Of a stretch of 32,000 nt of DNA, positions 1 through 32,000 are shown in pieces. Both the position numbers and the translations under genes were made by a program. Source of the stretch: Cupriavidus necator (lineage in GTDB: Bacteria > Pseudomonadota > Gammaproteobacteria > Burkholderiales > Burkholderiaceae); assembly GCF_016127575.1 (NCBI RefSeq), contig NZ_CP066018.1, forward strand, positions 90,001 through 122,000, read 5' to 3'. Under the pieces are notes generated by a model. That model saw only the letters and a list, made by a program, of their open reading frames with translations, had not been told where the DNA came from and did no database searches. Each line of letters opens with the position of its first letter. The first letter of the stretch is position 1.

Positions 1-429
1 CTGCTGGACGCCTCGCTCAACCGCGAGGGCGAGGCCATCGCCATGGTCAATACCTGGTCGCATTCGAGCCTGGCCAACAAGCCGTCTTCGCCCGGGCCGG
101 GCGCGTGGATGCACGGCGGCAGCCAGCGGCTGATGGAGCGCGTGTCGCGCAACAACCCGCAGGCCCATGTGTTCCACAATGACTTCTCGGCCTGCAATGC
201 CTACGCCCATGGCGAAGAGGCCGCGGCCGCAGTGGCCTGCCCGGCGCTCTTCATCACCGGCACCAAGGACATGATGACGTCGCCCAAGGCGGCCCAGGCG
301 CTGGCCGGCAAGATGGCCAAGGCAAGCCTGGTCACGGTGCCGTGCGGCCACGCGCTGATGGGCGAACGCCCGGATGAAGTGCTGGACGCGCTGGCGGCCT
401 TTGCGCGCAAGGTGGTCGCTGCCGGCTAA
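1..429 (+). CDS. alpha/beta-fold hydrolase, C-terminal part (5' end outside window)
   Basis: Frame 1 is open from base 1 to TAA at 427-429. The C-terminus has the typical alpha/beta-hydrolase ending ...FITGTKDMM...VTVPCGHALMGERPDEV (catalytic His context). Confidence 0.75.
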   Translation: MLDASLNREGEAIAMVNTWSHSSLANKPSSPGPGAWMHGGSQRLMERVSRNNPQAHVFHNDFSACNAYAHGEEAAAAVACPALFITGTKDMMTSPKAAQALAGKMAKASLVTVPCGHALMGERPDEVLDALAAFARKVVAAG

Positions 430-531
430 GCCTGGTCGCGGATGGCTGGCCGGCCACGCCGGCGGCCAGCCTCCCGACACCTCGGCGCAGAAGGTCTACA
501 CTGCACAAAACAAGACCTGCCGGAGACAGCC

Positions 532-849
532 ATGGCCCACGCCCGCGCGCGCGAGTTCGAGAACTTCGCGGCCTTCTATCCCTACTACCTGAGCGAACAC
601 CAGAACCGTACCTGCCGGCGCCTGCATTTTGCCGGGTCGACGGTAGCGTTGCTGTGCCTGGTGGCGCTGGTGGTTACCGGCAATGCATGGTGGCTGCTGG
701 CCGCCGTGCTGGCAGGCTACGCCTTTGCCTGGGTCGGGCACTTTGGTTTCGAGAAGAACCGGCCGGCGACGTTCCGGCATCCGCTCTACAGCCTGATGGG
801 AGACTGGGTGATGTATGCCGATATCTGGCGGGGCAGGATCCCGTTCTGA
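532..849 (+). CDS. DUF962 / Mpo1-like small membrane protein
   Basis: MAHARAREFENFAAFYPYYLSEHQNRTCRRLHF...WVGHFGFEKNRPATFRHPLYSLMGDW matches the DUF962 pattern as I remember it. I prefer the ATG at 532 over the 442 start of the ORF track (Arg/Pro-rich leader). Confidence 0.7.
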   Translation: MAHARAREFENFAAFYPYYLSEHQNRTCRRLHFAGSTVALLCLVALVVTGNAWWLLAAVLAGYAFAWVGHFGFEKNRPATFRHPLYSLMGDWVMYADIWRGRIPF

Positions 850-877
850 GCAACTTCACTGTCGCAGGGGGCGGACC

Positions 878-2224
878 TTACACCTGGCCATGCCAGCCCG
901 GCGGCACCACTTCCAGCGTGCGCCGCTGGGGGTGGCTCCCCCCATCCCCTTCAGTCGGCGGCAGATCAGCCGGCTGCTGCCGGAACACCGCCTCCAGCGT
1001 CTGATCCAGCTGCGGATTGTCCAGGACCGACTTGAGCGCATCCGCCCCTTGCAGCTGCTGCGCCAGCGCGGTGCGCGGCAGCCGCGGCAGGTTCAGCACC
1101 AGCCGGTCATGCAGCGTGCGCAACGTCACCTGTGACGGATTGCACAGCAGTGCCCAATGGGCCTGACCACGCTCCTGCTGCAAGCGCCCGACCAGATGCA
1201 TGGCCTTGAGCTTGCCCAGCAGGTCCGACAGGTAATCGGCCTCGACCCGCAGCTTGCGGCCCAGGTCCAGTTCGCCAACGCTGCGCGGCACCTCGTCGCG
1301 CGCGCGGTAGAGCAGCAGCAGCACGCCCAGCGCATCGAAGAACTCGCTGCCGGCAAAGGTGCGGCGGCGCCAGTAGCCCTGCCGGATCACCGGCAGGTTG
1401 GCGGCAATGGTCGCACCCAGCAGCGTCACCAGCCAGCTCAGGTAGATCCACAGCAGGAACAGCGGCAACGCGGCGAAGGTGCCGTAGACCGCGGTATAGG
1501 CCGGGATCTCGGTGATGAAATAGCCGAAGCCGCGCTTGGCGAACTCGAACGCGACCGCCGCCACCAGGCCGGCCACGATGGCATCGCGCCATTCGACATA
1601 GGCATTGGGCACCGCCGTGTACAGGAAGGCGAAGGCCAGCGCCGACAGCAGCACCGGCGTCGCGCCCACCAGCAGCCCCAGCCCCACCGGCATGGTGCCG
1701 ACATAGCCCGCCGAGACCGAGATCAGGTAGGAGCTGATCGACAGGCTCGCGCCGATCAGCACCGGCCCGAAGGTCAGCACCGCCCAGAACACCAGCACCC
1801 GCTGCGCCAGCGGGCGGCGCTGCTTGACGCGCCAGATCGCGTTGAGCGCGTCTTCCACGGTCAGCATGGTCAGCACCGAGGTGACCATCAACCCGCCCAG
1901 GCCCATTGCGGTCAGCCCGCGCGCGCTCTTGGCGAACATGCCGAGGTAGCGCTGGATCGATTCACTGACGTTGCCGGGGATCAGGTTCTGGAACAGGAAC
2001 GCCTCGATGGCGTTGCGGAAGTCGCGGAACACCGGGAACGCGGCCAGCAGCGCGAACGCCACCGTCAATACCGGCACTACTGCCAGCACGGTGGTGAAGG
2101 TCAGGCTGGCCGAGACCTGTGGCAGCCGGTCTTCGCCGGCGCGGCGCAGCGCATACCGCGCCAGGGCGCGTACCTTCTGCAGGTTCCATTCCCGGCGCAG
2201 GCGGGCAACGCGGGGTCCGATCAT
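878..2224 (-). CDS. YihY/BrkB (virulence factor BrkB) family inner-membrane protein
   Basis: Multi-TM protein with the YihY-type N-terminus (RAGEDRLPQVSASLTFTTVLAVVPVLTV...). Start moved to the internal ATG at 2224 (MIGPRVARL...) because the first 32 codons of the track ORF are Pro/Arg junk. Confidence 0.85.
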   Translation of the reverse strand: MIGPRVARLRREWNLQKVRALARYALRRAGEDRLPQVSASLTFTTVLAVVPVLTVAFALLAAFPVFRDFRNAIEAFLFQNLIPGNVSESIQRYLGMFAKSARGLTAMGLGGLMVTSVLTMLTVEDALNAIWRVKQRRPLAQRVLVFWAVLTFGPVLIGASLSISSYLISVSAGYVGTMPVGLGLLVGATPVLLSALAFAFLYTAVPNAYVEWRDAIVAGLVAAVAFEFAKRGFGYFITEIPAYTAVYGTFAALPLFLLWIYLSWLVTLLGATIAANLPVIRQGYWRRRTFAGSEFFDALGVLLLLYRARDEVPRSVGELDLGRKLRVEADYLSDLLGKLKAMHLVGRLQQERGQAHWALLCNPSQVTLRTLHDRLVLNLPRLPRTALAQQLQGADALKSVLDNPQLDQTLEAVFRQQPADLPPTEGDGGSHPQRRTLEVVPPGWHGQV

Positions 2225-2261
2225 GCGCAAACAACCTCCTGGATCTGGTTCTGACGGATAA

Positions 2262-3397
<1,136 letters not shown>

Positions 3398-3416
3398 CCC
3401 TCATTCCGCCGTCGCC

Positions 3417-4835
3417 ATGACCTCGCCTCAAGACTCCTTCCTCGCACTGTGCCGCGCCGCGCTGGGTGCGCAGCACGTGCTGACCGATGCAGCCGACAAG
3501 GCACCCTACCTGACCGACTGGCGCAAGCGCTATCGCGGCGAAGCGCTGGCGGTGCTGCGCCCCGGCACCACCGAGGAGGTCGCGGAGGTGGTCCATGCCT
3601 GCCATGCGCACAAGATCGCGGTGGTGCCGCAAGGCGGCAACACCGGCCTGTGCGGCGGCGCCACGCCGGTGGCCGGGCAGGACCAGGTGGTGGTTTCGCT
3701 GCAGCGGCTGCACCGCATCCGCCAGGTCGATCCGCTCAACAACACCATCACGGTCGAGGCCGGCGTGGTGCTGCAGCACCTGCAAGAGGTGGCGCGCGAG
3801 CACGGCCGGCTGTTTCCGCTGAGCCTGGCGGCCGAAGGCAGCTGCACCATCGGCGGCAACCTGTCGACCAATGCCGGCGGCACCGCGGTGCTGCGCTACG
3901 GCAACACGCGTGAGCTGTGCCTGGGCCTGGAAGTGGTGACGCCGTCGGGCGAGATCTGGCACGGCCTGCGCGGGCTGCGCAAGGACAACACCGGCTACGA
4001 CCTGCGCGACCTCTTTGTCGGCGCAGAAGGCACGCTCGGCATCATCACCGCGGCGGTGATGAAGCTGTTCCCGCTGCCACGCGCCTCGGTCACCGCGCTG
4101 GCCGCGGTGCAGAGCCCGCGCGCCGCGCTGGCGCTGCTGGCCATCGCACAATCGCATGCGGGCGCCATGCTGACCGGGTTCGAGCTGATGTCCGCGCTCA
4201 GCATGACGCTGGTGACGCGGCACTTCCCGCAGCTGCGCTATCCGTTCGCAGACATCCACCCGCAGCTGGTGCTGCTGGAACTGTCCGACAGCGAAAGCGA
4301 AGCCCATGCGCGCGGCATCTTCGAGACCATGATGTCGGCCGCCTTCGATGCCGGCGTGGTCGCCGACGCGGTGGTGGCGGAATCGGTGCAGCAGTCGCGC
4401 GATTTCTGGAACCTGCGCGAGCATATCCCGCTGGCGCAGGTGGAAGACGGCAAGAACATCAAGCACGATATCGCCGTGCCGGTGTCGCGCGTGGCGGACT
4501 TCATCGAGACCACCGACGCGCTGCTGCAGAACGCCTTCCCCGGCGCGCGCATGGTGACCTTCGGCCACCTCGGCGACGGCAACCTGCACTACAACGTGTC
4601 GCCGCCGGAAGGCGTCGACCATGACGCCTTCCTGGCGCACCAGGACCAGGTCAACCGCATCGTGCACGACAGCGTGCGCTCGCATAACGGCTCGATTTCC
4701 GCCGAGCACGGACTGGGCCAACTCAAGCGCGAGGAAAACCGGCTCTACAAGAGCGAAGTCGAACTGGCGATGATGCGCGCGATCAAGGGCGCACTCGATC
4801 CGCAGGGGCTGATGAATCCCGGCAAGGTGATCTGA
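3417..4835 (+). CDS. FAD-binding oxidoreductase (GlcD / D-2-hydroxyacid, D-2-hydroxyglutarate dehydrogenase-like)
   Basis: 472 aa with an FAD_binding_4-type N-terminus (VVPQGGNTGLCGGA...) and an FAD-oxidase C-terminus (HGLGQLK...LDPQGLMNPGKVI). Confidence 0.9.
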   Translation: MTSPQDSFLALCRAALGAQHVLTDAADKAPYLTDWRKRYRGEALAVLRPGTTEEVAEVVHACHAHKIAVVPQGGNTGLCGGATPVAGQDQVVVSLQRLHRIRQVDPLNNTITVEAGVVLQHLQEVAREHGRLFPLSLAAEGSCTIGGNLSTNAGGTAVLRYGNTRELCLGLEVVTPSGEIWHGLRGLRKDNTGYDLRDLFVGAEGTLGIITAAVMKLFPLPRASVTALAAVQSPRAALALLAIAQSHAGAMLTGFELMSALSMTLVTRHFPQLRYPFADIHPQLVLLELSDSESEAHARGIFETMMSAAFDAGVVADAVVAESVQQSRDFWNLREHIPLAQVEDGKNIKHDIAVPVSRVADFIETTDALLQNAFPGARMVTFGHLGDGNLHYNVSPPEGVDHDAFLAHQDQVNRIVHDSVRSHNGSISAEHGLGQLKREENRLYKSEVELAMMRAIKGALDPQGLMNPGKVI

Positions 4836-4848
4836 GCGCGCCGCGCCA

Positions 4849-5697
4849 TCATCGCGCCAGTGCCTCGCGGATATATGCCGCCACCGCCTCCAGCAACTGG
4901 TCGAGATGGCCGCGCAGCACGGCGAAGCCGCGGTGCTGCGCGAACCTTGCCTCGTCCATATAAAGCGCGCGGTTGATTTCGATCTGCAGGCTGTGGCGGC
5001 CGTGCGCCGGGTCCGCATAGGCACGGATCAGCTCCGCCCCCTTGTACGGCCAGTTGATGCCCACCCGGTAGCCGAAGCCGCGCAGGCACTGCGCCACCAG
5101 CTCGATAAACGCAGGCGAGCAGGTGGCGCCGTCGCCGTTGCTGATCACAAAGTCAGCCCGCTCCACGCCATTGTCCACGTTCATCGCATTGCCGCGCGAT
5201 TTCATCGAATGGCAGTCGATATGCCACACCGCGCCCGAGCGCGCATGATGCTGCGCCAGCAGGCCGGACAGCGCGGCGTGATAGGGATCGTAGTAGGTCT
5301 TCAGCAGGTACTCCGCCATGTCCGGCGACAGCGGCGCGGCGTACACCGGCACGCCCGGCAGCGCCAGCCGGCGCAGCACGCCCATGCCGCGCCCGGACTT
5401 GTCGCTGGGCTGCACGGCATAAGGCATGGCGCCGTCGATCAGCGCGGGATCGATGTCATCGCGGGCGCGGTTGACGTCGACCATCCAGCGCGGGAAGCGC
5501 GCGCACAGCAGCGTGCCGCCCACCATCGGCGCATGCGCGAACAACTGGTCGACATAAGCGTCCCAGCCCGTCAGCAGGGCTTCGGGGGGCGCCGCCAGCG
5601 GCAGGGTCTCGGCATGCACCAGCCCGCTGTGCGGGGAGTCCACCACCAGCGGCAGCGCCGCGCCGGCCGGTTCAGTCAGCGAATAAGGAAGGGCCAT
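4849..5697 (-). CDS. N-formylglutamate amidohydrolase (FGase/HutG-like) family protein
   Basis: 282 aa with PLVVDSPHSG..., VDVNR, HIDCHSM motifs of the FGase family. Starts 2 nt after the porin stop. Confidence 0.85.
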   Translation of the reverse strand: MALPYSLTEPAGAALPLVVDSPHSGLVHAETLPLAAPPEALLTGWDAYVDQLFAHAPMVGGTLLCARFPRWMVDVNRARDDIDPALIDGAMPYAVQPSDKSGRGMGVLRRLALPGVPVYAAPLSPDMAEYLLKTYYDPYHAALSGLLAQHHARSGAVWHIDCHSMKSRGNAMNVDNGVERADFVISNGDGATCSPAFIELVAQCLRGFGYRVGINWPYKGAELIRAYADPAHGRHSLQIEINRALYMDEARFAQHRGFAVLRGHLDQLLEAVAAYIREALAR

Positions 5698-5699
5698 TA

Positions 5700-6737
5700 T
5701 CAGAATTTGTGCTGGATGCCGATGCCGACCGTGGTCACGGTGTCACCGGGCTTGTGCGAGTTGGGATCCTCGCGATCGAAGAAGACGTAGGGCATGGTGC
5801 GTTTGCTCAGGCTGTAGCCATAGCCGGCCTGCACCTTCTTGAGCCTGCCTTGCGGGTCGCGCTGTACTGCGCGCTCCATGTAGTTCACGGTGAGCTTGTG
5901 GGCGCCATAGGGCACGGTGAAGCCGACCAGCCAGTAAGGCACGTCGGTGCGGGTGGCGGCAGTGCCGGCGTAGCGGTCGCGCCCGTAGATGCCGTAGATA
6001 TTGACCACGGTAAAGTTATACGACGCCGCGCCCTGCACCTTGTCGCGGAAATCATTGGCCACCAGCCCGCCGGCCTTGGCATCGCGCGAATAGCCCACGC
6101 CCGCGGCAAAGTTGCCGGCAGCGTAGTTAAGGCCAAGGTCGTACTGGCGGAAGTCGTCCTCGGCCCGCACCGGCGACCTGGCGTTGGGAGTGGCCGGATC
6201 GGGGCCCGCCAGGTTCACGCGCGCCCGTACTGAAAAGCCGCCGAACTCCGGCGTCGCGTAGCCCAGCGCGTTCGACACGCGGTTGCGCGCGTTCAGCACC
6301 TTGGTGCCGATGGCAGTGGCGCCCGCATCATGGATGGCGAAGTCGATGTTCTGCGTCACCTGCGAGTAGATCGGCGAACCCACGATCGTCACCGAATCCA
6401 GCCGCCCCAGCGCGATCGCGCCGAAGCCGCCCTGCAGTCCGACAAAGGCATTGCGGAACTGCGGGTTGGTGGCCGTGCCGCTGTCGGCGGCAAAGCCCTG
6501 CTCCAGCCCGAACGCGGCGCGCAAGCCCCCGCCCAGGTCTTCGCTGCCGCGCATGCCCCAGCGCGAGGCGTTGTCGACCATCTGCGTGGCGCGGCCGTCC
6601 GGGCCCTTCTGGTATTCGATATCGGTGTCGAGGCGGCCGTACAGCGTCACCGATGCGTCGGCCGCGGCCGACAGCAGCGCCAGCGCGCCGCCGATGCAGG
6701 CGCGTGCGAGCGCACTCTTGGTCTGGATACCCTTCAT
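5700..6737 (-). CDS. Gram-negative general porin (Burkholderiales OmpC-like)
   Basis: Signal peptide MKGIQTKSALARACIGGALALLSAAADA, then SVTLYGRLDTDIEYQ and a C-terminal ...GIGIQHKF (terminal Phe). Start set at ATG 6737 with AGGGAG upstream; the longer track ORF (to 6869) is rejected. Confidence 0.9.
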   Translation of the reverse strand: MKGIQTKSALARACIGGALALLSAAADASVTLYGRLDTDIEYQKGPDGRATQMVDNASRWGMRGSEDLGGGLRAAFGLEQGFAADSGTATNPQFRNAFVGLQGGFGAIALGRLDSVTIVGSPIYSQVTQNIDFAIHDAGATAIGTKVLNARNRVSNALGYATPEFGGFSVRARVNLAGPDPATPNARSPVRAEDDFRQYDLGLNYAAGNFAAGVGYSRDAKAGGLVANDFRDKVQGAASYNFTVVNIYGIYGRDRYAGTAATRTDVPYWLVGFTVPYGAHKLTVNYMERAVQRDPQGRLKKVQAGYGYSLSKRTMPYVFFDREDPNSHKPGDTVTTVGIGIQHKF

Positions 6738-6903
6738 GCTTCTGCTCCCTCTATTGTTGTGTGCCAACGCACAAGTGCCCCTAGGGTGATCCCAACTGCC
6801 GCGTTGTCTGTCCGCGCAGCGCGCACGCTCCCCGCCCGCCGCGCGCGCGGCGGGATGGCATCGATGCACAGGGGGGAGCGTGGGCCGGCCGGGCGGCAGC
6901 TAT

Positions 6904-7863
6904 CTAGTCATTCAAGTGGCAGGCGGACAGCCGCCCACCGATATCGCGCAGCACCGGTACTTCGGCCGCGCAACGCGCGCTCGCATGCGGGCAGCGCGGA
7001 TGGAAGGCGCAGCCCGTGGGCGGCGCCAGCGGGCTGGGCAGTTCGCCGCGGATCGGCTGGTGCGCTGGCGGGCTGGCGCCCAGGCGCGGCGCGTCGGCCA
7101 GCAGGGCACGGGTATAGGGATGGTTGGGCGCGCCGAACACGTCGCGCGCAGCGCCGCTCTCGACGATGCGGCCCAGGTACATGATCACCACGCGGTCCGA
7201 CATATGCTCCACCACCGCCAGGTTGTGGCTGATGAAGACATAGGTCAGTTCGTGTTCGCGCCGCAGCTGCATGAACAGGTTGATGATCTGCGCCTGCACC
7301 GAGACGTCGAGCGCGGACACGGCCTCGTCGCAGATCAGCAGGCGCGGGCGCAGCGCCAGTGCGCGGGCAATGGCCACGCGCTGGCGCTGGCCGCCGGAGA
7401 ACTCATGCGGAAAGCGCTCGGCGTAGCTGGGATCAAGCCCCACCTGCTGCAGCAGTTCGCCGGCGAACGACGCCGCGCGCGCACGCTTGACCATGCCGTG
7501 ATAGACCGCGCCTTCGGTAATGGCCTGGCCGATGCGCAGCCGCGGGTTGAGCGAGGCATAGGGGTTCTGGAACACCATCTGCACGGCGCGGTGATAGCCG
7601 GCGGACGCGATATCGGCGCGCCTGCCTTCCCACGCAATCTCGCCGCCCGTCTGCGGCAGCAGCCCCGCCAGCATGCGGCCCAGCGTGGACTTGCCGCAGC
7701 CGGACTCGCCGACCACACCCAGCACCTCGCCCTTCTTCACCTGCAGCGAGACATCATTGACGGCATGCACCGCCTGCACTGGCTTGCCGGCCATGCGTCC
7801 CAGCAGGCCGGGCCTCATGGAGAAGCGTTTCTGCAGGTTGCGCGCTTCGAGCATGACTGTCAT
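6904..7863 (-). CDS. ABC transporter ATP-binding protein (DppF/OppF-like)
   Basis: Walker [10 protein letters not shown], signature FSGGQRQR, Walker [13 protein letters not shown], and an oligopeptide C-terminal domain (HPYTRALL, Cys-rich tail). Its ATG (7863-7861) overlaps the upstream ATPase stop (ATGA). Confidence 0.9.
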
Positions 7864-8822
7864 GCCACCTCCAGGGGATAAAAGCAGCGCAGCGTCCGGC
7901 CGCGCACGGTGGTTTCGGCGGGCGCCTGGCGGCATGCGTCCTGCGCGCGCTGGCAGCGCGGCGCAAAAGCACAGCCCGGTGGCAGCGCGGCCAGCGCCGG
8001 GGCCGCGCCCGGGATCGCGCGCAGCGTTGCGCCGCGCATGGCCGGCGTGGGCAGGGAATCCAGCAACCCGCGCGTGTACGGATGCAGCGGCCGCTCAATC
8101 AGGTCGGCGACCGGGCCCTGCTCCACCACCCTGCCCGCGTACATCACGCAGACGCGGTCGACCAGGTCCTTGACCACGGCCAGGTCATGGCTGATCCAGA
8201 TCGCGGCGGCACCGGTCTCGCGCACCAGCTGCTTCATCTCGTAGAGGATCTGCGCCTGGATGGTGACGTCCAGTGCGGTGGTGGGCTCATCGGCAATGAT
8301 CAGGTCCGGGCGGTTGATCAGCGCATTGGCGATTGCCACGCGCTGGCGCATGCCTCCCGACAGCTCATGCGGATAGGCGCGCATGCGCTGCTCCGGCGCC
8401 GGGATGCCCACGCGCGTGAGCGCGTCGACTGCCTGCGCGTGCGCTTGCGCGCGGGTGCGGCGGCGATGCACCAGCACGGTCTCGGCCAGCTGGTCGCCCA
8501 CGCGCATCACCGGGTTGAGCGACATCATCGGATCCTGGAACACCATCGCGATGCGGTCGCCGCGCAGCGCCTGCCACTGGCGCGGCGAACACGCCAGCAG
8601 CTCCCGTCCCTTGAAGCGCACCGAACCGCCAGTGACACGCCCGGGCGGGTCCAGCAGGTTCATCAGCGAAAACGCCGTCACCGACTTGCCCGAGCCTGAC
8701 TCGCCGACGATGCCGAGGATCTCGCCCGGCTCCAGCGCAAACGACACGCCATCCACCGCCTTCACGGCCCCGCGCGCGAGCGCGAAGCTGGTGCTCAGGC
8801 CGGTAACTTCCAGTAGTGCCAT
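7860..8822 (-). CDS. ABC transporter ATP-binding protein (DppD/OppD-like)
   Basis: [37 protein letters not shown]. Confidence 0.9.
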
Positions 8823-8832
8823 GCCGGGCTCC

Positions 8833-9789
8833 TTACCCTTCCAGCCGCGGATTGAGCACGCGGCGCAGGCGGTCGCCCACCAGGTTGATCGAGCCGATCA
8901 GCAGCACCAGGGCCACGCCCGGGAAGATGCTGATCCAGTACTTGTTCGACAGCATGTATTCGAAGCCATTGGCGATCAGCATGCCCAGCGACGGCTGCGT
9001 GCGTGGCAGCCCGATGCCGAGGAAGCTCATGGTGGCCTCCAGCGTGATCGCATGCGCGATCTGCAGCGTTCCGGTCACCACCAGCGGCGCCATGCAGTTG
9101 GGCAGGATATGGCGGAACATCACGCGCAGCGCCGGCAAGCCCTGGCCAAGCGCGGCCTCGACATATTCCTTGCGCCGCTCCACCTGAGCCGCGCCGCGCA
9201 CGGTGCGGGCAAAGTAGGCCCACTGCACGATCACCAGCGCCAGAAGGGTCTTGTCCACGCCCTGCCCCAGCACCGCCAGCAGGATCAGCGCCACCAACAC
9301 CGCGGGCAGGCTCAGCTGCAGGTCGACCACGCGCATGATGGCGGCATCCGCCACCCCGCCGAAGTACGCCGCGGCCAGGCCCACGGCGCTGCCGACCATC
9401 AGCGCCACCACCGCGCTGATCACGCCCACGCCCACGCTGATACGGATGCCATAGAAGATGGCGCTGAGCAGGTCGCGCCCGGCGCCGTCGGTGCCCAGCC
9501 AGTAATGCGGCCGGCCTTCGTAGCCGACACTGCCCGGCGGCAGTTCGGAGTCGATCACCGACACCGTGGCGAGGTCATAGGGATTCTGCGGGCTGATCAC
9601 ATGGGCCAGCACGGCAACCAGCAGCAGCGCCACCAGCAGTGCCAGCGCGGCGGCGGAGACGCGGTTGGCGCAGAAGCGCCGCAGCAGCGAGGGCCGTGCC
9701 GCAGGCGGCGCGGCGGCAGGCGCCGGTTCCGCCGCGGCCGGCGCAAGCGCGGGCACGGCAGTGTCGGCTTCAGATACAGGCAGGGACAT
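8833..9789 (-). CDS. ABC transporter permease (DppC/OppC-like)
   Basis: Six-TM BPD_transp_1-type permease with an Ala/Pro-rich N-terminal extension; position in the operon. Confidence 0.9.
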   Translation of the reverse strand: MSLPVSEADTAVPALAPAAAEPAPAAAPPAARPSLLRRFCANRVSAAALALLVALLLVAVLAHVISPQNPYDLATVSVIDSELPPGSVGYEGRPHYWLGTDGAGRDLLSAIFYGIRISVGVGVISAVVALMVGSAVGLAAAYFGGVADAAIMRVVDLQLSLPAVLVALILLAVLGQGVDKTLLALVIVQWAYFARTVRGAAQVERRKEYVEAALGQGLPALRVMFRHILPNCMAPLVVTGTLQIAHAITLEATMSFLGIGLPRTQPSLGMLIANGFEYMLSNKYWISIFPGVALVLLIGSINLVGDRLRRVLNPRLEG

Positions 9790-9837
9790 CGGTTCAGTCT
9801 CGTTCTTTTGGAGGGAGAAAAGCGGCGGAGGCGGGGT

Positions 9838-10809
9838 CTAGGCCGGCTTGTGCCGCAGGCGCGGGTCCAGCACCACGTAGAGCAGGTCGACCACCAGGTT
9901 CAGCACCACGAACAGCACCAGCGTGACCAGCAGGTAGGCCACCACCACCGGACGGTCCAGCGCCAGCACCGAATCGATGATCAGCTTGCCCATGCCAGGC
10001 CAGGAGAACACCGACTCGGTCACCACCGAGAACGCGATCAGGTGGCCGAACTCCAGGCCGACCACGGTGACGATCGGGATCAGCACATTGGGAACGACAT
10101 GGCGCAGCACCAGCCGCGCGCCGCCCACGCCCTTGGCGCGGGCAAACCTGATGTACTCCTGACCGGCCACTTCGCGCGTGCCGGCCTCGGTGAGGCGCGC
10201 GACCAGCGAGATCTTGAACAGCGACAGCGTCAGCGCCGGCAGCAGCAGGAAGCGCATGCCTTCCCAACTGGTCACCGACAGCGGCATGCCCAGCACCGTG
10301 CTGACCGGCCCGCGCCCGCCCGAAGGCAGCCAGCCCAGGTTCACCGAGAACACCAGGATGCAGATCATGCCGATCCAGAAGGTCGGCATGATCACGCCGC
10401 CGAGCGAGCACGCCATCAGCATCCGCGCCAGCCGGCTATGCGGCTTGAGGCCCGCAAACACACCCATCGGGATGCCGATGCCCAGCGACAGCAGCAGCGC
10501 CGTCACGGCCAGTTCCAGCGTGGCCGGCACGCGGCTGACGATCAGCTCGATCGCCGGCCGGTTATAGATGAAGGAATCGCCCAGGTCGCCGTGCAGGGCG
10601 CCCTGCAGGAAGCGCAGGTATTGCTGCGGCATGGGCAGGTCCAGGCCGAGCGCGTGGCGCGCCTCAGTGATTTCCTGCTCGGTGGCGGTGGGGCTGACCA
10701 GCAGGTGCACCGGGTCGCCGATCAGGTTGACCGCGCAGAAGGTCAGCACCGACATGATCCACAGCACCGCAAGGCTCTGCAGCAGCCGTTTGAGAAGGGT
10801 TTCGAACAT
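9838..10809 (-). CDS. ABC transporter permease (DppB/OppB-like)
   Basis: MFETLLKRLLQSLAVLWIMSVLTF... typical DppB N-terminus; EAA-loop region ...EYIRFARAKG. Confidence 0.9.
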   Translation of the reverse strand: MFETLLKRLLQSLAVLWIMSVLTFCAVNLIGDPVHLLVSPTATEQEITEARHALGLDLPMPQQYLRFLQGALHGDLGDSFIYNRPAIELIVSRVPATLELAVTALLLSLGIGIPMGVFAGLKPHSRLARMLMACSLGGVIMPTFWIGMICILVFSVNLGWLPSGGRGPVSTVLGMPLSVTSWEGMRFLLLPALTLSLFKISLVARLTEAGTREVAGQEYIRFARAKGVGGARLVLRHVVPNVLIPIVTVVGLEFGHLIAFSVVTESVFSWPGMGKLIIDSVLALDRPVVVAYLLVTLVLFVVLNLVVDLLYVVLDPRLRHKPA

Positions 10810-10842
10810 GATGATTAAAGGCGGGATAGTCCGTGGCGCGGA

Positions 10843-12468
10843 TCAGCGTTGCGGGGCGGCGGGCGGCGCCGGGCGGATATTGCTGGCATAGGTGAAGCCG
10901 TCGCTGCGCGGCTGCACCGCGAGCCCGTCGCGATAGGCCCACGCGGCGCGCAGGTGATGCAGCGGCACGATGCCCGCGTCGGCGGCCAGCTTCTCGGCCG
11001 CGCGCTGCTGCGCCTGGTCGCGCGGCGCCGGCGCCATGGTATGCATCGATTCCTCGATCAGCGCATCCACTGCCGCGTTGGCATAGCCGCTGCGGTTGTT
11101 GGCGCCCAGCCCGGCGGCCTTGTCCTGCGCATGCGCCACCGCCACCAGCGGCTCCAGCGAATCGCCGCTGACCGCGCCGATGCCGAGCAGGAAGACGCTG
11201 AATTCCGGCTTGCCGCCGTCGCCGCCCGAGGTGGCGCGGGTGATATAGACCGAATACGGCAGCGTGCGCACCTCGGTGCGGATGCCGGCGCGGGTCAGCA
11301 TCTGCCCCACCGCCTCGCAGGTCTTGGCGTCGTTCAGATAGCGGTCGTTGGGGCAATGCAGCGTCAGGCGGAAGCCCTCGGGATAGCCAGCCTCGGCCAG
11401 CAGGCGGCGCACCCGCGCGGCATCGGCACGCGGCGCCGGCACGTTGGGGGCAAAGCCGAAGAAACCCTGCGGCACCATCTGCCCGGCCGGCACGGAATCG
11501 CCCCTGGTCACGCGCGCCGCGATCAGGTCGCGGTCGATGGCCAGGCTGATGGCCTGGCGCACCCGGGCATCGCGCAACGGATTGGCCGCCAGCGGCTGGC
11601 CGGCGTTGTCCTGCACATAAGGCGACACCGCGCGCGCCTGGTCCAGCTGCAGGTAGTTCAGCATGTACGAGGTCGCCGATACGGTGCGGATGCGGCCGTT
11701 GGTGCGCGCAAAGGCTTCGGCGATGCTGGCCGACGAGGCGTCGATCACATCCACCAGCCCCGACAGCAGCGCCGAGGCCCGCGCCGGCTCCTTCGGGATG
11801 AACTGGAACACCACCCGCTGCCACGGCTGCGGTCCGCCCCAGTAGCCCGGATTGCGCGCCAGCGTCAGCTGCTGGCCGTGCTCCCAGGCCACCAGCTTGT
11901 ATGGGCCGGTGCCGATGCTGGCGCTGCCATGGGCAAAGTCGGCCTCGCGCACGGCCTTGCCGAGCGAGCGCGGCAGCATCGCCACCATGCCGATGTTCTG
12001 CGGCAGCACCGGGTTGGGCGAGCGCGTGCGCACGCGCAGCGTCAGCGGCCCCGTCACCTCTACCGCTGCAACCGACTTCAGGTAAGTGCGGAAGGTGCGC
12101 GCCCCCGGCAGCTTCATGGCGCGCTCGATCGAATAGCGTGCATCCTCGGCGGTGAATGGCTCACCGTTGCTGAAACGCACGCCCGGGCGCAGCTGGAATT
12201 CCCAGTTGCGGTCGTCCAGCTGGCGCCATGCCGTGGCCAGCTGGGGCACGGGGCGCAGCGCATTGTCCAGGCCGACCAGGGTCTCGTACACGTGGCCCCA
12301 CAGGTTGCGGCCGGCGGCGTCCAGCACATGGGGATCGGCGGCGCTGATCTCGGCCTTGTAGCCGATGCGCAGGTCGGCGGCATGCGCGGCGTGGCCGGCC
12401 GCGAGCAGCGCGAAGGCAGCCAGGGCAGCGGCGATACGTGACGCCAGGTGGACAGCAAGGTGAGACAT
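10843..12468 (-). CDS. ABC transporter substrate-binding protein, family 5 (peptide/nickel/opine type)
   Basis: Signal peptide MSHLAVHLASRIAAALAAFALLAAGHAAHA followed by an SBP_bac_5-like body. Start placed at ATG 12468 rather than the track start at 12585. Confidence 0.9.
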   Translation of the reverse strand: MSHLAVHLASRIAAALAAFALLAAGHAAHAADLRIGYKAEISAADPHVLDAAGRNLWGHVYETLVGLDNALRPVPQLATAWRQLDDRNWEFQLRPGVRFSNGEPFTAEDARYSIERAMKLPGARTFRTYLKSVAAVEVTGPLTLRVRTRSPNPVLPQNIGMVAMLPRSLGKAVREADFAHGSASIGTGPYKLVAWEHGQQLTLARNPGYWGGPQPWQRVVFQFIPKEPARASALLSGLVDVIDASSASIAEAFARTNGRIRTVSATSYMLNYLQLDQARAVSPYVQDNAGQPLAANPLRDARVRQAISLAIDRDLIAARVTRGDSVPAGQMVPQGFFGFAPNVPAPRADAARVRRLLAEAGYPEGFRLTLHCPNDRYLNDAKTCEAVGQMLTRAGIRTEVRTLPYSVYITRATSGGDGGKPEFSVFLLGIGAVSGDSLEPLVAVAHAQDKAAGLGANNRSGYANAAVDALIEESMHTMAPAPRDQAQQRAAEKLAADAGIVPLHHLRAAWAYRDGLAVQPRSDGFTYASNIRPAPPAAPQR

Positions 12469-12481
12469 GGGGATCTGGTTC

Positions 12482-12501
12482 GTTTCTCGAAACAATGTTT
12501 C
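12482..12501. promoter_or_regulatory. candidate IclR-type operator: GTTTC-tc-GAAACA-a-TGTTTC
   Basis: A perfect 6-1-6 inverted repeat GAAACAaTGTTTC (12489-12501) overlaps a 5-2-5 repeat GTTTCtcGAAAC (12482-12493). It lies 14-33 nt upstream of the SBP start codon, downstream of the IclR gene. Confidence 0.35.
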
Positions 12502-12583
12502 ATTCAGTGATACCGCGTATCGAAGAATAAGACATCGAAGCCGTTGTCGAGAAGCAGGGTTTACCCCTGTGATTCGCGCGGCC

Positions 12584-12614
12584 AAAGAAAAAGCGGCGCC
12601 GAAGCGCCGCTTTT
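12584..12614 (-). terminator. Rho-independent terminator after the IclR gene (structurally bidirectional)
   Basis: AAAGAAAAA-GCGGCGC-cgaa-GCGCCGC-TTTT. On the minus strand the GC stem is followed by TTTTTCTTT. Confidence 0.7.
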
Positions 12615-12657
12615 GAGATATCGGGAATTTGCGCGGTCCTGCCGCGCCCAGCCGGGT

Positions 12658-13416
12658 TCAGCCGCCGGTATGCCCGAGCGCGCGTGACAGCGCGGCGGCC
12701 TCCGCCACCACCATCGCCACATGCCGGTCCAGCGCCTCCTGCGTGGTCCGGCTGGCCGGGCTGGCGATGCTCAGCGACGCCACTGCCGCGCCGCTGTGAT
12801 CGCGCAGCGGCGCGGCGGCAGAGACAGCATCGGCATCGCGCTCGCCAAGCGACACCGCATAGCCCGCGGCGCGGATCGCCGCAAGCTCGTCGCGCAGGGA
12901 CTGCGGCTCGATGATGGTCTTGGCGGTGAAACGTTCCAGCTGGTGCGCCAGCACGGCGTCCAGCACCTCGGGCGCAGCGTAGGCAAGCAGCAGCTTGCCG
13001 GAGGCCCCCACATGCAGCGGCCGGCGGTTGCCGATCTCGGTATGCACGCGCACCGATTGGGTCGACTCATGCCGCGCCACACACACCGACTCCAGCCCGT
13101 CGCGCACGCGCACGATCACGTTCTCGCCGCAGGCCGCGCCGATCGCCGCCAGCCGCGGCGCCACCAGCTTGACCAGGTCGAACTGCTCGCGCGCGGCATT
13201 GCCCACCAGCAGCGCGTTGTAGCTGAGCTTGTAGACCGCTGCCGGCGACTCGCGCGCGATCAGGCCGCGGTGCTCCAGCGTGGTCAGCAGGCGGAACGCG
13301 CGCGCCTTGGTCAGCCCGGCCCGCCGCGCCAGTTCGGTCACGCCCAGCGATGGGTGCTCGGCCACCAGCATCAGCAAGCCCAAGGCTTCGTCCACCGCTT
13401 CAACGATGTAGGTCAT
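12658..13416 (-). CDS. IclR-family transcriptional regulator
   Basis: N-terminal wHTH (LGVTELARRAGLTKARAFRLLTTLEHRGLI) and a C-terminal IclR effector domain. Start at ATG 13416 with GAAGGA upstream. Confidence 0.9.
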   Translation of the reverse strand: MTYIVEAVDEALGLLMLVAEHPSLGVTELARRAGLTKARAFRLLTTLEHRGLIARESPAAVYKLSYNALLVGNAAREQFDLVKLVAPRLAAIGAACGENVIVRVRDGLESVCVARHESTQSVRVHTEIGNRRPLHVGASGKLLLAYAAPEVLDAVLAHQLERFTAKTIIEPQSLRDELAAIRAAGYAVSLGERDADAVSAAAPLRDHSGAAVASLSIASPASRTTQEALDRHVAMVVAEAAALSRALGHTGG

Positions 13417-13654
13417 CGATCCTTCTTCGCCATGTTCGTAAATGTCCCATCGCGGATTGTAGCGGTCGCCGCGAGCATTCGGTATGCACTGCGTCACACA
13501 GACAGGCGACGCAGAAGCGCCCCGAAGGAAGATGAATCAGGCAGAGTCTCCGGCGAGGGGGCACCACCTGCGAACCCCACAATCTGGAATTTTCGAATGC
13601 AAAGCCCGGCTTATGATCGGCAGTACTCGCAGCACCTCATGCACAGATTAGAGA

Positions 13655-13759
13655 TTGACGCAGACAACCTTGTACCTGACCAGAGCCCTGCACCGCTCGC
13701 TGCAGCAACAGCCCGACCAAGTCGTCACCATCTTCCGCGGCCGGCACCGCACTTACGCG
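13655..13759 (+). pseudogene. 5' stub (about 35 codons) of an AMP-dependent acyl-CoA synthetase
   Basis: TTG-initiated frame gives (M)TQTTLYLTRALHRSLQQQPDQVVTIFRGRHRTYA, then nonsense (GRACR-stop at 13775-13777). This resembles the MxLTQxLHRxxQQxPD...RxTY N-terminus of many proteobacterial acyl-CoA ligases (from memory). Confidence 0.5.
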
Positions 13760-13832
13760 GGCCGGGCTTGCCGATGACAACGTCTTCGATGACGGACGGG
13801 GTCTTGGCCTCGTAGAGGACAGCAGCCTTCAT
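13755..13832 (-). pseudogene. 5' stub (about 26 codons) of a Zn-dependent alcohol dehydrogenase/MDR
   Basis: AAGGAGacaagg-ATG at 13832 gives MKAAVLYEAKTPSVIEDVVIGKPGPR, then KCGAGRGRW-stop (13725). This is the typical MDR/ADH N-terminus truncated before the Cys/His zinc ligands. It lies 33 nt downstream of the gntR stop. Confidence 0.6.
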
Positions 13833-13865
13833 CCTTGTCTCCTTCGCTGCGCCGGGATGCAGCCG

Positions 13866-14657
13866 TTACAGCTGCACCCGGCTGCGCTTGAGCTGGAACG
13901 CCACCGTCACCCGGTCCGCCGGATAGATCGTGTCGGTGATCTCAAGGATCCTGCCCTGCGCGTCCTTGTAATGGCGGATCAGCCGCAGGCCGGCCGAGCC
14001 CGGCTCGGCGCCCAACACCGCTGCCAGCCGCGCATCGATCAGCACGCCGTGAATCACCTGCCGGATCTCGGCAATGGCCACGCCGCAATCGCGCTCGATC
14101 AGCGCGCTGACCAATAGCCTGGGGTTGTTGCGGATGGTATCCGCCAGGTGCGCCAGCGAGGCGTCGATGTAGATGTCGGCGCGCGCCACCGGCGTGCTGC
14201 CCTTGCGCGCATCGACCCGCGTGCCGGAAAAACGCAGCCATTCGCTGCCAATCGGCGCCTCCAGCAGGCGGGCCTCGGCGCGGTCCAGCGTGACGCTGTG
14301 CACCGCCTCGATACTGCGGATCTCGGTGGCTGCCACCCGCACCAGGTCTTCTGCGGTGCCGAACGACTGGATGTACGACGCGTCCGGGTTGGCGCTCTCG
14401 ACGATGGTCCCCACCGCCTTCTTGCGCGAGATATAGCCCCAGTCCTGCAGCAGCTTGAGTGCCGCGCGCACGGTATGGCGGCTGACGCCATGCTGCTCGG
14501 CGAGATCATGCTCGGTCGGCAGCAGGCTGCCGACCACGCGGCGGCCCTCGACGATATCCCGGACCAGGGTGCTGGCCAGCTCGGCATAGCGGGTCGAGGC
14601 GGTCGCCCCCGGCGCCGCCGGTGCTTCCGCACGCTTGTCGTTCAGTTGGTTGCGCAT
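13866..14657 (-). CDS. GntR-family regulator, HutC/FarR subfamily (wHTH + UTRA domain)
   Basis: LPTEHDLAEQHGVSRHTVRAALKLLQDWGYISRKKAVGTIV is the GntR HTH. The C-terminal ~150 aa has UTRA-like length and pattern. Confidence 0.9.
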   Translation of the reverse strand: MRNQLNDKRAEAPAAPGATASTRYAELASTLVRDIVEGRRVVGSLLPTEHDLAEQHGVSRHTVRAALKLLQDWGYISRKKAVGTIVESANPDASYIQSFGTAEDLVRVAATEIRSIEAVHSVTLDRAEARLLEAPIGSEWLRFSGTRVDARKGSTPVARADIYIDASLAHLADTIRNNPRLLVSALIERDCGVAIAEIRQVIHGVLIDARLAAVLGAEPGSAGLRLIRHYKDAQGRILEITDTIYPADRVTVAFQLKRSRVQL

Positions 14658-14816
14658 GGCAATGAGATGTCCCGGGCCGATGCATGAAAAATGGGGCCGC
14701 GCATTCTAAGACAAGCGGCAGCGGCACCCGGAGCCGCGCCGCTCAGGCCTCGAAGAAGCGCCGGTCCGCTTCGGCCGGCACCGTCATGCTGGCGCAAGAC
14801 CTCGTCTCCCGCCGTG

Positions 14817-14834
14817 ACTATGTCCGTACATAGT
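14817..14834. promoter_or_regulatory. candidate GntR operator 1 (ACTATGTCCGTACATAGT)
   Basis: 18-nt inverted repeat (16/18 symmetric) containing the GT-N-AC core typical of GntR operators. It shares 15/18 positions with site 2. Confidence 0.5.
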
Positions 14835-14858
14835 GGAGGGCGGACCAAGCTATGTCAA
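14830..14858 (-). promoter_or_regulatory. candidate gntR promoter: TTGACA-N17-CACTAT (minus strand)
   Basis: The reverse complement of 14853-14858 is a perfect TTGACA, followed by a 17-nt spacer and then CACTAT (14835-14830), which is the first arm of operator 1. Confidence 0.4.
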
Positions 14859-14952
14859 TGATCGGAATATCCAGGAAATCTTGGCGGAAATTCACCCACC
14901 CGATACGGGTGGGCCGGCGCCTTGACTTGCCACCGAACCGCGCTGATCTCTT

Positions 14953-14970
14953 ACTATGTACGTACATAAA
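14953..14970. promoter_or_regulatory. candidate GntR operator 2 (ACTATGTACGTACATAAA; perfect 14-nt palindrome 14955-14968)
   Basis: TATGTACGTACATA is a perfect palindrome. A possible plus-strand promoter TTGCCA (14927-14932)-N19-TACTAT (14952-14957) overlaps it, about 250 nt upstream of the thiolase-like gene. Confidence 0.5.
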
Positions 14971-15006
14971 GCCGCATGCCGGACGTCGCAGGGATCGACC
15001 AAATGA

Positions 15007-15186
15007 GCGCAACGTGCAAAAGCTGACCGACGAACGGCCGGGCGCGTGTGCAATGCGCAGCAGGTGATCGACGCCATCGAGTCTTTCAGCAGGGTGCGCA
15101 CCAAGGAAGAGATCGCACAGTGCCTCGGCGGCAGGGTGCCGTTCGGCCCGGAAACCCCTGCAATATCCATGCGTAGCACCATTTGA
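15007..15186 (+). pseudogene. internal fragment of a family-III (CaiB/BaiF) CoA-transferase
   Basis: The open frame has no start codon: ...GRVCNAQQVIDAIESFSRVRTKEEIAQCLGGRVPFGPETPAISMRSTI-stop. The pattern RT.EE....L....VP.GP....SM matches the region preceding the C-terminal domain of CaiB-family enzymes (from memory). Confidence 0.55.
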
Positions 15187-15204
15187 CGCACCAGAGGAGA
15201 AAAG

Positions 15205-16371
15205 ATGAGCATCAAGGGCAAGGCCTATATCGTCGGGGCCTATGAGCACCCGACCCGCAAGGCACCGGACAAGTCGGTGGCGCAGCTGCACGCTGAAAGC
15301 GCCAAGGGCGCGCTGCAGGACGCTGGCCTGACGCTGGCCGACGTGGACGGCTACTTCTGCGCCGGCGACGCGCCGGGGCTGGGCGCGGTCAACATGGTCG
15401 ACTATCTCGGTCTCAAGGTGCGCCATGTCGACTCCACCGACACCGGCGGCTCCGCCTACCTGGTCCATGTCTCGCATGCGGCGCAGGCCATCGCGGCCGG
15501 CAAGTGCAACGTGGCCCTGATCACGCTGGCGGGGCGCCCGCGCTCGGAAGGCTCCAGCGGCACGCAGGCGCGCAACTGGGGCGCCAACCTGCCCGACGCG
15601 CCGTTCGAGAGCCCCTTCAGCCCGGTCACAGTCAACCTGTACGCGATGGCGGCCATGCGCCATATGCACGAGTACGGTACCACTGCCGAGCAGTTCGCCT
15701 GGGTCAAGGTGGCCGCGTCGCACCACGCGCAGCACAACCCCCATGCCATGCTGCGCGACGTGGTCACGGTCGAAGACGTGCTGAACTCGCCGATGATTTC
15801 CGATCCGCTGCACAAGCTCGACTGCTGCGTGGTATCGGACGGCGGCGGCGCACTGATCGTGGCGCGCCCGGAAATCGCCGCCACGCTGAAACGGCCCAAG
15901 GTGAAGATCCGCGGCGCCGGCGAGTACATCAAGGGCCAGCTCGGTGGCGAAGTCGACCTGAGCTGGTCCGGCGCGCGCTTCTCGGGCGCGACGGCATTTT
16001 CCGAGGCGGGCGTCACGCCGGCCGACATCAAGTACGCGTCGATCTACGACAGCTTCACCATCACCGTGCTGATGCAGCTGGAAGACCTGGGCTTCTGCAA
16101 GAAAGGCGAAGGCGGCAGGTTCGTCGCCGACGGCAACCTGATCTCGGGCGTCGGCAAGCTGCCCTTCAACACCGACGGCGGCGGCCTGTGCAACAACCAC
16201 CCGGCCAACCGCGGCGGCATCACCAAGGTCATCGAGGCCGTGCGCCAGCTGCGCGGCGAAGCCCACCCGGCGGTGCAGGTCGCCAACTGCGACCTGGCGC
16301 TGGCGCAAGGCACCGGCGGCTACCTGGGCTCGCGCCACGGCAGCGCCACCCTGATCCTTGAACGTGAATAA
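15205..16371 (+). CDS. thiolase-fold protein lacking the catalytic cysteines (SCP-x/Ltp-like, putative DUF35-dependent lyase)
   Basis: 388 aa, GAGGAG RBS. Thiolase-like throughout, but HVDSTDTGGSA replaces the N..NCATGS nucleophile motif and YDSF replaces HDCF. Followed immediately by the DUF35 gene. Confidence 0.9.
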   Translation: MSIKGKAYIVGAYEHPTRKAPDKSVAQLHAESAKGALQDAGLTLADVDGYFCAGDAPGLGAVNMVDYLGLKVRHVDSTDTGGSAYLVHVSHAAQAIAAGKCNVALITLAGRPRSEGSSGTQARNWGANLPDAPFESPFSPVTVNLYAMAAMRHMHEYGTTAEQFAWVKVAASHHAQHNPHAMLRDVVTVEDVLNSPMISDPLHKLDCCVVSDGGGALIVARPEIAATLKRPKVKIRGAGEYIKGQLGGEVDLSWSGARFSGATAFSEAGVTPADIKYASIYDSFTITVLMQLEDLGFCKKGEGGRFVADGNLISGVGKLPFNTDGGGLCNNHPANRGGITKVIEAVRQLRGEAHPAVQVANCDLALAQGTGGYLGSRHGSATLILERE

Positions 16372-16388
16372 TGCGCGGGAGCAATGAC

Positions 16389-16787
16389 ATGACGACCCCA
16401 CATACCCCCTTTGCCTACAAGGCACCGGACGAGCAGCCCGACAACCTTCCCTTCTGGCAGGCCGCGCGCGAAGGGCAATTGCTGGTCAAGGTCTGCGACG
16501 ACTGCGGCAAGCCTCACTGGTATCCGCGCGTGCTGTGCCCGTTCTGCATGGGCACCACCTCATGGAAGCCAGCCAGCGGCCGCGGCACCATCTACAGCTT
16601 CAGCGTGACGCGCCGCGCCGGCCCCAATCCGTTCTGCATCGCCTACGTGAAGCTGGACGAAGGCGTGACCATGATGACCCATATCGTCGACTGCGACCTC
16701 GACACGGTGCGGATCGGACAGAAGGTACAGGTGAAGTTCTCGCCCAGCGATGGCGGCGCACCGGTACCGACGTTCACGCTGGCCTGA
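16389..16787 (+). CDS. DUF35 Zn-ribbon/OB-fold protein (thiolase partner)
   Basis: CDDCGKPHWYPRVLCPFC rubredoxin-like ribbon followed by an OB-fold region (GTIYSFSV...IAYVKLDEGVTMMTHIV). The ATG at 16389 lies 7 nt after GGGAG; an alternative ATG at 16371 overlaps the upstream TAA. Confidence 0.85.
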   Translation: MTTPHTPFAYKAPDEQPDNLPFWQAAREGQLLVKVCDDCGKPHWYPRVLCPFCMGTTSWKPASGRGTIYSFSVTRRAGPNPFCIAYVKLDEGVTMMTHIVDCDLDTVRIGQKVQVKFSPSDGGAPVPTFTLA

Positions 16788-16834
16788 GGCCGGCTGCTGG
16801 ATGGGCGATACCGCGCTCTGACGGCAACTGCAAC

Positions 16835-18592
16835 ATGACAGTAAAGACAACCATGACCCACAACTATCTGCCCGATGCAGGCGTCACCGCCGTCCCCGCG
16901 GGTCCGCTTGCGGTGGACGCCGCAGTGGCGCTCGGCGACGTGCCGCGCGTCTTCCATATGCCGCACACCACCCTGGCGGAGAACCTTGAGATCTCGGCCC
17001 GGCGCTTCCCCGACAAGGTCGCGGTCCAGTTCTACCACGGCGCCACCACCTATGCCGAACTGCTGGCGCAGGTGGAGCGCATGGCCGGCTACCTGCAGCA
17101 GGCATGCGGCGTGCGCCGCGGCGACCGCGTGGTGCTGCTCAGCCAGAACAGCCCGCAGTTCATCGTGGCCTACCACGCGATCCTGCGCGCCGATGCCGTG
17201 GTGGTGCCGGCCAACGCCATGCTGCTGGAAGACGAGCTGCGCCATATCGTCACCGACAGCGGCGCGGTGGCCGCGTTTGCCGCAAGCGAGCTGGTCGGCC
17301 AGGTGGCGCCGCTGGTCGGCACCACGCCGCTGCGCCACGTGATCGTGCATCACTATGGCGATGCCCTGCCCGCGCAGCCCGACGACGGACTCTCGATTCC
17401 GGACTGGGTGCAGCAGCGCTCGTCCGGCACGGCGTTGCCGGCCGGCGCGGTCCACTGGCAGCAGGCCATGGCCGCCGGCTCCACGCCATCGCCGCGCTCC
17501 GCAGGCCTGGACGACCTGTGCATGCTGCCCTACACCTCGGGCACCACCGGGGCGCCCAAGGCCTGCATGCACACGCACCGCACGGTGATGGTGTCGGTGG
17601 CGGGCTCGCAGCTGTGGCGGCGCTCGCACGCCGAATCGACCTTCCTGGCAGTGGCGCCGATGTTCCACCTGCTCGGGCTGCAGAACGGCGTCAACGCGCC
17701 GGTCTACATGGGCGGCACCATCGTGCTGCTGCCGCGCTGGGACCGGCGCACCGTGGCGCAGCTGGTGGCGCGCCATCGCGTCACGTTCTGGGCTGCGCCG
17801 CCGCCGATGCTGGTGGAGTTCTTCGCGCAGCCAGGTATCGAGTCATTCGACCTGAGCAGCCTGGCCTGCGTGGTCGGGGGCGGCGCGGCGGTGCCCGACA
17901 GTACCGCGCGGCTGATGAAGGAGCGCTACGGACTGCAGTTTGTCGAAGGCTACGGCCTGACCGAGACTGCCTCGTTCATCATCGCCAACCCGCTTGCCGC
18001 AGCGCGCTCCGGGCACCTGGGCGTGCCGACCTACGGCGTCGATGCGCGCGTCATCGATCCCGCCACGCTGACCGAAGTGCCGCGCGGCGAGGTCGGCGAG
18101 ATCGTGGTGCACGGCGCGCAGGTGATGCTGGGCTACTGGAACCAGCCCGCGGCCAATGCCGAGAGCTTTATCACGATCGACGGCAAGCGCTTCTTCCGTA
18201 CCGGCGACCTTGCCAGCGTCGATGCCGACGGCTACTTCGTCATGCGCGACCGCCTCAAGCGCATGGTCAACGCCTCGGGCTACAAGGTGTGGCCGGCCGA
18301 GGTGGAAGCGATCCTGCATACCCACCCTGCCATCCTGGAAGCCTGCGTGATCGCCGCGCGCGATCCGCACCGGGGCGAGACCGTGAAGGCGGTGATCGTG
18401 CGGCGTGACGGCGCCGGCGTTTCCGAGGAAGAGTTGCTGGCGTGGTGCCGCACCAGCATGGCGACCTACAAGGCGCCGCGCATCGTGCAGTTTGTCGAAC
18501 GCCTGCCGCGCTCCGCCACCGGCAAGATCGCGTGGCGCGAACTGCAGGAGCAGGAGATGCAGGGAGCTCCGTTGCCGAACCACAAGGCCTAG
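16835..18592 (+). CDS. AMP-dependent acyl-CoA synthetase/ligase
   Basis: LPYTSGTTGAPKACMHTH (AMP-binding P-loop), YGLTET, TGDLASVDADGYFVMRDRLKRMV, PRSATGKI. Start chosen at ATG 16835 (alternative 16853); the 16535 track start overlaps DUF35. Confidence 0.9.
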   Translation: MTVKTTMTHNYLPDAGVTAVPAGPLAVDAAVALGDVPRVFHMPHTTLAENLEISARRFPDKVAVQFYHGATTYAELLAQVERMAGYLQQACGVRRGDRVVLLSQNSPQFIVAYHAILRADAVVVPANAMLLEDELRHIVTDSGAVAAFAASELVGQVAPLVGTTPLRHVIVHHYGDALPAQPDDGLSIPDWVQQRSSGTALPAGAVHWQQAMAAGSTPSPRSAGLDDLCMLPYTSGTTGAPKACMHTHRTVMVSVAGSQLWRRSHAESTFLAVAPMFHLLGLQNGVNAPVYMGGTIVLLPRWDRRTVAQLVARHRVTFWAAPPPMLVEFFAQPGIESFDLSSLACVVGGGAAVPDSTARLMKERYGLQFVEGYGLTETASFIIANPLAAARSGHLGVPTYGVDARVIDPATLTEVPRGEVGEIVVHGAQVMLGYWNQPAANAESFITIDGKRFFRTGDLASVDADGYFVMRDRLKRMVNASGYKVWPAEVEAILHTHPAILEACVIAARDPHRGETVKAVIVRRDGAGVSEEELLAWCRTSMATYKAPRIVQFVERLPRSATGKIAWRELQEQEMQGAPLPNHKA

Positions 18593-18815
18593 TGTCCTGC
18601 TCCGCAGACAAAACGGCGCGCCGAGCTTCGTCGAAGTCGCGGGCGTGGTGCAGCCGGCACCGGCGCCGCGATTCCTCGGCACGCCTTCCGAGATCTCCGG
18701 CCCCGCGCCGGCGCGCGGCGAGCATGGCGCCGCCGCGCTGCGCGACTGGGGCTTCGATGCCGATGGCGTGGCACAGCTGCAGGCACAGGGCCTGGGACTG
18801 ATGGCAGAGCGCTAA
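18585..18815 (+). pseudogene. C-terminal fragment of a family-III (CaiB/BaiF, racemase-like) CoA-transferase
   Basis: RPSVLLRRQNGAPSFVEVAGVVQPAPAPRFLGTPSEISGPAPARGEHGAAALRDWGFDADGVAQLQAQGL...stop. The FVEV..G..QPAPAPRF..TP....PAP..GEH signature is the typical C-terminus of this family. There is no start codon, and the frame begins on top of the ligase stop codon. Confidence 0.7.
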
Positions 18816-18863
18816 GGCGCACACGCGCGGCAGGCGCCGCGCCGCACAACTCAATGTCCACCT

Positions 18864-18890
18864 GGCCGGCATCGTCCGGCCGCGTGTTTT
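18864..18890 (+). terminator. intrinsic terminator candidate T1
   Basis: GGCCGG-catcgt-CCGGCC followed by GCGTGTTTT. Confidence 0.45.
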
Positions 18891-18920
18891 GCTCCGGCCC
18901 CGAGCCGGAGCATTCTTTTC
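18891..18920 (+). terminator. intrinsic terminator candidate T2
   Basis: GCTCCGGC-cccga-GCCGGAGC (8-bp stem) followed by ATTCTTTTC. Confidence 0.6.
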
Positions 18921-19069
18921 ATGGCTGCCCCGCTGCGTGGCACCGCCACCCAGGGCAATCCCGCCCAGCCGATATGGGGGGCATGCAAGGTGCCGGGCAT
19001 CCTATAACTTCCCACATGCAGCCCTTCTTGCTGCGCAGTCTCCTACCCCCCTTCCCGAGGTATCACATC

Positions 19070-20038
19070 ATGCGCATGAAGTCCCTGATCGCGATGGCAG
19101 CGATGGCGTGGAGCGCCGCCTGCGGTGCCCAGAGCTACCCGTCGCGTCCCATCACCGTTGTTGTCCCGGGCCCGCCCGGCGGCGCCACCGACACCGTGGC
19201 GCGCGCACTGGCCGAGGACATGGGCAAGCGTCTCGGGCAAACCATCATCGTCGACAACAAGCCCGGCGGCGCGGGCGTGATCGCGGTGCAGGCCATCACG
19301 CGCAGCGCGCCGGACGGCTACACCATCCTGCTCACCCACTCCTCGCCGCTGATCAACACGCCGCACCTGTACCGCAACGTGCCGTATGACGTGCGCCGGG
19401 ACCTGGCCTTTGTCACCGAACTCTGCATCGCCAAGATCGTGCTGGCCGTGAACCGGGACGTGCCGGTAAAGAACGTGCAGCAGTTCCTCGACTGGGCCGC
19501 GAAGAACAAGGGCAAGGTCAGCTACGGCTCCTATGGCGTCGGCACCTTCCCGCACCTTGTCGGCGCGCACCTGAACCAGGTGCGCGGCCTGGACATGGCG
19601 CATGTGGCCTACAAGGGTGAAGCGCCAATGGCGCAGGACATGATCGCCGGCAATATCGCCTGGGCGATCGGCTCGATGAGCACGCTCGGCCCGCATATCA
19701 AGAGCGGCCGGCTTACCGCCCTCGCCGTGATGGGCGACAAGCGCATCAAGGAGCTGCCCGACGTACCGACCATGGCCGAGGCCGGGCTGAAGGAGCAGGA
19801 ACTGCGCTCGCCCGCCTGGCTTGGCCTGTTCGCGCGCTCCGGCACGCCGGCGGCGGTGCTGTCGCGGCTGGAAGCGGAAGCGCGGGCGTCGGTCCAGTCG
19901 CCGACCATGCGCGCGCGGCTCGAGGCACTGGCCATGGATCCGGTGGGCAACTCGCCGGCGGAGTTCCGGCGCGAATTCGACGCGACCGAGCCCGTGGTCG
20001 CCCAGATGATCAAGGCCAGCGGCGCCACCGCGGAATAA
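19070..20038 (+). CDS. Bug-family (TctC-like) tripartite tricarboxylate transporter substrate-binding protein
   Basis: Signal peptide MRMKSLIAMAAMAWSAACGAQ, then SYPSRPITVVVPGPPGGATDTVAR...NKPGGAGVIA, the hallmark Bug N-terminus. GAGG lies 9 nt upstream of ATG 19070. No tctA/tctB genes in the window. Confidence 0.9.
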   Translation: MRMKSLIAMAAMAWSAACGAQSYPSRPITVVVPGPPGGATDTVARALAEDMGKRLGQTIIVDNKPGGAGVIAVQAITRSAPDGYTILLTHSSPLINTPHLYRNVPYDVRRDLAFVTELCIAKIVLAVNRDVPVKNVQQFLDWAAKNKGKVSYGSYGVGTFPHLVGAHLNQVRGLDMAHVAYKGEAPMAQDMIAGNIAWAIGSMSTLGPHIKSGRLTALAVMGDKRIKELPDVPTMAEAGLKEQELRSPAWLGLFARSGTPAAVLSRLEAEARASVQSPTMRARLEALAMDPVGNSPAEFRREFDATEPVVAQMIKASGATAE

Positions 20039-20290
20039 GGCAAGCGCGCAGCCGGGTGGCCAGTGCGGTCAGCCCGGCCGCTGCAACGCGCTGCGCGGCC
20101 ACCAGGATCGCATCGTAGCGGCGCGACACATTGAGCTTGGCGTAGATCTGCCGCAGGTTCCACTTGACGGTGTCGACGCTCAGGTTGAGCACCAGCGCAA
20201 TGCGCTTGTTCGACATCGACTGCTCAAGCAGCGCGAGGATCTCGCGCTCGCGCCCGCCCCCATCGGCAACCTCGTCCGGATCGGGCGGGG
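20010..20290 (-). pseudogene. stranded LuxR-type HTH domain (3' relic of a MalT-like regulator)
   Basis: The minus-strand frame is open from 20414 to 20010 and reads ...GGGREREILALLEQSMSNKRIALVLNLSVDTVKWNLRQIYAKLNVSRRYDAILVAAQR... There is no ATG, GTG or TTG upstream of the Met inside the HTH (20216). The 3' end overlaps the Bug gene by 29 nt. Confidence 0.6.
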
Positions 20291-20566
20291 TTGGCTCCAG
20301 GAACAGGCCACGCGCGCACCACTGGCCGGCAGATATAAGGCGACGCCTTGTGACCGGGCACCCGGCAAACCCTCCCCCACCTGTTGCTGATGGCCTGCGG
20401 GTGCTGCGCGCGTCTCACCCGGGCCACGCGGACAGCCGGCCAGGCGTGGCTTGGCCGCCGCGCCGCGTCTGCCAGTACAATCGCGACAACGTGCCGCCTT
20501 TGCCCGGCATCGCGCTGCCCCACCCGCATTTCCTCCGCATCTCACCTGCACCGTCCTGCCTCGCCC

Positions 20567-23410
20567 ATGCCCCAGACGCCAGCCAATCCGCCAGCCGCCC
20601 CCCGCAGCCAGCCCGCCGCGCCAGTCTCGCAGCCGTCCCGGCCGGCGTCGCTGCGCAGCGCGGCGCGCGTGGTCGCGCGCGAGCGCCTGCTGGTGCAGTT
20701 GACCGAGGCACGGCGCCGGCGCTGCATCGTGCTGCAGGGCCCGGCCGGCTACGGCAAGACCGCGCTGCTGACCGCGTGGCGGCTGGACCTGCTCGCGCTC
20801 GGCTTCGACATGGCCGCGCTGACGCTGGAGCCGGCCGACAACGAGCGCCAGCGCTGGCTCGACCGCCTGCTCGGCTGCCTGTCCGAGGTCAGCCCCGCGC
20901 TGACGCGCGAAGCCATGGTCCTGGCCGACCGCGGCACCGACGACGAAGCCGTCGAGCGCGCCATCATCGCGCTGGTGCGCGGCATTGCCGCCCACCAGCG
21001 CGACGTGACCCTGGTGCTCGACGACGTGCACCACCTGACGGCGCGCGTGCTGGAGCCGCTGCAGTGGCTGCTCGACTATGCCCCGGCCAATTTCCATGTG
21101 GTGCTGGCCTCGCGCGTGGCGCTGCCGCTGTCGCTCGGGCGCCTGCGCGACCAGGGCATGCTGCTGGAGCTGGACCAGCGCGACCTGCGCTTCACGCTGG
21201 CTGAATCGCAGCATTTCCTGCGCGCCCAGCTGGGCGACATCAGCCCGCGCGATGCGCGCATGCTGCACGAGCTGACCGACGGCTGGGTGGCCGGCCTGCA
21301 GCTCTTTGCCGCGCACTGGAAGCGCAAGAAGGCCAACGCCAGCGGCCTCACCTTTGCCACCGGCTTCGTGCAGGCCAGCGTGCAGGATGCCGGCGCCTTC
21401 GCAGAATATTTCGAACGCGAGGTGCTGTCGCGCCTGGCGCCGGACGAAGCCGAGCTGCTGGTGCGCGCCGCCGCGTGCGAACGCTTTACCGCGTCGCTGT
21501 GCGAGGCCCTGGGCGAGCAGGCGCTGGGCGAAGGCGAGATCCTGGCGCTGCTGGCGCGGCTGGAACAGGAGAACCTCTTCATCACCCCGGCGCAGGGCCC
21601 CGAGCGCGAATCCTGGTACCGGTTGCATCCGCTGCTGCGCGAAACCCTGGCCCAGCGCTTCCGCTCGCGCAGCGATGCCCAGCAGCGCGCCGTGCACGCG
21701 GCGGCCTGGCGCTGGTTCCGCGACCATCGCATGCTGGAAGAGGCCGTGCGCCATGCGGTGCTGGCCGGCGACGCCGACACCGCCGCCGACCTGGTGCAGC
21801 GCTATGCCGACACCCTGATCATTCGCGGCGAGGTGCGCAAGGCGCTCGGGCTGCTGCGCGCCATCCCCGCCTACCAGGTGCAGGCGCGCCCCGAACTGCG
21901 CCTGCTGGCACTGCGCACGCAGATGTTCTCGCGCGAGCTGGACGCGTGCGCCGCGGCCGCGGACCGGCTCGAGGCCGACATCCCGCCGGGCGACGCCTCG
22001 CTGCGCTACCGGCTCGCGCTGCTGCGCTTTTCCCTGGTGCTGCTGCAAGACGACAGCCAGGGCGCGCTGGCGCTGCTGCCGCAGATCGAGAACGTGCCCG
22101 CCGACATGCCGGCGCTGTTTATCGGCTCGCGCAACAACCTGCTGTCGTGGCTCTACATGCACCTGGGCGACTACGAGCGCGCCCGCCGCATCCAGACCGA
22201 GGCAGCGCCGCTGGTGATCGACGGCGTGCCGCTGCTGGGCACCGCCAGCGGCATGCTCAACGGGCGCTGCATGATCGGCTTCAGCCATGCGCTGGAAGGC
22301 AACATGATCCAGGCCGAGCGCGTCGCCCGCGACGTGCTGCGCGAAGTCGAGCAAGCGGGCCACGGCGGCGCCGAGCCGGAGTACTTTGCCGCGGCCCTGC
22401 TGGGCGAGGCGCTGTACGAGCAGAACGACCTGGAGGCTGCACGCCGGCTGCTGGAGGACCGCGTCGACGTGCTCGAGCGGGTCTCGATCCCGGACTCGGT
22501 GCTGCGGGTGCACACCGTGCTGGCAGCCGCGCACTGGATCTGTGGCCACCGGCTCGATGCCTTCGTGCAACTGGAGCGGCTGGAAGACTACGGCACCCAA
22601 CTGCGCCTGGACCGGCTGGTCGCGCAGAGCCTGGCCAACCAGATCCGGCTGCACCTGGCCAGCGGCGACATTGCCGCCGCCGAGGCCGCGCTGGCGCGCC
22701 TGGATGCCATTGCCGCACGCCATCGCAACGCGCCGCGCGGCTCGCTGGACGCCATCCACATGGTGACCGAGCGCGCCCACCTGCTGCTCAGCCTGGCGCA
22801 TGACGACATGCGCGGGGCCGAGGCCCGCACCGCAGCGCTGATCGCGTACTGCGAGGCGCGCGGCTGGCAACGCCACGTGGCGCAGATGCACATGCTGGCG
22901 GCCGTGGTGGCATCGCGCCGCGGCGACGCCGAGGCGGCACGCACGCATGTGCTGGAAGGCTTGCGCCGCGGCCACCGGCTCGGGCTGATGCGCAGCGTGA
23001 TCGATGCCTGCCCCGGCGCGCTCGGCCAGATCGTGCGCGTGGCCGCGGACACCACGCTGGACCCGGTGCTGGCCTTCTATGTCGAACGCCTGCAGGCCAC
23101 CGTGCCGCCGCGCGCCGCGCAAGCCGGCGCGGCGGGCGGCACCGCCGCGGCTGCCGCGCCCGCCGGCAGCCCGGCCCGGGCCGACGCGCGCCTCGAGGAA
23201 CTGAGCGACCGCGAAGCCGATGTCGTGCGCCTGCTCGGCCAGGCCCTGCCCAACAAGAAGATTGCGCGCACCCTGGGCCTGTCGCCGGAGACGGTGAAAT
23301 GGCACTTGCGCAACATCTTCCGCAAGCTGGGCGTGAGCAGCCGCGACGAGGCCGTGGCGCGCGTCCGCGACCGCGAGCTGGACCAGGCGCCGCCTGACGC
23401 GCCGCACTGA
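20567..23410 (+). CDS. MalT-like STAND NTPase / LuxR-family transcriptional activator
   Basis: 947 aa: Walker [13 protein letters not shown], Walker [10 protein letters not shown], a long helical/TPR-like sensor region, and a C-terminal LuxR HTH ([45 protein letters not shown]). Start set at ATG 20567 (MPQTPANPP...). Confidence 0.85.
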
Positions 23411-23447
23411 CGGCGCAACCGCCCCCTCTCCCTCCCCCCTCCCCAAC

Positions 23448-23477
23448 GCCGCGCAACCCATGCGCGGCCGCCCCTTT
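23448..23477 (+). terminator. weak terminator candidate after the MalT-like gene
   Basis: GCCGCGCA-accca-TGCGCGGC (8-bp stem) followed by CGCCCCTTTG. The U-tract is poor. Confidence 0.35.
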
Positions 23478-23517
23478 GCTGTCTCCGGCCACCTGACGCG
23501 GGTGGTGTTCGCGGCCC

Positions 23518-23527
23518 CCTCCTCCCC
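23518..23527 (-). promoter_or_regulatory. MalT-box-like decamer GGGGAGGAGG
   Basis: The reverse complement of CCTCCTCCCC fits the E. coli MalT box consensus GGGGA(T/G)GAGG. It lies 77 nt upstream of the ACAD ATG. Related C-tracts occur at 23422-23444. Confidence 0.3.
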
Positions 23528-23603
23528 GGTACCTTAGCGCCATACCAACGGCCGCATTGCTGGGCTGAGGCAACCTTCCGCAGACCGACATCCGGAGTAC
23601 TCA

Positions 23604-24743
23604 ATGGAAATCAACCGCAGCATCTATCGTGACGACCACGAGATGTTCCGCACCACCGTGCGCCGCTTCCTCGAACGCGAATGCCTGCCCAGGCAAGCCG
23701 AATGGGACAAGGCCGGCAAGGTCGACCGCGAGACCTGGCTCAAGGCCGGCCGCGAAGGCCTGCTGTGCGTGACGCTGCCGACCGAGTACGGCGGCGGCGG
23801 CGGCGACTTCGGCCACTCCGCCATCTATGCCGAAGAGTATGCCCGCGCCGGCCTGAGCGGGGTCGGCTTCGGCGTGCACTCCGACATCATCGCGCCGTAT
23901 ATCGCCCGCATCGGCAACGAGGAACAGAAGCAGCGCTGGCTTCCCAAGGTCTGCTCCGGCGAATACATCCTCGCCATCGGCATGACCGAGCCCGGCACCG
24001 GCAGCGACCTCAAGGCGATCCGCACCACTGCCACCCGCGATGGCGACGAGTACGTGATCAACGGCAGCAAGACCTTCATCAGCAACGGCCTGAACGCCGA
24101 CCTGATCATCATGGTCTGCAAGACCGACCCGACCGCCGGCGCGCGCGGCGTCAGCCTGATCGTGGTCGAAGCCGAGCGCGAGGGCTTCCGCCGCGGCCGC
24201 AAGCTGGACAAGGTCGGCCAGCACGCGCAGGACACCGCCGAGCTGTTCTTCGACAACGTGCGCGTGCCGGTGGCCAACCTGCTGGGCGAGGAAGGCAAGG
24301 GCTTTGCCTACCTGATGGCCGAACTGCCGCAGGAGCGCCTGTCGATCGCGGTCAGCGCCGCCGCCAAGCTGGAGGTCTGCCTGGAACACACGCTGGCCTA
24401 CGTCAAGGACCGCAAGGCCTTCAGCCAGACCGTCTGGGACTTCCAGAACACCAAGTTCAAGCTGGCCGACATCAAGACGCAGGCGATCTCGGTGCGGCTG
24501 CTGGTCGACCACTACCTCGGCGAGCACATCCGCCGCCGCCTGACGCTGGAAGAAGCGGCCATCGCCAAGCTCCATGCGACCGAAGTTCTGGGCACCGCGC
24601 TGGACCAGATGGTGCAGCTGCACGGCGGCTACGGCTACATGATGGAGTACCCGGTGGCGCGCGCCTTTGCCGACATGCGCGTGACCCGCATCTACGGCGG
24701 CACCAGCGAAGTGATGCGCGATCTGATCGCGCGCAAGCTGTAA
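23604..24743 (+). CDS. acyl-CoA dehydrogenase (LCAD/IVD-like architecture)
   Basis: 379 aa; GMTEPGTGSDL, YVINGSKTFISNG, the C-terminal YGGTSEVMRDLIAR has Gly where MCAD has its catalytic Glu, and Glu is present in AELPQERL. GGAG RBS. Confidence 0.95.
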   Translation: MEINRSIYRDDHEMFRTTVRRFLERECLPRQAEWDKAGKVDRETWLKAGREGLLCVTLPTEYGGGGGDFGHSAIYAEEYARAGLSGVGFGVHSDIIAPYIARIGNEEQKQRWLPKVCSGEYILAIGMTEPGTGSDLKAIRTTATRDGDEYVINGSKTFISNGLNADLIIMVCKTDPTAGARGVSLIVVEAEREGFRRGRKLDKVGQHAQDTAELFFDNVRVPVANLLGEEGKGFAYLMAELPQERLSIAVSAAAKLEVCLEHTLAYVKDRKAFSQTVWDFQNTKFKLADIKTQAISVRLLVDHYLGEHIRRRLTLEEAAIAKLHATEVLGTALDQMVQLHGGYGYMMEYPVARAFADMRVTRIYGGTSEVMRDLIARKL

Positions 24744-24781
24744 GCACTGACCCCAAGACAAACAATCATCGGAGCACACCT

Positions 24782-25969
24782 ATGACTCGCAAGGTTTTCG
24801 TCGCCGGCGCCGGCATGATCCCGTTCAAGAAGCCGGGCAGCAGCGACACCTATGACGTGATGGGCGCAACCGCCGTGCGCCAGGCGCTGGAAGACGCCGG
24901 CCTTGGCTATGAGGACGTGCAGCAGGCCTACGCCGGCTACGTGTATGGCGACTCGACCTGCGGCCAGAAGGCGCTGTACCAGGTCGGCATGACCGGCATC
25001 CCCGTCATCAACGTGAACAACAACTGCGCCACCGGCTCGTCGGCGCTGTTCCTGGCGCGCCAGGCGGTGCAGAGCGGCGCGGTGGACTGCGCGCTCGCGG
25101 TCGGCTTCGAGTTCATGCAGCCCGGCGCGCTGAAGTCGCGCTGGGACGACCGCGCCCCGGCGCTTGAGCGCGCCATCGGCCTGGTGGACGAACTGGTCGA
25201 CCGCAAGGACCTGCCCAATGCCATCCGCCAGTTCTCCGGCGCCGGCAAGGCCCATATGGAAAAGTACGGCACCAGGCTGGAAACCTTCGCCAGGATCCGC
25301 GCCAAGGCCAGCCGCCACGCCGCCAACAACCCGCTGGCCGTATTCCGCAACGTGCTGACCACCGAGGACGTGCTGGCCGCGCCGGCGCTGTGGGAAGGCG
25401 TGCTCACGCGCCTGATGGCCTGCCCGCCAACCTGCGGCGCCGCTGCCGCCATCGTGGTGTCGGAGGAATTCGCGCGCAGGAAGGGCCTGAAGACCGACGT
25501 GCTGATCGCCGGCCAGTCGCTGACCACCGACCGCCCCAGCACCTACGACGCACGCGACATGATCCGCGTGGTCGGCTTCGGCATGACGCGCGAAGGCTCG
25601 CAGCAGGTGTATGAGCAGGCCGGCGTCGGCCCGCAGGACCTCGACGTGATCGAGCTGCACGACTGCTTCGCGCAGAACGAGCTGCTGACCTATGAAGGCC
25701 TCGGCCTGTGCCCGGAAGGCGGCGCCGAGAAGCTGGTCAACGACGGCGACAACACCTACGGCGGCAAGTGGGTGGTCAACCCGTCAGGCGGCCTGCTGTC
25801 CAAGGGCCATCCGCTGGGCGCCACCGGCCTGGCGCAATGCTACGAGATGGTCCAGCAGCTGCGCGGCACCGCCGACCAGCGACAGGTGGAAGGCGCACGC
25901 CTGGCCCTGACGCACAACCTCGGCCTGGGCGGCGCCTGCGTGGTCACGCTGTACCAGAAGCACGCCTGA
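24782..25969 (+). CDS. SCP-x-type (lipid-transfer-protein-like) 3-ketoacyl-CoA thiolase
   Basis: NVNNNCATGSSAL (nucleophile Cys), HDCF loop, GHPLGATG, GLGGAC. GGAG RBS upstream of ATG 24782. Confidence 0.9.
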   Translation: MTRKVFVAGAGMIPFKKPGSSDTYDVMGATAVRQALEDAGLGYEDVQQAYAGYVYGDSTCGQKALYQVGMTGIPVINVNNNCATGSSALFLARQAVQSGAVDCALAVGFEFMQPGALKSRWDDRAPALERAIGLVDELVDRKDLPNAIRQFSGAGKAHMEKYGTRLETFARIRAKASRHAANNPLAVFRNVLTTEDVLAAPALWEGVLTRLMACPPTCGAAAAIVVSEEFARRKGLKTDVLIAGQSLTTDRPSTYDARDMIRVVGFGMTREGSQQVYEQAGVGPQDLDVIELHDCFAQNELLTYEGLGLCPEGGAEKLVNDGDNTYGGKWVVNPSGGLLSKGHPLGATGLAQCYEMVQQLRGTADQRQVEGARLALTHNLGLGGACVVTLYQKHA

Positions 25970-25993
25970 GCACACTGACACAGGAGTCCATCC

Positions 25994-26431
25994 ATGATCG
26001 ACAAGAAACACATCGGCAAGGTGGTGGCGGATTTCCGCGCCTGCGCACCGGCCAGCCAGCTGCGCTTCTTCGCCAAGGCCACCGGCCAGACCGATCCGGT
26101 CTATCTCGACGAAGCCGCCGCGCGCGACGCCGGCCACCCGGGCCTGCCGTTGCCGCCGACCTTCCTCTTTTCGCTGGAACTGGCCGGGCCGGCGACCGGC
26201 TGGCGAGATGAGCTGGGCATCCGCATCGACCGCATCCTGCACGGCGAGCAATCCTTTGCCTACCACCGCATGGCCTACGCCGGCGACACCCTGCACTTCA
26301 AGTCCACCATCGCCGACATCTACGACAAGAAGGGCGGCGCGCTGGAATTCGTAGTGCGCGAGACGCGCGTGACCAACCAGGATGGCGAGCACGTGGCAGA
26401 CCTGCGCAGCGTGCTGGTGCATCGCACTTGA
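25994..26431 (+). CDS. MaoC_dehydrat_N-type hot-dog protein (non-catalytic hydratase subunit)
   Basis: 145 aa; FAKATGQTDPVYLDEAAARDAGHPGLPLPPTF, typical of the N-terminal half or partner of two-subunit (R)-specific enoyl-CoA hydratases (HadA/ChsH1-like). Confidence 0.85.
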   Translation: MIDKKHIGKVVADFRACAPASQLRFFAKATGQTDPVYLDEAAARDAGHPGLPLPPTFLFSLELAGPATGWRDELGIRIDRILHGEQSFAYHRMAYAGDTLHFKSTIADIYDKKGGALEFVVRETRVTNQDGEHVADLRSVLVHRT

Positions 26432-26445
26432 ACCGGAGAACCCGC

Positions 26446-26862
26446 ATGAGCAAACTAGGCTTCGACCAGGTCAAGGTAGGCGACACCCTGCCGCCGCTGA
26501 CGCTGGAGCCGGTCAACCGCACCACGCTGGCGCTGTTCGCCGGCGCGTCGAACGACCACAACCCGATCCACATCGACATCGATTTCGCACGCAAGGCCGG
26601 CAACCCCGACGTGTTTGCCCACGGCATGCTGGCGATGGCCTGGCTGGGCCGCTTGCTGACGCAGTGGGTGGACCAGCGCCAGCTGCGCCAGTTCGGCGTG
26701 CGCTTTGTCGGCATCACCCACCTGGGCCATCGCATCACCTGCACCGGCCGCGTGGTGGAGAAGCTGGAAGTCGACGGCGAGAAGCGCGTCAGGCTGGAAA
26801 TCCAGACCGCCAACCAGTATGGCGAAAGCAAGATCCTCGGCGACGCCGTCGTTGCCCTGTAA
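26446..26862 (+). CDS. MaoC-family (R)-specific enoyl-CoA hydratase, catalytic subunit
   Basis: FAGASNDHNPIHIDIDFARKAG (catalytic Asp/His motif). GGAG lies 8 nt upstream of ATG 26446; the TTG at 26428 is rejected. Confidence 0.9.
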   Translation: MSKLGFDQVKVGDTLPPLTLEPVNRTTLALFAGASNDHNPIHIDIDFARKAGNPDVFAHGMLAMAWLGRLLTQWVDQRQLRQFGVRFVGITHLGHRITCTGRVVEKLEVDGEKRVRLEIQTANQYGESKILGDAVVAL

Positions 26863-26888
26863 ATCCAATCAAGCACAAGGAGTCTGAA

Positions 26889-27713
26889 ATGGGAGCACTT
26901 GAAGGCAAGGTGGCACTGGTCACCGGTTCGGGCCGCGGCATCGGCAACGCCATCGCCATGCGGCTGGCACGCGAAGGCGCGCGCCTGGTCATCAATGACC
27001 TGGACGCCGAGCCGGCGCAACAGACCGTCGAGGAACTGAAGGCAATGGGCGTCGAAGCCGTGGCCTGCGTGGGCAACGTGTCCGCACCGGACTTTGCCGA
27101 CCGCTTCATCAACACGGCGATGAGCAATTTCAAGAGCATCGACATCATCGTCAACAACGCCGGCTTCACCTGGGACGACGTGGTGCAGAAGATGAGCGAC
27201 GAGCAGTGGTACGCCATCCTGGACTGCCACATGACCGCGCCGTTCCGCATCCTGCGCGCCGCCTACCCGCACATCAAGGCACTGGCCGCCGCCGACAAGG
27301 AAGCCGGCCGCGAGGTGTACCGCAAGATCGTCAATATCTCGTCGACCTCGGGCCTGAACGGCAATGCCGGCCAGATCAACTACTCCGGCGCCAAGGCCGG
27401 CGTGATCGGCATGACCCGCGCCATGGCGCGCGAGTGGGGCCGCTTCAACGTCAACGTGAATGCGGTGGCGTTTGGGCTGATCCACACCCGCATGACCTCG
27501 GCCGACGCCAAGGCCGGCGCCACGGTCAACATCGAAGGCCGTGAAATCCGCGTCGGGCTGAATCCGGAGATGCTGAAGTCGCACGCCCAGCGCAATCCGC
27601 TTGGCCGCGGGGGCACCCCGGAAGAAGCCGCGGGCGGCGTGTACCTGTTCTGCTCGCCGGATTCCAACTACATCACCGGCCAGGTGATCGCGGTCGCCGG
27701 CAACGTGCAGTAA
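26889..27713 (+). CDS. short-chain dehydrogenase/reductase (3-hydroxyacyl-CoA dehydrogenase / FabG-like)
   Basis: TGSGRGIG cofactor motif, NNAG, and S...YSGAK catalytic triad context. AAGGAG RBS. Confidence 0.9.
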   Translation: MGALEGKVALVTGSGRGIGNAIAMRLAREGARLVINDLDAEPAQQTVEELKAMGVEAVACVGNVSAPDFADRFINTAMSNFKSIDIIVNNAGFTWDDVVQKMSDEQWYAILDCHMTAPFRILRAAYPHIKALAAADKEAGREVYRKIVNISSTSGLNGNAGQINYSGAKAGVIGMTRAMAREWGRFNVNVNAVAFGLIHTRMTSADAKAGATVNIEGREIRVGLNPEMLKSHAQRNPLGRGGTPEEAAGGVYLFCSPDSNYITGQVIAVAGNVQ

Positions 27714-27730
27714 ATCCAGCCGCACCGAAG

Positions 27731-27756
27731 CGGGGGCTCGCGTTGGCGAGCCCCCG
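27731..27756. terminator. GC-rich hairpin between convergent SDR and pirin genes
   Basis: CGGGGGCTCGC-gttg-GCGAGCCCCCG (11-bp stem). Flanking U-tracts are weak on both strands. Confidence 0.45.
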
Positions 27757-27772
27757 TTGCTGCAGCAGGCGC

Positions 27773-28648
27773 CTACCGGCCGCCCGCCGCGATGCTGCCG
27801 AAATGACCGCTGCTGAAGTCGCGGAAGGCATCGGCAATCTGCTCTTCAGTGTTCATCACGAACGGGCCATGGCCGACGATCGGCTCGTCGATCGGCTCGC
27901 CGCTGAGCAGCAGCACCACCGCGTCGGTGCTGGCTTCGATGTTCACATCCTCGCCGGCACCGTCCAGCACCACCATCTCGGCATCCCGCACCGTCGCCTC
28001 CGCGTTGACGGTGATCTTGCCGCGCAGCACCACCAGCGCGGTATGCCAGCCCTCCGGCAGCGCCAGCCGCGCGCTGGCACCCTGGTTCAGGCGCATATCC
28101 CACACATGCATCGGCGTGAAGGTGCGCGCCGGGCCGGCCTTGCCCGCGTACTCGCCGGCGATCACGCGCACCGTGCCGGCGCCATCGGGCATCGGCACCA
28201 CCGGGATATCGCGGTCGACGATGGCCTGGTAGCCGGGCGTGGTCATCTTGTCGCGCGCCGGCAGGTTGACCCACAGCTGCACCATTTCCAGCGCGCCGCC
28301 GCTTTGCGTAAAGGCCGGCGAGTGGAATTCCTCATGCAGGATGCCGGCGCCCGCCGTCATCCACTGCACGTCGCCGGGGCCGATCACGCCGCCCTGCCCG
28401 GTCGAGTCGCGATGCGCGACCTCGCCCTTGTAGACGATGGTCACGGTCTCGAAACCGCGGTGCGGATGCTGGCCAACCCCGCGCGGGCGCTGCGTCGGCG
28501 TGAAGTCGGCCGGCCCGGCATAGTCCAAAAGCAGAAACGGGCTCAGTTGCTTGCCGTGGCTCATGTACGAAAACATCGAGCGCACCGGAAAGCCATCTCC
28601 GACCCAGTGCTGACGCGGTGCGCTGTAGACGCCCAGAATGCGCTTCAT
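27773..28648 (-). CDS. pirin-family bicupin protein
   Basis: GFPVRSMFS...DYAGP...HPHRGFETVTIVYKGEVAHRDS.G..G.IGPGDVQWMTAGAGILHEE, the canonical pirin metal site. Start at ATG 28648 (GGAG upstream), not the 29041 track start. Confidence 0.9.
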   Translation of the reverse strand: MKRILGVYSAPRQHWVGDGFPVRSMFSYMSHGKQLSPFLLLDYAGPADFTPTQRPRGVGQHPHRGFETVTIVYKGEVAHRDSTGQGGVIGPGDVQWMTAGAGILHEEFHSPAFTQSGGALEMVQLWVNLPARDKMTTPGYQAIVDRDIPVVPMPDGAGTVRVIAGEYAGKAGPARTFTPMHVWDMRLNQGASARLALPEGWHTALVVLRGKITVNAEATVRDAEMVVLDGAGEDVNIEASTDAVVLLLSGEPIDEPIVGHGPFVMNTEEQIADAFRDFSSGHFGSIAAGGR

Positions 28649-28787
28649 GTCTGATCTCCGAGTATGCCGACCGATAGCGGCAGGCAATGATCCATGGAGC
28701 AATGATAGGAGCTGCAGCCGGCGCGCGGTAGACCGTGGGATTGCAATGCAGTGTCCTGTGGCTGGAACGATGCCCGGCCGCCGTCCG

Positions 28788-29366
28788 TCAGAAGCGGTAG
28801 CGCACGTAGCCCATGCTGAAGTTGGTGCCGGGATTGGGCTGCCTGATGCCGGCATTGGACAGGTGCTGGAAGCGGTAGCCGATGGCAAGCCGCTGCGCCT
28901 TGCCGAAGGCAATGCCCACGCCGACCATGTCAGAGAACTGGAACGCCGAGCCCATGCGATGGCCGTCGGCGATCTCGGTATGGCTGAGCACGCGCAAACC
29001 CACGGAGGCTTCAACAAACGGCGTCGCGTACTCGCCCGCATAGCTGAGGCGGAAGATCGGTGACACGCCGAACTCCGTCAGCTGGCTCGACGGCCGGGAC
29101 GACAGCGCCCGCCAGTTTGCGAGATTGACCTCGCCGTCCAGGGACAGCGCAAGGCGGCTTGACAGCTGCCACTGCACGATATCGTCCCAGCGCGCGGCCA
29201 CTTCGTATTTTTCAACGCCGTGGCGGTTGTCGCGGCCATAGCCGCCCTGCATCGAGAAGGTTGCCGCGTCGGCGGCGGCCGGAAGCGCGCACAGGCAGGC
29301 CGCAAACGGAACGGCGGCAGCAAGGTGCGCCAGCCGGCTTGATGGGGTTGCTATCTTCACTGACAT
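28788..29366 (-). CDS. PagL-like lipid A 3-O-deacylase / acyloxyacyl hydrolase (outer-membrane beta-barrel)
   Basis: Signal peptide ending ALPAAADA, alternating beta-strand pattern, FQHLSNAG (His-x-Ser-Asn catalytic motif of PagL) and a C-terminal YRF. Confidence 0.75.
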   Translation of the reverse strand: MSVKIATPSSRLAHLAAAVPFAACLCALPAAADAATFSMQGGYGRDNRHGVEKYEVAARWDDIVQWQLSSRLALSLDGEVNLANWRALSSRPSSQLTEFGVSPIFRLSYAGEYATPFVEASVGLRVLSHTEIADGHRMGSAFQFSDMVGVGIAFGKAQRLAIGYRFQHLSNAGIRQPNPGTNFSMGYVRYRF

Positions 29367-29601
29367 CCGTGGGTTTCGGGCAGCGTCGACGTGTATCGCG
29401 GCGCTGCCACTTTGTTTTGATCACGGCGCTCGAAGATAGCAGCCCTTCAGATTTGCGGAAGCCTGCCCGAAGCAAACACAGTGTTCCAATGCCGAAACAA
29501 TGCGACGTCACGGCCAAGGAATTGGCAAAGCCACAGACAATTGTCGAAACTTGGTAGTACGCGGCTGTCACGGGGCCGCCCACAAGCGCAAGGAGGCCAT
29601 C

Positions 29602-30396
29602 ATGCGCGCCTGCCGACAAGCCCGCCCTGCCGCCAGGGTCGCCGCAGTCTGGCTGCTGGTGGCGGCCATGGCCACCGCGGCCTGGCTGCTGCCGCGCATC
29701 GCGCAGCCGCCGCAATACCATCGTTATGCCGACCCTTACGTCTGCTTCGGCACGCCCCACTGCCTCGACATCGGCTCCAATCTGCTGTTCCTGCTCGCGG
29801 GCGCGGCAGGCCTGCGCTATCTGGGCACCACGGCTGCCAGCCGTGCCTTTATCGCGCCGGCTGAGGCCTGGCCTTTCCGGCTGCTTTTCCTCGCCGTCTT
29901 CCTGGTTGGCCTGGGCTCCGCCTATTACCACCTTGCGCCGGACAACCAGCGGCTGGTGTGGGACAGGGCCCCGCTGGCGTTCGCGCTGATGTCCTGGCTG
30001 GGCGCCAACCTGTGCGAGCGGGTCAGCCTGAAGGCCGGCTTGCGGCTGCTGCCGCTGCTGCTGATCGCAGGGCCGGCCAGCGTCGCCTACTGGGCATGGA
30101 GCGAGGCCCGCGGCATCGGCGACCTGCGCCCTTATCTGCTGGTTCAGGCATCGGCCATGCTGGTGGTGCCGCTGCTGCTCTGCCTCTATGCGCCGCGCTA
30201 CACTGGCGACCGGGATGTGCTGGCCATCACCGGCTGCTATGTGCTGGCCCTGGCTTGCGATGTGCTGGATCACCAGATCGCCGCGCTCACGGGGCTGGTC
30301 AGCGGGCACACACTCAAGCACGTGTTCGCGGCGCTGGCCGTCTATGGCGTCTTGCTTCGGCTGAAGCGGCGCCGCATCGTGGAGGAAGGAACATGA
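29602..30396 (+). CDS. alkaline-ceramidase-like (CREST superfamily) 7-TM membrane hydrolase
   Basis: AGGAGG RBS. QYHRYADPY...IGSNLLFLLAG, GSAYYHLAPDNQRLVWDR, and C-terminal SGHTLKHVFAAL (H-x3-H) match bacterial ceramidase-domain proteins as I remember them. Confidence 0.75.
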   Translation: MRACRQARPAARVAAVWLLVAAMATAAWLLPRIAQPPQYHRYADPYVCFGTPHCLDIGSNLLFLLAGAAGLRYLGTTAASRAFIAPAEAWPFRLLFLAVFLVGLGSAYYHLAPDNQRLVWDRAPLAFALMSWLGANLCERVSLKAGLRLLPLLLIAGPASVAYWAWSEARGIGDLRPYLLVQASAMLVVPLLLCLYAPRYTGDRDVLAITGCYVLALACDVLDHQIAALTGLVSGHTLKHVFAALAVYGVLLRLKRRRIVEEGT

Positions 30397-31778
30397 CCGT
30401 GCCCCAACCTGGTGGCCACGCTCGCGAGCCCAGCGAGCCCTCTGCCCTGGGCGTCGACGTACGGCCGCGCGAAGTGTGGGCATGGGCCATGTACGACTTT
30501 GCCAACTCTGGCTACACCACCGTGGTCATCACCGCGCTGTTCAATGCCTACTTCGTCGCCGTGGTGGCCGGCAATGCGTCCTGGGCCACGCTGGCGTGGA
30601 CCGCGGCGCTTTCGCTCTCCTATGCGCTGGTGGTGCTAAGCGCGCCGCTGGTCGGTGCCTACGCCGACCTGCGCGCAGCCAAGAAGCCACTGCTTGCGGT
30701 GACGACGGCGGGTTGCGTGGTGTTCACCGCCCTGCTCTATTTTGCGCAGCCCGGCACCCTTGGCCTGGCCATCCTGTGCGTGGTCCTGTCCAACTTCTTT
30801 TTCGGCAGCGGCGAAAACCTGATCGCAGCCTTCCTGCCGTCGCTTTCCACCACCCGGGCCCTGGGCAGGGTATCGGGCTGGGGCTGGAGCCTTGGCTATA
30901 TCGGTGGCCTGGCCACGCTGGGCGCATGCCTGCTCTATGTCAACTGGGCCAGCGCACGCGGCCACGTCGCCAGCCAGTTCGTTCCCGTCACCATGCTGAT
31001 CACGGCGGCCATCTTTGCCCTGGCGAGCCTGCCGACCTTCCTGCTGCTGCGCGACCGCGGCGCGCCACGGATCGCTGCGTCCGCGCCGGCTGGCGAACAG
31101 GCCTGGGCCAGGGTATGGCAACGCCTGGGCCAGCTGCGCCAGTTCAGGGACCTGCGCCGCTTCCTGCTGTGCACCCTGTTCTACCAGGCCGGCATCCAGG
31201 CAGTGATCACGCTGACCGCCATCTACGCCAACCAGGCCATGGGCTTCACCATGCAGCAGACCCTGACCCTGGTGCTGGTGGTCAACCTGACGGCGGCGGC
31301 CGGCGCCTTCCTGTTCGGCCCTGTGCAGGACCGCATCGGCCACGTGCGCGCCATTGCCCTGACGCTGCTGGGCTGGATCCTGACCATCCTGCTGGCGCAC
31401 GCCGCGCGCGAAGCGCCGCTGTTCTGGCTTGCCGCCAACGTGGCCGGCCTGTGCCTGGGCGCCGCCCAGTCCGCGGGACGGGCCATGGTGGGGCTGCTGG
31501 CCCCGCCCTCGCGCGCGGCCGAGTTCTTCGGTCTGTGGGGCCTGGCGGTCAAGCTGGCCTCGATCGCCGGGCCGCTGACCTATGGCATGGCAAGCTGGCT
31601 GACGGGCGGCGATCACCGGCAGGCGCTGCTGGTCACCGGCAGCTACTTCGTGGTCGGGCTGGGCCTGCTGTGCGGGGTCAACACCATGCGGGGCCGGCGG
31701 GCTGCCTTGCGCGCTGAGCGGATGGTCGGGCTGGAGACCGGGTACGGAGCCGCCACTGCCGGCCCCGCTTGCCATTAG
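30393..31778 (+). CDS. MFS transporter, UMF1 (Atg22-like) family
   Basis: The ATG overlaps the upstream TGA (ATGA at 30393-30396). VWAWAMYDFANSGYTTVVITALFNAYF is the UMF1-type N-terminus. About 12 TM segments. Confidence 0.85.
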   Translation: MTVPQPGGHAREPSEPSALGVDVRPREVWAWAMYDFANSGYTTVVITALFNAYFVAVVAGNASWATLAWTAALSLSYALVVLSAPLVGAYADLRAAKKPLLAVTTAGCVVFTALLYFAQPGTLGLAILCVVLSNFFFGSGENLIAAFLPSLSTTRALGRVSGWGWSLGYIGGLATLGACLLYVNWASARGHVASQFVPVTMLITAAIFALASLPTFLLLRDRGAPRIAASAPAGEQAWARVWQRLGQLRQFRDLRRFLLCTLFYQAGIQAVITLTAIYANQAMGFTMQQTLTLVLVVNLTAAAGAFLFGPVQDRIGHVRAIALTLLGWILTILLAHAAREAPLFWLAANVAGLCLGAAQSAGRAMVGLLAPPSRAAEFFGLWGLAVKLASIAGPLTYGMASWLTGGDHRQALLVTGSYFVVGLGLLCGVNTMRGRRAALRAERMVGLETGYGAATAGPACH

Positions 31779-31867
31779 CAGCACGGACGGCAGACTAAAA
31801 TGAAACTGCCCTTTGGCGATTGGATCGCTCTTTCGGCTTCCGGACGCTGAAGCTCTGGCGACAGCCC

Positions 31868-32000
31868 ATGCCAGCAAACCTCACTCCAGAGTACAAGCAG
31901 GCCGAACAAGCCTATCGGCTGGCACGCCAGCCGCGCGAGCAGCTCGAATGCCTGAAGGAGATGCTCCGTGTCATCCCGAAGCACAAGGGGACGGAGCATC
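31868..32000 (+). CDS. DRG/Obg-like GTP-binding protein, N-terminal 44 codons (3' end outside window)
   Basis: MPANLTPEYKQAEQAYRLARQPREQLECLKEMLRVIPKHKGTEH is the characteristic N-terminus of bacterial DRG-type (TGS-domain) GTPases. The frame runs off the window. Confidence 0.65.
   Translation, partial: MPANLTPEYKQAEQAYRLARQPREQLECLKEMLRVIPKHKGTEH

Follow-up and report, generated by a model that had tools for sequence, protein, structure and literature searches.

A cysteine-less thiolase-fold protein encoded beside a DUF35 protein in Cupriavidus necator, a candidate carbon-carbon lyase

Results

Organization and Transcription of the Locus

The window (the whole stretch of 32,000 nucleotides that we analyzed) covers positions 90001-122000 of the largest replicon of a Cupriavidus genome (7.42 Mb in three replicons) and has a high GC content (66-72%). 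The features on which the analysis draws are the following:

15205-16371, plus strand: Cys-less SCP2-thiolase-fold protein of 388 aa (NCBIfam PRK08142, translation, Pfam Thiolase_C_1)
16389-16787, plus strand: stand-alone DUF35 protein with zinc ribbon and OB fold (Pfam zf-ChsH2 and OB_ChsH2_C)
16835-18592, plus strand: AMP-forming acyl-CoA ligase of the PRK08314 type (profile match), 47 nt beyond the DUF35 stop codon
14923-14987, plus strand: promoter region of the three-gene unit (hexamers by eye and RNA 5′ ends)
13866-14657, minus strand: regulator of the GntR/UTRA family (HutC-type), divergently oriented and likely to repress the three-gene unit
24782-25969: intact SCPx-type thiolase with both Cys present (motifs in translation)
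27773-29041: pirin gene

Stranded RNA-seq of this organism (two runs) shows unbroken same-strand depth between about 15017 and 18712, at values of 14-51 in one data set and 22-119 in the other. Depth does not dip where the DUF35 gene gives way to the ligase gene, and it drops 4- to 10-fold over the TctC gene. RNA 5′ ends accumulate at about 14978-14987, just past the GntR-type palindrome TATGTACGTACATA (14953-14970), which overlaps promoter hexamers read by eye as TTGACT followed by TACTAT; a consensus scan returned no promoter. A second copy of the palindrome (14817-14834) lies beside the RNA 5′ ends of the GntR/UTRA gene (about 14804-14811). Together, the unbroken depth and the 5′ ends at the palindrome indicate that the three genes behave as one regulated unit in this strain, and the GntR/UTRA protein is likely to repress this unit through the palindrome.

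The first-pass annotation had the TAA of the thiolase-like gene abutting the DUF35 open reading frame. The longest such frame does start at 16371, where the ATG shares one base with the thiolase-like stop codon (TAATG), but the ATG at 16389 is the likelier start, since GGGAG lies 8 nt upstream of it and the paralogue's reading frame begins at the equivalent Met. The four-Cys ribbon attributed to this frame is present in the translation (CDDCGKPHWYPRVLCPFC; C42, C45, C56, and C59, numbered from the start at 16371), in agreement with the two Pfam matches, and in the PDB the DUF35 protein (P0002) best matches the corresponding domains of Shy and ChsH2.

Both Catalytic Cysteines of Thiolases Are Replaced

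The motifs on which the first-pass comparison was built are all found in the translations, namely NVNNNCATGSS, HDCF, and GHPLGATG in the SCPx-type enzyme and HVDSTDTGGSA, YDSF (residues 281-284), and NNHPANRGG in the 15205-16371 protein. The SCPx nucleophile Cys falls opposite D79 by BLASTP and opposite G82 by MAFFT. Residues 72-86 contain no Cys, so the nucleophile is missing under any of the alignments, and none of the BLASTP, MAFFT, and HMMER alignments places a Cys at its position. The HMMER alignment pairs G82 with Gly89 of CtSal, which occupies the nucleophile position in that enzyme (PMC12329534), and in the AF2 model (pLDDT 93.4) the helix normally headed by the thiolase nucleophile begins at G81. 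The nucleophile is thus replaced by Gly (G81-G82), and not by the Asp/Thr that had been proposed. The Cys of HDCF corresponds to S283 by both BLASTP and MAFFT, so that the claimed replacement of both catalytic Cys holds. Within the Cys/HDCF/GHP set of SCP2/SCPx thiolase residues, only the His of GHP is retained, as H332 in NNHPANRGG. Judged by these residues, the protein cannot be a canonical thiolase.

The Nearest Characterized Relatives Are DUF35-Bound Retro-aldolases

The best PDB sequence matches of the 15205-16371 protein are 4U4E (1e-89), CtSal (9MYR, 4e-56), and TcLtp2 (6OK1, 3e-46), with true thiolases ranking behind all three. Foldseek on the AF2 model gives the same order (TM 0.87-0.91 to the three structures) and supports an SCP2-thiolase fold. 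The nearest characterized relatives by sequence and fold are therefore the DUF35-bound retro-aldolases Sal and Ltp2.

HMMER alignments were used to map residues between these proteins, and the mapping is validated by the fact that counts through the alignments match the published residue numbers (PMC12329534). Y281 aligns exactly with CtSal Tyr302 and TcLtp2 Tyr294, the catalytic bases of the two aldolases (PMC12329534), which bears out the suggestion that the Tyr of YDSF is a candidate catalytic residue. The catalytic acid is Cys304 in CtSal and Tyr344 in TcLtp2 (PMC12329534), and neither the Cys of Sal YDCY nor the second Tyr of Ltp2 is found here: S283 aligns with CtSal Cys304 and TcLtp2 His296, and H332 with CtSal Gln352 and TcLtp2 Tyr344. 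The earlier proposal that tyrosines are used as in Ltp2 fails on this second position. The C304S change inactivates CtSal (PMC12329534), and this, together with the missing acid, means that the chemistry may differ from that of Sal and Ltp2.

The CtSal-CtShy complex of Comamonas testosteroni, a retro-aldolase of the bile-acid C5 side chain (PMC12329534), is second in the PDB by sequence and by fold (TM 0.91). It has in common with the 15205-16371 protein the SCP2-thiolase fold, the Gly at the nucleophile position, the Tyr of YDxx, and a DUF35 zinc-ribbon/OB unit, which is bound there and encoded by a paired gene here; both systems are proteobacterial. Apart from Cys304, CtSal also differs at Gln347 and Gln352 (G327 and H332 here). 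Furthermore, the CtShy DUF35 domain is of the C3H1 type and fused to a MaoC hydratase, whereas the fusion is absent here and DUF35 is a separate four-Cys protein of 132-138 aa, and there are no steroid genes around the pair. TcLtp2-ChsH2, a retro-aldolase of the steroid C3 side chain, likewise has the same fold, has lost both Cys, and combines the Tyr of YDxF with a DUF35 partner; an LDCC segment is also common to TcLtp2 and the 15205-16371 protein. The two are about 34% identical and differ at the acid position (Tyr344 to H332) and at His296 (S283 here), and ChsH2, unlike the DUF35 protein here, is fused to a hydratase.

The closest solved structure, 4U4E, is a structural genomics entry for a putative thiolase of Sphaerobacter thermophilus (45% identity, TM 0.87-0.94), on which our literature search found no publication. 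It resembles the 15205-16371 protein in having GG in place of the nucleophile, YDSF, and THPG, and differs in belonging to a PRK06158-like subfamily and in having Ser at the position of C329. Systems of a Cys-retaining thiolase and a free-standing DUF35 protein also encode the two subunits side by side, but they keep the catalytic Cys, carry out thiolysis or Claisen chemistry, and are more distant (1e-37, 1e-28). The Trypanosoma brucei SCP2-thiolase-like protein TbSLP (5AB4-7) lacks the nucleophile Cys on a thiolase fold and has a YDCF motif; it differs in keeping the Cys of that motif, in having no DUF35 partner, and in being far more distant (3e-22).

A Patchily Distributed, Strongly Constrained Family

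The 15205-16371 protein matches PRK08142 over positions 1-388 of 388 with 780.4 bits (curated cut-off 462 bits), and the runner-up, PRK06158, scores 367 bits, under its own cut-off. NCBIfam NF006010/PRK08142 is described as a thiolase domain-containing protein without assigned function. When 1.84 billion cluster representatives were searched for homologues, 10,968 matched with E ≤ 0.001 and, at the stricter limit of E ≤ 1e-30, 1,058 did. In a maximum-likelihood tree whose reference sequences are a Sal proxy and a 4U4E proxy, with no Ltp2 sequence among them, the query clade (support 100) is nested in a 32-member clade (support 99) together with the 4U4E proxy P0151, and the Sal proxy P0219 falls in a separate clade (support 99). 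The protein thus lies outside the Sal clade in this Ltp2-free tree.

Among 88 full-length divergent representatives (35-73% identity), the nucleophile position is GG in nearly all, Tyr281 is found in 82, Asp282 in 87, and His332 in 65; position 283 is variable (Ser in 29, Cys in 22, Ala in 20). The PRK08142 clade itself was represented by 80 orthologues, one per species (71-98% identity), which span the beta-, alpha-, and gammaproteobacteria, Methylomirabilota, Rokubacteria, and even Neobacillus/Bacillus. Here Y281, D282, S283, F284, N322, D324, N331, and H332 are invariant, as is C208, and invariant positions amount to 89 of 388. Invariance of the YDSF segment and of N322, D324, N331, and H332 in 80 species indicates that these features are not due to chance. 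In an even sample of 401 genomes from the phylum, 13 exceed the PRK08142 cut-off (about 3% of the sampled Pseudomonadota), which, with the invariant positions, marks PRK08142 as a patchy, strongly constrained accessory gene.

In 78 of the 80 species the next gene downstream, on the same strand, encodes a DUF35 protein, and in the other two the contig ends there. On the strength of this genetic linkage, the two proteins presumably form a complex. All four zinc-binding Cys are kept in 66 of the 78 DUF35 partners and lost in 12.

Conservation also bears on the idea that the protein is a real thiolase with its nucleophile at a non-canonical position, such as Cys208 or Cys329. Such an enzyme might be expected from the invariance of C208, from C329 being kept in 77 of the 80 orthologues, and from neighboring SDR and MaoC genes that resemble an MFE-2/SCPx beta-oxidation set, which needs a thiolase. 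However, TcLtp2, which is a proven aldolase, shares the DCC motif around C208; C329 is replaced by Ser in the majority of relatives, 4U4E among them; and the acid/base Cys of HDCF is missing as well. The window, moreover, already holds a complete two-Cys SCPx thiolase. We regard a displaced nucleophile as very improbable.

Gene Neighborhoods of the Pair

In C. neocaledonicus and C. nantongensis the gene order is IclR, thiolase-like gene, DUF35, pirin gene, with no ligase. Compared with these species, the window has two additional segments (13482-15175 and 16789-27772), and the right-hand synteny break coincides with the DUF35 stop codon. A fixed triad of thiolase-like, DUF35, and ligase genes was considered and rejected, since the closest relatives carry the pair without the ligase. 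Chromosome 2 carries a further copy of the pair at about 389 kb (89% and 81% identity), preceded by a DUF2889 gene and followed by an unrelated ADP-forming acyl-CoA synthetase. The host, Cupriavidus necator, is open to genetic manipulation, and its two copies are nearly identical. Two putative CoA-transferase fragments, so read by inspection, had no Pfam match.

Neighbors were counted with a family panel within 5 kb at the 46 loci that have 5 kb on both sides. SDR genes were the most frequent (14 of 46 loci; 22 of 80 over all loci), followed by TctC and ACAD genes (12 each), class I CoA-transferases (9), ECH hydratases (8), MaoC hydratases (8; within 5 kb in 10 of 80 over all loci), AMP-forming ligases (6), and ADP-forming ligases (4). 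Some CoA-activating enzyme occurs at 19 of the 46 loci and none of the panel's within 5 kb at the other 27; 10 loci have no panel neighbor whatever. No third partner is conserved, the most frequent neighbor family being found at only 22 of 80 loci. No aldehyde dehydrogenase recurs among the neighbor clusters common to at least four loci at a 35% identity threshold, which divergent ones could escape. The SDR, as the commonest neighbor, would fit a 3-oxoacyl-CoA substrate equally as well as a 3-hydroxyacyl-CoA.

The CoA-activating enzymes that recur beside the pair from one genome to another are of three or four unrelated kinds. Operons take the forms MaoC, thiolase-like gene, DUF35, ligase (L068, L081); ADP-forming ligase, MaoC, MaoC, thiolase-like gene, DUF35 (L059); and thiolase-like gene, DUF35, ECH, ligase (L037, L044, L061). 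A Neobacillus operon (L025) has two PTE-type hydrolases, an MBL hydrolase, CoA-transferase subunits, and a GntR/UTRA regulator. The recurrent theme is CoA activation and hydration together with the pair, which parallels the combination of hydratase and aldolase in steroid systems. Because the contexts vary, no substrate can be named for the pair. The first-pass proposal that the pair acts on the product of the adjacent ligase is consistent with the local data, in that the ligase is co-expressed and a sample of 24 other Cupriavidus genomes includes 2 with the pair-plus-ligase arrangement, but it does not extend to the family, given the ligase-free closest relatives and the low count of AMP-forming ligases above.

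The absence of a single conserved third partner speaks against the idea that the protein is catalytically dead and, as a scaffold or by binding substrate, organizes a ligase, hydratase, or thiolase together with DUF35, even though the wide variation of neighbors could be read in its favor. DUF35 is indeed the scaffold in the archaeal thiolase/HMG-CoA synthase complex (PMC12329534). On the other hand, the invariant positions of the 80 species include the lining of the ancestral active site, and 71-98% identity across phyla implies strong selection on more than a surface. A purely structural role thus seems the least credible of the explanations that we weighed.

Discussion

The protein could be another kind of enolate-forming enzyme that works without a nucleophile, either a decarboxylase of substituted malonyl- or 2-carboxyacyl-CoA or an enzyme of hydrolytic retro-Claisen cleavage of 3-oxoacyl-CoA. 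It has lost the Cys and kept the thiolase His and the oxyanion-hole glycines, and ketosynthases with a Cys-to-Gln change are decarboxylases. SDRs, the commonest neighbors, would supply 3-oxo substrates, and TctC-type carboxylate-binding proteins are often nearby. Furthermore, the Cys-less relative TbSLP shows weak malonyl-CoA decarboxylase activity, yet its rate is very low and CtSal does not decarboxylate malonyl-CoA (PMC12329534). The invariant Tyr at the aldolase base position would have no obvious role in a decarboxylase, and operons of hydratase, thiolase-like, and DUF35 genes occur without a dehydrogenase (L068). We consider this explanation unlikely, while taking it more seriously than a displaced nucleophile or a dead scaffold.

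We lean towards the view that the pair is a DUF35-dependent 3-hydroxyacyl-CoA lyase, a retro-aldolase of the Ltp2/Sal kind. The base common to both aldolases is present and neither known acid is, which suggests a lyase that belongs to a clade of its own and probably works with a Tyr281/His332 pair. Points that weigh against this view are the loss of both known acids, the prominence of SDR neighbors, the lack of a recurrent aldehyde dehydrogenase, the loci without a CoA-activating gene of the panel, and a DUF35 protein that is free of the hydratase. In such a heteromeric C-C lyase, the thiolase-fold protein would be the catalytic subunit, held by the zinc-ribbon/OB subunit, and would bind a 3-hydroxyacyl-CoA. 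Tyr281 of YDSF would take the proton off the 3-hydroxyl, and cleavage between C2 and C3 would release an aldehyde or ketone and leave a short acyl-CoA, either acetyl- or propionyl-CoA, as its enolate. Protonation would follow, most likely by His332, which is the candidate acid because it is the retained thiolase His and stands at the position of the Ltp2 acid Tyr344. Ser283, which takes the place of Sal Cys304 and Ltp2 His296, would more likely polarize the thioester than serve as the acid. Locally, a carboxylic acid may be converted by the ligase to its acyl-CoA and then to the 3-hydroxyacyl-CoA, which the pair would cleave; the 3-hydroxyacyl-CoA could come from the products of the downstream ACAD and MaoC genes or from an acid that is already hydroxylated.

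A further and more tentative possibility is that Tyr281/His332, with the ancestral His recruited as the acid, represents a third catalytic solution among thiolase-fold lyases, in the form of a portable two-gene module. Its substrate would be a small 3-hydroxyacyl-CoA outside the steroids, such as one whose 3-hydroxyl is tertiary or for another reason not oxidizable. If true, a module that serves unrelated acyl-CoA pathways would explain the 71-98% identity across phyla, the presence in about 3% of genomes, and the changing neighbors.

To our knowledge, only two members of the Cys-less thiolase branch have been studied, both steroid-specific. Our literature search found no study of the PRK08142 clade, only work on Sal and Ltp2, and the Sal paper makes no mention of YDSF or 4U4E (PMC12329534). 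The gene family is common and the finding is not a rare one. Thousands of database entries of this type carry the name acetyl-CoA acetyltransferase or lipid-transfer protein, even though thiolysis would be impossible for them. The function of the pair, once shown, would correct this large block of annotation; the pair could also extend the aldolase chemistry of the thiolase fold by a new set of residues and could offer a catalyst for making or breaking C-C bonds of CoA esters.

Genomic context of the pair

The thiolase-like gene and its DUF35 partner lie between two segments of the window that are both missing from the corresponding syntenic region in the closest relatives, C. neocaledonicus and C. 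nantongensis (L004 and L005). There, IclR is followed without interruption by the thiolase-like gene, DUF35 and pirin.

13482-15175, segment 1: GntR regulator
16789-27772, segment 2: ligase, TctC, MalT/LuxR, ACAD, SCPx thiolase, two MaoC, SDR

The right-hand synteny break between the window and these loci falls at the DUF35 stop codon, and no mobile-element genes were seen. On either side of the three-gene unit formed by the pair and the AMP-forming ligase there is an open frame, the first of which is contained in the 5′ untranslated region of the unit.

15007-15186, (+): CoA-transferase/racemase-like middle piece
18396-18815, (+): CoA-transferase/racemase-like C-terminal piece

By eye, the two frames resemble parts of a CoA-transferase or racemase of family III; Pfam recognised neither. 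Directly past the fall in RNA depth of the three-gene unit, two terminator-like hairpins (18863-18912) lie at the beginning of the annotated TctC ORF, and the TctC start codon may be further downstream than 18854. In each run, some 100 RNA reads align to the window over the 35 nt at 13756-13790 only, with an A>G at 13777, and continue at both ends into unrelated sequence; this stretch is therefore common to another, more highly expressed locus of the genome.

Copies and relatives of the pair

A second copy of the pair, with 89% and 81% identity, is present on the organism's own chromosome 2 (about 386.5-391 kb; L001, 4553-8987), in the following surroundings.

Upstream: DUF2889
Downstream: 701-aa ADP-forming acyl-CoA synthetase
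Nearby: ECH, NMO-like and ACAD genes

Tandem thiolase-like copies occur at two of the orthologous loci, with 73% and 69% identity to the query in L072 (8001-10728) and 34% and 76% in L073 (5631-9559), the latter with one DUF35 per thiolase-like copy. Among the 78 DUF35 partners of the orthologous thiolase-like proteins (L004-L083), the zinc-ribbon cysteines are gone in 12, being replaced by CTST in 11 and NTCD in one, so some pairs can do without zinc binding.

The pair is also found in three Firmicutes loci (Neobacillus/Bacillus; L025, L027 and L032), where its proteins are 78-80% identical to those of the Cupriavidus pair. In the Neobacillus locus L025, the operon with the pair includes the following genes.

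Two phosphotriesterase-family hydrolases
S15-type hydrolase
MBL hydrolase
CoA-transferase subunits
GntR/UTRA regulator

These findings point to transfer of the pair between phyla, and hint at lactone or ester substrates.
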